Assembly (NCBI GenBank): GCA_965205865.1
Contig: CBDBHR010000028.1
Span: forward strand, 544,001 to 608,000
From: a bacterium
GTDB lineage: Bacteria; SAR324; NAC60-12
Reading direction: 5' to 3'
Length of the DNA stretch: 64,000 nucleotides
The notes under the pieces are model-generated. The model saw nothing but the letters and a program-made list of their open reading frames with translations, was not told the DNA's origin and did no database searches. Shown one piece after another: positions 1 through 64,000 of the stretch. The number at the start of each line of letters is the position of its first letter. The first letter of the stretch is position 1. A program made the position numbers and the translations under genes.

Positions 1-737
1 ATAGTATAATCGCTCTGCAAGTATTTTACAAGCATTAAAGGCTATCTGTTCTCAGCTAACCGTTTTCACTTACAAAAAAACGGTATATCAATATGATTCA
101 AAAACTGATAGCTGACAGCAGACGGCTAAAAGCTATTTCGCTACAGCGACTATTTAAGGCAAATTTTCTCATATCTAGAAAAGTAAGTCAATATGTTTTT
201 TTTAAGAATATCCGGCACTTTTCAATTCTCAGTTGACAGTTTCTAAAAATCCTCTGGTGATGATATGATGTTTTACATGACTTTCGGCTAAATAAGTAGC
301 GAAATTGAAATAAAACTTTCAGCAAAAGGCGATTTCTTGGAAACTATCACAAAAGAAAACGAAAGACCAGCAGAAATTCTTTAACCCTCTTTGAGGCCTC
401 AGAGGGGGTGAAGGCCTCTTTTGATCGTTGGCCCTCTTGTGAAAAACAAGAGGCCCTGAGGAAGGCCACGACTTGTTTGCCTTCCCCCTCACAAGCCTGA
501 ACTTTGCGATTGGCACCGCAGAACAACTCGACAGAATAGACAAATTTTCTAAAAATCAACGATTCTCTCCAAAAAGGAATCCCCTCACCATATTGAGCTC
601 AGCGCCTTACCAAGGAAGAAAAAGCAGCGGATGAGGAAACCATTTCCAGCAGGGAAACCCTCTTTGCTTTCCTGGAGCACCCGAGGGAGGAGGTCAAATA
701 CTCCGTGAGGCGCCTTCATCCCTTGACCATTTTGAAA

Positions 738-990
738 GAGGTATTTTTTCTTACAATTGCTCCTCTCCCTTTCTCTTCCCCTTGCGAATCATTGTATGTT
801 GTTTCCTTTGAGGTCAATATGTTATCGTTTATTTTGATTCGACTGGTAACAACTTAAGAAAAAAGCGCCCACCAGGCAGTTCACTGGACGCCCACCCCTG
901 CGCTTTTCATGAAGTTTTGTGGCAGACTGTCAGTTCATCTCTATTCCAATGGTCATTATCGGGTGGGCGCAAGTGATCTTTGCGTTAGTC
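738..990 (+). repeat. ~253-bp non-coding leader + attC platform, copy 1 (copy 2 is 38254-38505 on -)
   Basis: Manual alignment to the reverse complement of 38254-38505: about 16 differences in the first 135 nt, roughly 80% identity across the attC part; homology starts abruptly at GAGGT. Confidence 0.9.
866..990 (+). other. attC-like integron recombination site (125 bp, R'' degenerate)
   Basis: CGCCCAC(R'')-CAGGC-AGTTCACTGG...GCCCACCC/GGGTGGGC stem...AAGTGATC-TTTGC-GTTAGTC(R'); the homologous copy at 38254-38377 has TGCCAAC/GTTGGGC cores. Confidence 0.75.
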
Positions 991-1020
991 TTTTGAAGAA
1001 GTTAAACTTAAGAAAACCCA

Positions 1021-1506
1021 ATGAGTAGTGAATTAAGAGAAATCACCGGATTTCGTGGTGAAAAGATCGTCGAGCTTTGTTTGACCGATTATCAAGCATT
1101 TTCACAACCTCTTTTTCGCCCTGGATTTCTCGGTGACAAGTGGCCGGCTATTGACTTATATGTTGAATTAACCGCTGTTCGTGGAAAACGTTTATACTTT
1201 TTTGGACAAGCGAAAGCGACAACCTCTCCGTTGACAGTGCGGTCAATAAATCTTAGTATCTCAACAAAGAAAAAGGACATTGATCATCTCCTACGGATTC
1301 CCGGACCGACGTACATTCTTGGAGTTCATGAACCCTCTAAAAGAGTATTTGTCCGATCTGTTCATACCGGTATTCCTGTTAAAGCCATTACTCGAATACC
1401 ATTAGCATATGAACTCACTGGTGCAAACCTCCAAAAATTGCATGAGGAGGTTCGTAATTATTGGTCAACAACTGACCATAAACCTACATCTTCTGTATTC
1501 GCATGA
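1021..1506 (+). CDS. putative PD-(D/E)XK-fold, DUF4365-like protein (161 aa)
   Basis: N-terminal G..GE helix and IDLYVEL...FFGQAKAT (D...QxK) motif; starts 30 nt after an attC R' site. Confidence 0.6.
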   Translation: MSSELREITGFRGEKIVELCLTDYQAFSQPLFRPGFLGDKWPAIDLYVELTAVRGKRLYFFGQAKATTSPLTVRSINLSISTKKKDIDHLLRIPGPTYILGVHEPSKRVFVRSVHTGIPVKAITRIPLAYELTGANLQKLHEEVRNYWSTTDHKPTSSVFA

Positions 1507-1925
1507 CAGCTAAACAATCCCAGGCATACATGATTGGGCGCAGGGCCGAGCTAATCGTAGAGTTGTTTCTTCAAGAGTTCAATCCGTCCTTCGTCGCTAA
1601 ACCAACAACTGACTTTGGTTACGATTTTTTTGTTGGCTTTCCAAACGCTGATGGTGGCATTAACAATTATGCTATTGAAGTCAAAGCGACTGAGCGGCAA
1701 GTTCCATCGCGTTTCCGCATGAAGACTTCCTTGTATGAGCGTTTGGCTTATTCAAATATTCCGGCATTATTGCTCGTTGTAGACGTGAAACAAAATCGGA
1801 TGTTTTATGCATGGCTCACTCCTGAGGCAACTCAGAGTCGTAACGAAGCTCAAACAGTTTCAATTCCCGTCACAGAAGTAGATGATGCGGCCAAGGAGAA
1901 ACTGCTCAATCAACTTACTAGCTAA
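1503..1925 (+). CDS. DUF4365-like PD-(D/E)XK nuclease-fold protein (140 aa)
   Basis: GRRAE, DFGYDF, YAIEVKAT and NIPALLLVVD motifs; ATGA overlap with the upstream gene; stop codon lies inside the attC R'' site. Confidence 0.7.
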   Translation: MTAKQSQAYMIGRRAELIVELFLQEFNPSFVAKPTTDFGYDFFVGFPNADGGINNYAIEVKATERQVPSRFRMKTSLYERLAYSNIPALLLVVDVKQNRMFYAWLTPEATQSRNEAQTVSIPVTEVDDAAKEKLLNQLTS

Positions 1926-2047
1926 TAAAGCGTTCCACCGGATTTCATGGGGCCGCGCTCCGATCGATACTTCACGCAAGTTTTAAAATTTGTTCCATCA
2001 GCCACGTTCATTGTAGCCCCATGAACCCGGTGAACTTGTCGTTCTGT
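1920..2047 (+). other. attC-like site (128 bp)
   Basis: AGCTAAT-AAAGC-GTTCCACCGG-ATTTCATGGGGC...GCCCCATGAA-CCCGGTGAAC-TTGTC-GTTCTGT: L''/L' pairing with an extra-helical base, and R boxes at canonical spacing. Confidence 0.8.
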
Positions 2048-2095
2048 CACTCTTCTCCATCGAACCCTCTATCCTGCTGTTGCATTCTATCCAGC

Positions 2096-2124
2096 TTGAC
2101 ATTCGGTCATTTTTGTCCGATTCT
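2096..2124 (+). promoter_or_regulatory. putative hicAB promoter with operator palindrome
   Basis: TTGACA at 2096-2101, weak -10 GATTCT at 17 bp, inverted repeat TCGGTCA-N4-TGTCCGA at 2103-2120. Confidence 0.5.
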
Positions 2125-2130
2125 ATTCAT

Positions 2131-2343
2131 ATGACTGGCAATGAATTTATTCGAAAACTTAAGAAGTTGGGACGCAAGAATGGCGTTGAAGTTCGCTTTG
2201 TCGCACAACGTGGTAAAGGAAGTCATGGGACGCTCTTTTATGGAGCAGCCTTTACAGTTGTAAGAAATCCAAAGGACGAACTCAAAAAAGGGACGTTGCA
2301 CGCCATGCTCGCTCAACTCAACCTAGAATTGGAAGATTTATAA
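2131..2343 (+). CDS. hicA: HicA-family toxin
   Basis: 70 aa, RGKGSHGTL motif, ELKKGTLHAMLAQL end; upstream of a hicB-like gene. Confidence 0.85.
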   Translation: MTGNEFIRKLKKLGRKNGVEVRFVAQRGKGSHGTLFYGAAFTVVRNPKDELKKGTLHAMLAQLNLELEDL

Positions 2344-2352
2344 GAGGTCGTT

Positions 2353-2874
2353 ATGCAGAGTTTTGTTTATCCAGTGAAACTTACAGCTGATAAAGAGGAT
2401 GGAGGGTTTGTTGTCACCTTTCGAGATTTGCCCGAAGCAATTAGCCAAGGAGAAAACATCAAAGATGCCTTATCTGAGGCAGTCGATTGTCTTGAAGAAG
2501 CGATCGCCAATCGGATCGTGATGGATTTGTCTATTCCAATCCCATCTAATTGTAAAAAAGGAGAATATTTGATGGGTGGTCTCCGCAAACTGCTTAGCAT
2601 AATAGGCTTCCTTTTGGAAGAAGATGGTAGTACCACAACTACCACTTCTCTCCAACAAGGAAGCCATGAATCCATTAAATACAGAGTTACGCTTATTTTG
2701 TCCATGTCCTCACTGTCCACATTATCAGCAACCAGAGAATCGGATTTGGAAGATGGGGACCTATCCGGTGCAATCCGAATCCGGACGACGCCAATTGTAT
2801 TGGTGTTCAAGGCCAACACAAATTTTTGGAAACGCATTTCAGTGAAGAGAATTTTAAGAGAGCCGCCTGGATAA
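2353..2874 (+). pseudogene. hicB: HicB-family antitoxin; first ~73 aa are HicB, C-terminus replaced by IS-derived read-through
   Basis: YPVKL..DKEDGGFVVTFRDLPEAISQGE...IPIPS motif; similarity ends near 2573. Confidence 0.8.
2575..2867 (+). mobile_element. internally deleted IS1-like remnant (Zn-finger N-terminus)
   Basis: ORF 2624-2845 FCPCPHCPHY...KMGTY...RRQLYWC resembles IS1-family N-terminal zinc fingers; weak terminal IR GGTGGTCTC / GAGAGCCGCC. Confidence 0.5.
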
Positions 2875-2911
2875 GGGGGTGTATCCCTAATCGTAATTCT
2901 GCCGACTCCCC

Positions 2912-3697
2912 CTATTTTCTGTATAGTTCCCGTTTTTTTTCATTACTGCTGCCATACCACTTTGCTTCCCAAGAGTCTTCCCTCCAAACATTTTCAAAGG
3001 GGTAAACATCAAAGACGGGAGTGTAGGCACGCGGATGTTGGGTGACAGCAAGTAAAATCACTGCTGCGATATCTTCAGGCTGCATAAGTTTTTCACGATA
3101 GACATCATGATTATCATGCTGCATCTTTGTATCGACGTTTCCTGGACGAATGAGTATCGCCCTCACCCCATGGGGATGCCCCTCTTCTTGTGTAATCCCC
3201 GTGAGACCTCCTAACCCCCACTTGGCTGAGGCATAGGCCGCCATCTTGTAAGGGTAGTACTTTCCTGCAAGAGAAGAGACATTGACGATGTGCCCACTTC
3301 CTTGCTGACACATATGACTGAACACTGCTTGAGTACAAAGAAAAACAGCTTTGAGGTTGACGTTGATTTGAATGTCCCAGTCCTCCTCACTGATATCAGG
3401 AATAGCTTTATGATCAGCAAATCCGGCATTATTCACCAGGATATCGACCTTGCCAAAACGGTCTGAGGTTTGTTGGACCATGGCATCCACATCCGCCTTC
3501 TTAGCAACGTCTGTTGCCACCGCAAGCACTTCCCTGCTTATACTGCGAATTTCCTCAGCAACGACTTCGATCTCAGAGACAGTGCGCGCTGCCAGAACCA
3601 AGTGAGCGCCTTCCTGAGCCAAGGCCAGTGCCGTGGCTCTGCCAATGCCCCTACCGGCGCCTGTGACGATAGCCACTTTTCCTTCCAGTTTCATCAT
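2912..3697 (-). CDS. SDR-family oxidoreductase
   Basis: TGAGRGIG, NNAG and YASAK motifs. Confidence 0.9.
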   Translation of the reverse strand: MMKLEGKVAIVTGAGRGIGRATALALAQEGAHLVLAARTVSEIEVVAEEIRSISREVLAVATDVAKKADVDAMVQQTSDRFGKVDILVNNAGFADHKAIPDISEEDWDIQINVNLKAVFLCTQAVFSHMCQQGSGHIVNVSSLAGKYYPYKMAAYASAKWGLGGLTGITQEEGHPHGVRAILIRPGNVDTKMQHDNHDVYREKLMQPEDIAAVILLAVTQHPRAYTPVFDVYPFENVWREDSWEAKWYGSSNEKKRELYRK

Positions 3698-3973
3698 AAT
3701 TTTTCCTTAAAGATTGATAATTAGTATCTTGTGATTTTCTCCATATTTCGAATTTTATCGGACTTTCAGCCTCCTAACGGGTAGAATTCTTTTAGAACAA
3801 GAAAGCACCTTTGAGGGTGTTTTTGAAGAATTCATCCATCAAGAAGTAGCCTCATGATAGAATCAAATTATGAAGAAGTCCACTCTCAGGAGTGAATTAA
3901 GAGAAATATTTCAGATTCGACATGAGCCAAAAAAAACAAAAAAAGGGCTCGGCTTGGCAGGTTTGTCAGTCAA

Positions 3974-5952
3974 TCAGTACCAGTGGTAGTCGGAATCTTC
4001 GGGGTATTTGGTTTGGTTCCAGAATTCGAGCAAGGTGAAGGGCCAATTCTGGCTCACCCGGCCTTTGACGCTTTTGTACCAGCTATTGACATGGGGGGCG
4101 CCCCAGGGGCGATTGAGATTCCCTTCATCGATCCATTGGTTGTAGGAGTCATGGACTGCCGATTTGCAATCGAGGGCCGCCTGACCGGATCTGAGCAGTT
4201 GTTCAAAACATCCCAGGATGTAGCGCATTTCGCATTCGGAAAAGAATATGATACTGCCGTTGGCCACAATATTCGTATTGGGGCCATACATGCAAAACAG
4301 ATTGGGAAATTGGGGAATGGTGATGCCCAAGTAAGCCCGTGGATCGCCGTCCCAGTGTTCTTGCAGGTCGACCCCACCCCGCCCTTTGATGGTCATCGGC
4401 CAGAGCATGCGACTGGGATAAAATCCGCAGGCATAGAGGATCACGTCCACCTCATAATTTTTATTGGTTTTGCTCCTCAGCCCCGTCTCCGTGATGGCAT
4501 CAATCGGATCGGTGATGAGATGAACATTCTCGCGTTTCAGGGCCCGGAGCCAATGCCCGTTGTCGAGCAGCATCCGCTTACCTGCCGGGGGATAGGGCGG
4601 GATACATTTTTCTAATAATTCCTTATCGTCTCCAACAATTTTAGTGATGCCTTCGGTGAACAACTCCCGAATCTCTTCATTGAGCGCACTGATGGAGCGG
4701 GTTTGGTACGGCCAGGCTTCGTCTTTTTGCACGTATTTGAGGATCCCTTCGGCATTTTGCCAGAATAAGAACAACCGGAACCATTTGGCATAATAGGGCA
4801 AATGGTGGTTCAGCCAATGCCCCTCCTCCGAGTAATCGTCATGGTATTCAGGAATGTGTATGATCCAATTCGGCGTGCGTTGAAACACATAAACTTTCTC
4901 AGCTTGTTGGGCGATCTCCGGAACAGACTGAAAGGCACTGGCGCCTGTGCCCACGACGGCAATCCGCTTACCGGTCAAATCATGCTCGTGCTGCCAGCGG
5001 GCGGTATGAAAGGCAATCCCTTTAAACGACTTCCGTCCTTCAATTTCAGGGAGTTTGGGACGATTGAGTTGACCGACCGCACTGATGATGGCGTTGGCCT
5101 GCAGGGTTTCTCGCGCACCATCCTGCCCTTCAATCCGGACGGTCCAGGTGTTTGTGATTTCATCGTATTCGGCGGATTCCACCGAGGTTTTGAAGCGGAT
5201 ATTCGGCCGGATGCCAAATTCATCGGCACAGCGGGTGAAGTACTCCCGCAGTACCGGTTGCGTCGAAAAAATCTTAGGCCAGTCCTGAGGTTTGAAGGAG
5301 TAGGAATATGTATGGTTGGGATTGTCCACCCGGCACCCCGGATAAGTATTCTCATACCAGGTGCCTCCCACATTCGCGTTTTTCTCAATGACGGTATAGG
5401 CAATGCCGGTTTCCTCGAGCCGGAAAGCGGCCAAGATCCCGGACATCCCGGAACCGATGATGATGACGTGAAACGCGGCTCGTTTCTCAGGCGGGATCTC
5501 TTGTAACCCCGGTTGTTCAAACGGGTCTCTTCCGTCTAAAAGCAATTCAGCCATCAAGAATTTCCCATAATCCGCAGGCAGGGGTTCCCATTTTAATAGA
5601 TCGACCATGAAATCCATCATTTCCCGCACCTGCTCCACATTGGAAGGGGGAGCCAACGGGCAGCCCATTGGAAGGGGGAGCCAACGGGCAGCTCATCCCT
5701 GTCGCGATAATTCTTGAGGATCTCCAAGGCTTGTGCCCGCACCTGCGCTTGTTGCTCTTCACTGACGCCAAACGTACGATCAAACGGTGTGCGGGATTTC
5801 GGGCGAATCTCCCCCCGGATGAGGGACATGTCTCCTGTCACCATGGCCAGCGAGACTATCAACACTGGGATATTGGCTTTCTCCAAAACCGCTTTGAGGG
5901 TTTCATCGTCTTCGCTGATCGGCTCCCAGCTATCAAATTGCGTTTTACTCAT
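3974..5952 (-). pseudogene. Baeyer-Villiger monooxygenase (4-hydroxyacetophenone monooxygenase-like), frameshifted at ~5638-5696
   Basis: GSGMSG, GGTWYENTYPG, FKGIAFHTARW (BVMO fingerprint), GTGASA; the N-terminal part from 5952 is in a different frame; duplicated 27-mer at the junction. Confidence 0.85.
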
Positions 5953-6029
5953 GATTCTCCATTTTAATAGATCGTCAAATGTTTCTTCCAGGTTTGATTG
6001 AAAAAGGCAAAATTCAAGACTTGAGCTCT

Positions 6030-6800
6030 TTAACACCGTTTAGCCACACCCCCATCAACCATATAAATGCTACCGGTGCAATGTCGACTTTCATCACTGG
6101 CCAGAAAGAGAATCATCCGGGCAATGTCACGGGGGGTCGCATAATGTTTCAGGCTGATCCCTTGTTCAATCTTTCGTTTGGCTTCTTCGCTGTCCTCTGG
6201 TGATATTTGTTCCTCAATGGAGCGCATCATACGGGTCTCAGTAGATCCGGGATTGATAGTGTTGACCCGAATGCCCATGGGACCACATTCGGTGGCAGCG
6301 GTACGCATAAGACCGATGACGGCGTGTTTGCTGGCCACATAGGCCGACATGCAGTTATCGCCGCTGAGACCGGAGGTGGAGGAAGTGATGACAATGCTGC
6401 CGCCAACTCCTTTTTGCATCTCCGGGATGACATATTTGAGCCCTAACCACACCCCACGGACATTTATGGCCATCACTTTATCAAAGGTCTCAATGGAGTA
6501 GTCCGGTATCGGTTTGATCTCTCCTTCGATGCCGGCATTGTTGATGAAGACATCGATGCCCCCCCACCGTTCAACGGCTGTCCGGGTGTAGTGTTGGACT
6601 TGCTCCGGCTGGGTCACATCGGCCACCACATAACTGGCGGTATCGCTGCCGATGGTGGCCACCGCCTCTTGCAGGGCATTTTCATTCAGGTCCACCAGCA
6701 GCACTTTTGCGCCCTCCTGAACAAAAAGGGTGCTGGTTGCCAGGCCGATCCCGCCTGTGCCTCCGGTGACAATCGCTCTTTTTTCAGCTAATCGTGTCAT
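6030..6800 (-). CDS. SDR-family oxidoreductase
   Basis: TGGTGGIG, NNAGIEG, YVASK, DGG motifs; AAGGAG RBS. Confidence 0.92.
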   Translation of the reverse strand: MTRLAEKRAIVTGGTGGIGLATSTLFVQEGAKVLLVDLNENALQEAVATIGSDTASYVVADVTQPEQVQHYTRTAVERWGGIDVFINNAGIEGEIKPIPDYSIETFDKVMAINVRGVWLGLKYVIPEMQKGVGGSIVITSSTSGLSGDNCMSAYVASKHAVIGLMRTAATECGPMGIRVNTINPGSTETRMMRSIEEQISPEDSEEAKRKIEQGISLKHYATPRDIARMILFLASDESRHCTGSIYMVDGGVAKRC

Positions 6801-6819
6801 GCTTTATCTCCTTTGAAAA

Positions 6820-6915
6820 TCAATCCTTGCAGAAATCTGTGATCAATTGGTTGACCTCGGTGGCACTTTCCATCCGGAGCATGTGACCGCCGTCTTCAAT
6901 GATATGGACATTCTT
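6820..6915 (-). pseudogene. C-terminal fragment of an alpha/beta hydrolase
   Basis: VHIIEDGGHMLRME..TEVNQLITDF matches the catalytic-His C-terminus; the upstream sequence is unrelated. Confidence 0.55.
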
Positions 6916-7361
6916 CGACCTCTTTGCTGACGCCCTCACTGCCTCCTTCCTCAACTCCGCCCCCGATCTGCGCTGGCTGTCCGACGCCTGATCCGGATGA
7001 TGATCAGAGAGGCTGACATCCTCTGAACGCTTACCTTGCTTCACTCCTGTTTTAGTTAGTGCTTGGCTGAAAATCAGGTAACTACAAGATATTTAAAGGT
7101 ATTCACCTATTTTCAAGAAACGAGGATTTTGAGGAAACTCATCAAAAATCCCATTTTTTGCTGATTTTGGCCATCTGAACACTGTATCAAACAAATCTTC
7201 AGATTTTCAAGATGATTTTTTTGCCTGAGAAAGGCAATCATTCTGAAATCAGATTTTGATCATCAAATCCATGGATGTTTGAGTGAGAATGAGCATCAAA
7301 ATGCTGTTTTCAGATGTGGAAAATCTTCATTTCTCATGTCTTGGACGCACTCATCCCCTTA

Positions 7362-7516
7362 GGAATGAAATTTAAATAAGTTAGAAGTATGGATACGCAA
7401 AATTAGGGTACAGGTAACAGCAGGAAAACAGTAGAGTTGGGATGCGCAGCGTTGTACATGTCCCCCAATTTTGCTCACACCATTGGAAGAATTACAGGTT
7501 ATTTAAGGTTTGTTCC
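7362..7516. mobile_element. 155-bp MITE, copy 1 (IS5/PIF-like, TTA duplication)
   Basis: Near-identical to 24883-25040; imperfect TIR GGAATGAAATTTAAATAA / TTATTTAAGGTTTGTTCC; flanked by TTA on both sides. Confidence 0.8.
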
Positions 7517-7693
7517 TTAACTTTAATGTTTTTGTTTTTTAATTGAAGCGAAACCCGTTGATCAGATTGGCGCCAATGCATGCTGGCAGGTGGCAAAAAG
7601 TTGGCCCAATTGCAAGCGCTCAAAGGTCGTTTTGGGTATTTTCAAGATCAGTTTTCCGGCATGTTGAAGTGTCCGGAGACACTCTGAAAGAAT

Positions 7694-7769
7694 TGGAGCG
7701 AGAAACGAGGTTCGAACTCGCGACCTCAACCTTGGCAAGGTTGCGCTCTACCTACTGAGCTATTCTCGC
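7694..7769 (-). tRNA. tRNA-Gly(GCC)
   Basis: GCGAGAATAGCTCAGTAGGTAGAGCGCAACCTTGCCAAGGTTGAGGTCGCGAGTTCGAACCTCGTTTCTCGCTCCA: 76-nt cloverleaf with encoded CCA. Confidence 0.98.
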
Positions 7770-7936
7770 TCGGGAAGAAAGTGTGACAATTTAATCAATT
7801 TTTAACAGAGAGTCAATATTATTTTTAAATGGCGACCTCCTACTCTCAATCGTTTCGATTTTTCTGAATTATTAGAAATTCGACAGAGGATAGCAAACAC
7901 TCCCCAAAAAATTTAAAGATCCAACTAAATCATTTT

Positions 7937-9001
7937 TCAATGACAGGTCATGCGAGAATGAGAAAAAACCGTAAAATGTTTAATCCGAATGGTGACGCGC
8001 TGATCACGCTGCCAATTTTCTCGGGAGGAGACACGGGCTTTGATCTGATTTCCTGTCAGGAGTTGGATTTTCAGTATTTGTTGATCCCCTGAAAAATCAA
8101 TGTGTTGAATTATTCCGTGATCTTTTTTATAGTCGGCGCCTTCAACCAGAATATCTTCAGGACGAACCATCAAGTGTTGTGATTTTTTTTGCAGAGTCGA
8201 ATTGCCGTTGAGATCGACAACATCATGCTTTTGCGAAAAGGGATCCAAATAACTTGAAGCCGTTTCAAAGGGTAAGAAGTTGGCTTCTCCCACAAAAGTG
8301 GCCACCCAGGAATCTATGGGGGCATGATAAATCCCTGTGGGTGTTCCTTCTTGAATGATATTTCCTTGTTTCATGATCACCATTCGATCTGCAAAAGTAA
8401 ATGCTTCAGATTGGTCATGGGTCACCAAAATAACGCTGACTTCTTTCTGACGCAAAATATCGCGAATATCTTGCCGTAACTGAACTCGGAGTTGATAATC
8501 CAAACTACTAAAAGGTTCGTCCAGTAAAATCAATGCGGGCGAAGGAGCGAGGGAACGTGCGACAGCAACCCGTTGTTGTTGCCCGCCAGAGAGCATGTGT
8601 GGCATTTTGTCCGCACAATCTGCCAAACTGACCAGTGCCAGCATTTCTTTCACTCGTCGTCGCTTTTCTTTATTGCTGCCTTTTAACCCGAAAGCAATGT
8701 TTTCGCTGACATTCAAATGAGGGAACAAAGAAATATCCTGAAAGACCATCCCCAAGCCGCGTTGTTCAGGAACAACCAACCTCTCCCGTTCAGAAACGAC
8801 TTGATTTTGCAGCAATACTTTTCCGCGGTCCAGTGTTTCCAAGCCGGCAATCATACGTAAAATAGTCGATTTGCCACAACCGGAAGGTCCCAGAATCGCC
8901 AGAAATTCTCTGCGATAGAGTTGGAAACTTACATTGCTTACTGCTTTGAGGGGGCCAAAGTTTTTGCTGACGGATTGACATTCCAGAATAAGTGTTTTCA
9001 A
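7937..9001 (-). CDS. fbpC: Fe3+ ABC transporter ATP-binding protein
   Basis: GPSGCGKST, LSGGQQQR, LLDEPF; operon context. Confidence 0.88.
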   Translation of the reverse strand: MKTLILECQSVSKNFGPLKAVSNVSFQLYRREFLAILGPSGCGKSTILRMIAGLETLDRGKVLLQNQVVSERERLVVPEQRGLGMVFQDISLFPHLNVSENIAFGLKGSNKEKRRRVKEMLALVSLADCADKMPHMLSGGQQQRVAVARSLAPSPALILLDEPFSSLDYQLRVQLRQDIRDILRQKEVSVILVTHDQSEAFTFADRMVIMKQGNIIQEGTPTGIYHAPIDSWVATFVGEANFLPFETASSYLDPFSQKHDVVDLNGNSTLQKKSQHLMVRPEDILVEGADYKKDHGIIQHIDFSGDQQILKIQLLTGNQIKARVSSRENWQRDQRVTIRIKHFTVFSHSRMTCH

Positions 9002-9065
9002 TTTTATAAACTAACCTCCATTTGGCGTAAATCTGCAAAGCCAGCATAACCTACAACTTTTTATC

Positions 9066-10775
9066 TCAATCTTCAACGGCTTTCCATTTTTCGATCCACA
9101 AGAGAGCATTGGAGGTCTCGGAAGAACTTTGCTCTGCGTGAGACTTTGTAATACCCCGACTCAAAATGATAACCGGTAGAATACCGACCATGACAATCGT
9201 TACTGACCATAAAGAGGATTCGTGCAAACGTTCATCGGAAGCATATTCATAGATACGAGTTGCGAGCGTACTGAAGTTGAAAGGTTGCAGCATCAAGGTC
9301 AACGGCAGTTCCTTCATCACATCGACAAAGACTAAAATCGCCGCAGTGAGCGCACTTCCCTGCAAAAGAGGAAAATGAACCCGTCTCAGGGTGGCAAATG
9401 TTCCCTGCCCAAGGGTTTTTGAAACCTCTTCGAGATTTTTGGTGATTTTTGTCAATCCTGCTTCGAGGGTTCCGAAGGATAATGCCAGAAAACGAACAAG
9501 ATAAGCAAAGACGACAGCGACAATCGTACCACTGAGAATTAGTCCGGTCGAAACGTCAAAGAAGTCTCGCATAAAGCGATCAACTGCGTTATCCAACCCG
9601 GCAAAAGGAAGCAGCACGCCAAGCGCAATAATAGGACCAGGCACTGCATAACCCAATGTGGCGATACGGGTGGTTATCCGCACCAATTTTGTGGGGCGGA
9701 GCCTTACTCCGTAAGCTGTCAACAATGCCAATAAAACAGATAATACTGCCGCAATACCGGCAAGCATGACACTATTGGACGCATCACTGATAAATCGATG
9801 AGTGAGGGTTTGTTCATAGGTTTCGAAAACCCACTTGAGCAGAAGTAAAAACGGGATCAAAAATCCAAATAAAATAGGTAAAAAACAACAGAGAAATGCC
9901 ATCAACGCATGTCCACCGGAAAGCCGAGGTTTCTTTTTATCCATCCTGTTTTGTTTATTGTGATGATAGCGTTTCCGGCGTCGTGACAGTCGTTCCAGAA
10001 ATACTAAAATCGCCACAAAAACCAACAATGTAGTAGCCAATTGCGCTGCGCCAGGTGCGTTGTACATTCCCAACCAGACGCTATATATGCCTGTTGTAAA
10101 AGTACTGACAGCAAAGATTTGCACCGTTCCAAAATCACCTATGGTTTCCATCAATGCCAGAATTAAACCCACTACAATCGCTGGTCTTGATAAAGGCAGG
10201 GCAACTTGCCAAAAATTCTTCCAGGCTCCCTTTCCCAAAAGTTGTCCCACTTCCATGACATTCATGGAAAGATCCAAAAAGGAAGCCCTGGCAAGTAAAT
10301 AGACATAAGGATACAAAACCAGGACCAACATCGCTATCGCTCCCTCCAGTGAAACGATATGAGGGAACCAATAATCCTTGGCGCTTTGCCAGCCAAATAA
10401 AAGTCTTAGAAAGGATTGGACGGGACCGGCAAACTCGAGGATTTGAACATAAACCGTGGCAATGACATAGGCTGGCATGGCGAGAGGCAAAAACAGAGCC
10501 CATTCAAAGACCCGCTGCCCTGGAAAACGATACATGGTTACCAACCATGCAGTGCTGATTCCAATCACTAAAACGCCCGCCCCGACGCCGAGCATCAACA
10601 AAAATGTGTTGCGCGCATATCGGGGAAGGACGGTTGTTGATAGATGAGACCAAACTTCATCGCTTGGTGTGAAAGCCAGTCCGATTACCGCAAAAATGGG
10701 AATTGAAAAAATCAATGCCAGTAAAACAGTAAAAACGGACCAGCTATCCACGCTTTTTTTTATAGTTGAGTTCAC
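9066..10775 (-). CDS. fbpB: Fe3+ ABC transporter permease
   Basis: Duplicated permease domains; LPLAMPAYV, DFG and KELPLTL motifs. Confidence 0.9.
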   Translation of the reverse strand: MNSTIKKSVDSWSVFTVLLALIFSIPIFAVIGLAFTPSDEVWSHLSTTVLPRYARNTFLLMLGVGAGVLVIGISTAWLVTMYRFPGQRVFEWALFLPLAMPAYVIATVYVQILEFAGPVQSFLRLLFGWQSAKDYWFPHIVSLEGAIAMLVLVLYPYVYLLARASFLDLSMNVMEVGQLLGKGAWKNFWQVALPLSRPAIVVGLILALMETIGDFGTVQIFAVSTFTTGIYSVWLGMYNAPGAAQLATTLLVFVAILVFLERLSRRRKRYHHNKQNRMDKKKPRLSGGHALMAFLCCFLPILFGFLIPFLLLLKWVFETYEQTLTHRFISDASNSVMLAGIAAVLSVLLALLTAYGVRLRPTKLVRITTRIATLGYAVPGPIIALGVLLPFAGLDNAVDRFMRDFFDVSTGLILSGTIVAVVFAYLVRFLALSFGTLEAGLTKITKNLEEVSKTLGQGTFATLRRVHFPLLQGSALTAAILVFVDVMKELPLTLMLQPFNFSTLATRIYEYASDERLHESSLWSVTIVMVGILPVIILSRGITKSHAEQSSSETSNALLWIEKWKAVED

Positions 10776-11812
10776 TCGTAACCGGCTTCATTCATAATCT
10801 CGAACGCCTCAGTCCGAAAGTTGCCAATTGTCGCGAGATTCACCGTATCACGCTTGAAAACGCCATTCTCGATTCCGGGTTGTCCTTCTCCAAAAGATTT
10901 CACAATTCCCGATAACATCACTCCCTCTTTCAAAGGATATTCATGATTGACCCGGGCATACATTTGCTGAGCCAGATCATCCGTCAAAAACTCAAGCAGC
11001 TTAATGGCGTTTTTCAGATTTTGAGAACTTTTAGTGACACCTCCACCACTGATATTCATGTGCGTCCCTCGCTCATCTTGATTGGGGAAAAAAATACTGG
11101 CAGAAGCCGCCCAGTCACGTTGTTGCGGATTTTCCAACATTTTTCCCATGTAGTAAGAGTTGCCCAGGGAAAAATCACACTCACCTTCGGAAATGGCCTT
11201 AACTTGGGCACGATCATTACCTTGCGGTTTGCGAGCTAAATTTGCCCGCAGACCTTTGGCCCAATTTAACGCATATTCCTTGCCATGATGCGCAATAATC
11301 GAAGATAAAAGCGCAATGTTGTAATTGTGTAAGCCGGAACGTGAGCAGATTCTTCCTTTAAACTTTGCATCGATCAAATCTTCGTAGGTGGACAGCTCAC
11401 TGACCTCAACCCGCTCTTTGGAATAATAAATCACCCTGGCCCGCGCTGTCAATCCCGTCCACAATCCTCCGGGATTACGAAACTCCGCTGGAATATTCGC
11501 CTCGATCACTTTGGATTCGATCGATTGAAGCAGACCCTCATCAGCTAGCTTGGTCAGATTGGAAATATCCACGGTTAAAACAACATCTGCAGGACTATTC
11601 ATCCCCTCCGCTTTCAGTCGCTCTAACAGTCCCGATTTAATATACACCACATTGACACCGATGCCCGTCTGTTGCTCATATACGTTCAAAAATGGACGCA
11701 TTAAAAACTCCTGACGTGTGGAATACACGTTTACTTCTTCCGCTTGTAAGAAAGTCGGAATCAACAACACAATTGATACTGCCAAACTTAAAATAAATTT
11801 ATGGATTCTCAT
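10772..11812 (-). CDS. fbpA: Fe3+ ABC transporter substrate-binding protein (FbpA/FutA)
   Basis: Signal peptide, EVNVYS, EG.NSPAD, NDRAQ, GNSYY. Confidence 0.9.
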   Translation of the reverse strand: MRIHKFILSLAVSIVLLIPTFLQAEEVNVYSTRQEFLMRPFLNVYEQQTGIGVNVVYIKSGLLERLKAEGMNSPADVVLTVDISNLTKLADEGLLQSIESKVIEANIPAEFRNPGGLWTGLTARARVIYYSKERVEVSELSTYEDLIDAKFKGRICSRSGLHNYNIALLSSIIAHHGKEYALNWAKGLRANLARKPQGNDRAQVKAISEGECDFSLGNSYYMGKMLENPQQRDWAASASIFFPNQDERGTHMNISGGGVTKSSQNLKNAIKLLEFLTDDLAQQMYARVNHEYPLKEGVMLSGIVKSFGEGQPGIENGVFKRDTVNLATIGNFRTEAFEIMNEAGYE

Positions 11813-11848
11813 ATTTCTCCTTTAATTTAATAAAATTTTTCGAATAAA

Positions 11849-11910
11849 TAACAATGGAAATTTCTTTGGAAAACATCACTAACAATGGAAATTTCTTTGG
11901 AAAACATCCC
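11849..11910. repeat. 31-bp tandem duplication (1 mismatch)
   Basis: TAACAATGGAAATTTCTTTGGAAAACATC(A/C)C x2. Confidence 0.95.
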
Positions 11911-11942
11911 TGACCATCAAAATCTGATTCTTTACGCTCTTT

Positions 11943-12297
11943 TCCGACACGCTTGTTGGAAACTCGGAGGAAGAATTATATTGAGGACCGATGCGCTCCA
12001 TTCCATAAGTTGTTAGCATATAAGGTTAAAATATATTAGTATATACGAAATAAAATATTAATATACGCGAAATTAATTTGATTGTCTATACTAATTAATT
12101 AAAAATAAAAAAATTCGTCATCCGACACGCTTGTTGGAAACTCGGAGGAAGAATTATATTGAGGACCGATGCGCTCCATTCCATAAGTTGTTAGCATATA
12201 AGGTTAAAATATATTAGTATATACGAAATAAAATATTAATATACACGAAATTAATTTGATTGTCTATACTAATTAATTAAAAATAAAAAATTCGTCA
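11943..12297. repeat. 178/177-bp tandem duplication upstream of fbpA
   Basis: 11943-12120 and 12121-12297 differ by one substitution and one A in a homopolymer. Confidence 0.95.
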
Positions 12298-12578
12298 GAG
12301 GCAGGTAAAAGCTGAAGAAAACAAGTTTGCGGTTAAGGATTCGCTTCAGAAAAGTCGAAAATGCAGGAAGGTCTGTTCAATTCCCCACAGAATACAAATT
12401 CGCCAGTTCATTTCGTATTATCAGGGAACAAAGGACTTGGCGTTACTCATTAAATAAATTACGTAAGTAATGAGGAAGACGTCAATTAGATGATTACGTT
12501 TATAGGTTTGCCTGCCTCCTCGAAATTTGTTAGGATTTTGACATATGCGCTTTCATAAATTTTTATCACGAAATCCAA

Positions 12579-13127
12579 ATGCCTCGTTTGTTTATTGCCA
12601 TCGATTTTCCGGATACGGTGATAGATCAGTTGATTGAACTATGTGACTGGAGTTTTGAGAATGCAAGTTGGACCGATGATGATCAATTTCACTTGACGCT
12701 GCGTTTTATTGGAGAGGCCGATGGCATAAGCTTCGCTGACATCCGAAAAGATCTTTTTCAAATTCGGCAACCGGCTTTTCCTCTGACTTTAAAAGGGATC
12801 GGCTTTTTTCCTCCCCGGAAACAGCCTCGTGTCCTTTGGGCTGGCGTGGAAAAAAACGATGCGCTGTATCAGCTTCAAAAAAAGATCGACACCCGTTTGG
12901 ACAGGCTCCACATGCCTTCGGACAAACGAAAATTTCATCCTCATGTCACTCTGGCGAAACTGCGCCACCTTTCCGTAGAAAGAATCGGTTCTTATCTCAG
13001 AGAGAACAATTTGTTCAAAACAGAACCATTTTACGTCCGGGAGTTCTTCCTGTATTCCAGTGTCCTTACCCCCCGGAGAGCCATCCACACTCAGGAAGCG
13101 TCCTATCCCCTCATTTCTCAAAAATGA
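12579..13127 (+). CDS. thpR: RNA 2',3'-cyclic phosphodiesterase
   Basis: MPRLFIAI; two HxT motifs (HLTLRF, HVTLAK). Confidence 0.92.
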   Translation: MPRLFIAIDFPDTVIDQLIELCDWSFENASWTDDDQFHLTLRFIGEADGISFADIRKDLFQIRQPAFPLTLKGIGFFPPRKQPRVLWAGVEKNDALYQLQKKIDTRLDRLHMPSDKRKFHPHVTLAKLRHLSVERIGSYLRENNLFKTEPFYVREFFLYSSVLTPRRAIHTQEASYPLISQK

Positions 13128-13131
13128 GCTC

Positions 13132-13515
13132 TCAGTTAATCACACCGGGCACGGAGAGCGTGAAACAGGGAATCTCCGCATCAAACATTCCACCGTCCAG
13201 TATTTGCATTTGATAACTCCCTTCCATTGTTCCCATTGGCGACTTCAAATGGGAGCCACTCATGTATTCATGTTCCTCTCCGGGAGCCAGGATTGGTTGT
13301 TTTCCCACCACTCCTTCCCCTTTTACTTCGGAAATCTCCCCGTTGCTATCGGTGATGATCCAATGCCTACTGATCAATTGCGCTGTTTGGGAACTTTGAT
13401 TTTTTATACGGACCCGATAGGCAAAAACATAATGATTCTGTTGGGAATTGGAATGTTCTTCAATATAGAACGATTCAACAGAAACGATGATTCCCCGTGT
13501 GGTTGCTGTCTCCAT
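13132..13515 (-). CDS. apaG: ApaG protein
   Basis: QLISRHWIITD, GEGVVGKQP, GTMEGSY. Confidence 0.95.
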   Translation of the reverse strand: METATTRGIIVSVESFYIEEHSNSQQNHYVFAYRVRIKNQSSQTAQLISRHWIITDSNGEISEVKGEGVVGKQPILAPGEEHEYMSGSHLKSPMGTMEGSYQMQILDGGMFDAEIPCFTLSVPGVIN

Positions 13516-13786
13516 GGATAATTTCAGGTGCAAAAATGGTTAGATGATGGCGCGGGACGCATGTTTGTACGAAACAAAGAAACTCGCAATTGGATTTAAA
13601 ATTTGTCATACTGACCCAGTGTTTGTCTCAAAAATATTTTTCAGTGCTCGAAATATACCATGCCGGACAGGAACAATGCACTGCAAAAAAAATCTCGCAA
13701 CATTATCCCATAAAATCCATGACCACCAATTCCGATGACAAACTATTTTTTAACCCCAACAATTCGGTTCAACCAAAAAGGAGTGC

Positions 13787-14764
13787 ATGTCAACCACAGT
13801 AAAAATCGCAGTTACCGGAGCAGCGGGACAGATTGATTATTCGCTTTTGTTTCGTTTAGCTTCTGGTGAAACATTTGGTCCGGAAACCCTGGTGGAACTA
13901 CAATTGATCGAGATCGAACCAGCGCTGACCGCCCTCGAAGGAGTCGTGTTGGAGTTGGAAGACTGCGCGTTTCCGCTATTGCAGAAAATTTCAATGACTG
14001 CAGACCCCAATGAAGGCTTCTCAGGCGTCAACTGGGCTCTCCTCGTGGGAGCCGCACCCCGAAAAGCCGGGATGGAGCGAAGAGATTTGATCAAAACCAA
14101 CAGTGGTATCTTTGTGGACCAGGGAGCGGCATTGAATCAAGCCGCATCCGATGTTCGTATTCTCGTCGTGGGGAATCCTTGCAACACCAACTGTCTGATT
14201 GCCATGAAGCAGACCAATGACATTCCACGGCACCGTTGGTTTGCTATGACTGCCTTGGATGCCAATCGCGCCAAATTCCAGTTGGCTCAAAAGTCAGGAT
14301 ACCCGGTGCGTGAGGTGAGTAACCTGACGATTTGGGGAAATCACAGTGCCACTCAGTATCCGGATTTCTACAATGCGAAAATCGCTGGAAAACCCGTCAC
14401 GGAAGTGATTCCCGATTTAAACTGGTTGCAAAGCGATTTCATTTCCACTGTGCAGAAACGTGGAGCCATGGTGATTGAAGCGCGGAGTGCCTCTTCGGCT
14501 GCTTCGGCTGCCAATGCCGTCATTGACACTATCAAAAATTTGATTCAACCCACTGCCGCAGGAAACTGGTTCAGCGCTGCTGTCCCCAGTGATGGGAGCT
14601 ATGGCATTCCGGAAGGAATCGTATTCGGATTTCCTCTGCGTAGTGACGGATGCCAGTATGAAATCGTACGAGGCATTACATTGAATGAATTTGCCCAAGA
14701 AAAAATAATGATAACCCTGGCGGAACTAAAGCAAGAGCAGGAAACTGTTAAAAACACTCTTTAA
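13787..14764 (+). CDS. mdh: malate dehydrogenase (MDH type 2)
   Basis: [34 protein letters not shown]. Confidence 0.95.
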
Positions 14765-14778
14765 ACGAGGAGACTTCA

Positions 14779-15954
14779 GTGAAAATTCACGAATTCCAGG
14801 CCAAGCGAATGCTTGCCGAATATGGAGCGACAGTTCCTCGAGGTGATGTGGCTGAAACTCCGGAACAAGCCGTTCAGATCGCAAAATCTCTCGCAAGTGA
14901 AGTCTGTGTGGTCAAAGCCCAAATCCATGCCGGAGGTCGAGGCAAAGGCGGAGGCGTGAAAGTTTCCAAAGGACAGGATGAAGTAAAAACAAATGCATCA
15001 GCCATCTTGGGAATGCAGTTGGTCACCCATCAAACTGGTCCGCAGGGCCGGAAAGTAAAAAGAGTCCTCATTGAAGAAAGCATGGTCATTAAAAAAGAAC
15101 TCTACTGCTCGGTGCTGGTTGATCGTACTTCTCAATCCGTGATTTTTTTGACCTCCACTGCAGGAGGGATGGATATCGAAAAAGTCGCAGCCAAAACCCC
15201 GGAGAAAATTAACAAAGTCTTTGTGGACCCCACGATAGGATTGCGCCCGTTTCAAGCGACCCGACTGGCTTATCATCTGAAGGTCGATGACGTCGACCCC
15301 AAATTGGTCCGTCCCACGGCAGCATTAATGACTTCCCTTTACCACGCCTTTATCCACGAGGATTGTTCACTCGTGGAAATCAATCCTCTGGTCTTGACCG
15401 ACGATGGCAGGGTGATCGTCCTCGATGCCAAACTGACCTATGACGACAATGCTCTGTTCCGGCACAAGAACATTGTCGATCTGCGGGACATGGATGAGGA
15501 AGAACCTGCTGAGGTGGAAGCCAATCAAAACGATCTCAGTTACATCAAACTCCATGGGGCCATCGGTTGCATTGTCAATGGGGCAGGTTTGGCCATGGGT
15601 ACGATGGACATAATCAAGAATTTTGGAGGAGAACCGGCTAATTTTCTCGATGTGGGTGGCACTGCAACTCAGCAAAGGGTGGCTACCGCATTTAGAATCA
15701 TTAGTGCCGATTCTAACGTGAAATGCATCTTGGTCAATATATTCGGTGGCATCGTGCGTTGTGATGTGGTGGCCGAAGGTATCGTGGCAGCGTTCAAGGA
15801 AGTGAATCCGCAAGTGCCGGTAGTGGTTCGCCTTGCCGGAAACAATGCCGATCAAGCCATGAATATTATTGCGCAATCAGGCTTCGGAGACAAGCTGCAG
15901 ATGGTCCGGGGACTGCGTGGGGCTGCCGAAACGGCGGTTGCTGCCTCCAATTAG
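14779..15954 (+). CDS. sucC: succinyl-CoA synthetase beta subunit
   Basis: MKIHEFQAK, KAQIHAGGRGKGGGV, NGAGLAM, ANFLDVGG. Confidence 0.97.
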   Translation: MKIHEFQAKRMLAEYGATVPRGDVAETPEQAVQIAKSLASEVCVVKAQIHAGGRGKGGGVKVSKGQDEVKTNASAILGMQLVTHQTGPQGRKVKRVLIEESMVIKKELYCSVLVDRTSQSVIFLTSTAGGMDIEKVAAKTPEKINKVFVDPTIGLRPFQATRLAYHLKVDDVDPKLVRPTAALMTSLYHAFIHEDCSLVEINPLVLTDDGRVIVLDAKLTYDDNALFRHKNIVDLRDMDEEEPAEVEANQNDLSYIKLHGAIGCIVNGAGLAMGTMDIIKNFGGEPANFLDVGGTATQQRVATAFRIISADSNVKCILVNIFGGIVRCDVVAEGIVAAFKEVNPQVPVVVRLAGNNADQAMNIIAQSGFGDKLQMVRGLRGAAETAVAASN

Positions 15955-16014
15955 GATATGACGTCGCCCAATTTTATCGAGCATTTTTGTTGGTTCCTTT
16001 AAAACAGAGGATTT

Positions 16015-16887
16015 ATGGCGGTTTTAGTTGATAAAAATACCAAGCTACTAGTCCAGGGAATGACCGGATCCCAGGGTGCCTTGCATACGAGAGGCTGCCT
16101 TGACTATGGCACCAATGTTGTCGCAGGCGTCACTCCGGGGAAAGGCGGTCAGTATTTTGAGGGCATACCCGTTTTCAATTCCGTAGAAGAAGCGGTGGAT
16201 GCTACGGCTGCCAACGCTTCCATGATTCTCGTACCACCTCCCTTCGCTGCAGATGCCGTCATTGAAGCCGCGGCCGCCGGGGTGAAACTGATTGTTGCGA
16301 TCACAGAAGGAATTCCGGTGATTGATATGGTCATTGCAGTGCGTTTTGTCCGTGATCAGGGTATGTGTTTGATTGGTCCCAATTGTCCTGGAATTATCAC
16401 CCCGGGACAATGCAAAATTGGCATCATGCCGGGCTTCATCCACAAACCCGGCACTATTGGAGTAGTATCACGCTCCGGAACATTGACTTATGAAGCCGTT
16501 GACCAATTGACACAGGTGGGTTTGGGACAAAGCACCTGCATCGGAATCGGTGGGGATCCCGTCAATGGCACCAATTTTGTGGATTGCCTCCAGTGGTTTC
16601 AGAATGACGCGGAAACTGAAGCGATTGTCATGATTGGCGAAATAGGCGGTGATGCCGAAGAGCAAGCGGCCGCCTTTGCTGAAGAACAGGTCTCTAAACC
16701 CATTGTCAGCTTCATTGCTGGTCAAACAGCCCCTCCGGGACGTCGCATGGGACATGCCGGCGCAATCATCTCCAGCGGAAAAGGCACGGCTGCCGAAAAA
16801 ATGAAAACCCTCAGCGAAGCAGGAATTCACGTTGTGTCCAATCCGGACTTGATTGGACAGAAGATGCTGGAAATCCTTGGAAAATAA
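16015..16887 (+). CDS. sucD: succinyl-CoA synthetase alpha subunit
   Basis: [22 protein letters not shown]. Confidence 0.97.
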
Positions 16888-16905
16888 TGTCTTTTTTGCA
16901 TAAAT

Positions 16906-16940
16906 AAAAAAAGCCGGTGAGACTTTAGACCCCACCGGCT
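16906..16940 (-). terminator. intrinsic terminator between convergent sucD and hsp20
   Basis: AGCCGGTG/CACCGGCT stem with a U-tract on the - strand. Confidence 0.65.
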
Positions 16941-16969
16941 ATCCAATGAAGATTTTTCAGATCAACGCA

Positions 16970-17389
16970 TTAATTAATCGCGATCTGCTTTCTCTCCGGT
17001 TGCTCGGACTTTGGAAGCGTGATTTCCAGGATCCCAGTTTCTAAACGGGCCTCCACTTGATCTCCTTTGGCATCTTCAGGCAAACGGACCGTGCGCTGAA
17101 AAGAACCATAGGAGCGCTCTACACAGGAATAGCCATCCTTGTCTTCTTTTCCATCCTGCTTCTTCTCTCCCTTAACAACCAAAACATGGTCCTGCAGAGA
17201 AATCTCGATATCCTCTTTGGCAATGCCAGGAACTTCTATCGAAATATGATAGGTCTTCTCATCTCCCCGTATATCCAAACGGGGAGAAAACCACTGACCC
17301 TCCGTTGCTGTAACACCCCTGAAAAATTCATCCAATTCTGAATGAAATCTGGGAATAACTCTTCTACTATGACTCGGAACTAACCACAT
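16970..17389 (-). CDS. Hsp20/alpha-crystallin small heat-shock protein
   Basis: EVPGI.KEDI, ERSYGSFQR, GILEITLPK; AAGGAGG RBS. Confidence 0.95.
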   Translation of the reverse strand: MWLVPSHSRRVIPRFHSELDEFFRGVTATEGQWFSPRLDIRGDEKTYHISIEVPGIAKEDIEISLQDHVLVVKGEKKQDGKEDKDGYSCVERSYGSFQRTVRLPEDAKGDQVEARLETGILEITLPKSEQPERKQIAIN

Positions 17390-17442
17390 AAGTCCTCCTT
17401 CTATTTTTGAGGTTTTTTAAAAAAATAAAATTAACTAAATTG

Positions 17443-17469
17443 TTAGCACTCATTATATAGGAGTGCTAA
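17443..17469. promoter_or_regulatory. CIRCE element (HrcA operator)
   Basis: Perfect TTAGCACTC-N9-GAGTGCTAA. Confidence 0.97.
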
Positions 17470-17480
17470 CAATTTGTCAA
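17452..17480 (-). promoter_or_regulatory. consensus sigma70 promoter of hsp20
   Basis: TTGACA-17 bp-TATAAT on the - strand, overlapping CIRCE. Confidence 0.9.
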
Positions 17481-17556
17481 CTATTTTTATTTTTTAATAA
17501 AGACATACAATATCAGGGATTTGAAGTGCAAACGGGTGAAATTTTCAAGAAGGAGT

Positions 17557-18525
17557 TCAACTCGCTTGAAGCAGCAAATCGTTCTGGTCCATCCATATTA
17601 GGTCTTCCATGAGACGAATGAATTGGGATTCCCCCCGGACTTCCATCAAAGTTTGTCGATATTCCTTTGCCCGATAAAATCCTTGCGCATACTCTCCCAG
17701 GTATTTGCGAAATTCTTTGAGTGCAATGGGCTCCGTATTGATTTTTCGCAACAGATAATAATGTTCCAAGGCCAGCGTAATTCGACTGGACAAACAGGGT
17801 TGGGGATATTTTCGACTGTCCTGAAAAACCCATGGGTTACCGATCGCTTTGCGTCCAATCATGAATCCATCCAGATTTCGCATGCGATTCAAACCATCGC
17901 AATAATCCTGCACATCCCCGTTCCCCAGGACCGGGATTCCAAGATGCTCCTTGAGGAGATAGATAGGATCCCAGTTCGCCTTTCCTTTGAATGCTTGCCG
18001 ATATGTACGACCGTGGATAGTGAGCAGGGAAACTCCCGCCATTTCAAGCCGCTTGCCGAATGCAATCAAATTGTCTGCATTTTCCCACCCAAGACGGGTT
18101 TTGACGGAAACATCCAACGTGCAGGCGTTGCGGATGGCTTCGATTAGACGGCAGGCCGTGTCCACATCCTTCATCAATGCGCTTCCATGCTGGGAATGGA
18201 CGATTCGTTTGGAAGGGCAACCCATATTGATGTCGATCCCCATGATTCCACGATCTTCCACAATGCGGGATGCTTCTGCAAAAGAATGTGGATTGTTGCC
18301 AAATAGCTGCACAAAAAAGGGATGTTCTGTCGGATGATAATCCAGACGTCGACGGACAAATTCACTGCGGATCAATCCATCCACGTTGGTGAATTCACTG
18401 AAGAGGAGCACTTGCTTGTTGATTTTGCGTACAATTTGACGGAATGCTGTGTTGGTCACCCCATCCATGGGGGCTAAACAAACGATAGGGCTTTCGAATC
18501 TGGACCAAAACATCATATTCTTCAA
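17557..18525 (-). CDS. tRNA-dihydrouridine synthase (DusB-like; start possibly ATG 18516)
   Basis: LAPMDG, DINMGCP, VKTRLGW, HGRT, GNGD, MIGR. Confidence 0.92.
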   Translation of the reverse strand: MKNMMFWSRFESPIVCLAPMDGVTNTAFRQIVRKINKQVLLFSEFTNVDGLIRSEFVRRRLDYHPTEHPFFVQLFGNNPHSFAEASRIVEDRGIMGIDINMGCPSKRIVHSQHGSALMKDVDTACRLIEAIRNACTLDVSVKTRLGWENADNLIAFGKRLEMAGVSLLTIHGRTYRQAFKGKANWDPIYLLKEHLGIPVLGNGDVQDYCDGLNRMRNLDGFMIGRKAIGNPWVFQDSRKYPQPCLSSRITLALEHYYLLRKINTEPIALKEFRKYLGEYAQGFYRAKEYRQTLMEVRGESQFIRLMEDLIWMDQNDLLLQAS

Positions 18526-18706
18526 TGATAATGAGGAAATGAAGTGACAACATCCCCAACTTCACGTCCCTGCATGTGAAAAGGATGCTGTATTTAAACT
18601 AGTAGTTTATGCTAAACTAGCGTAATGCGCTTTTCCTGTCCAGTCGATTATGGAAGACTCATGCATGCCATTCGTCCCCAACAACGATCATTCCAATTGA
18701 GAATCG

Positions 18707-19117
18707 ATGACTGAGCGAAACTATCAAAAACGAAATCAAAACCCAGTCTTATTCTCCCGTCAGTTTTATTCCCCCGTTGCTCAAATAAACAATTCGAATG
18801 AAAAATCATTAGAAGTTGAGAAGTGGCTCGGATTGACTCTGGTTCTATTTCTTTTATCAGGAACATTCATCATTTTGATTGCCTTTCTGGGAGAATATGG
18901 AATTCTGGCATTTCAGGATTTGAAGCAGAGAGAGCAACAGCTCAATGAAAGGATTCAGACCCTTACACAGAAAGAGCAAAAACTCCTTCAGGAAATTGAT
19001 GCTCTGAAAAATAACCTCGATTATATTGAAGCCCTGGCGCGAAAAGATCTGGGACTGATACGAAAGGATGAAGTTATTTATTTCCTGTCCGGCAAATCAT
19101 CTCCCGAAATACCGTGA
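18707..19117 (+). CDS. septum formation initiator (FtsB/DivIC family)
   Basis: TM helix, coiled coil, YIEALARKDLGLIRKDE. Confidence 0.85.
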   Translation: MTERNYQKRNQNPVLFSRQFYSPVAQINNSNEKSLEVEKWLGLTLVLFLLSGTFIILIAFLGEYGILAFQDLKQREQQLNERIQTLTQKEQKLLQEIDALKNNLDYIEALARKDLGLIRKDEVIYFLSGKSSPEIP

Positions 19118-19140
19118 TCCTCTATGTGAGCTGCTGATTC

Positions 19141-19860
19141 ATGAAGTTGGTTGATTTGGTTCAAGGACGTTATCTGAAACGTTATAAACGATTCTTCGTC
19201 GATGTGGAGTTGACTAGCGGAAAGATGGTGACAGCCCATTGCAATAATACAGGGAGCATGAAATCTCTGCTGCACTCCAACAACCCGGTTTGGCTGCAGT
19301 TTCATGAGCACCCGAAACGGAAGCTCAAATATACGCTCCACCTCATGCGGATGCCCACCGGAGCCCTTGTCTGCGTGAACACGCTTTTTCCCAATCAAAT
19401 CGTATTCGAGGCCATAAAAAATCAAAAACTACCAGCATTCCGTCATGCTGAATTCCTGAAAAAAGAAGTCCGTTTTGGTCGAGAAAATTCCAGGGTGGAT
19501 CTTTATCTGGAGAAAGCGGGAAAACCGACTTTTATTGAAATAAAAAATACCACCCTTGCGGAAGACAATCTCCCCGGGGTCGCTCAATTCCCGGATGCCG
19601 TCACTGAGCGAGGACGGAGACACTTGAACGAATTGAGTTACGAAGCGAGCAAAGGGCATCAAGCAGTGATTCTCTATCTGGTCAACCGTACCGATTGCAA
19701 CTCCTTTAGAATTGCGGAACATATCGACCCTCTTTATGCAAACGCCTTGCGGAAAGCCGCGGAGTGCGGAGTGGAAATCCAAATCCATCAAACCCGCATT
19801 GAAATATCTCAGGACCAAGCTATCATTGAAATTGATAGACCCTTGACAATTAAAAAATAG
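19141..19860 (+). CDS. sfsA: SfsA DNA/RNA nuclease-family protein
   Basis: KRYKRF, HCNNTGSM, EIKN, FPDAVTERG. Confidence 0.93.
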   Translation: MKLVDLVQGRYLKRYKRFFVDVELTSGKMVTAHCNNTGSMKSLLHSNNPVWLQFHEHPKRKLKYTLHLMRMPTGALVCVNTLFPNQIVFEAIKNQKLPAFRHAEFLKKEVRFGRENSRVDLYLEKAGKPTFIEIKNTTLAEDNLPGVAQFPDAVTERGRRHLNELSYEASKGHQAVILYLVNRTDCNSFRIAEHIDPLYANALRKAAECGVEIQIHQTRIEISQDQAIIEIDRPLTIKK

Positions 19861-19861
19861 G

Positions 19862-20103
19862 TCAAGAGAGCCGATCATTAGCCACACATTACTTGGGGGA
19901 ATATTCAAAACTACAAGAATATAATCGGGCATGGTATGCCCTTCTGCCGGATCAAGCCCCTTGCGTTTACAAAAATTACGCAAGATGGGATCCATCTGTT
20001 GGCGTTTGGCTCCATTAAATTGTTTTGCCCGATTTTTCGGAACAAACACAATATGATACTTGCGTATCCATTCAAACTGGGATAGTATTTAATACTCTCA
20101 CAT
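19862..20103 (-). mobile_element. tnpA: degenerate IS200/IS605 TnpA (Y1 HUH) remnant
   Basis: W..KYHIVFVPK.R...EGHTMPDYI.V.LNIPP with the HUH motif lost and early stops. Confidence 0.75.
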
Positions 20104-20272
20104 AGAATACTCTATGAGAGCTAACTCCTGAATTAGCAGTCTGTGGGGATTAATATCAGGCTGATTGGATGATCAATTATGGCAATTTCATTTCATAGGT
20201 CAAAAGCGTGTGATCAAAGTGTTACGACAACATTGATACAACTTTTGCCTCTGCAATATCTATAAAATCAAC

Positions 20273-22438
20273 ATGTCAAAGATTCATATACCTGTCTGGT
20301 TGAAACAAAGACCGATATTTCAAAATGATATATCTGAATTGCGACAAATGTTCTCAGAGACGGACAATCAGCAATTTGGCAATATCACTTCCCAATTCCT
20401 GAAGGAATGTTATCGACGGTTGCCAGCCAGGTCCTTTTATAAACTGGTAAGGGTCCTAGGCTTTTATGGAGTCCAATTTAGTGGGAAACTTGCTCCTTAT
20501 AGTATTCACCTGGAACCTTTGCCCCTTCTTATAAATATTCCCCAACGCTACTGGGAAGAACCATGTCCATCTTTTGATTCCTCTCTTTCCTCTTATTTTC
20601 TCTCATTAGGCATTCATCAGCTCAAGCAATTGCATGGTATTCCAAGGGTTAGTCTCAATCATGCTACCAAATTTTGGGGAAATTTGCATCACAGACAAAA
20701 AATTTCTCCTGAAATTGCATCAAGATGGTTTCATGCTTCATTCACCAAAGCTCATAAAGATTTTTTTAAGCGCAATACTCAAACAGATGTTTATGCGGCA
20801 AAAGAAAATTCAGTAAAAATAATCCTGGAAAATAAGGCAGTCAAACAAGTTTTGTTGCAACCGATTGACATACTAAACCTGTCAGAACGTTCTGGTAATT
20901 GTCTAAAATCCGTTGATATCCACACAATAGGAGAGTTGATTCAAAAAAATGAGAAGGAATTGCTTAAAATATGGAGCTTTGGAAGAAAATCTCTTCGTGA
21001 AATAAATCAAAAGCTATCCGGTTTCGGACTTCATTTAGGTATGAATAATGCCCCTCCGGATATTATAAAACCAATAATCGGAGTAGATTTAGTTTCAGAA
21101 GAAACCCTCTCTAAATTGAACACCTTATTATCTGATATAAAACTTACAGTAAGGAGTAAGAACGCTTTAGAATTACGTGGTATGAAATACATTTGGGAGC
21201 TGATTATCTTAAAGGAATCTGCTTTGAAACAAACAAAAAATATAGGAAGGAAATCCATTGATGAGTTTAAAAAGATTGTTGCGGATATAGGCTTCCAATT
21301 AGGAATGCAATTCACTCCGGATCAAATCGAAACGATTCAAAAATATCAAATAGATACACCGGAATTTTCCGGTAAATGGTTTGTTCATATAGTGCAAGAC
21401 CCGCTCTTGCTTCATCTGGACTTTCTCAACAAAAACAAGAAAATTATTGTTCACGAGAGAGTATGGAAACGTGAAAAAAAATACAAATTGATAGATATTG
21501 CGCAAAAATTGAATATAAGTCGTGAACGTGCTCGTCAAATTGAAAGCCAAGCTCTCAAGGAAATCAAACAACAATTTCAAAAAGAATTGAGAGATGCTAC
21601 GGCTGATATACGGGAGCAAGTTGAGGCATTGGGAGGAATCGCCAATCTGGAGGATCTCAAATTTCAAATAGATTTCTCTGTACAGGAACAAATCATCATG
21701 GATAGTTTGCTGTCATTGCAGGATGAACCAGTTTATATTGACTGGGAATGCAGATTGATTTGCAACAAAGGCAACTCTTGGATTGTCTCTCTGTGTAGTG
21801 ACATAAAAAAACTGTTGCAAAAAAATATTTCCCAAAGTGTTTTCTTTACTCTGCAGGAAGTTGAAAATGCTGTTGAACAAATTAGCAGTCAATATAAAAT
21901 ATTCCGAAACAGCCACATTCAGAATTTAGTCCGGCGATTTCTTCATGAAGAAGAAATATCTGAAGTTGGAAGATATTTACATTTTGGACGCACAACTAAA
22001 CGAGATAAATTGGCATTTGCTTTCAAAGAACTATTCCCTCAAGGATTGGAAATTTACAAGCAACGAGAATTGCTCTTGAAGAGGATTATAGAATTTGATC
22101 CTCAAACTTACCGGAATATGAAAATGCAGAGGATTGAGATCTTATTGACCGCTCATTCGGACATCATGCTTTGGGGAAAAAGATTTATGATTCATAAAGA
22201 ACATCTTTCATTTGATATCGATATTGCTAAACATGTTACTGCCTGGATCAAGCAACGATTCGAACAGGGATATTCCCAATTTCGGGTTCATTTACCCTAC
22301 AATCAATTTAAAACTCAATTACAACAAAATGGCATTCCCAATCCTTATGCGCTTTACACCGTTTTGAGAAATATCCAGGATGAACGAATTGGACAAAAAA
22401 GATTTCCAACAATTGTTGATTTGGATGCAGACGTCTAA
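20273..22438 (+). CDS. protein with two RNA polymerase alpha-CTD-like domains and a sigma70 region-4 HTH; probably C-terminally truncated
   Basis: [12 protein letters not shown]...FGRKSLREI and [11 protein letters not shown]...[10 protein letters not shown] repeats; [16 protein letters not shown]; coding-like sequence continues with stops and a frameshift to ~22630. Confidence 0.8.
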
Positions 22439-22667
22439 CTGAAAGAATGCGCCTCAGAAGAACTCGAAAACTATTTTTGAGAAAAATGACACTGTTCCAA
22501 ATGAAGTTCTAAAAAGAGAATTTCTCACGAAGAAAGGATGGAAAGAATATCATTTGCAACAAAATTTAAATCGTTCTGAAAAAGCTTCTTTTCAAAAACT
22601 ACACGCCATCAATGCTTCTCTTGCTTTATAAATCCATCTTGAGCAAGTTGTCTGCCCGTAACATCAG

Positions 22668-22880
22668 CTAATTTACACTATCAATTTGTTCACGAAATGC
22701 TGCTTCGCTAAATCGGAGAGCAAGCGAATCCCGAGAGATTCCCAAACCGAAATTGATAACCGCCGAAACAACCCATTCTCCGTCTAGCAGTATTATTCCA
22801 GTTGCTCTGGCCCGAAATTCTTCGTTACCACTGAAACGACCTGTTGTCACCAACATGCCAATCGACCCTTTTCGCTCTCC
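22668..22880 (-). pseudogene. C-terminal fragment of an Mrr-type restriction endonuclease
   Basis: GMLVTTGRFS...A....IILLDGE.V......FGLG matches the end of the Mrr catalytic domain. Confidence 0.65.
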
Positions 22881-22905
22881 TTTAGAAGCATTTGAGTCAT
22901 AAGTA

Positions 22906-23137
22906 ACCTGAGTTCGACATAAATCTTCAATAATATGAGTATCCTAGTGTATATGTCATCCTCGCGAAACTTGTCCTCGCGAAAGCGGGGAGCGGGGATC
23001 CGGATTTCAGTCTGGCTGTATACCTCCGGATTCCTTCCCTGCGTACGCAGGGATCTCGCAGGAATGACAAGGTTTCTCTAAGATATGAAGATTCCATAAC
23101 ATATTGAATTTATTAAATTCTTATCTCGAACTCAGGT
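22906..23137. mobile_element. 232-bp MITE with REP-like core, 6-bp TSD TAAGTA
   Basis: TIR ACCTGAGTTCGA/TCGAACTCAGGT; TAAGTA at 22900-22905 and 23138-23143; GTCAT...ATGAC palindrome at 22955-23068. Confidence 0.85.
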
Positions 23138-23141
23138 TAAG

Positions 23142-23276
23142 TAGTCATCCTCTGGAGTGTTGGTGCCTGTTCTCAGCAAAATTCACCCTGTGAAGTGTTG
23201 GGATTTTGCAAATAGATGGTGTTTTCCGGTGCGTTTCCCCCGGTTTTCAGGGTAACAACACTCAAGAGGGAGACTA
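23142..23276 (+). ncRNA. candidate structured RNA (or hairpin MITE), 135 nt
   Basis: ~28-bp closing stem with G-U wobbles on the + strand, plus inner stems GCAAAATTC/GATTTTGC and CCGG/CCGG. Confidence 0.35.
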
Positions 23277-23735
23277 TCAGTTTTTTTGAAGTGACAAAAA
23301 AGTTATATTATCCAGTCAGGACAAAATTTCCCAATTCACTTTGCTCTCTCTTGCCTTACCCGGTGACGAGAGGATCGATCAGCGTCAACAAAGGCAGATT
23401 GGATTTTGACATGCCGGAGCAAACGATTGACAAGGAAAAATTGATTGTAGCATTGAACCGCTTGATTTCGGAAAACCATTGTGTGGAAACTCAATGGAAC
23501 CACGAACCAGAACTGTAAGCCATTCAAAACTTGGAGGTGGCACCATGTCCGCGCAACCGCCAAGAGGGCAAGGAAGAGTTCGTCTGGTCCATGTCAAGGG
23601 GTTAGATTTGCAATCCTGCGGATGCGCCTAACTTTCCAGAGCCGGCGAAATCGGCAAGTTTCTTCTCAGAAAAATAGAAAAGAAAGGGAAACAGAATCGT
23701 CGGGTAACAATTGTCTTTGATGAAAGACTGATCCT

Positions 23736-24572
23736 TCAAGAATAGTTTCCGGCTATCTCAGCACAGCGCTGCAACAATGGCAAAACAGAGTCCGCCGGTT
23801 CGGGCGGTAAAGGGAAAAGCAGGCGATCCACTCCCAGTGCCACGTACTTTTCCACTACTTCAGCTTTTGCCGGAATCCCAAATACAGTCACCGGGATTGG
23901 TTCCCTGCCTGCTTCTTCGGTCAGTTGCTTTAATTCTAAAATGCGGTCCTTGAGATCTTCGCTTCGTCCAATGGGCATCCATTCGTCTCCATAACGCAAA
24001 ACCCGCTTGAGCGTGTTGGCGCCATTGCCTCCCACAATAATGGGAGGATGTGGTTTTTGCGCAGGTTTCGGCCAAGACCAGATGGAATCGAAATTGACGA
24101 ATTCGCCGTGGTATTCTGCTTCGTCCTCGGTCCAAATTGCTTTCATGGCTTCAATCCGTTCTCGCAGCACTTTCCAGCGACGGGTTGGGTCGGTGCCATG
24201 ATTTTCCATCTCCTCGAGGTTCCATCCCCCACCAATTCCAAAGAGCACACGCCCATTGGAGAGAAAATCAAGACTGGCGACTTCTTTGGCCAGGACAATG
24301 GGATCCCGTTCGATGACCAGACAAATTCCGGTGCCCAGTTTGATGTCTTTGGTGGCGGCCGCCACAGCTCCAAGTGCGACAAAAGGATCGTGGGTATGTG
24401 AGTACTCCCGGGGGAGTTCTGCGCCTCCAGGCCAGGGACTGAGCCGACTCGTCGGAATATGGGTGTGCTCTGGGAAAAAAATCGATTCAAACCCGTGGGC
24501 TTCGGCCGCCTTTCCCAGTTCAACCGGTTGGATGGCATAATCGGTTGGAAACATGCAAATACCAAACTTCAT
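23736..24572 (-). CDS. LLM-class (putative F420-dependent) oxidoreductase
   Basis: MKFGI, PEHTH, RDPIVLAKEVASLD.LSNGR, GWN.EE, PKPAQKPHPP; CAGGAG RBS. Confidence 0.9.
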   Translation of the reverse strand: MKFGICMFPTDYAIQPVELGKAAEAHGFESIFFPEHTHIPTSRLSPWPGGAELPREYSHTHDPFVALGAVAAATKDIKLGTGICLVIERDPIVLAKEVASLDFLSNGRVLFGIGGGWNLEEMENHGTDPTRRWKVLRERIEAMKAIWTEDEAEYHGEFVNFDSIWSWPKPAQKPHPPIIVGGNGANTLKRVLRYGDEWMPIGRSEDLKDRILELKQLTEEAGREPIPVTVFGIPAKAEVVEKYVALGVDRLLFPLPPEPADSVLPLLQRCAEIAGNYS

Positions 24573-24882
24573 AAATATCTCCTGTAATGTAACGAAAAAT
24601 TTGAGAGTCGATTCAACAAAAAGGTTGTTTTCTTGTGACAAAAACAACTGCTTACCCCTGTGAAATAGATCACTCTTGCAAGATTCGCAACCTTTTTCTA
24701 TAGTACTGCAAATAATCATTTCAGAAAGTTCGCGTGGGCGGGATGCTCCCTCTACTCATCCAATTATCTGAAAGTCGATAGAAACTTTTATGCATATCTG
24801 GTTACCATGCAGGAAAAAATCATTTGCACGATCAGTGGATTGAAATGTACGGGAATGAATCGTGATGATTTCATGTCAATAA

Positions 24883-25040
24883 GGAATGAAATTTAAATAA
24901 GTTAGAAGTATGGATACGCAAAATTAGGGTACACGTAACAGCAGGCATAAAACAGTAGAGTTGGGATGCGAAGCGGTGTACATGTCCCCCAATTTTGCTC
25001 ACACCATTGGAAGAATTACAGGTTATTTAAGGTTTGTTCC
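24883..25040. mobile_element. 158-bp MITE, copy 2 (TAA duplication)
   Basis: Matches 7362-7516 with a 3-bp insertion and a few substitutions; TAA on both flanks. Confidence 0.8.
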
Positions 25041-25070
25041 TAAACATAAACAGAAAGGAAAGGTTTAGAA

Positions 25071-25793
25071 ATGCCAGTATTCAATCGCGACGATATTCAA
25101 ATTTATTTTGAAGATAATGGATCCGGATTCCCGATTTTGTTCATTGCCCCTGGAGGGATGCGCTCCTCCATACCCATGTGGAAAGGGCAAGCCTGGAATC
25201 TCATCGAGCAACTCTCATCCAGCTACCGTGTAATTGCAATGGATCAACGCAACGCGGGTCAATCCAGTGCCCCTATTCGAGCAAGTGATGGCTGGCACGT
25301 ATACAAGGAAGATCAACTCGCCTTGCTGGATCATCTTGGAGTGGATCGTTTTCATATCGTGGGAATGTGCATCGGTGGCCCATACGGCATGGGGCTCATC
25401 CAAGCAGTTCCGCAAAGAGTGGCATCCTTCGTTATTTTTCAGTCCATTGGGCTGTTCAACAACCGCGATGTATTTTTTGGACTGTTCGACAGTTGGGCGG
25501 ATGAACTGAAACCCAGCCGTCCTGAAGTATGCGGAGAAATTTGGGCTGCTTTCAAAAAATCGATGTTTCAAGGTGAATTTCTTTTCAACGTCTCCCGTGA
25601 GTTTGTCTCACAGTGCGAAACCCCCATGCTGGTCCTGCAGGGCAACGACCAATTCCATCCTGCGGAAATATCAAAAGAAATTGTATCCCTGGCGCCGAAT
25701 GCGACCCTTGTCGAATTTTGGCAAGAACCCAAACATCTACCAGATGCCAAGCAGGAAGTGGAGCGATTTCTTGCAACATGGAGTAAAGAATAA
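25071..25793 (+). CDS. alpha/beta hydrolase-fold protein
   Basis: DQRNAGQS, GMCIGG nucleophile elbow (Cys), GND.FH. Confidence 0.85.
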   Translation: MPVFNRDDIQIYFEDNGSGFPILFIAPGGMRSSIPMWKGQAWNLIEQLSSSYRVIAMDQRNAGQSSAPIRASDGWHVYKEDQLALLDHLGVDRFHIVGMCIGGPYGMGLIQAVPQRVASFVIFQSIGLFNNRDVFFGLFDSWADELKPSRPEVCGEIWAAFKKSMFQGEFLFNVSREFVSQCETPMLVLQGNDQFHPAEISKEIVSLAPNATLVEFWQEPKHLPDAKQEVERFLATWSKE

Positions 25794-25899
25794 CGGGCAA
25801 GGATATCGAGTTTCATGATAGTGTCGTCTGCCACTATCGTCGGCACTAACTCGGTAAATAGGCTTCGTGGAATTTTTCCTTCACGATCCCTTTCGAAAT

Positions 25900-26332
25900 C
25901 CATTCATAAATCTGCTCGCGCGAGTACCCGAGTTGCATCAGCTGCGCGCATCCATGCTTGCGTAGCGCAATGAATGCTAAAGGGCGCACCGGCGTCGTTC
26001 ATCAACTCGATCCAATGCGTGGCTGGTTTTTCAACGATTCATCACACCAATTCTGAAATTCTCAATCACAACATCGGCAAACTGAATCAACCGCCCGGCA
26101 CTTTTCAAACCCTCCGATGTCTTCAAATCAAATTGGAGTGTTTTCTTACCCCTGCTTGAACACTGCGTTGACCGGTCCGTGATTGTCGGGCTTGTTCGGT
26201 CGATCGTTTTTTATCATCTCAGCTCCCTGGTCTGCCAACAACATGCCAGTCAATGGTCCGGCAATATAGCGCCCAAAATCTATAACTCGAATCCCAGCTA
26301 GGGGAGTTCGTGCATCCGATGACGTATCCATT
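25900..26332 (-). pseudogene. CaiB/BaiF CoA-transferase fragments
   Basis: [32 protein letters not shown]-terminus, truncated after ~60 aa; downstream W.ELMNDAGAP fragment. Confidence 0.8.
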
Positions 26333-26425
26333 ATGAAAGACCTTTCAAAGAATGTGGAAAATTGAAGGAGTTTGTCTTTCCAAGGAGTCGAAAAGGAAAC
26401 GTTCGTGCTAGTTTGCTCATTTTGC

Positions 26426-27670
26426 TCAGTAGACTTCGACAGATCGTTGTCTGGCGGAATAGACAAGAGGCACAACGATTAAAATCATGAAAATAGTGAC
26501 TATTCCGATGATAGGAACACCTACGAGTCGTTCATTTTTAATCGTGAGCAGAGGCGTAGCCCAGAGGCCTCCTACTCCCATGGAAAGATTGGCAACGATC
26601 ATGCTCATCGACATCAACCGTCCTCTCTTGTATATGGGGACTGATTCGGTTAGCATCAAATAGAGAATCAAATAGTTGAAACGCGGGCATTCTCATCGAA
26701 CCGCCTAACATCATGCCTGCCATAAATAATCCTGCCAGAATCGCGGGAAAAGGAATATTGGTAAAAAAGAATAAGACAATTCCCATGATCATCGATCCCA
26801 TAATGACAACATTCGATTCGATTTTGAAAAAAACCTCAACATAAGTCCGGATAGTTGATTGCCAATCACGCCCCCAATTCCCCCTTGCATATAGCAAAGA
26901 CCAACCTGGGTTGCACTCATTCCCATATTCATTGTAAGCCAAATCCCCATATTGGGGATCAAACCAAAAAGTCCTACTAACATAAAGAACTGAGCAAGAA
27001 AAAGTTTCCGCGGTACTTTCAAGTTCCACAATTGAAACAGTTCGAGATACTGGATAATAATTTTATCCGGTTTGATCCCGGTCTCGGCAGGTCTCATCTT
27101 GGTTATACCAAAGATGCAAAAAATCGTAGCAAATGCGACGATATAAAAAGGAGCTTGCCAGGAGAAATAATCTCCAGTCCAGGCGCCAAAAGGAACGCCA
27201 AGAATAGAGGAGGTCGCAAAACCGAGCATGACGGTCGTCATGGCTTTGGTCCGTTGCTCTCCCTGAAAAAGGTCTCCCGTGAAGGCGAGGATATTGGGCA
27301 TGATAGGGCCGCCAAAGAGAGCAGAGACAATTCGAAAAGTAAAAATCGTCAAAACATTGTATGAAAGCGCACAACCTAAGGTGGCAAGGCAGAATCCGCA
27401 GGAGAGAATGATCAACATCTTTTTTCGACCCCACCGATCTGAAAAAGGGGCTGTCACCAATGCGGAAATCGCAGCCACCAAAGGATAGACGGCAATTAAA
27501 TAACCACTTCTCTCCGGAGCCAGCCCAACGGCTTCAGAAATGCTGGCACCCAGTGGAACCATCATGAGATGGTCCATAAAAACAAAGAAAAATAATAAAA
27601 AAAGTGGAAGAACTTGAAAAAACACGTTGCCGTGTCTGTCAGGATAATCGGGTTGGGGGGAATTTGTCAT
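26426..27670 (-). pseudogene. MFS transporter with two frameshifts
   Basis: SDRWGRKK motif A; TM segments spread over three frames; lesions at ~26811-26820 and ~26655-26675. Confidence 0.85.
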
Positions 27671-27803
27671 AAAATATCTAAATTAGTTTTTAAAATCTAT
27701 CTATCCGACTTGCCAATGCATGAAAACAATCCACTTTCCTGCAAATCGTTTTTTCACGTCATCACGTCGTATCTCCACAACTTTCCGGACCGCATCGATT
27801 TTT

Positions 27804-29060
27804 TCAGTCCAGCAAGCTCGCGAATTCACGACGCAGCAGATCCAGCGATTCCGCAGTCCCCATACGTTGGATGCGTATTGGGTCGCCAAAAGTAAGCAAT
27901 TGGCGTTGACGTGTCTTGTGAGGAGTGGCGAGAGCTACAAATACGATACCGGTATTTCGGTCGCCGGCACCTTTTTTAATCTTTCCAATGCCAGTCGTTG
28001 CCAAACCATAAGTCGCCCCACTGCGTCTGCGAATGGACTGGGCCAGAGCACAGGCCACTGGAGCGGAAACCGGCCCATGTTCAAATAAGAGATGTTCAGA
28101 AACCCCGAATTCATACAAAGAATCATGGGGGCCCAAGACAAGCGACTGGGCAAGCCAGTCAGACTGGGCATTGAAGGCGCTACAAGTGGCTGTCAAGTGG
28201 CCTCCGGTACTGATTTCCAGCAGGGCAATCCGTTCTTGGCGATTTAGCAACTGTCGCGCGACCACTTCCACGAGGCTTCCTCCAGGCTCTGCCAATCCTT
28301 CAGTGGCAAAAATAGAATTTCCAATGCGAGCTGCAACGTCCCGGACAACGGCCTGCAGTTCGTTATCCGGAAAATCGCCGGGAAAACGCAATTTGACTTG
28401 GTTTTCCGGATGCATGGTCCGAAAACTGAGCGTCACCCTAGGGTGGTTGAAGGAACCTATCTGTTCCTGCAGGGTGGACTCGCCAATGCCCACGGTACGA
28501 AAGGTAATCAGACGGCTGGGCTCGAGTTGGAATCGCTTGTACAGTAAAGGTTCCACGCGATGTGGGATCATTTGTTTCATCTCGCGCGGCACTCCCGGTA
28601 AAAAGGCCAACCAGGAATGTCCTTGCTCGATTGCAAAACCGGGTGCCGTTCCCCAGTGGTTGTCCAATCGGATGGCGCCTCGAGGCAAATATGCCTGCTT
28701 GCGGTTGACATCGGACATAGGACGATTCACCCGTTTGAAAAAACCGGCAATATGTTCCAAAGCAATAGTATCCAGTTGCAAGGGGCGATCAAAGGCTTCC
28801 GCGACTGCTTGTGCCGTCAAATCATCTTCCGTGGGACCCAAGCCTCCGGTGCAGATACAAAGAGAGGATCGCGCTGCAGCGTCGCGGACCAGATCACGAA
28901 TGTCTCCGAGCCGGTCTCCGACCGCAGTATGGCGCAGGACAGTGAATCCCAGTTCAGTCAAGCGTTCCGAAATCCAAGCGGCATTCGTATCCACCGTCTG
29001 TCCGGTGACCACCTCATCTCCCTGTGACAGTATTTCAGCGCTGTGTGCCGTCGTTGTCAT
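27804..29060 (-). CDS. cinA: CinA-family protein (MoCF-like + PncC-like domains)
   Basis: GDEV..G..VDTN, TGGLGPTEDDLT, GTAPG, LPGVPREM; the C-domain ESCTGG motif is degenerate (EISTGG). Confidence 0.9.
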   Translation of the reverse strand: MTTTAHSAEILSQGDEVVTGQTVDTNAAWISERLTELGFTVLRHTAVGDRLGDIRDLVRDAAARSSLCICTGGLGPTEDDLTAQAVAEAFDRPLQLDTIALEHIAGFFKRVNRPMSDVNRKQAYLPRGAIRLDNHWGTAPGFAIEQGHSWLAFLPGVPREMKQMIPHRVEPLLYKRFQLEPSRLITFRTVGIGESTLQEQIGSFNHPRVTLSFRTMHPENQVKLRFPGDFPDNELQAVVRDVAARIGNSIFATEGLAEPGGSLVEVVARQLLNRQERIALLEISTGGHLTATCSAFNAQSDWLAQSLVLGPHDSLYEFGVSEHLLFEHGPVSAPVACALAQSIRRRSGATYGLATTGIGKIKKGAGDRNTGIVFVALATPHKTRQRQLLTFGDPIRIQRMGTAESLDLLRREFASLLD

Positions 29061-29080
29061 GGTTTCCAATGGCGTTGGCG

Positions 29081-29473
29081 TTAAGCCCAATAATTCAATT
29101 CGACCTTGATCCCGTTGGGATCATGCAGGAAAATCTGATACAATCCCGTTCCAGGTACTTCTCTTTCTTCGAATTCAATAGAATGACGTTTGATACGTTT
29201 ACGCAGTTTGTTGGGCTCTGTGATATTGAAGGCAATGTGATCGACAGCCCCGGAGCCTTTCATTTCTTTAGTATCCTTACGTTTCTTCAAGGTTTTGCGG
29301 TCCACTCCAATCAAGTGTACGACGGGCACTTTTCCTATATAAAGCCAGTAACCGGGAAAATTAAAATCGGGGCGCTTCCCGTCTTTCATTCCCAATACAT
29401 CCACAAAAAAATTACGAGTTTTCTTCAACTCAATAGTACGAATCGAACAATGGTGAAGTACAGTCAGAGGCAT
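29081..29473 (-). CDS. VOC/glyoxalase-family protein
   Basis: LHHCSI, RPDFNFPGYWLY, VDHIAF, DPNGIKVELN. Confidence 0.9.
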   Translation of the reverse strand: MPLTVLHHCSIRTIELKKTRNFFVDVLGMKDGKRPDFNFPGYWLYIGKVPVVHLIGVDRKTLKKRKDTKEMKGSGAVDHIAFNITEPNKLRKRIKRHSIEFEEREVPGTGLYQIFLHDPNGIKVELNYWA

Positions 29474-29638
29474 AGGATTCCTGTTAGAGTAAGGTGAAAG
29501 AAATTTACTTTTTCAAGAAAGTGAAAGATTATAGAGAGCTAGAAGATAACACCACTTCCGCATAAATTTCAACTCGAATTATGACAATAGCGCTGACGCA
29601 TCGATATTAGCTCTTTTATACCTCTTTTCAGCAAGAAA

Positions 29639-31597
29639 ATGCCAAGAATCCGACTTTCTCGAGAAGAGAAAGAGCAAATGGCTGCTCCCCACCTCATGGC
29701 AATTGATAGTAAATTGTTCTGCCAGGGAAATCACCACCAGATTTATCGCAAACTGGGGGCCCACCCCGTCACATTGGAAGGAGTCTCCGGAACGATGTTT
29801 GCCGTTTGGGCTCCCAATGCCAAACAGGTGAGCATCGTTGGTTCCTTCAACCACTGGCACGGTCGCAATCATCCGATGCAAAAGCATGCGGAGGCTGGTA
29901 TTTGGGAATTGTTTATTCCGGAGGCGCAGACAGGAGATTTGTACAAATATCAAATCAAAGCGCCGGATGATCAAATTATCCTCAAATCCGATCCCTTTGG
30001 CTTTGCCATGGAGAAGCGACCTTCCACGGCTTCCATCGTGAGCAACTTGGAAGGATTTGCCTGGCATGATCAGGCTTGGCTTAACAAGCGTGAATCCCAA
30101 GACATTTTAAAGCAACCGATCAATATATACGAAGTTCACCTCGGTTCCTGGAAGCGCGTCCCGGAAGAGGGGAATCGGTTTTTGACTTACACGGAAGCGG
30201 CAGCAGCACTCATCCCCTACGTCAAAGAAATGGGATACACGCACGTCGAATTGTTGCCTGTTGCCGAACATCCCTTGGACGAATCTTGGGGATATCAAGT
30301 GACGGGTTATTATGCCCCAACGTCACGATTCGGAAAACCTCGGGAATTCATGGCTTTTGTCGACCAATGCCACCAGCAAGGGATTGGCGTAATTCTGGAT
30401 TGGGTACCCGGGCACTTCCCCAAAGACGAGCATGGACTGGCACGTTTCGATGGCACTTTTCTTTATGAGCACATGGACGATCGCCGGGGTGAGCATAAGG
30501 AATGGGGAACCTTAACCTTCAACTATGGTCGCCATGAAGTACGAAATTTTCTCATCGCCAATGCCGTTTTTTGGTGTGACATGTACCATATCGATGGTAT
30601 TCGGGTCGACGCTGTGTCGTCAATGCTTTATCTGGATTACAATCGAGAAGCCGGACAATGGCTTCCTAACCGTAATGGAGGTAATGAGCATCTCGAGGCA
30701 ATTGATTTTTTGCGGCAACTCCATAAAGCCCTTTCTCAACGTTTTCCTGGTATACTTTCTATTGCAGAAGAGGACACTGCCTGGCCTGGGGTGAGCCATC
30801 CGACATACGCAGGAGGTCTGGGGTTCAATCTCAAATGGAACATGGGATGGATGAATGACACGTTGCGATATATGGCGTTGGATCCGATTTATCGTAGGTA
30901 TGAGCACCACCTCTTCACTTTTTCATTGGTTTATGCGTTTTCCGAAAATTATGTTCTACCGATTTCACACGACGAAGTTGTACACGGAAAACGTTCCTTG
31001 TTGGACAAAATGCCTGGAGATTCTTGGCAAAAACGGGCTCATTTTCGGCTTTATTTGACTTACCAGATGGCCCACCCCGGGAAGAACCTGCTCTTCATGG
31101 GATCGGAATTCGGACAATGGCAGGAATGGAAAGTATCCGAAAGCCTGGATTGGCACTTGCTGGAAGCTCCGGAGCATCAACATTTGCAGGAATATTGCAA
31201 AACCCTCAACTGGTTTTATCGCACACATCCCGCGCTTTTCAGCAATGACTTCCACAGTACGGGATTCCAGTGGATCGATTTACATAACAACGAGCAGAGT
31301 ATCTTCTCGTTTATGCGTAGAGATGGCGCAGACCCAGCAGAAGCACCTTTGATTTTTGTTTTCAATTTCACCCCAGTGCCCAGAGATCAATACCTGGTGG
31401 GTGCCCCACAAGAGGGACGATACTACAAAATTTTGGACAGCGACAGTGAGCAATTTGGCGGTTCCGGGTACAATCAACAAAAAAAAATATGGGCTGACTC
31501 CACACCGTGGCAGGGGCAATCTTGTCGGATTGCGCTGAAGTTGCCTCCGCTGGGAGCATTGGTACTACAGTGGTTTCAGAAAGGGCAACATCAATAA
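29639..31597 (+). CDS. glgB: 1,4-alpha-glucan branching enzyme (GH13)
   Basis: FAVWAPNA, IYEVHLGSW, DWVPGHFP, GIRVDAVSSM, SHDEVVHGK. Confidence 0.97.
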   Translation: MPRIRLSREEKEQMAAPHLMAIDSKLFCQGNHHQIYRKLGAHPVTLEGVSGTMFAVWAPNAKQVSIVGSFNHWHGRNHPMQKHAEAGIWELFIPEAQTGDLYKYQIKAPDDQIILKSDPFGFAMEKRPSTASIVSNLEGFAWHDQAWLNKRESQDILKQPINIYEVHLGSWKRVPEEGNRFLTYTEAAAALIPYVKEMGYTHVELLPVAEHPLDESWGYQVTGYYAPTSRFGKPREFMAFVDQCHQQGIGVILDWVPGHFPKDEHGLARFDGTFLYEHMDDRRGEHKEWGTLTFNYGRHEVRNFLIANAVFWCDMYHIDGIRVDAVSSMLYLDYNREAGQWLPNRNGGNEHLEAIDFLRQLHKALSQRFPGILSIAEEDTAWPGVSHPTYAGGLGFNLKWNMGWMNDTLRYMALDPIYRRYEHHLFTFSLVYAFSENYVLPISHDEVVHGKRSLLDKMPGDSWQKRAHFRLYLTYQMAHPGKNLLFMGSEFGQWQEWKVSESLDWHLLEAPEHQHLQEYCKTLNWFYRTHPALFSNDFHSTGFQWIDLHNNEQSIFSFMRRDGADPAEAPLIFVFNFTPVPRDQYLVGAPQEGRYYKILDSDSEQFGGSGYNQQKKIWADSTPWQGQSCRIALKLPPLGALVLQWFQKGQHQ

Positions 31598-31622
31598 GAA
31601 TGGCGTCCTCAACGATTTCAGA

Positions 31623-32378
31623 ATGATTGTAAGAATGAGAATCAAATTATTTTTTTCGCTTGTTATACCAATAATATTCTTCATATTTTTGGCAACGCTG
31701 TTTGCTCAGACGCAATCCATTGAAATTCCGTATTATATCGGCAACGCCTTTGATCAACGATCCAAACAACTGCTTTATGTCGAGGAGTTCCAGGAAATTC
31801 CCGATGATCAACAAAATCGTTCTGCTCAGGTCATTTATCAAACCCCGGATGGGAAAATAATTGCGCAAAAAGACCTTCTATTTCACGAAAATCTTTTGAT
31901 TCCCGAATACCGCTTGGAAGATTTTCGCGATGGTTATCTGGAAGGAGCCTCCATTTCCGATGATTCTGTCACAGTATACTGGCGTGAAAACCGCGAAGCG
32001 CGTTTGATTAAAAAATCTCTCGTGGTTCCCGAACCGGCTGTTGCAGACATGGGGATTCACTATTACGTGCAAAAAAATTGGGAACTCTTAGATCAGGGAG
32101 AAACGCTATTCTTCAATGCGATCGTTCCGGCAAAACTGGATTATTTCTCGTTTCAAATAAAAAAAATCAAAGAGGAGAAAAGGGAGCACCAAGATGTCGT
32201 CGTATTTGAAATAGAATTGGAAAACGCGTTTTTACGTCTGTTTGTCACTCCCATTCTTCTCACTTATCATGCCCATACTCGGCAACTATTGATCTTAGAA
32301 GGACTTTCCAATATCAATGACAAATACGGCAAGAGCCTGAGGGTTATCATGATGATCGATTACGTGAAGGACGAATGA
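31623..32378 (+). CDS. exported hypothetical protein (251 aa)
   Basis: Long ORF with an N-terminal hydrophobic/signal segment; no motif recognised. Confidence 0.7.
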   Translation: MIVRMRIKLFFSLVIPIIFFIFLATLFAQTQSIEIPYYIGNAFDQRSKQLLYVEEFQEIPDDQQNRSAQVIYQTPDGKIIAQKDLLFHENLLIPEYRLEDFRDGYLEGASISDDSVTVYWRENREARLIKKSLVVPEPAVADMGIHYYVQKNWELLDQGETLFFNAIVPAKLDYFSFQIKKIKEEKREHQDVVVFEIELENAFLRLFVTPILLTYHAHTRQLLILEGLSNINDKYGKSLRVIMMIDYVKDE

Positions 32379-32991
32379 ATCGTTAGCAACTTCAACTCAA
32401 AAAAACTTCTCGTTTTTGCAAAGCAAGTCTGAAATTTCTTTACAGGTCCTCAAATCCACGTCTGTATTCCCATCAGAATGGTTACCCATTGGTATGCTTT
32501 TTTTGATACCCTGTTATCCACGTCGGTATGACTGTCCTTATTAAACTCACCTTTTCTTTCGATCCTCCTCTTCTTTTTTTAGTTTGTCCTTCCTACGCAT
32601 TTCATAAAGAAAGAGACGATAGACTGTAAAAATGAAAAGAAAGAGCAAAACCGGGAAAATCATATCCCTTTCCTGCCGGACCCAAGTGAAAAGCTCCTCC
32701 ATATATCTCCTTATTTGCGAGTTGGATGCGAATTTCTTTGGTGAACTCTTCGTAAATTTTCCTGGAGTTTTTTATATAATGGAAATTTACCAGTTCGATT
32801 ATTAATTCATAACTTTCAATCACTCAAAAAATATGACTATACCGGACAACAAAAACAGTTTGACTTTCCTTAAGCAAATCATCTATGATCCGGGTTGAAT
32901 TTAGAATGCCTGTTCAAGGGTTTAATTCTAAATTCTTTTTGTAACGCACTGATTGTGTTTTTTTTAATCCTTAAATATATAAGGAGTATCC

Positions 32992-33110
32992 ATGTATCTA
33001 AAAAAATCAAGTAGTTTGCTCCTGGCTGGTTTGATGGGAACCGGCCTTGCTCTGGCTCATCCGGAGGGAGATATCAACAAAGATCCCGTCTTTGGAGGTG
33101 CCATCATCAT
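32992..33110 (+). pseudogene. orphan 5' end (signal peptide) of a family-5 solute-binding protein
   Basis: AAGGAG RBS; MYLKKSSSLLLAGLMGTGLALA-HPEGDINKDPVFGGAII resembles the P.YGG N-terminal motif of the paralogue at 62 kb. Confidence 0.5.
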
Positions 33111-33295
33111 GTCCGGCAAATCCAATAGCCAAATCAGTTATGATTGCCAAAATCTCAACAGGTGAGATCGAAGATGATTACTATCAACAACCCCAGAAAG
33201 TTGAAGGTGGCAAAGCAGAAGGAAAAGTGCGTGCCGAAAAATTGAGTGCCAAAGAACATTCTGAAATTGCACGTAAAGCAGGAAAACTAAATTAA
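33105..33295 (+). pseudogene. degenerate small basic protein of the type carried by IS1/IS1595-like elements
   Basis: IAKISTGEIED...GGKA.GKVRAEKLS..EHSEIARKA pattern. Confidence 0.55.
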
Positions 33296-33310
33296 AATAA
33301 AGGGGAAAAT

Positions 33311-33721
33311 ATGAAAAAACTGGTAATAATATTCTTGATATTCGGAGTCTTTTCCATGAATCTAAAAGCAATGGAACATAACCAATTCCACGGTAAGGTA
33401 ATTGTATTATTCAAAGAACTGATGCAAATGGTAGAAGATGGCGTTTTTGTGAACAATCTCAGTTTTGGGGTTGGACAACCAAAGACATGGCTAAATAGAG
33501 TAAAAGAACTCAATAAGCAGAGCACAAATCTTAGTTTTGCAGATAAAATGATAAGTCTCCCTTATGGTTTGGAAAGTCCATCCCTGATATTACCTTCTGA
33601 ATTAGAAACATTTGTTAATCTGATTGTATCCAGAGATATAGAAAAATTTGATGAATTGGCTGCGAAATTCTGGTTGTTTGTCATCTTGTCAGAAAATCCC
33701 GAATTAAAAAAAAGTCTTTGA
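33311..33721 (+). CDS. hypothetical exported protein, AT-rich (136 aa)
   Basis: MKKLVIIFLIFGVFSMNLKA signal-like N-terminus; AGGGG RBS. Confidence 0.6.
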   Translation: MKKLVIIFLIFGVFSMNLKAMEHNQFHGKVIVLFKELMQMVEDGVFVNNLSFGVGQPKTWLNRVKELNKQSTNLSFADKMISLPYGLESPSLILPSELETFVNLIVSRDIEKFDELAAKFWLFVILSENPELKKSL

Positions 33722-35301
33722 TTTTTAACGGGCCGCGGGGTACCGGCGAGGAGAGCTACCCCAACTTCTGGTTCATCAATATCAGAAAACAGATGGGCCA
33801 GCTCTTCGAGTCCTGGGAAATCCATGGAATCAACGGCGTGACCTTTCGCATGCGCCAAGGGGTTCACTACTGGCGCGAGCAGGATGTCTTTCAGCCCAAC
33901 CCGAATCTGAAAGAGGTGTACGGCACGGAGATGACCGCGCAGGATATCGTCGACCGTTGGAATTTGGAAGCCGCGAAGCCCGGCACGGCTGCCTCCGACC
34001 GAGACTGGAAATGGACGGTGCGGGCAGACGATCCCTGGTTGATTGATATCGAGTATCCGGAACCCGATGCGGCCGAGTGGTTTTTCGTGACCCTGGACCG
34101 TGTCAGTTTTTCCCCCCCGGAACTGCATCAGACCGAGGGCGTCGATCCGGCCAAATGGCAGGATGGCCTGGGCACAGGTCCCTGGATCCCCATCGATCAC
34201 GTCAACGGAGTGAGTACCACCTTGAAGAAGAATCCGACCTACTGGGATACGGATCCCTTCAACGGGAGAAAGGTGCCCTATATGGACAAACTGACGCTGG
34301 TTCCCACCGCCGACAACAATGCTACGGCTATTGCCTGACTGCGTACCGGCCAGATAGACATCTATGGTTTCTTTGGCCTCCAACCGGAAGACACCCAAGC
34401 CCTTGCCAAGTCCAATCCCGAACTCGGACACCGACCGCAAGGCGACTTGTTGCGCGGCTATAATCCGAATCTTGCCATCGAAGGGACTCCATGGGGGGAC
34501 CGCCGGGTCCGTCATGCGGCAATGATGGCCGTCAATCGCCAGGAAATGATCGATAGTGTCTATTTAGGCCTCGGTTATGCGGAAGGTTACCCTGCCCAAC
34601 GGGGACACGGCGATAAATGGATCAGCGCGGAAAAACTCAGGGCAATGGGACGCCCGGATCTAGCCAAGCTGTATGAGTACCACCCCGAGGAGTCGAAGCG
34701 GTTGCTCGCTGAAGCCGGCTACCCCGATGGTTTTGACACGACCATCATGGCACATCCGCAAATCCAGGAAGATGCGGAACTCTTTGCCAGCTATCTCAAC
34801 GCTGTCGGTATTCGTGCTACCCTTGACGTGATGGAAGCCACTGAAATGTATAATACCTCGCAGGGTCCTGAACCCGGTCCCAGGTTCACCGGATTGACCT
34901 TCATCGATGCGGGCGCGCCGCAGATTGGCTTTGAGGGGACCATGAATTTCCACCATGACCCGAATGCGACCCTGGTCTGGTTCGGCAACCCCATGGCACC
35001 AACGGCCAGTGCCGAAACCAGGGAAGAGGCGCAGAAAATTTCGGAAATGTGGGAAAGGCTCAAGGTCACTGAAAATCCGGATGAGTACGAGAAGCTATAT
35101 ACGGAGCTCTACCTTTACGTGATTGAATCCTCCTGGCATATCGTCTCGGTTACTGTTGAGCAACATATCTGGTGGCAGCCCTGGGTCAAAGGTTACGATG
35201 GGGCCAATGGAGACCTGATCTGGCAGTATAACCTCGCTAAGTACTTTTGGCTCGACTGTGAGCTGAAAGAGAGCAGCAGTAACAGGGCCTGTGGTGAGTA
35301 A
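33718..35301 (+). pseudogene. peptide/nickel ABC solute-binding protein (family 5), N-truncated, in-frame TGA at 34336-34338
   Basis: ESWE..TFRMRQGVH, GTGPW, KNPTYW, AIA*LRTGQID, DRRVRHA, LLAEAGYPDGF in one frame. Confidence 0.88.
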
Positions 35302-35450
35302 AGCAATAATTTAGTTCTATGTTCTTTGAAATGCGTAGAATCAGGGCGGGGTTGCGGCCCCGCCGCTTATCATCCTCGCGCAAGCGGGGCTCCATATTTA
35401 TAATATCTCCTCCACAATCCCCACCAAAGTAGTTGCCGGAAGAATAAGAA

Positions 35451-36413
35451 ATGCAAGCGTATATCATCAGAAGGCTGTTACTGACCATTCCAACCCTCTT
35501 GATTGTGACCCTCATCGTCTTCTTTGTGCTGCGCCTCATTCCCGGTGACGCGGTCGACATCATCGTCAGTCAGAATTTGGGGGGAACCCGGAGTGGTAAA
35601 GAGGATATCAAGACGGCATTGAGGCGGCAACTGGGACTGGATTTGCCCGTTCACCAGCAGTATCTGAAGTGGATGACAGGGTTAATGCGGGGGGACTTCG
35701 GCGCTTTCCTCTGGTCCAGGCAACCCGTTACCGATTTAATCGCGATCGGTTTGCCGGTATCGCTTGAAGTGGGTGGTTTTGCCCTGATTATTTCTCTGCT
35801 GATCGCCTTACCTGTGGCTATCTATTCGGGTATGCGGCCGGACAGCAAGACGGATCTGGGTTTTCGCAGTCTCTCCATTTTCTTTATCTGCGTACCCGAT
35901 TTCTGGGTGGGAACGGTGGTCTTGATTTTTCCTCCCCTCTTGTGGGGTTGGGGGACCCGTTTGACGTGGGTTGATTTCGTTGATAAACCGGTGGAACACA
36001 TCATCATGGTCATCGTTCCGGCCTTTATCTTGGGTATGCTTTTGTCAGGAATCACCATGCGATTTGCCCGCAACATGATGCTGGAGGTGCTCAGTCAGGA
36101 CTATATCAGGACCGCCTGGTCGAAGGGCCTGCGGGAGAGATGGGTCATCATCCGGCATGTGTTGAAGAATGCGTTCATTCCGGTGATTACCATGATCGGG
36201 CTCCTTCTCCCTGTCATGCTGGGGTCAGCAGTGGTGGTCGAGACTATTTTCAGCTTGCCGGGTCTGGGAAATATGTTGGTGCGATCCATCGAACACCGAG
36301 ATTACCCGGTCATCTCCGGAGTCAACATGGTCGTGGCCACCTTTGTGCTGTTTTTAAATATCGTCATCGATATCAGCTACGCCTGGTTTGATCCCCGCAT
36401 CAGGTACACCTGA
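35451..36413 (+). CDS. peptide ABC transporter permease (DppB/OppB-like)
   Basis: YIIRRLL, QDYIRTAWSKGL, RDYPV, DPRIRY. Confidence 0.93.
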   Translation: MQAYIIRRLLLTIPTLLIVTLIVFFVLRLIPGDAVDIIVSQNLGGTRSGKEDIKTALRRQLGLDLPVHQQYLKWMTGLMRGDFGAFLWSRQPVTDLIAIGLPVSLEVGGFALIISLLIALPVAIYSGMRPDSKTDLGFRSLSIFFICVPDFWVGTVVLIFPPLLWGWGTRLTWVDFVDKPVEHIIMVIVPAFILGMLLSGITMRFARNMMLEVLSQDYIRTAWSKGLRERWVIIRHVLKNAFIPVITMIGLLLPVMLGSAVVVETIFSLPGLGNMLVRSIEHRDYPVISGVNMVVATFVLFLNIVIDISYAWFDPRIRYT

Positions 36414-36433
36414 AACCGGAGCAAAGGAGAGCG

Positions 36434-37399
36434 ATGGCTGTTGCAGTGAAGACGCTGGCACCTGAAACGCAATCTGCTAAGAAAATGGCATGGTTTATTT
36501 TCTTCCGCAGGTTGTTCAGAGAGAAGCCGCTAGGGGCTTTTGGCCTGGTCATTGTCCTGCTCTTCTTCTTCATCGGCATCTTCGCTGATTTTCTCACACC
36601 GCATGATTACCTGCAGCATAAACTGCCCAAACGGTTGAAGGGGCCTTCTGCCGAATATTTCTTGGGGAACGACCACTTCGGGCGCGATGTGCTCAGCCGT
36701 CTGATTGTGGGGGCGCGTATTTCCATGGTCGTCGGGGTGGGAGCAAGTTTCCTCACGGTGCTGGTGGCGACGGTTTTCGGGCTCATCTCCGGGTATTGGG
36801 GGGGTAAGTTTGACCTCATCCTGCAGCGCTTTGTCGATGCGGTGATGTGCTTCCCGTGGTTGTTCATCGTCCTGACCGTCATGGGCATCGTCGGGCCGGG
36901 GATTGCGCAGGTCACCATCGTTTTGGGAGTTCCCTGGGGCATCAACAACATCCGCACAATCCGCAGCGTGGTCTTGAGCGTCAAGCAGAACGCCTATGTC
37001 GAAGCGGCCATCGCCACCGGATGCAGCACCCCGAGAATCCTGATCCAACACATCCTGCCCCAGATCGTGGCCCCTGTGATCATTCTCTTTACCATTACCA
37101 TGGGAGGCGCCATCCTCGGAGAAGGCGTTGTCAGCTTTTTGGGATTTGGTATCCCTCCCCCCGAACCCAGTTGGGGCGGCATGCTCAGCTTGGAAGGTCA
37201 AAAGTATTTGGAACGGGCCCCGATGCTCGCGCTATGGCCGGGACTCTGCCTGGCCATCGTCGTCTTTGGGATCAATATGTTTGGCGATGCCATGCGGGAC
37301 CTGCTCGATCCCAAGCTGAAACTCGGCATGGGCCGCTTTCACTCTATCAAGAAGAAAAATCCGGATAGCTCCATTCGTGGGCCACGACCGCGCAGGTAG
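36434..37399 (+). CDS. peptide ABC transporter permease (DppC/OppC-like)
   Basis: LGNDHFGRDVLSRL, YVEAA, SFLGFG..P.PSWG, GDAMRDLLDP. Confidence 0.93.
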   Translation: MAVAVKTLAPETQSAKKMAWFIFFRRLFREKPLGAFGLVIVLLFFFIGIFADFLTPHDYLQHKLPKRLKGPSAEYFLGNDHFGRDVLSRLIVGARISMVVGVGASFLTVLVATVFGLISGYWGGKFDLILQRFVDAVMCFPWLFIVLTVMGIVGPGIAQVTIVLGVPWGINNIRTIRSVVLSVKQNAYVEAAIATGCSTPRILIQHILPQIVAPVIILFTITMGGAILGEGVVSFLGFGIPPPEPSWGGMLSLEGQKYLERAPMLALWPGLCLAIVVFGINMFGDAMRDLLDPKLKLGMGRFHSIKKKNPDSSIRGPRPRR

Positions 37400-37550
37400 A
37401 CTAGTTCCAGTCCGGAATGAGAACGGACAAACGCTTCAACTCGGCGACGACCACCTGCGCTTGGGAGATAGGGGTGTCGCCGACCTGAAGTATCTGCACT
37501 CGACCTCGGGAGACCGGGTACTTCTCAGCCCAAGCACCGCCGGGCAGGGC
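37362..37550 (-). pseudogene. internal fragment resembling large RecQ/UvrD-fusion helicases
   Basis: ALPGGAWAEKYPVSRGRVQIL...AELKRL...DWN*STCAVVAHEW; family recalled from memory. Confidence 0.45.
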
Positions 37551-37586
37551 AAATTTTTGAGGATCATTTGAGTAAACTACTGAGAG

Positions 37587-37707
37587 TGAAAGCCAGGGCG
37601 ATACTCACGGAAGCGCTGGAATTGGAGTCCTCAGTATGAGCATTGATCAATTTTATTTGAATCTCAAAACGGCGCATTTAAGCACCGGGTTTATCGCTTT
37701 GTTGGGC
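37587..37707 (-). other. degenerate attC-like site (~121 bp)
   Basis: On -: GCCCAAC-AAA-GCGATAAACCCGG...CCGTGAGTATCGC, with R' eroded (GCTTTCA); R'' is the exact complement of the cassette's leading GTTGGGC. Confidence 0.65.
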
Positions 37708-38001
37708 TTGCCGTTGTCTCAGCCATTTCTGTAGTGAAGATTGATTTTCATTTGATGCTCTCCCTGCCAACAATCCTGCAATACTAATATCTTCATCGAT
37801 ATCTTCCCAATGAATACCTTCCCCTTTTCCAATCATCCTCCAATGTTGACGTTCTTCCTCAGTAGAGTGAAAAAGACGGGGGAACCAGGCTAAGGGGACA
37901 CTGATACTTCTCCCATCACTTAAATCAACATTGAGTTCATCCGATGTTACCTTCACCTCTTCAGCATAAGGGATTTCCATTTTAATGATCAAAGTACTCA
38001 T
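37678..38001 (-). CDS. DUF2442-family protein (TA partner)
   Basis: LSDGRSISVPLAWFPRL..S..EE...W...G.GIHWEDIDEDISIAGLL. Confidence 0.9.
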   Translation of the reverse strand: MSTLIIKMEIPYAEEVKVTSDELNVDLSDGRSISVPLAWFPRLFHSTEEERQHWRMIGKGEGIHWEDIDEDISIAGLLAGRASNENQSSLQKWLRQRQAQQSDKPGA

Positions 38002-38218
38002 GCCATCTCTCCAATATTTCTATTTGATGCTCTCTAACGATTTTCTGGATACGGAATATTTCTCTCCGATTAAAACCGCCACTGTTTTGTAATCTTACTG
38101 GTTCAAGCCAAAATTTAGCAGTTTTATCATCTCGTTCAACATGTATATGAAGAGGTTCGACCTCGTCTCCGGAATAAAAGAAAAATCGATAAGGACCAAT
38201 TCTTAAAACTGTAGGCAT
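37982..38218 (-). CDS. DUF4160-family protein (TA partner)
   Basis: MPTVLRIGPYRFFFYS...EPLHIHVE...AKFWL...W.EYF. Confidence 0.9.
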   Translation of the reverse strand: MPTVLRIGPYRFFFYSGDEVEPLHIHVERDDKTAKFWLEPVRLQNSGGFNRREIFRIQKIVREHQIEILERWHEYFDH

Positions 38219-38253
38219 ATGATTTTTTTCGGATATTTTGTTGCTTTTCGCAG

Positions 38254-38377
38254 GCCCAACGTTAAGGTCACTTTTGCCCACCCGATAGTGACCAGTGTCC
38301 TAAAGATGAACTGACAGTCTAGAACAAAATTTGGTGAAAAGCGCAAGGGGGGCGTCCAGTGAACCGCCTAGTTGGCA
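38254..38377 (-). other. attC-like site (124 bp)
   Basis: On -: TGCCAAC-TAGGC-GGTTCACTGG...AAGTGACC-TTAAC-GTTGGGC. Confidence 0.8.
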
Positions 38378-38505
38378 CTTTTTTCTTGAGTGGTTATCAG
38401 TCGAATCCCAATAAACGATAACACATTGACCGCAAAGCAAACAATATAAAATGATTGGCAATGGGGAGAGAAAGGGAGAGGAGCAATTGGAAGAAAAAAT
38501 ACCTC
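38254..38505 (-). repeat. ~252-bp leader + attC platform, copy 2
   Basis: Homologous to 738-990. Confidence 0.9.
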
Positions 38506-38729
38506 AATGGAAAAACACGCTGGAGACGTTGGATTCAGGGGAATCTGAGAAAAGACATTTGATCGAGTTGCTCGCAATGACTAATCCTGCTTCTCAAATT
38601 AAACGGGACCACTGCCCTAAAAACCCCCCCCCAAAAAAAAAAACAAAAAAATAATCCAAAGTGCATTTTTAGCTTGATTTCATGATAATTCATACTTTGT
38701 GCCATAGGATTGCTGGAGAAAGAGATATA

Positions 38730-38871
38730 CTGTGAACGGATGTTTTCTTCATTTTTTGTCATCCTGAGGGAACCGAAAGATCTTCTTGATTCCCATGAGA
38801 TTCTTGCTTAGGCAGCCCCCTTAGCTCAGAATGACAGGTCTTTGAAAAGTGAAATTTAAACCCGTTCAGAG
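38730..38871. mobile_element. 142-bp TA-flanked MITE with REP-like core
   Basis: TA-CTGTGAACGGAT...ACCCGTTCAGAG-TA; GTCATCCTGAG...CTCAGAATGAC at 38758-38835. Confidence 0.7.
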
Positions 38872-38995
38872 TATAATGTGAAGAATCTCGATGATCTCTC
38901 CCAGCAGTCGAGAAAACACATAAAGGTATACAACCTGCTGAAGCAATTACATCGTGATGAGCGAGAAATCATCACGCCACGCATGTACAAGGCGT

Positions 38996-39940
38996 TTAAT
39001 CGAAGGCGGCAACGATTTCCTGCTCGATGCGCTGAATTTCCTCGACTCCGCCGGTGGGGATATTCCCGAACATGATCTCGTCAACTCCCTCGTCGATCAG
39101 CTTTCCGATCCGATCCACCACCTGCTGGCGCGTACCGACCATCGTCCCTTCGCCGAGGCCCTTGGTAAGACGTTCACCTGCTTCTCTTGCCGCCTGATCA
39201 TCGCCGACCACTATCGGTATGAGGATTGTACGCCTGATCTCGGCCGGGTCACGCCCGACGTCCTCACAGTGACGTTTCAGCACCTCCACCTTGTGCCGAT
39301 AGATCTCAAGCGAAACCCCTTGTCCTGCCCAACCGTCCAAATTGAGCACGTCACCATACTTGGCAAGTGTGCGCAGCGTGCGTCGCTCGCCGGTGCCGCC
39401 TACCAGAATCGGAATGTGTGGCTGCTGATGACTGCCAGGGGAAAGCTGCAACTGATCCGCTCTGTAGTAGCGACCACGGAAATCGATCGGACCTTCCGTG
39501 GTGAACAGCGTGCGGATCAGCTTACATGCCTCCTCGAATCGATCCGAGCGTTCACGCATGGTGGGAAACGTCCAGCCGAAGGCATAATGCTCTCGCTCGC
39601 ACCATCCGGCGCCCAGCGACAGCGTGAACCGGCCTTTGGATGCCTGATCGAGCGAGGTGGCCATCTTCGCCAGCAGTGCCGGATTGCGGTAGGTGTTGCC
39701 CAACACCAAATGCCCCAGCCTCAGCTTGCTGGTCATTCCGGCCGCCACCGCAATGAGGGTGTAGCCTTCGAATGCGGGCAGGTGCTCGGTCTTCCGACTT
39801 CCCTTCGGCCCGCCCCATGGTGGTAAAAAGTGGTCTGCGAACCAGAGGCTGTGCCAAGGACCCGCCTCCATAGTTTCAACCGATCGCGCGATATCGTCCC
39901 ACTTGGTGTTGTAACAGTTAACTTGAATCCCGAATTTCAT
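38996..39940 (-). CDS. LLM-class (putative F420-dependent) oxidoreductase
   Basis: MKFGIQ, W.ADHF, YRNPALLAKMATSLD..SKGR, GAGW.ERE. Confidence 0.9.
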   Translation of the reverse strand: MKFGIQVNCYNTKWDDIARSVETMEAGPWHSLWFADHFLPPWGGPKGSRKTEHLPAFEGYTLIAVAAGMTSKLRLGHLVLGNTYRNPALLAKMATSLDQASKGRFTLSLGAGWCEREHYAFGWTFPTMRERSDRFEEACKLIRTLFTTEGPIDFRGRYYRADQLQLSPGSHQQPHIPILVGGTGERRTLRTLAKYGDVLNLDGWAGQGVSLEIYRHKVEVLKRHCEDVGRDPAEIRRTILIPIVVGDDQAAREAGERLTKGLGEGTMVGTRQQVVDRIGKLIDEGVDEIMFGNIPTGGVEEIQRIEQEIVAAFD

Positions 39941-40209
39941 GGTATAAATCTCCTTCCCATTGCTCCAGTAAGAGTTGGTACAAACAAATATGTGCCGCAC
40001 GTAATCTGTTTTTCAACCTTGTTGATCACCTCGACTGCATATGATTAAAAATAATTCACCAAACTATAGCATCCCTAAATCAGGCGTGTCAAGTATTAAA
40101 ATTAGATCGTTAAAAAAGCAAAAAATCCGCTTTCTAAAAATTCTGATGTCTCAAAATTCAATTCCCTTCTTGACACTTTAAAGGGGACTGGTACTCTGGC
40201 GTCGTAAGA

Positions 40210-40529
40210 GGACAAAGCCCCACCCTTGAGATCTCTCGTCAAGGTTCATCCAGCAACCGGACGTCGCTCACTTTTTATTGGTCGACATGCCTGCGAAATC
40301 CCGGGGGCTCGACCAGGAATCAGCAGATAAACTGTTTAGTGACTTAACTGCGTTTGCTTGCCAGCCTCCACGAACGTACTCGCATCAATGGCAGCCGGGA
40401 GACCTGATTGTTTGGGACAATCGATGTGCGCTCCACAGAGCGCGCCCCTACGACCGTAGAGAACGGAGAATATTGCTGCGCACACGCGTTGCGGGAGATC
40501 CTGTCACCGAATTTGCTGCCACAGCCTGA
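40210..40529 (+). pseudogene. C-terminal fragment of a TauD/TfdA dioxygenase, frameshifted
   Basis: LVKVHPATGRRSLF, HQWQPGDLIVWDNRCALHRA. Confidence 0.85.
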
Positions 40530-40552
40530 ATATTCCGGTTTAAAAACCATCT

Positions 40553-41693
40553 TTACACAAGAGCTTCATCAAAAACGAGGACACCACGTTTGAAACCGCC
40601 CTTGAGTAACTCATCATAGGCTTCGTTGATCTGTTCCAACCGAAAACGTCTGGAAATGAGTTCGTCGAGCATGAGCTGACCGGAACGGTAGAGATCAAGA
40701 AGTACCGGGAATTGGCGGCGGGGATCAATGGAGCCATACAATGATCCAAAGATTTTCTTTTCCATTCTGTGCAGGTCCAGACCGGCATAACGCGTGTAGG
40801 ACCCTTTCGGAGAAACACCAACGATTACCACGGAACCGCCGCGACGAGCAGCCTCAAAAGCAGCTTCCTGGGTGGCGGACAATCCAATCGCCTCAAAAGC
40901 AAAGTCAACGCCTCGGCCTCCGGTTAATTCTTGAATCTGATCCAGGGCGTCATCTCCGGCAGCAACGGCATGGGTAGCTCCGAATTGACGAGCGATTTCA
41001 AATTTCGCTGGATCGTTGTCGACGGCAATAATCGGATATGCGTTACAGAGTCGCGCACCTTGCAGGATATTTAGACCAACCCCTCCACAACCATATACTG
41101 CCACGCTTTCCCCGGGGCGAATGTTAACAGTGTTGAGAGCAGCACCCACTCCGGTAGTTACTGCGCAACCGACAAGGGCAGCGACTTCCATGGACTGCGC
41201 AACCGACAAGGGCAGCGACTTCCATGGAAATGTCTTCGTCGAACGGAACAAGGGCTTCCTGTGGAGCAATGGCTTTTTCGGCAAAAGTGGATTGGGTGCT
41301 GAATTGACGCACGATCTCACCGTTGAGACGCAAGCGTGTGGAACCATCAGGCATGGTACCGTTGCGCCACGGCCAAAATGTCTCGCAGAGAGTAGGATTG
41401 GTGTGCCTGCAATAGAAGCAGGTGCTACATGACGGCGCCCAATTGATAATTACACGCTGCCCAGGTTGAACACTGGTGACTCCTGCACCGACTTCCTCGA
41501 CAATGCCGGCACCTTCATGACCCAAAATAACTGGTAAAGGACGCGACAAATCACCGGAAACAAAGTGCCAGTCACTGTGGCAAGTACCCGCAGCACCCAT
41601 GCGCACTCGTACCTCGCCGGGTTCAGGGGGTAACAATTCGACCTCTTCAATTTGGAAAGGACCTCCAACTTGATGTAAAACTGCAGCTTTCAT
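40553..41693 (-). pseudogene. Zn-dependent alcohol dehydrogenase (class III-like), frameshifted by a 34-bp duplication
   Basis: CHSD, GHEGAG, C..C..C, GCAVTTG, GCGGVG; exact repeat 41160-41193 / 41194-41227. Confidence 0.92.
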
Positions 41694-42588
41694 GACATAC
41701 TCCTTTTTAAGTTGAGATCAGGGGTGGATTGATAGCTCATTTCTATAAAAGAATGGATAGATTTGCAAGAGAAATACATTCCTTGACATCGTGAAGTCGG
41801 TCGTGAAGATTAGCGGTAAAACCTGGTGAGCCTCTGGAAGCATCAGAATTTCAGCTTAAAACAGGCGACCAGAGGTCAGAAGTACGGGGTAGCGCGTCGC
41901 CAGGGAACTCCGCTTGAAACTAGACAGGGAACCGTGGGAATCGGAGGACATGTCGATGGCGCGACGGCACCGGAAGCAGTCGCGAGTGAAAGTAGACTGA
42001 AACATAGTAAATGATAAACCATGGTCTCCAACTCTGGCGGAGCTGTTGTTGGTATTGAGGTTTATGTCTTTGGTGAAGCCGAGAATTTAGAAGTAAGGGC
42101 TGCGCAAACTCGTAGAAACGATCGAACAACGCTCTTTTTGTTGTTCGAGCTTTCCACAGTTTGCATGGCCGATTTTGGGGAAGGAGTAGGTCACTGTTCT
42201 TCTTCGTAATTGAATTCGACTTTGCTCTGCTGAACAATCTCGGCAATGACTGGGCCTAATTTTCCCTCTACGACTACCCTTTCGAATCGGTTTAGCAGGA
42301 ATTCGATGTTGATGATTTCTTCGATACAGTTCATGTAACCTTCATGTAAATTATTTCCACCCCGGAGGATGAAAATGTTATATACCAATAGAGGTTGAAG
42401 CGCTCGTTTCTCATGTTAGCGACTCGATCCTGTCACGTAACCTGAGCGTAGCTTTCATTGGTTCGCACCCCGGAGTGTTTCGTGGTATTATCTACAGAAG
42501 GTTTTGACTTCTTGATGATTGGTAATAAAAGAGATGATCTTCGCTGCTTTGCCGTAATTCTGTTTATCGAGATCGCAGCGATTGACCC

Positions 42589-43455
42589 CTAAACAACAAT
42601 ATCGAAAGGCAAATCGCTTATGTCGCGAAGTCTACTACCTTCGACCATGACTGCCAGCATCTCTGATTGATCTTTCGCCTTGGGAATGGCTTCACAGACT
42701 TGGCGCAACTCATCCAAAGCGAAGTGATATACGCAGTCAATGTCCCCTGTGCCAAGCGCCAGCGATGCAATTCGCATTGGGAGAGGTTCAGCCGTTACCG
42801 CCACGATATGCGGCAAGTTGCCTTTACGATTGCGGATAAGATTGAGCGCCTCTGTCCGTGAATTTTGAGAACGGTCGCTTCGAATTGTCCACTTGCACGA
42901 TATACTTGCATGCAATAATGAAAGCGGTTCAGATTGATTCGCAGACAGGAATGGAGTAAGTGTTGCACTACCGGAGTTGTCCAGGAATACCTGTGTATCG
43001 TTGACTTCATCATGAGAGACCGGATAACGAGCGATAACTATATCAGGCGTGACGATATACCCATGCCCGAGTGCGATGGATAGGGTTTGATTATCGCTCA
43101 CTAGCTTAGCGAGGTTTTCCAGATGCTGATACTGCGCGAAGTTGGAAATCCGTGTCCGTGTCGTCAGGTATTGCCATCTACCGGGACGCAAGTGCTTGAT
43201 AGCCGAAAATGCTTCTTCAATAAACTCGGTTGTGAACTTTTCAAACAGTGTTCCTGCGGTCTGTCCGGTAATTTTCGATGTAATCTGCCGGGGAAAACCA
43301 AGTACCTCCGCTATTCCGTTTGCAATGAGAACGCTGGATTGACTGCTGCCATCGGCAAAGTTTGGATAAAGCAAGCTATTCCTCTCGGAGAATCGGACTA
43401 TTTGCGAGCCAATTTTGGAGTGATAACTTTGCCGTAATTCTGAAAGTGTACTCAT
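42589..43455 (-). CDS. NgoMIV-family type II restriction endonuclease
   Basis: GQTAG..FE, PDIV, SISCKWTIRSDRSQN.RTEALNLIRNRKG, TAEP, GTGDIDCVYH. Confidence 0.9.
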   Translation of the reverse strand: MSTLSELRQSYHSKIGSQIVRFSERNSLLYPNFADGSSQSSVLIANGIAEVLGFPRQITSKITGQTAGTLFEKFTTEFIEEAFSAIKHLRPGRWQYLTTRTRISNFAQYQHLENLAKLVSDNQTLSIALGHGYIVTPDIVIARYPVSHDEVNDTQVFLDNSGSATLTPFLSANQSEPLSLLHASISCKWTIRSDRSQNSRTEALNLIRNRKGNLPHIVAVTAEPLPMRIASLALGTGDIDCVYHFALDELRQVCEAIPKAKDQSEMLAVMVEGSRLRDISDLPFDIVV

Positions 43456-43472
43456 GGCGCAATTTATCGGAA

Positions 43473-44345
43473 CTAAACAGCTAAGGTTTGCTGCACGCCG
43501 TTATTTATCCGAGTTTCGGATTGTGCCGCATATTCTTCGTTCAACTCAATAAGGACGACGTGACGATTTGACTCGATCGCTGCTATGCCAGTAGTTCCCG
43601 ACCCTGAAAACGGGTCAAGAATCACATCCCCGGGACGGCTACCTAAGATTATGCAGCGCCGTGCCAATTCTCTTGGGAAAACGGCGGGATGCAGCTTGTC
43701 ACCAGCATCTGTCCCCAACAGCCAGTAATTCCGGAGATTTGCCCCGGTTTCTTCTCGCACAGCCTGATTGTTGTAGTAGTATTTTGCACTTTTTGAGAAC
43801 AGAAAGATTTCCTCTGTGGCGTTTGACGGTCGGTTCTTGACGCTTTCGGGCATAGGAGCTTTCTTCAGCCAAGTTATCTTTGAGCGCAGCAACCATCCGT
43901 CGTCTTGTAATGCAAATGCTACTCGCCAAGGCAGTCCCATCAGGTCACGATCCTTCAGTCCCCAACAGTCCGGGACTTTGCAGTTACGCCTTTGGATGAG
44001 CCTCTTGGTATTGCCCACCTGTGCGTTTGGGCCGTGAGACCCGGTTCCACCGTTGCGGGCATATCCGTCGCCAACATTCAGCCAGAAAGTGCCATCATCG
44101 GAAAGTACTCGACGAACTTCACGAAAGATTTCTACAAGGTTCTGCACATAGTCTTTGGGAGATTCCTCAGCGCCTATCTGGGCTGAATGCTGATAGTCTC
44201 GCAACCCCCAGTACGGTGGTGAGGTAACACAGCACTGAACGGATTGCGATTCAATTTGGGGCAATATGCAGCGATTATCACCTACCAGTAAATCAACACC
44301 AAAGTGCTGAGGAATCCTTATGGCTGCTTCGCTCTTTTTTGCCAT
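43473..44345 (-). CDS. beta-class amino-DNA methyltransferase (SPPY, probably N4-cytosine)
   Basis: VTSPPYW (motif IV) precedes HPAVFP and DPFSGSGTT (motif I). Confidence 0.9.
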   Translation of the reverse strand: MAKKSEAAIRIPQHFGVDLLVGDNRCILPQIESQSVQCCVTSPPYWGLRDYQHSAQIGAEESPKDYVQNLVEIFREVRRVLSDDGTFWLNVGDGYARNGGTGSHGPNAQVGNTKRLIQRRNCKVPDCWGLKDRDLMGLPWRVAFALQDDGWLLRSKITWLKKAPMPESVKNRPSNATEEIFLFSKSAKYYYNNQAVREETGANLRNYWLLGTDAGDKLHPAVFPRELARRCIILGSRPGDVILDPFSGSGTTGIAAIESNRHVVLIELNEEYAAQSETRINNGVQQTLAV

Positions 44346-44669
44346 GGCAGAGTTTACTCCAAGCTAATCACCAAACAGGGTGAACATCACAAAGAAAGGC
44401 GGCTGTGTCCAGTATCTTTTCTGTTTTCAGAAGGGCGTTATCTGACCACTCCGCACTTCACCTTGCAGTTTGGCATGCGCACAAGATTATTGACAATCCC
44501 GGCTACTATATCTATTGGCTTACTTGGTGTCTATTTTGAAGCGGTATATGAACTCATCTCCGCCGCGTTCGAGGGACAGACATGCATAGGACAATGAGTC
44601 GCAAAACGATACCGCCGGAGAATACCAGCTTCATGGTGTCCTCCATATCAAAAGGAAAATCAAGAAGTT

Positions 44670-44706
44670 CCCATGACGATAACATTTGAAAATGGGTGTG
44701 TAAAGT
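44670..44706 (+). repeat. 37-bp dispersed repeat, copy 1 (possible IS end)
   Basis: CCCATGACGATAACATTTGAAAATGGGTGYGTAAAGT also at 53559-53595. Confidence 0.85.
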
Positions 44707-44805
44707 TACTCTGTAAAGCAGACAGTCTCCGAGGGTTGTTATAAAAATGAAGTTTCACAAAAAAACAATCCTTATTATAGGAGACTGTCATGGAAAAAAC
44801 GAAAA

Positions 44806-44985
44806 TTATTGAGAGTCAGATTTTTATATTAAATGATATGTCATACCGGACTTGATCCGGTATCCAGGGTTCGTGCTAATTTCCCGCTTGCGCGTAAGGC
44901 TGGATTCCTGAGCAAGCCAGGAATGACACGTTTATTCAATTCTTGATTTGCATAATTTTTATAAATTTATCTGATCTGTCAATAA
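44806..44985. mobile_element. MITE-like element with REP-like core
   Basis: Imperfect TIR TTATTGAGAGTCAGAT / ATCTGATCTGTCAATAA; GTCATACCGG...CAGGAATGAC at 44840-44927. Confidence 0.6.
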
Positions 44986-45260
44986 TCAAGGCATGCTGGA
45001 AGCAGTGTAAAAATAGGTTAAGAAAGTCTTTTTCCGTGGGGTGGGGTTGGATTCAGGGTGATGCCAACAACCGATGGCTATTTGCCGCCATGGGATTGGA
45101 TGTTCATGCGCATCAGTCATAAGCATGGAGACAAAATCTTACTTTCAGGAAAACAAATTTTTTGCGCTCACTCTATTTTTTCTTGCAATGCGAATAGAAT
45201 TGTATTAGGAACAATTTTTAAGAACAAATTTTACAGGAAGATAGAGGAGAAATCAGCAAT

Positions 45261-46164
45261 ATGAACAATGCTACAGAATTTCCATCCGCTTTCAGTGAAC
45301 CCAAGAGACGTAACATCCTGGTGGATTTCCTGATCAGGCTGGCTACAGAGAAACCCCTGGGGACCTTTGGTGGGATAATCGTTTTGATCTTTATTTTGGT
45401 AGCGATCTTTGCCGACATACTGGCACCTTATCCCCATGTCGAGGTCAACATATTGGACAGGATGCAAGAGCCCTCCGACCGGTATCTCCTGGGGACTGAC
45501 CAGTTGGGGCGAGACCTCCTCGGCCGTTTGATTTTCGGGGCGCAAATTTCCTTGACCGTCGGTCTGGCGGCGACAGCGCTCAATGTGCTCATTGCTGTCT
45601 TGATCGGCAGCATTTCCGGATTCTTTGGAGGAAAAGTGGACCTGGCGGTGCAGCGCTTCGTCGATGCCTGGATGGCCTTTCCGGGACTGCTTCTCTTGTT
45701 AACGATCATGTCCCTCGTGGGGCGGGGTCTCCCCCAGATCATCGTGGTCCTGGGGGTCACTGGAGTAATCGGAAGCTCGAGAATCGTCCGCAGCGCCGTG
45801 ATCGGTGTCAAAGAGAATGTCTATTTTCAGGCGGCAGTGGCGATTGGCTGCTCTCAAGCAAGAATCCTGATCCGCCATGCGCTGCCCAATATTGCCGCCC
45901 CGTCATCATCATTTTCACCATTAACATCGGGGCCGTGATAATCAGCGAGGCTGCGTTGAGCTTCCTTGGATTCGGGTTGCCCGTCAAGGTACCCAGCTGG
46001 GGAGGAATGCTCAGCCGGGAAGGGCGTGAGTTCATGGAGATGGCCCCCCGACTGGCGCTCTGGCCGGGGCTTTGCCTGACGATTGTCGTTTACAGTCTCA
46101 ACATGTTCGGTGACGCTCTCAGGGACCTGCTTGACCCAAGACTACGGGGTGGGGAAGGTAGCTA
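45261..46164 (+). pseudogene. DppC-like permease, frameshift near 45900, C-terminus split by an IS (tail at 48004-48031)
   Basis: LGTDQLGRDL, RHALPNI, then EAALSFLGFG...GDALRDLLDPRL in another frame. Confidence 0.88.
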
Positions 46165-47997
46165 GACCCTAGCCGAAAAGGGTTTCGAAAATAATAAATG
46201 TAACCAATTTGATTCTATTTGATTCTCTATTTGATTCAATATGACGAGAAAACGATTTTTTTGTTTTTTATTCGCCCACAGCACAGTTTTTATAGGGAAA
46301 AAATCTTTTTTGGACATACTTTCCTCGCTCCTGCTCATATTTCACACTCCCCCATTGAATATTCAGGCCGCTTGTTTGAGTTGTCTTTTTTTCAACTCAA
46401 TCATTTTGCAAAAATTATAGGTTAATGCTTTTTCCAGCAACTCTGCCCGAACGTTTTCAATCCCTCTGCGCATAACTTGTCCGAAATGGAAACGATGCTT
46501 AAGATGAAACATCAACGACTCTGCAGCAGATCTTCCATTTCGTGATTCCAAATAGATTTCACTTTCCCATTCTTCAATCGGGGTCATCTTTTTTCCCTTT
46601 GCCCCACTAATACTAAAAACCTTAACGCCTTTGCCCATCCACTTTTCTCTGATCGCCTGATTGGCATATCCATCATCAAGGCTCACTTCAGAGGGAATGG
46701 TGATGGTGCATCGCAAATGTTCAACAAGGGCAGGGTCGAGTTGCCCTGAATCAGCAGCATTGCCCTCCGGAGTAATTAACACGGAAATAAAACCATTTCC
46801 GCTCCTTCCTAATTGAGGCTTATATCCGATAAGCGCTTCTCGATCTCCCTTTTGAATATAAGCCGAGCTCTGATCGGAAAGACTCAATACTTTCTCAGTA
46901 GAAGGAACCTTCTTTTCTTCAAAAACTCTTTGATGACAGTAGATGATTACCCGTTGCAAATTAGAAATATCTTCATTCATCATTTCAATGAGGCGAATCA
47001 AACGCGTTTTCCGAGAAGGGGGGAGAAGAGCTTTTTGGGCACGGATATCCACCTTTGCCATTTCTTTTAAAAATTTCCCATGAGCGCTTTGAGCTTTCTT
47101 CAATAGGGTTTTGTAATGTTTTTTTCGCTTCGTTTTACTGTCCTTTTTACCTGTCTCAAAAGCCATCATCTTAGAGAGCTTATTCATCTCCTTGATGAGG
47201 AAATCAAAATTTCTTTCACTGATCTCAGCGATTCCAAATGTATCAAGGGAACGCCCTCGATGGTAGCTTCGCTCCACGAGACGAGTCAATATCGACGAAT
47301 CAGTAGGCCAAGCTGTATTTCCTTTTACAGAGGTGCTATCCAGTTTTAAAATATCAAAATCGTCCAACTCTTCATCGAGAACCATTCGAATTTGAGCATC
47401 GAAAATAAACTGTCTGCTCTCGTTGCTGACAGCATTGACATTATCAAGGATTGTACTCGCTCCCGGCATTTTCAATCCACGGTTGAGCAGAAGCAGATGC
47501 AGTGTGATTGACTCTGAAAGAAATATTTGGGCCGTTTGGGATTTGATACTTCCTAAATATCCCCGAATCATCATAAAAAGGTAGACTAAAAAAGCCGACA
47601 TCCGAGGACACCCTATTTCCAGCCTCAGTTCTTCCGGCTTCAATTCCTCATCTTCTACGGGAAGATGAGGAAGCCATGGATTCCGGGCTTCCTGCCATCG
47701 TTTATCCTCTAAACGCTCTTTCTTTTTATTTCTTGCGTATTTCTCCAAATCCTGTTCAATTTTGTCCAATATCTCCGGCTCTCGCTCAGACAATTGATCA
47801 AGTTCTGATAAGAAATTTTCAAATTCTGTATCAGGAGCGCTTAAAAAAAGATGTTTTTCTGCTCGAATGAATGGTTTCATTTTGGGTGCCATAATTCTTA
47901 ATATTGAAGTTATTCACAGTTATTTCAATGAATTATGGCACTTTCTAACCTCAAGTTTAAAGATATAATTCTAAAAAATACCTTTTCGGCTAGGATC
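46165..47997 (-). mobile_element. complete 1833-bp IS (IS5/ISNCY-like DDE), TSD TAGCTA
   Basis: TIR GACCCTAGCCGAAAAGG / CCTTTTCGGCTAGGATC; TAGCTA at 46159-46164 and 47998-48003. Confidence 0.9.
46363..47892 (-). CDS. DDE transposase (509 aa)
   Basis: LDST...N.AWPTD, IGYK, GNAAD, SLDDGY, R.AAESL...K. Confidence 0.9.
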   Translation of the reverse strand: MAPKMKPFIRAEKHLFLSAPDTEFENFLSELDQLSEREPEILDKIEQDLEKYARNKKKERLEDKRWQEARNPWLPHLPVEDEELKPEELRLEIGCPRMSAFLVYLFMMIRGYLGSIKSQTAQIFLSESITLHLLLLNRGLKMPGASTILDNVNAVSNESRQFIFDAQIRMVLDEELDDFDILKLDSTSVKGNTAWPTDSSILTRLVERSYHRGRSLDTFGIAEISERNFDFLIKEMNKLSKMMAFETGKKDSKTKRKKHYKTLLKKAQSAHGKFLKEMAKVDIRAQKALLPPSRKTRLIRLIEMMNEDISNLQRVIIYCHQRVFEEKKVPSTEKVLSLSDQSSAYIQKGDREALIGYKPQLGRSGNGFISVLITPEGNAADSGQLDPALVEHLRCTITIPSEVSLDDGYANQAIREKWMGKGVKVFSISGAKGKKMTPIEEWESEIYLESRNGRSAAESLMFHLKHRFHFGQVMRRGIENVRAELLEKALTYNFCKMIELKKRQLKQAA

Positions 47998-48092
47998 TAG
48001 CTACGGTATAGCGAAAGTGAAACGCAAATGAGGTCTCCTGGACCGGCTCATTTCCCCTTTCAACTGGTAAGCGGGTAAAACGGGATATTTGA

Positions 48093-49313
48093 ATGCAAGG
48101 AAATTCCTCGATTCGTTCAGGAGCGAGTGCTCCGCTATTAATAGTTGGCGCTGGTTGCCTGGTAATGCTGATTTCGATGGGCGTACGAGCGGGGTTTGGT
48201 CTGTTCCTGCAGCCTGTTTCCACGGACTTGGGATGGGGTCGAGAAATTTTTGCTCTCTCACTGGCCCTGCAGAATTTGTTGTGGGGAGTATCCCAGCCTT
48301 TCGTGGGCGCAATAGCAGACAAATATGGTTCGGGTCGTACGGTCGCCACGGGTGGTCTGATCTATGTGATAGGAGTCTATTTGATGTCGGGAGTGGAATC
48401 TCCCATCGTTCTTCATTTAGGGAATATGTTGGTGGGATTCGGACTTTCGGGAACAGCGCTTGCGGTGGTTCTTGGAGTCATGGTACGGGCGGTTTCTGTT
48501 GAAAAACGATCCCTCGTCCTGGGAATTGGCACGGCAGCAAGCAGTTTGGGACAGTTCACCATGATCCCTCTGGGGCAGTTTTTTATATCCACGTATGGCT
48601 GGTCGACTGCTTTGTTGCTGATCAGCATTTGCTGCATGATCATAGCGCCTTGTGCCGTTGCGTTAACGGGTCGCAGCAGTTCAGACGTATCAGAAAGCGT
48701 GGTGGAATTGAATCTCCGACAAGCGCTTACGGAAGCATTCGGACACCGAGGTTATTTGTTGCTCGTCAGTGGTTTTTTTGTTTGCGGATTTCATGTTGCT
48801 TTCGTCGCCACCCATCTGCCGTCGTATATTGTGGATGAGGGATTCCCAGCAAATTTGGGAGCCTGGGCTCTTGCTGTGATAGGCCTTTTCAACATAATCG
48901 GGTGCTTTACTTCCGGGATATTGGGAGGACGTTATAGTAAGAAGTATTGTCTGAGTTTTCTATATCTTTCACGGGCATTTGTTTTTGCTATCTTTTTGCT
49001 CACTCCGGTGTCTGCGACCAGTATTCTTGTATTTTCCGCAGCGCTGGGACTGCTATGGCTCTCCACAGTCCCACTGACCTCCGGCCTCGTGCTTCAAATC
49101 TTCGGCCCGAAATACTTGGCCACGCTTTTTGGCGTCGCCTTCTTCAGTCACCAGATTGGCGGTTTCCTGGGCGCGTGGCTTGGGGGATATCTGTACGACA
49201 GAATCGGTTCTTATGAGGTTGTCTGGTGGATTGCCGTGGCCTTGGGAGTGGCGTCCGCAATCGTCCATTGGCCTATCAACGAGCAAACCCTGCGTCGTCC
49301 AATGCCTGCATGA
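48093..49313 (+). CDS. MFS transporter
   Basis: Hydrophobic multi-TM pattern, GAIADKYG, FFVCGFH, HQIGGFLG. Confidence 0.92.
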   Translation: MQGNSSIRSGASAPLLIVGAGCLVMLISMGVRAGFGLFLQPVSTDLGWGREIFALSLALQNLLWGVSQPFVGAIADKYGSGRTVATGGLIYVIGVYLMSGVESPIVLHLGNMLVGFGLSGTALAVVLGVMVRAVSVEKRSLVLGIGTAASSLGQFTMIPLGQFFISTYGWSTALLLISICCMIIAPCAVALTGRSSSDVSESVVELNLRQALTEAFGHRGYLLLVSGFFVCGFHVAFVATHLPSYIVDEGFPANLGAWALAVIGLFNIIGCFTSGILGGRYSKKYCLSFLYLSRAFVFAIFLLTPVSATSILVFSAALGLLWLSTVPLTSGLVLQIFGPKYLATLFGVAFFSHQIGGFLGAWLGGYLYDRIGSYEVVWWIAVALGVASAIVHWPINEQTLRRPMPA

Positions 49314-49396
49314 TTTCCTTTATTTTTTTGGAAGCTGAAAAAATAAGGAAAAGGTGGTTCCATCCGAAAGCGAACCGGAAAATTCTGCGAATTCCT

Positions 49397-49645
49397 CTAA
49401 TGCTTTTCATGCGACGGGATTCCAATGAAGACATATCCGGCGCCCCAAATTGTTTTAATGAAGGTGGGCTGTTTGAGATCATCGCGCAGTTTTTGGCGCA
49501 AACGGCTCATGACGATATCCACGGTGCGGTTGAAATAATCGGCTTCGATCCCTTTCAATTCATCCAAAATTTGATCACGGTCGAGAACTCTACCCGGATT
49601 TCGCGCCAGATAAGTCTAAGCAGTGAATTCGGTAGTGGTGATGAC
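49397..49645 (-). pseudogene. OmpR-family response regulator, winged-helix fragment
   Basis: TTTEF.*.YLARNPGRVLDRDQI...RTVDI.MSRLRQKL.DD...P.FIKTIWGAGY. Confidence 0.85.
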
Positions 49646-49686
49646 ATCTTTGAGTTTCGAAGTGAAATGCTTGTCATACGACAATT

Positions 49687-50201
49687 TTAATGTTTTTCCA
49701 GATAAGGCTTGAGTCGATGAGCTTTCCATACTTTTCCCACGGTTGTCTTGCCTACGCCAACTGCCTTGGCCATCGATCGCGTGCTCCAATGGGTACGGTC
49801 CTGAGGCTTCTCTTCAATGGTTTTCTTCACAATCTCCTCGATTTTTTCAGGCCCATAGAGGCGTCTCCTGCCGGGCCGTGGATCATCATTGAGACCTATT
49901 ATTCCTTTTTCAACAAAGCGCCGTCGCCACTTTCCAACGGCATTACCGCTGGTTCCAATCGTTTTGGCAATCTCTTGATTCTTAAGGCCATCAACTGCCA
50001 ACAGGATGATGCGCGCACGAAGAGTGTCTCGCATCGCTCCGGTATGACGGCGTGCGGTTTTGCTCAATTCATCCCGTTCTTCCCGGGTCAGTTTTATACT
50101 TGGCGCTTTTCTCATGCTGTCTCCATATATGCAAAAAAAAGGACAACTCGTAGTATAGCAAACCAAGGAATTATTTACATATTAATAAAAGAGCGACACA
50201 A
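49687..50201 (-). mobile_element. truncated IS630-family element (left end + transposase N-terminus)
   Basis: RARIILL, V.KWRRRF...G..GL.D.PRPGR, THWSTRSMA; the end abuts TA at 50202-50203. Confidence 0.88.
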
Positions 50202-50298
50202 TAGTGAATATGTCATCCTCGCGAAACTTGTCCCCGCGAAAGCGGGGAGCGGGGATCCGGATTTCAGTCTGGCTGCATATCTCCGGATTCCTGCTTTC

Positions 50299-52035
50299 CA
50301 GGCTGTTGCAGATTTTATTTGCTTTTTCCAGGTGGATTTTGCTACACTTTTCATAGTCTAGTATCTGGTTTGAGTCCACTTTTCATATAACCATAGTAAA
50401 AATGGATTTCTATTATGGGTTTTCTGAGTAATGATCGTTCCACCCTCCAATTATCCACCACCGATTTGAACCACTTGATCCCGGATAACGATAAATGCCG
50501 TTTTGTGGTAGATTTCGTTTCCCGCTTGGATTTATCCTCGCTTTATGGCTCCTACAAATCGCAAGGGGGGGATGCCTATGATCCGGCGATTCTGTTAGCG
50601 ACCTGGTTTTATGCCTACAGTGAAGGCATTGAGAGTAGTCGTGTTTTGGAGAAACTTTGTAAACGCGATCTTTGTTATATCTATGTTTCAGCGCATCTGA
50701 CCCCCGACCACTGTGCCTTGAGCCGGTTCCGTCGTCGTCATTTGCAACGCCTGCCCTTCTATTTTGAGCAATTGATTCAAATGGCCATTGATCAGCAGGT
50801 CTCCGGTTTCGCTGAAATAAACCTTGACGGTTCGAAGCTGAAAACCTCTGCCAGTAAGAAACGCTCGAAAAATGCAGAACAATTAGAACGTCTTTTAGAA
50901 AAAACGCGTCAATCGATCGCCTCCCCTCTAAATTGCGAGTCTGAAGATCATCAAGGCGATGAAGAAGACTTAGCCGCCCTTCGTGGCGAAAAAGCCCGTC
51001 TTGAGCAATTCGAAGCAACGATTCTCCAATCTCAGCAAGATCTTCAAGCGCGTCAGCAAACCCTCAAACCCGAACATCGGGATGGCCATAAGATCAATCT
51101 GACCGATGCCGACGCACGCATGATGCCCTCGATTAACACACCCGGTTATAATGTGCAGGCAGCCGTCGATCGTGCCACTCATCTGATTGTGGCCGCTGAG
51201 GTGGTCTGCGAAGCCAACGATACCCAACAATTTGCGCCGATGCATCAACAGGCAGAAACCCACCTTCCCGAAGATCGGCAACGTCGTTATAATATGGATG
51301 CCGGTTATCATAGTTTTGAGCAACTCAACTATATCGAGCAGCATCAGATTGATGCCGTCATTGCCGACCCGCAACCGCAAAATAGAGCCAACCCTCTCCA
51401 GCCGACCCCCCTGGAAGAATTACTGCAAAACGATCGAAAGCTCGAACGTTCTGATTTTTTCTTCGATGCAAAAAATGATGTCTATCAGTGTCCCAATGGG
51501 CAACAGCTCTCCTTTCAGCGTAACTTCAAGCGGGGCCAGGCCCAAGGGAGCACCTATCAGGCCCCATCCTGTGAAGATTGTCCCCTCGCTCAGCGGTGTC
51601 TGCCCCCGAAGAATCGCTCGCGACTCAAACAGATCCATCGCCAAGAGCGCGAGCCCTACGCCGAAGCCATGCGCAATAAATTGCAAACCCCAGAAGCCAA
51701 ACAACGACTCAAAACGCGCATGAGTACCGTCGAACCGGTCTTCGGCAACTTGAAGGCCAATCTCGGTTTTACCTCATTTCGATTTCGAGGGCAGAGACAA
51801 GTCAAAGGCGAATTTATGCTCATGGCCATTGCTCACAACCTCAATATTCTCTATCGCCTCCTTGAGGTGATTCGATTGATTCGCTTTCTCTACGCTTCAT
51901 ACGCAAAGGTTTATATGATTCTAACAATTTTAAAGATCAAAAACCATTTCATCATTATGATGAGAATTGGGATCATACCCCGTTCTCACTGATTGTATGA
52001 CCCGTTATGCAGGCAAAAAAATCTGCAACAGCCTG
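50299..52035 (+). mobile_element. complete 1737-bp IS1182-family element, TSD TTTC
   Basis: TIR CAGGCTGTTGCAGATTTT / AAAATCTGCAACAGCCTG; TTTC at 50295-50298 and 52036-52039. Confidence 0.92.
50415..51992 (+). CDS. IS1182-family transposase
   Basis: AYDP, SSR.LE, PDH..LSRFR, LDGSK, TDADAR, GYNVQ, DAGY, YQCP.G, VEPVFG.LK. Confidence 0.92.
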   Translation: MGFLSNDRSTLQLSTTDLNHLIPDNDKCRFVVDFVSRLDLSSLYGSYKSQGGDAYDPAILLATWFYAYSEGIESSRVLEKLCKRDLCYIYVSAHLTPDHCALSRFRRRHLQRLPFYFEQLIQMAIDQQVSGFAEINLDGSKLKTSASKKRSKNAEQLERLLEKTRQSIASPLNCESEDHQGDEEDLAALRGEKARLEQFEATILQSQQDLQARQQTLKPEHRDGHKINLTDADARMMPSINTPGYNVQAAVDRATHLIVAAEVVCEANDTQQFAPMHQQAETHLPEDRQRRYNMDAGYHSFEQLNYIEQHQIDAVIADPQPQNRANPLQPTPLEELLQNDRKLERSDFFFDAKNDVYQCPNGQQLSFQRNFKRGQAQGSTYQAPSCEDCPLAQRCLPPKNRSRLKQIHRQEREPYAEAMRNKLQTPEAKQRLKTRMSTVEPVFGNLKANLGFTSFRFRGQRQVKGEFMLMAIAHNLNILYRLLEVIRLIRFLYASYAKVYMILTILKIKNHFIIMMRIGIIPRSH

Positions 52036-52364
52036 TTTCGTAGGAATGACAAGGTTTCTCTAAGATATGAATATTTCATAACATATTGAATTTATTAAAT
52101 TCTTATCTCGAACTCAGGTTAATTGAAGTGCGAACTGTGGGATTGAATACTGGAGGCGCTACGACCAGGACGATGGGGCGTTTGGCATCCAGGATGGAGA
52201 GATGCGACGCTTTGTCGTCTCTGCCTACGACCCGGCGCATTGGAAAAGACAGGGGAAAGAGATATTTGAGGTCGGGGAATGGCCCTTTTTATTGCGCAAA
52301 TCCAAACATTCATAAAACCATATATGCCATCATCGCCTGCAACAACTGTCAGTTGGCTTCTTGG

Positions 52365-52718
52365 TTACGGGCTACGGCGAATCCTTACCCTACCTGATGA
52401 AATGACACTGAAAGCATTCAGCAGTTCGTCGTCTTGATGGGCAAACACAGCCGATACAATTCTTGCTTTGGTCCGTGGAGACAACCCCGCCAGGCGTAAG
52501 AGTACAACACCAGCGTGTATTCGTCCCAAGCGGAAAACGAGCTCACCAAAGTCCTTATCCGCCGTGATCAGCAATGCGCTATTTTGGTTCGCCCTACTTA
52601 ATACGGTATCATCATCAATGCTCGGACTTAACTCCGCAATGTATAACACAGTATGACTATCCTGCCGCAGGCGATCAACGATGGGTTTATCAACACTTTC
52701 ATCAACGAGCAAATTCAT
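52365..52718 (-). CDS. DUF5615 PIN-like toxin
   Basis: LLVDE.V, DD.VL..A, LITADKDFGEL, GVVLLR. Confidence 0.88.
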   Translation of the reverse strand: MNLLVDESVDKPIVDRLRQDSHTVLYIAELSPSIDDDTVLSRANQNSALLITADKDFGELVFRLGRIHAGVVLLRLAGLSPRTKARIVSAVFAHQDDELLNAFSVISSGRVRIRRSP

Positions 52719-52951
52719 GTAGTTTGCTCGACAATTGGATAAATAACATCAGCACGCAGGGTCTGAGCCGCAAAATTCAAGGCAGCCAGAACACATTCCC
52801 TGGTCAAACGGGGATGAGCCTCAAGGAGTTGATCAATCGTTTCACCTGCGGCGAGTTTTTCTAAAATTAATTCAACAGGAATGCGTGTTCCTGCGATGAC
52901 GGGCTTCCCCATCATCACTGAAGGATCCGATTGAATGAGTTTGGTATCCAT
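52715..52951 (-). CDS. DUF433 antitoxin
   Basis: DP.VM.GKPVIAGTRIPVE.ILE.LAAG.T...L...P.L. Confidence 0.92.
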   Translation of the reverse strand: MDTKLIQSDPSVMMGKPVIAGTRIPVELILEKLAAGETIDQLLEAHPRLTRECVLAALNFAAQTLRADVIYPIVEQTT

Positions 52952-53093
52952 GTCTCTTACCTCAATTTCCGCTCTAAAGATTATAGCTGCAAAGTCGTTC
53001 TATTTCATAAACAAATTGGCTTAAATGAAATTCCTATGGGAGATTTCTATCTGCACGATTTGTGGACTGATATAATTGGATTATCGGTTAATA

Positions 53094-53357
53094 TCAGGTT
53101 GACTTTCTTCCTCTTCCCTGAGCTATTGGACCAGGATTTGCTTCTTTGATCGCTTCCAGGGAATTCTCGGGTTTCTTTTCCCCATACGCATTTTCTAATG
53201 CCCGTTGTGAAAAGCGCAGCTGCTCGTCTTGCTCGTCATCACGAGACTGCTTTGGGAGGACGAAGACAAGCAACCGGGTATCTGGTTCTAGTTGACATGG
53301 CTCGTCCAGGTAAATCTGCTCTCCATCAAAGTGTGCCCGCATTGTTCGAGGATTCAT
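53094..53357 (-). CDS. small antitoxin-like hypothetical protein
   Basis: AHFDGEQI.LDEP..LEP.TRL.V.V pattern typical of small TA-associated proteins. Confidence 0.5.
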   Translation of the reverse strand: MNPRTMRAHFDGEQIYLDEPCQLEPDTRLLVFVLPKQSRDDEQDEQLRFSQRALENAYGEKKPENSLEAIKEANPGPIAQGRGRKST

Positions 53358-53558
53358 ACACTCTTTCTAGATCAATATCGTCGCCCAACGGCTTCGGCTT
53401 CATGCAAGTTTTCCCTTCATTCCCAAGACTTCAGAATATGTCTATCAGGTATAAAAGTTCTTAAACCTTCCTTTTTATGGAGTAGAGTAGGCATAAGAAA
53501 AAGCCTGACTCTGCAACGATCTGATCCTCAAATTCACCGCATAAGAAAATCAAAATTA

Positions 53559-53595
53559 CCCATGACGATAACATTTGAAAATGGGTGCGTAAAGT
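53559..53595 (+). repeat. 37-bp dispersed repeat, copy 2
   Basis: One mismatch to 44670-44706. Confidence 0.85.
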
Positions 53596-53731
53596 GAAAC
53601 CCAACGCCTCAACTACGAGTCGCCCAATAAATGGTTCGCATGAGGTGTAATTCCTCGTAACTGATTTTCTGGTTAAACGCATCAAAAACCGGGCGTAGAA
53701 AGTCAGGTCCGAGCGAGTCGAAGGTCTCCAA

Positions 53732-53817
53732 GAAGGGGTCAGGCCATTAATTAAATGAAAAGGGAGCAAAAAAACTAGACTCGTTCCTAATCAATTAATC
53801 ATAGGTCTGACCCTTTT
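53732..53817. repeat. inverted REP-like pair
   Basis: AAGGGGTCAGGCC.TTAATT ... AATTAA.CATAGGTCTGACCCTTT. Confidence 0.6.
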
Positions 53818-53957
53818 TCGAATGCGTATGTTGCGCCGCGTACTCCCCGCCGGTCCCGGATGTCACAGAAAGTGTCTACCTTTGCGTCCTGTAGTGCCCG
53901 GAAGAAACCAGTTTCATCAAACCCGTATACGCCGATGGTGACAATTTTAGGGTTCAT
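53799..53957 (-). pseudogene. truncated second DUF488-like gene
   Basis: IVTIGVYG.....FF..L....VDTFCDIR, cut by the REP-like pair. Confidence 0.7.
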
Positions 53958-54504
53958 CTTCACTCCGAGGGTATCGCTTGCGCGAGCGGAACGTCGGTTC
54001 ACCAAACAGAGAGAGTTGACCGCCAGTCAGCCGGTCGATGATTTCAGCTTGGGAGCGGAGGGCATCATTTTCGTCAATGTGAATGACAGGTATCTCTCCA
54101 TCCGTCAAGGTCACACCGATCAGCTTGCTCCGGTGGCACTCCTCCGGTTTTCCCTCACTACACATAAGGGCGACCCGCCGATGTTGAGAAAAAGCGGTGT
54201 GGATACGGTGAATCCCATCCGCGTAAAAGTGCGTTGCTTTGACCTTTACGTAATCCACGACTCCGTTCACGTAACAATTTTCATCACCAGGCTGCCCGCC
54301 GAGCGTATCGCCCATGAACAAATAGCGAATGCCGTGTCTCTGTAGTTCGTCCGCTAGTTCCTCTTTGGAAAACTCCGGCTTATACCGCGAATAAGGTGCC
54401 GAACGCACATCGACAAGATACGCAATATCATATCGCTGTAGCGCCTTTACAAACTGTTCAATGGAACGGCTTCCGTAACCGATGGTGTAAATCGGAATGG
54501 TCAT
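53947..54504 (-). CDS. DUF488-domain protein
   Basis: IYTIGY..RSIE.F, LVDVRS.PYSR, LGG.P, ALMCSE..P.ECHR. Confidence 0.9.
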
Positions 54505-54909
54505 ATCGTGAAATACCTTTTGGTGGCAGAAACCGTTAGGGCGGGGGAACCCCGCCTTCAATGATTAAATAATCGGAGATAACTGGTACATCCAAGATTT
54601 ACCCTATTTTCTCTGCGATTTCGTTGACGGGTTGAAATGGCCTCTTTACATCTGAAGGTGGAATAGGAATAACCGCATCAATGTACGGTATTCAGACCTC
54701 TACTTACCCGATTATCTCTTGATGGGTTGACATATTGCGCAAGTTATGAAGCAATTTCACCTGAAGTTAAAAGAATGGACTGATACAAGTGGCCTGGCGG
54801 GCTCATTCAAACGCTGCGCCAAGTTCCGCGCAACCAGTACTTGACGGTGACCGAACCCACTCAGCGATAGCGCCTTGGTCACTGCTGTCCGCTGCATTTT
54901 CTTGTCTTC

Positions 54910-56184
54910 TCAGAAGAAGACAAAGGACCGGACCACGACATTCTTCCGGCAGGGAGCGTCTTCGGGCGCAGCTGGGTCGATACAGGCAGAGTGAAAAGAC
55001 CAACGAGACACGGAACCGTCGGTGACAGAGTCGTAGCACTTGAGCATCGAAACTTCAGTGGGCTTTTGCTCGGGAAACCAGTACCACTCGTGGTCGGGGC
55101 GGTAGGTAAAGCGGGTGGTCTCGCCGACACGATCGTCGTAGATGCGGTAGTTGGTGATGTAAGGCTGGTCAGCGAATGAGGGCCAGGCACAGAGTACGAA
55201 GGGGTTCTGACGCACCGTCCGCATCGGCTTGGCGAGGTTGATCGACATGAAGCGCCGTGACATCTTCGCCTTGGCCTGCTCCTCCGTGTTGTGCTGCTCG
55301 CGCCCGAAGTTCCGCAGGTTTTTCGTGAGCAACTCGCGGCAGCGCATACGACCGCTGTTGTCGTTCAGGTCGTTGTGCACAATATTGGCATAGTTTGCAT
55401 TCACCCCCGGGTTTTTGTTGTCCTGGTCCTCCATGCGGTCGCCCTCGTAATCCTGGTCAAACACGTCGTGGTTGTACACGAGCGCATCCGTCGCGTCCGG
55501 GAAAAAATCCAGGAGGAGTTTCTCCATCTCCGAATAGAACACGCTTTCCACCTCCACCGCGTCGTAGAAGTTCTCGCACTTGGACTCGCAGTGACCCAGC
55601 GCGAGGCCAAGCTTGTCCATACACTCGGGGCTGTTGGGCGAGAGACCTGGATAGTACTCCTCCATTCGCCGCGCGTCGCGTAACACCTGTGGAAAATAGA
55701 GGCATCTCCGATTGATCTCCTGCTCTTCCTTACGCAACGCAGTTGCCTCGGCCTTGCGGGCCGGGTCCCGCCAAAGCGCGTTGGAAGAGACGATGGAGAA
55801 AGACGGCCGCTCGTAGACGGTGTAACGTAGTGGAAGCGCAACACCACCTTCAGGGGCTTTGATGTTGTTCGCCCGAATATAGTCCAGACACTCTGAGTGG
55901 GTACGAAACCCGAATCCCCACTTAGTCTCGATGGGACCAGGGGGAGCGTTGTCGAGCATATCGATAACCTCCGGCCCCTCCCCCTCTAAAATCTGGCGGA
56001 GCGCCGCTTCCGTGGCCTCAGCAGTTCCTGCATCCCCATCCCGATCGAACGACATGTAAGACAACCCCCCGTTCTCAGCGATGGGTGGTGGCTGCCCTTC
56101 CGTAAGTTGAAGGGGAGGTATATAGACCGACGAAGCTGTCTCCACTGCATCCTGATACGCGATATTATTTTTAAACTTGTCCAT
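54910..56184 (-). CDS. CmcJ/NvfI-like oxidoreductase with a long N-terminal extension
   Basis: VHND, H.WYWFP.Q.P.EV..LKCYDS, HSA..DP..P.DAP.R..V.VR..VFF. Confidence 0.7.
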   Translation of the reverse strand: MDKFKNNIAYQDAVETASSVYIPPLQLTEGQPPPIAENGGLSYMSFDRDGDAGTAEATEAALRQILEGEGPEVIDMLDNAPPGPIETKWGFGFRTHSECLDYIRANNIKAPEGGVALPLRYTVYERPSFSIVSSNALWRDPARKAEATALRKEEQEINRRCLYFPQVLRDARRMEEYYPGLSPNSPECMDKLGLALGHCESKCENFYDAVEVESVFYSEMEKLLLDFFPDATDALVYNHDVFDQDYEGDRMEDQDNKNPGVNANYANIVHNDLNDNSGRMRCRELLTKNLRNFGREQHNTEEQAKAKMSRRFMSINLAKPMRTVRQNPFVLCAWPSFADQPYITNYRIYDDRVGETTRFTYRPDHEWYWFPEQKPTEVSMLKCYDSVTDGSVSRWSFHSACIDPAAPEDAPCRKNVVVRSFVFF

Positions 56185-56337
56185 AGTGTATCCTCCGGTT
56201 AAATTCACCCCATCTTAGCTCACGGGGCTTGTAATTCTCAAGGCTCATTTTTATTAATGAAAATGATAAGATAAATGATGCTAAGAGAAATAAAGAACCA
56301 ACTCATCCTGACCCGAAAAAGGTCAAAAATCAAGACA

Positions 56338-56411
56338 TGCGCGTATTCCGCTCACTTCGATCACTGGTTCCGGCCACTTCGATTACTGATTCCGCTAGAC
56401 TTCGATCACCC
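56338..56411 (+). mobile_element. orphan IS21-family end
   Basis: TG-initiated, three TTCCG....CTTCGAT(C/T)AC direct repeats typical of IS21 termini. Confidence 0.7.
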
Positions 56412-56492
56412 CTCATGTCGGCTTTCGGGACCACGAATAGTAGGCTGGTTAGAAATTTTTTCATTTTCCTTTTGACAGATGCTTTCTTAGTA

Positions 56493-56654
56493 GTTCATGA
56501 GTCGTAAGTTCTCGTAACTCATTGATATTATTGAGTCCGTGATAAACACTTTGTCATTCTCGCGAAAGCGGGAATCCAGCTTATTTTCAAGGGCTTACGC
56601 AGACTGGATCCCGGATCAAGTCCGGGATGACATAAGAACTCACCACTGACGAGT
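56493..56654. mobile_element. 162-bp MITE-like element with REP-like core, flanked by TAGTA
   Basis: Imperfect 20-bp TIR; GTCATTCTCGCGAAAGCGGGAATCC...GGATCCCGGATCAAGTCCGGGATGAC at 56553-56631. Confidence 0.65.
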
Positions 56655-56958
56655 TAGTAGGGATAATCAAAAATATTGCTACAGTCAATATCATTTGAAA
56701 ATAAGTGTGTAAAGAGAAATTTACGAGAGAATTTTTTTAGCAAGTTTCTTAGAGGGGTGGATAGCCTGTTGAATGTTTTAGCGTTTTTGCTCTGTACCGG
56801 TTTAAAACGAGCTGATTTCAGAAGCCACCTCTCTTTGCCGGGTCCGGATCCCCGGCATCCCTTTTCGATAGGTTGACAAATATCTTCAATGTGGGATACA
56901 CTGTAAATTATTTTCATTCCACTAACAAAAATAAATGTGAATTATCGAGGAGATTATC

Positions 56959-57894
56959 ATGGAACAACCAAAATTTGAAAGCACCGTCAATCCCCGTAAA
57001 TCAACTGCCCTGTTTGCTAAATGGGGTGTGCTTGCAGTAGTAGTACTTGTTGTCTTGTACACCATCATCTTAGGCATTTATACAATCGAAGAAGGCCATG
57101 TAGGCATCGTCAAACGTTGGGGGAAAGCGGTCTCCGCCGTCGAACCTGGTTTGAATTTCAAAATGCCATACATGGAAACCGTCGAAGAGATCGAAATTCG
57201 CGCTCGCAAGAATGAAGAAGTGTTGGCCGCTTCTACTTCCGAGACGATGCCGATCACGGCCACAGTCTCGATCAACTGGGCCGTCATTAAAGAACAGGCC
57301 TTGGACATGTATGTGAATTATGGCGGGTTGTCTCAGTTTGAGAGCCGTATCCTCGACCCCCGACTGCGCTCGGCAACGAAAGAAGCGATCGCCAAACATC
57401 CGGCCGATAGGATCATTCAGCAACGAGAAGTGATTATCGGCGATATCCAAACATCTCTGAACAAGACCATGCATGGGTTTCCAGTCGAACTGGATTCGGT
57501 ACAGCTGGAAAATTTGAAACTACCGGAAAATTATTTGCAGGCCATTGGAGAGAAGCAGCGAGAAAAAGAACTGGCCAAAGCCGAAGAACACCGCTTGACC
57601 AAACAGCAACACACGGCGCAACAGGCTGTCAATACGGCCAATGCGGACCGAGATTCTCAGAGAGCCAGAGCCGATGGAATGGCTTATGAGATCAATACGA
57701 TAGCCGAAGCGGAAGCCACGGCCATCAAATTGAGAGGCGCGGCGGAAGCGGAAGCCATTGAAAAGAAAGCCCAAGCCATTGCCACCAATCTTACCTTGGT
57801 GGAATATACCCGAGCTTTGAACTGGGATGGAAAATTGCCCGTCACGGTGATGGGCGAAGGGACCAACATCCTCTGGGGCATGGGAACTCAGTGA
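56959..57894 (+). CDS. SPFH/prohibitin (band 7) protein
   Basis: TM helix, GHVGIVKRWG, EPGLNFK.PY, AEA-rich coiled coil, WDGKLP. Confidence 0.92.
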   Translation: MEQPKFESTVNPRKSTALFAKWGVLAVVVLVVLYTIILGIYTIEEGHVGIVKRWGKAVSAVEPGLNFKMPYMETVEEIEIRARKNEEVLAASTSETMPITATVSINWAVIKEQALDMYVNYGGLSQFESRILDPRLRSATKEAIAKHPADRIIQQREVIIGDIQTSLNKTMHGFPVELDSVQLENLKLPENYLQAIGEKQREKELAKAEEHRLTKQQHTAQQAVNTANADRDSQRARADGMAYEINTIAEAEATAIKLRGAAEAEAIEKKAQAIATNLTLVEYTRALNWDGKLPVTVMGEGTNILWGMGTQ

Positions 57895-57959
57895 CAATCT
57901 TAAAATTCCGAAAATTCTGAAAAACTCAATCTGTCATTATCCGTCCACATATAAATCTC

Positions 57960-59162
57960 ATGAAGACCTCTGATATTTTTGAATTGGAGTGCCATGTGAT
58001 GCATTATGACTGGGGGAAAAAAGGGAAATCTTCCTTGGTTGCCCGTTTGTTGAGGGAACGTACGATTGATCCTGCAATGCCTTATGCCGAGTTGTGGATG
58101 GGAGCGCATGCCAATGCTCCCTCTCGTGTCAAAATTGGAGACGGTATCCTGCTCTCGCAGGTATTGCGTACCAAACCGGAGCTCCTTGGTGAATATACCA
58201 GACGACGGTGGGGGGTTTTGCCTTTTCTATTCAAAGTGCTTTCCATTGCTCAACCTCTCTCTATTCAAATGCACCCTGACAAAGATTGGGCCGAATCTCT
58301 ACATCGACTCGACCCGGCTCATTACCCGGATGCCAACCACAAACCGGAAATTGCCTTGGCTCTTTCCGGATTTAAAATGCTATATGGTTTTAAAAACAAA
58401 ACCACGCTCCTCGAGACTTGGCAGCAGTACCCTTGCCTTGCGGAATTTTTAAAAGAGGTCAATCCAACCTTGCTTGATTCCGGTCGCGCTCTTTCCATTG
58501 ATCCGCAGAAAATGCTACCTGTCTTACTGCAGCTTCCAAAAGAGAAAGGTCTGGCATTGCTGAAAGCACTTCATAACAATATCATGCAAAAAAAAGATCG
58601 CAGCGAAATGGATTATTCCTTCCTTGATTTGTATCCCCATTATCCAAGCGACCTGGGATTGTTGTTTCTTTATTTGATGCAAAAAGTCGAAGTTGCCCCT
58701 CATTCCTCTGTTTTTTTGCAGGCCAATCAGTTGCATTCCTATTTGAGCGGAGATTTGGTGGAATGCATGGCCGATTCAGACAATGTGATCCGGGCGGGCA
58801 TTACCAACAAGTTCAAAGATGTCGAACGAATGTTGTCTCGAATCTCCTACCAAGATCGACCGCCCCCCTTGCACGCCGGGATACCTGTTTCTGACCGCAT
58901 TCGGCGCTATCCGTCAGCAGCGGAAGAGTTTGAGTTGCAAACCATCCAATTGCCAGAAGGTCATTCGATCCTTCAGGAAGAAACAGACAGTCCAGCCATT
59001 TTACTGATCTTGTCGGGAAAAGGTCTGCTGAGCAGGGAAGGGATTGGTTTTGGCCTGGAATCGGGTCGGGTTCTATTTACAGGTGCTCAACTATCATATA
59101 CCTTGTGCGCCAGTGAAGCCTTGCAGGCTGTCAGGGCTTCCGTGCCGCTGCCAGGAAACTGA
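57960..59162 (+). CDS. manA: mannose-6-phosphate isomerase, class I
   Basis: YDWG, AELWMGAH, LPFLFKVL, LSIQ.HP, D.NHKPE, SDNVIRAG. Confidence 0.95.
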   Translation: MKTSDIFELECHVMHYDWGKKGKSSLVARLLRERTIDPAMPYAELWMGAHANAPSRVKIGDGILLSQVLRTKPELLGEYTRRRWGVLPFLFKVLSIAQPLSIQMHPDKDWAESLHRLDPAHYPDANHKPEIALALSGFKMLYGFKNKTTLLETWQQYPCLAEFLKEVNPTLLDSGRALSIDPQKMLPVLLQLPKEKGLALLKALHNNIMQKKDRSEMDYSFLDLYPHYPSDLGLLFLYLMQKVEVAPHSSVFLQANQLHSYLSGDLVECMADSDNVIRAGITNKFKDVERMLSRISYQDRPPPLHAGIPVSDRIRRYPSAAEEFELQTIQLPEGHSILQEETDSPAILLILSGKGLLSREGIGFGLESGRVLFTGAQLSYTLCASEALQAVRASVPLPGN

Positions 59163-59186
59163 TTCCCTTTCTTAGCCGGAGGAGAT

Positions 59187-60344
59187 TCAACGTCGTTTTT
59201 TCGCGTACAATCGTTTGACGTGAAAAAGCACCCGCTCGATCAAGTAATCTACTTCCTTTTGCCGAGTATTCCAACCCATACTCACTCGCAGGCATGCTTT
59301 TGCTTTTTGCTTATCCAAACCCATGGCCAACAAGACCGGACTGGCTTCGATCGCGCCCGAAGAACAGGCGGATCCCGTCGAAACTGCAATCTGGTCCAAG
59401 TCCAGAGAAATCAGAAGACTTTCGGCACTGAGGCCGCTCCAGCCAAAATTCAGGGTGTTGGGCAAACAAGGGGCTCGAGCTCCATTGAGAAAAAAACCAT
59501 CGGTGCCTTCAAATGCACGAATCATTTGCTCCTTAAAAGCCGTCAAGCGTTGGGCGATCGACTCTTGATGGGCCAGGACCCATGCGAGAGCTTCCGCAAA
59601 ACCGTAGGCCAGCATGACGTTTTCCGTGCCAGCCCTCCTCACACGCTCTTGTTTGCCACCTGCTATCAATCCAATCAGCAGTGTTTCTTGTTTGACGTAA
59701 AGCAGCCCGATTCCCCGGGGGCCACCAAATTTATGGGCGGTTGCAGTCGCATAATGGATTCCCCATTCCTTCCAGTTCATCGGAATTTTACCCAACCCTT
59801 GTACGCAGTCCACGTGGAACGGAATTTGACACTCCCGAGCCATGGCAGTCAAGGTGTCAATGGGCTGAATCACACCCGTTTCATTGTTGGCAGCCATGAT
59901 CGAAATCAAGCGGGTTTGCGGGCGGATAGCCGGGGTCAGGGTTTCTGGAATAACCCGACCTTCGCCATCAACCGGAAGATAGCTCACCTCAATATGTGGC
60001 ATCTTTTCCAGAATCCGGCAGGTTTCCAAAATGGAGGGATGTTCGATGCGGGAAGTGATGAGATGGACGGGTTCAACTGTCAGTAAAAACTGACGCAAAA
60101 CCGTATTGTTGCTTTCACTGCCACCGCTGGTAAAAATCAATTCTTCGGATTCGACTCCCAACAGGCTTGCCAGGCGGGCGCGTGAGGACTCGAGGAGGTC
60201 TTTCGCCACTCTGCCAGTCTGGTGGGGGCTGGATGGATTACCAAATTGATTCTGAGCGATTCGAGCCATTTTTTCCGCAAGATCCGGAAGCAAAACTGCA
60301 GTCGCATTGTAATCAAAATATGTTGGTTTTTCAGAAGAAAACAT
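59187..60344 (-). CDS. cysteine desulfurase (IscS/NifS family)
   Basis: YFDYNAT, GNPSS, NNETG, AHKFGGPRG, GSACSSG. Confidence 0.93.
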   Translation of the reverse strand: MFSSEKPTYFDYNATAVLLPDLAEKMARIAQNQFGNPSSPHQTGRVAKDLLESSRARLASLLGVESEELIFTSGGSESNNTVLRQFLLTVEPVHLITSRIEHPSILETCRILEKMPHIEVSYLPVDGEGRVIPETLTPAIRPQTRLISIMAANNETGVIQPIDTLTAMARECQIPFHVDCVQGLGKIPMNWKEWGIHYATATAHKFGGPRGIGLLYVKQETLLIGLIAGGKQERVRRAGTENVMLAYGFAEALAWVLAHQESIAQRLTAFKEQMIRAFEGTDGFFLNGARAPCLPNTLNFGWSGLSAESLLISLDLDQIAVSTGSACSSGAIEASPVLLAMGLDKQKAKACLRVSMGWNTRQKEVDYLIERVLFHVKRLYAKKRR

Positions 60345-60353
60345 CGCTCACTC

Positions 60354-60800
60354 TCACTGCTTGTCAGCATCGAAAATGACATGCTCTTGCCAATCTTGCG
60401 CATCCAAATCTTGCTCGGAAACAACTTTGCCCCTCACCGAAATCCCCGCCTTATGTACGGTATCCGGGGTTCCGGAAACCAAAGGGTGCCACCACTTCAA
60501 TTCCCGGCCCGTAGCAAGCAAGCGATACGCGCAGGTGGCAGGCATCCACTCGAATTGCCGGATGTTCTCCGCATCCAAAATCGCGCAATTGGGCACCAAT
60601 TGCATACGATTGGGATAGGACTTGCAACGGCATTGTTCCAAATCAAGCAGACGACAGGCAATATCGGTATAATAGACATTTCCCATTTGCGCGTCCGAGA
60701 ATTTATGGACGCAACAACGACCACAACCGTCACACAGAGACTCCCATTCTTCCCTGTCCATTGCGGCCAGGGATTTGGTTTTCCAAAAAGGTTCACTCAT
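60354..60800 (-). CDS. ycgN: YcgN/UPF0260 cysteine-cluster protein
   Basis: EWESLCDGCGRCC, C..Y.NR...V..C, WMP.TCAYR, WHPL. Confidence 0.92.
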   Translation of the reverse strand: MSEPFWKTKSLAAMDREEWESLCDGCGRCCVHKFSDAQMGNVYYTDIACRLLDLEQCRCKSYPNRMQLVPNCAILDAENIRQFEWMPATCAYRLLATGRELKWWHPLVSGTPDTVHKAGISVRGKVVSEQDLDAQDWQEHVIFDADKQ

Positions 60801-61329
60801 AGAGCCATTATGACGATGTTGAAATAGATTGATTCAGTAGCTGTCCCGGAAGAATCACCCTTTCCTTGTGGTGAGGAGTGAAGGGAGGGGCGATTTGCCA
60901 GGACGCCCGCCCCTGTCCCTGCCATCGACATAGGGATCTGAATCAGAAGATATTCAGTACAAATATCAGATTGTTGTTCAATTCACAATTCCCGCATCAG
61001 AGCCTGGTAAGAGTGCCATTTCTTTTACTTGCTAAGATATCAACGTAGTAGGTTTTCATGATGGCGATTCCTGGATTCCTGGTCTTCGCCAGGAATGACA
61101 CACTTGTGGGGAAGCGTATTCATGGAAACTGCTGATTACAAAAAATATACGCGTAACATTACCTGGTTAATATGAGATTCCTTTCAATACGCGAAAAAAA
61201 GCTTGATAAATATATATTGCACCTATTGTACCTTAGGATTGTTTGGGGAAGAGTAAATGAGTTGCAGTGAAAAGAATTTCGCTTCCCCGGGAATCTTTTT
61301 TCCCTCATCCTTGCGGACGTGTCCTATCA

Positions 61330-61512
61330 AGAGCTGGCTATCGGTTCCTTCAAAAGAAATTTGGTGAAGCCGCGGAATCTTATCAAGCCATTCTAGCAAC
61401 TCTCTCTGTTGATGAACTCGAAACACTAGGAGAAAGACTCATCACTCAATCGACTTTAGAAGACATTTTTCAAGGGTTTCCCTGGAGTGGCTCTCCACCA
61501 AAGCTTTCTTAA
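61330..61512 (+). pseudogene. DUF4351-like C-terminal fragment (Rpn-associated)
   Basis: RFLQKKFG........L..LSVDELE.LGE.L....TLED. Confidence 0.6.
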
Positions 61513-62160
61513 ATGATCTGTAACAACAAAATAAAATGGATCTCGCAATGAGAAAAAGAAAGTATTTGACTTCTGGATCTCGCTGTAATATGAAAGATCT
61601 TCATTAGAATTTATAAGAATACAGAATTAATGAATCACCGTATTAAAAAAAGCAATGACCATCATTTGCAGAACGAATATATTATTATTCCAAGGACGGA
61701 AAAACAATTGAGGGAGTCTCCATTTTTATATAAAAAATCTTGATAAAAGGTTAAAATGAGAGTAGTATACCGACACCCAACTCCTAGTTCCCAGCACCCA
61801 GTTCCCAGTCCTAAATTCTACCCCTTTATGTCATCTCGACAGGGCCGTCGGTGCGCCGAAGCGACGCCCAGTCCGAAGGGGAGAGATCCTTAAGATTCCT
61901 CGTTTCAAATTCCAAATTCCAACCCACCTTCCAAATTCCAGGAAAGAAAGGGCAAGGGGAAATTTGGAACATCAATCAAGTCAACCGAAAATAAATTGTT
62001 ATTCCTTCAACTTTCTTATAAGGAGAACCCTATGTATTTTAAGAAATTTGTCGCCTCCGTCATGGGGCTGACCGTGGCAGACGCTGTGTCTGCCACGAAA
62101 ATCCGATTCGCCCCAAGGCTGGTGAATCGTTCTCAACACCCTCAATTTAAAGAGGTTCTT

Positions 62161-64000
62161 ATGAGTATGATAAATAAACTTTTTGCCTCCCTCGTGGGGC
62201 GGAACCCGGCAGGCTTCGGGTCTGCTGTACAAAAGCTTGTCCTCGCAAACTTGTCCCCGCGAAAGCGGGGAGCGGGGATGCAATCCTTATTGCTCATCCT
62301 CACCCTGATGGTGGCCACATTTTGGGTCAGTTCGGCCGTGGCAGCTGATAAAAAGATGGTCAAAGACCCCACCACCGGCAAGATGGTACAAGCACCTGAG
62401 TATGGCGGGACATTGACCTACGCCGAGCGGATCGAGCCTCCGGGGACTGACCCCTACTCCCAGGGCCACGGACCAAGGGCCGTCGATGCCGTTTCAGAGA
62501 AGCTGGCCATCGCGAACTGGGGAATAGACAGGGATGAATTTGGCTTCAACACCAGGTACGTCCCGCTATCTGCCATGAAACCGAATCTGGCGGAAAGCTG
62601 GGAAACGCCTGACCCCACCACGATCGTTATCAACATCCGCAAGGGCGTTCGCTGGCATAATAAGGCACCAATGAACGGTCGGGAACTGACCGCCCAGGAT
62701 GTCGAATATAACTTTCATCGTATTACGGGTCTGGGCAGCGGCTTCACCGAACATAGCCCCTTCGACCCGATGAATGCCGCGTCATGGGAATCGATTACGG
62801 CCACCGACGATTCCACGGTTGTTTTCAAGCTAAAGGCGCCTCGCAGCGATGGGCTGGAGACGATCGTCGCCCACTGGTTTCATTTCATTATGCCCCCCGA
62901 GGTCATCGAGCAACATGGCAACGTACAAGATTGGAGGAACCTGGTTGGCACCGGGCCCTATATGCTGACGGACTGGGTCAAGGGCAGCTCTCTGACCTAT
63001 ACCAGGAATCCGGACTACTGGGGCACCGACGAAAAATACCCAGAGAACCGCTTGCCCTATATCGACGAGTTACGGCGGGTGATTATGCCCGAACAAGCAA
63101 CATGGCTGGCGGCACTGCGCTCGGGTAGGCATGATATCACAGGTTTATTCGGCGACACTCAATTGGGGGATGTCAACCAGGTAGCGAGCCTCCAACGGAG
63201 CAACCCCGAGATCACGTTGTACCCGTGGTACTTTCGCTCGGAGACCTCTGTTACCTTCAACCTGCGCAACCAGTCGCTCTTCAACGACATCCGCGTGCGC
63301 AAAGCCATGCAGATGGCCATTGACCTGGAGACCATCAACAAGACTTACTATAAGGGTTTTGCCAAGTGGCAACCCCAGGGGATTGTCGGGGATAGTCTGA
63401 AGGGGTTTTATGTCCCCTTTGAAGAGTGGCCCGAAGCGGTCAAGCAAGGCTATCGGTATGACCCGGAAGGGGCGAAGCAGCTTCTGGCTGAAGCGGGCTA
63501 TCCCAATGGCTTCAAGACCGCCCTTCACCACTTGCTGCGATTTGATGTCGGCTATCAGGAAATCGCCGTTGAATACTGGGCACAGGTTGGCGTTGACGTG
63601 GAGATTCAGACACATGACAATACTCCGCTTTTAGCGCTTAAACGGGAAGGCAACTATGAGGGGATGGTTTCTGCGGTTCTCGGCGTCGACCAGGGGCCCA
63701 TGCCCATGATGGACTGGATTGCCTCGGGATTTGAAGGTGTGGCCTACCACGGCGGACACCAGGACCCGGTGATGGACGCCAAATCGGAAGCCGCCAAAAC
63801 CGCTGCCACCCCTGAGGAGCAGCAGAGGCTGATTAGAGAGGCAGATATGTACTTGATAGAGCAGCAGTGGTTCCTATGGGGTCCCAAAGTTCCATTGTTT
63901 AATGCATCCCAGCCATGGATCAAAGGTTACAACGGTGAAGTCGAAATGGGACTGGCTCGCGCAGCGGCTATCTTCGCCCGCATTTGGATTGACCAGGATC
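62161..64000 (+). CDS. peptide ABC solute-binding protein (family 5), runs off the window end; frame open from ATG 62032
   Basis: Own translation: signal peptide, PEYGGTL, LAESWE.PD.TT...IRKGVRWH, GTGPY, RNPDYW, DIRVRKA, LLAEAGYPNGF; absent from the ORF track because there is no stop. Confidence 0.92.
   Translation, partial: MSMINKLFASLVGRNPAGFGSAVQKLVLANLSPRKRGAGMQSLLLILTLMVATFWVSSAVAADKKMVKDPTTGKMVQAPEYGGTLTYAERIEPPGTDPYSQGHGPRAVDAVSEKLAIANWGIDRDEFGFNTRYVPLSAMKPNLAESWETPDPTTIVINIRKGVRWHNKAPMNGRELTAQDVEYNFHRITGLGSGFTEHSPFDPMNAASWESITATDDSTVVFKLKAPRSDGLETIVAHWFHFIMPPEVIEQHGNVQDWRNLVGTGPYMLTDWVKGSSLTYTRNPDYWGTDEKYPENRLPYIDELRRVIMPEQATWLAALRSGRHDITGLFGDTQLGDVNQVASLQRSNPEITLYPWYFRSETSVTFNLRNQSLFNDIRVRKAMQMAIDLETINKTYYKGFAKWQPQGIVGDSLKGFYVPFEEWPEAVKQGYRYDPEGAKQLLAEAGYPNGFKTALHHLLRFDVGYQEIAVEYWAQVGVDVEIQTHDNTPLLALKREGNYEGMVSAVLGVDQGPMPMMDWIASGFEGVAYHGGHQDPVMDAKSEAAKTAATPEEQQRLIREADMYLIEQQWFLWGPKVPLFNASQPWIKGYNGEVEMGLARAAAIFARIWIDQD

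Follow-up and report, generated by a model that had tools for sequence, protein, structure and literature searches.

An attC joined to the upstream region of a DUF2887 gene at the head of integrase-less cassette clusters in a SAR324 genome

A sequence of about 250 bp occurs twice in the 64,000-nucleotide stretch of a SAR324 genome analysed here (the window), and each copy is directly followed by small genes. The question raised by this locus is what kind of element stands ahead of two distant gene clusters, and how it came to be in both places. The first-pass annotation had described the repeat as a leader joined to an attC site and had taken it for a promoter-bearing landing pad, a promoter cassette or the eroded front of a non-canonical integron, seeding small arrays around the genome. 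The reading favoured here, with a probability of about 75%, is that the repeat is the head of integrase-less integron cassette clusters, consisting of an attC (attC_X) and the upstream region or stub of a DUF2887 gene, and that it has been copied by duplication or gene conversion.

The repeat and its attC

The two window copies, A (738-990, plus strand) and B (38254-38505, minus strand), align end to end without large gaps, with 85.1% identity across 249 bp (BLASTN, E 3.5e-68), which confirms the homology reported in the first pass. The homology starts at 738 in copy A and 38505 in copy B and ends just after ...CGTT, at 990 and 38254, respectively. The BLASTN comparison with the whole genome that had been recommended there does yield further copies, so that the repeat occupies not two but 13 places: seven near full-length, five with attC only (whole or partial) and one with leader only, on contig C1. 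Copies are also carried by a genome of the same genus (G001) and by genome G023. A multiple alignment of the 13 places, with 738-990 as the query, separates the repeat into three modules (Table 1). The 3' limit of homology falls just after ...CGTT in every copy reaching R', with one reading ...CTTT; the sequence beyond varies, and the genes there differ from locus to locus. Three places have, in front of attC_X, the 3' end of a forward PDDEXK_2 (PF12784) gene in place of the leader.

Table 1. Features of the repeat, of its two window copies and of the associated loci (window coordinates unless a locus or the query is named)
Feature	Position	Strand	Evidence or remark
Module 1	query 1-31		common only to copies A, B, C30:706k and C1
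Module 2 (leader)	query 34-~125		8 places
Module 3 (attC_X)	query ~127-253		hairpin-bearing
Copy A DUF2887 remnant	738-769	-	~31 bp of internal coding sequence; alignment to intact L028 gene
Copy A leader, DUF2887 promoter/5'UTR region	770-865		contiguous with DUF2887 start in intact copies
attC_X, copy A	866-990	+	R1 18.2 bits; alignment 1-125; E 0.08 (window), 0.0051 (4 kb, filters off)
DUF4365 gene 1	1021-1506	+	PF14280, E 3e-4, below cut-off
DUF4365 gene 2	1503-1925	+	PF14280, E 2.7e-9; overlaps gene 1
Second attC of array A	1920-2047	+	R1 39.1 bits, E 2.1e-6; single-strand fold z -2.6
HicA	2080-2343	+	PF07927 (HicAB toxin-antitoxin pair)
HicB	2353-2874	+	PF15919 (HicAB toxin-antitoxin pair)
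DUF2442	37998-37675	-	PF10387; after attC_X copy B
DUF4160	38218-37979	-	PF13711; after attC_X copy B
attC_X, copy B	38254-38377	-	R1 25.1 bits, E 0.0024 (window), 1.1e-4 (3 kb, filters off)
Copy B leader, DUF2887 upstream region	38378-38474		alignments
Copy B DUF2887 remnant	38475-38654	+	translation and deletion junction
Intact DUF2887	L028:5030-5926	-	114 bits (cut-off 24.1 bits), whole 200-position model
Intact DUF2887	L030:5018-5926	-	114 bits (cut-off 24.1 bits), whole 200-position model

Altered forms of the repeat were also observed. On contig C1 (L035, 5418-5610), the leader and the R''/spacer part of attC_X are joined to a different attC body of 65 nt, scoring 24.7 bits, a hybrid that is unexplained by an integrase crossover at R'. 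At C30:988806-988884 (L036), only the last 79 nt of a decayed attC_X are left, directly next to a 588-bp repeat sharing 98% identity with positions 8029-8616 of locus L034. At C24:44509-44592 (L037), a C-terminal fragment of DUF2887 is fused straight to the second half of a decayed attC_X.

The assignment of the 3' part to attC is based on sites with a known integrase partner. Reference attCs were 12 sites from arrays adjoining an intI over the TIGR02249 cut-off in four genomes (G004, G005, G008 and G016), which were chosen by their R''-spacer-L''...L'-spacer-R' layout and then aligned. Their L box consists of 3 bp, one unpaired base and 6 bp, and 7 of the 9 pairs covary (RNAalifold). The 12 sites served to build a covariance model (R1), to which the present genome contributed no sequence; R1 is a home-made model, and its E-values are rough. 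R1 gives exactly three matches in the window, all of them full-length alignments, namely the two attC_X copies and a further site downstream of copy A (Table 1). Scores for the other attC_X copies range from 21 to 48.5 bits. Across the genome, at least 23 matches have E<=1 among the 150 of 1111 candidates that were scored, and these include four same-strand sites clustered at C30:921743-930476.

The core sites of attCs follow the consensus RYYYAAC for R'' and GTTRRRY for R'. Copy B reads TGCCAAC and GTTGGGC, with AAC and GTT intact, while copy A is degraded, with ...CCCAC replacing ...CCAAC in R'' and with GTTAGTC as R'. Consequently, the attC of copy A would not pass alone (18.2 bits, E 0.08, CAC in R''). 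In an alignment of 16 sites of this genome, the AAC/GTT pairs are kept in 13-15 of the 15 rows with letters there. In the same alignment, which was fitted to R1 and thereby favours high L-box pairing, 89% of L-box cells are paired, compared with 19-39% in a slid-partner control, and 7 of the 9 pairs show compensatory changes on both sides. L'' of attC_X has 3 bp followed by an unpaired base at the fourth position, as in the intI-linked sites, and a variable-loop motif (CTTTT.CA.AA..TTT; ...GCGCTTTTCA.CAA.TTTTG...) is common to attC_X and the long attCs of G005, G008 and G016. The attC claim of the first pass is upheld by the matches to a model from intI-linked sites of relatives and by the covarying L box. 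Judged by these sequence features, the 3' ~125 bp of the repeat is a genuine integron attC, and its recombination by an integrase is putative. It belongs to the long attC type that integrons of this bacterial family use. The bottom strand of attC_X is predicted to fold into a hairpin with R box, L box and an extrahelical base, which an integron integrase would cut at G|TT; bottom-strand cutting there would explain why different small genes follow every copy from exactly that point.

That the repeat is no attC and instead some unrelated structured element, such as a REP/MITE element or a terminator, is scarcely credible. This alternative could draw on a terminator-like hairpin called at 966-986 and on the single-strand folds of copies A and B, whose stability does not exceed that of shuffles (z -0.34 to +0.82), a comparison that is uninformative. 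However, such an element would have neither full-length matches to an intI-linked attC model nor compensatory pairs in the L box, its homology would not be expected to break at G|TT, and it would not share its variable-loop motif with the long attCs of relatives; moreover, no terminal inverted repeat or target duplication is present. A scan of the genome for attCs by pattern and folding energy gave no excess over a reversed-sequence control (1782 vs 2754 raw candidates, with similar energy tails). As the scan could not tell true sites from background, the attC call depends on the covariance model. Rfam matches in the window at the gathering threshold are limited to a tRNA, and at E<=1 positions 1-1100 give one chance 16-bit match only.

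A separate structure was observed in a true integron array of a relative (L073 of G005), where a near-perfect hairpin of 166 nt occurs three times, at 5097-5262, 7088-7253 and 9561-9726. The three copies are 95-97% identical, fold alike on both strands at -50 to -58 kcal/mol, and all start at an attC's GTTGATC end. The hairpin may represent an element that targets attC sites.

Cassette clusters without an integrase

In array A, the pair of DUF4365 genes (1021-1925) forms cassette 1, bounded by two attCs, and is followed by the HicAB genes. No attC was found after HicAB, where the best R1 match with filters off reaches 5 bits (2844-2924). Array B has no second or terminal attC (R1 with filters off, no other match above 6 bits in 36500-39500), and its DUF4160/DUF2442 pair is therefore a putative cassette only. 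The two-gene cassette that had been claimed behind each copy is therefore retained in part: two small genes follow each copy and the pair in array A is bounded by attCs, while array B has a single attC. In none of the eight leader-bearing loci of the genome does R1 with filters off detect an attC left of the unit; in three it detects a second, same-strand attC downstream. In all eight, attC_X comes first among the attCs of the local array, so the description of the unit as the head of cassette clusters stands.

No intI over the 265-bit TIGR02249 cut-off was found anywhere in the assembly, which is 91.9% complete and comprises 30 contigs, and the best match (43 bits, contig C4) lies outside the window. 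This agrees with the absence of an integrase noted in the first pass, and it extends that absence to the whole assembly; an intI could lie in the missing part of the genome. Intact intI genes over the cut-off are present in 6 of the 41 genomes searched, all in the same family. G001 contains a fragment of intI that includes a stop codon (122 bits), beside small minus-strand genes and an attC. The matching locus of the present genome has no intI fragment, and the neighbouring gene of the PALP family (pyridoxal-phosphate enzyme) is intact. Past action of an integrase would best explain why the genes right of G|TT vary, a suggestion supported by the fragment in G001.

These arrays can be placed among known types. 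A CALIN consists of at least two clustered attCs without intI, and genomes without a recognisable intI are common (Cury et al. 2016, PMC4889954), whereas a SALIN is a single attC without integrase (Loot et al. preprint, 10.1101/2022.09.11.507474). The idea of an attC that further cassettes can join is likewise known from CALINs and SALINs (PMC4889954; 10.1101/2022.09.11.507474). Since no intI adjoins the array, it is not a complete integron. The two attCs of array A are on the same strand, 930 bp apart and with no intI nearby, so array A (866-2047) is a CALIN; array B, with its single attC, is a SALIN. The arrays resemble CALINs and SALINs in being small, in carrying cassettes of unknown or toxin-antitoxin function and in having no recognisable intI.

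The Vibrio cholerae repeats are a homogeneous attC family of a sedentary chromosomal integron and form one long array beside intI. The present genome is similar in having many copies of one long attC (~120-130 nt) with 80-96% identity to one another. Unlike the Vibrio cholerae repeats, the copies are scattered as single sites or pairs over at least seven contigs, and there is no long array beside intI.

The leader and its divergent gene

The origin of the leader is apparent from two loci in which the neighbouring gene is complete. In L028 and L030, an intact DUF2887 (PF11103) gene encoding 298-302 aa lies directly to the left of the leader on the opposite strand. DUF2887 is a predicted PD-(D/E)XK nuclease family (PMC3045609, PMC3424549). 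The divergent genes here are like other members in matching the whole model and differ in that both intact copies adjoin an attC. The genome has four DUF2887 matches in total, one being a fragment in L031 (30.8 bits to PF11103), and both intact genes are at repeat units. The same arrangement of DUF2887 and leader occurs in G001, where the protein is 82% identical. Among the 40 other genomes searched, 38 have no DNA match to the leader, and relatives with intact integrons show none. Judged by titles and abstracts, the literature yielded no paper linking DUF2887 to integrons and none on such SAR324 integron clusters. The 5' half of the repeat is the upstream region of this divergent nuclease gene and would hold its promoter and 5'UTR.

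In copies A and B only stubs of the gene are present, which were identified by alignment to the intact gene alone. The remnant in copy B translates as ...LEEKIPQWKNTLETLDSGESEKRHLIELL, matching ...ELEEKIPQWKDTLETLDSSEFEKRHLIELL, residues ~165-195 of the intact protein, and after LEEKIPQWKNTLETLDSGESEKRHLIELL an unrelated tail continues into a poly-G/poly-T tract. Copies A and B share one deletion of ~560 bp with an identical junction, which removes approximately the N-terminal 165 codons together with the proximal 5'UTR; the short stub in both is what this single event left behind. A different and shorter DUF2887 deletion is found at C23_129k (L031), and C30_645k has the same upstream sequence as C23_129k. 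As a separate observation, a T11 G9 tract (38625-38665, minus strand) directly follows the DUF2887 remnant of copy B and is common to three copies.

Several claims about the leader change with this assignment. A divergent ribosome binding site and TTG had been read as the start of a gene; they sit at the deletion junction, and TAA directly follows the TTG of copy A (757-755, minus strand). Because the translation of copy B matches the interior of DUF2887, the TTG is an internal leucine codon, at about residue 167, and query 1-31 is leftover coding sequence. The view of the leader as non-coding agrees with 770-865, which has no coding signal and no Rfam match. The idea of an eroded intI/attI front is contradicted by the copies in L028 and L030, in which the divergent gene is intact and is DUF2887, not IntI. 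More generally, a promoter, ribosome binding site and start codon beside a repeat can be a deletion scar in an old gene, which calls for caution.

The promoter motifs listed in the first pass are all present where they had been placed. TGTTATCGT is found at 820-828 (plus strand) in copy A. On the minus strand, TTGACC (817-812) is followed after 15 nt by TACAAT (796-791; TAAAAT in copy B), with the purine-rich GGGAGAGGAG and then the TTG downstream. A consensus scan detects a minus-strand promoter-like site in the leader and no plus-strand promoter in 738-990. In the intact copies, TTGACC-15 nt-TA(C/A)AAT precedes the start of DUF2887, and it is therefore a reasonable candidate for the promoter of that gene. 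The conservation of TGTTATCGT is no better than that of its surroundings. In the contigs of four metatranscriptome runs for positions 1-4000, cover over 805-1072 is low in run X17 and absent from the remaining three; such contigs show neither starts nor strands and may include DNA carry-over, so they are uninformative on leader promoters.

In the landing-pad reading, leader and attC would act as an analogue of Pc/attI, capturing and expressing cassettes with an integrase supplied in trans. This explanation is unlikely, though it has several points in its favour. attC_X is the first attC at all eight leader loci, the TGTTATCGT segment (827-838) is the best-conserved stretch of the leader (0.97), and CALIN cassettes may be mobilised in trans (PMC4889954). 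In addition, only 30 nt separate the attC from the first gene of array A (990 to 1021), and array A therefore needs a promoter in or upstream of that site. On the other hand, the consensus scan provides no plus-strand promoter for this role, and in three copies (C30_706k, 664k and 714k), including both with intact DUF2887, TGTTATCGT is replaced by TGTGATCGT, a weaker -10. The assembly contains no integrase, a second attC is present at only three of the eight leader loci, and the adjacency of DUF2887 explains the conservation of the leader without any cassette-facing role.

The autonomous promoter cassette can be assessed in the same way. Gene-less promoter cassettes have been described from Vibrionaceae superintegrons (10.1101/2023.11.21.568050). 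The repeat is like these in having a non-coding stretch ahead of an attC that would possibly drive downstream genes, although promoter activity is putative here. A gene-less cassette has an attC on both sides, whereas here the stretch is the DUF2887 upstream region and there is no left attC in 8/8 loci; the repeat is thus not a gene-less promoter cassette, and this part of the first-pass interpretation does not hold.

Another element of the window, at ~214-420, is ~170-220 bp long and has 64 BLAST matches in the genome and at least 25 places in G001, with 80-93% identity. It lies upstream of genes for solute-binding proteins (SBP), has a TTGACA...TGATGATAT promoter-like motif and has no Rfam match. 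In contigs of the four metatranscriptome runs its cover is by far the deepest of positions 1-4000, a depth that sums all copies. Candidate identities are a promoter/5'UTR module, a small RNA and a MITE.

Genomic setting and spread of the copies

At most loci, the unit has a divergent family-5 SBP gene on its left and a converging OppC-type permease gene on its right. Such genes belong to a large expansion of Dpp/Opp-type ABC importers, with ~148 SBP_bac_5, 135 permB and 137 permC paralogue loci (tblastn). The unit sits in the gaps between paralogous ABC transporter operons. Within 5 kb of an ABC paralogue lie 25 of the 30 listed attC sites, which are not independent of one another, compared with 40% of the genome.

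The comparison of loci provides a picture of exchange between them. Between L028 and L030, identity is ~100% over a tract that begins ~230 bp within the SBP gene, spans DUF2887 and reaches the leader; it is only 60-80% in the remainder of the SBP gene, and the two loci diverge within the attC. The copy at C30_714k is a mosaic, its leader being 98% like that of 664k and its attC 96% like that of 706k. In G023, the attC is 95% like copy A and the leader only 84%. The same deletion alleles of DUF2887 recur at several loci. Because deletion alleles are shared and copies are mosaic, duplication or gene conversion is favoured over the 'seeding' that had been proposed. The copies would have spread in this way among paralogous ABC loci, and not by repeated precise insertion of a cassette.

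Cassette insertion was nevertheless considered in a specific form. DUF2887 in reverse orientation, its own promoter and attC_X could together be a mobile cassette, inserted by an integrase at attG-type sites beside ABC operons and founding arrays there. In its favour, every unit ends on the right at the attC R', experiments have demonstrated that cassettes can insert into genomic attG sites (10.1101/2022.09.11.507474), and the enrichment of attC sites near ABC paralogues given above would agree. Such a cassette should have an attC or at least a common boundary on its left, but neither is found to the left of DUF2887, and the high identity extends far past the gene into the SBP coding region. 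The recurrence of deletion alleles, the differing histories of leader and attC, and the DUF2887 loci outside the genus (one locus from a SAR324 MAG, three from other phyla), where no attC lies within 4 kb in 4/4 cases, also speak against it. A mobile DUF2887 cassette is thus quite unlikely.

It would be very surprising if the copies were independent of integrases altogether, with the flanking PD-(D/E)XK 'putative transposase' genes (DUF2887, PDDEXK_2) using the hairpin as their own recombination site. The leader copies of attC_X are flanked by DUF2887 and the attC-only copies are preceded by PDDEXK_2, and the genome has no intI, as this proposal would predict. However, only 4 of the 16 PDDEXK_2 genes of the genome are followed by any attC. 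Beside further PD-(D/E)XK genes, R1 finds an attC at 1 of 14 loci (13 PDDEXK_2 and one DUF2887 fragment), and beside distant DUF2887 genes at 0 of 7, including the G001 copy with a truncated attC. DUF2887 relatives elsewhere are thus without attCs, deleted DUF2887 alleles are still copied between loci, and attC_X matches a model from intI-linked sites. From the distribution of these sequences, the association of attC_X with PD-(D/E)XK genes is local to this genus. A broader proposal is that the unit of DUF2887, promoter and attC_X is a dispersed working capture site, similar to attI/Pc and served in trans either by an absent or occasional integrase or by the flanking nucleases. This is decidedly improbable; if it were true, the genome would have many mini-integrons at ABC-transporter loci instead of one large array.

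The favoured reading, an array head copied by duplication and gene conversion, leaves the clusters as a known kind of orphan cassette cluster and not a new gene-capture platform, the sole unusual feature being that one array head is multiplied within the genome. As origins of CALINs and SALINs, the available text of the two papers discusses loss of intI, rearrangement and insertion at secondary sites, and not copying of array heads (PMC4889954; 10.1101/2022.09.11.507474). In contrast to the clusters treated there, a single attC with the remnant of a neighbouring gene heads at least eight clusters in one genome here and bears marks of gene conversion. The present case adds a clear example of integrase-less cassette clusters in an uncultured, probably sponge-associated bacterium. 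It also suggests one route by which orphan attC clusters may multiply, namely that homologous recombination between paralogous loci copies an array head.

Comparison of this genome with G001 and G023 shows no synteny for either array. The flanks of array B (37361-38998) are 91-92% identical to G001 sequences that lie there ~2 Mb apart (at 2.69 Mb and 0.63 Mb), and array B is therefore at a rearrangement breakpoint; this separation also speaks for a spread of the copies by recombination. Finally, a (GGGAACT)n tandem repeat is present upstream of the SBP gene in L028 (~4170-4250) and in L030, and its copy number differs between these ~100% identical tracts.
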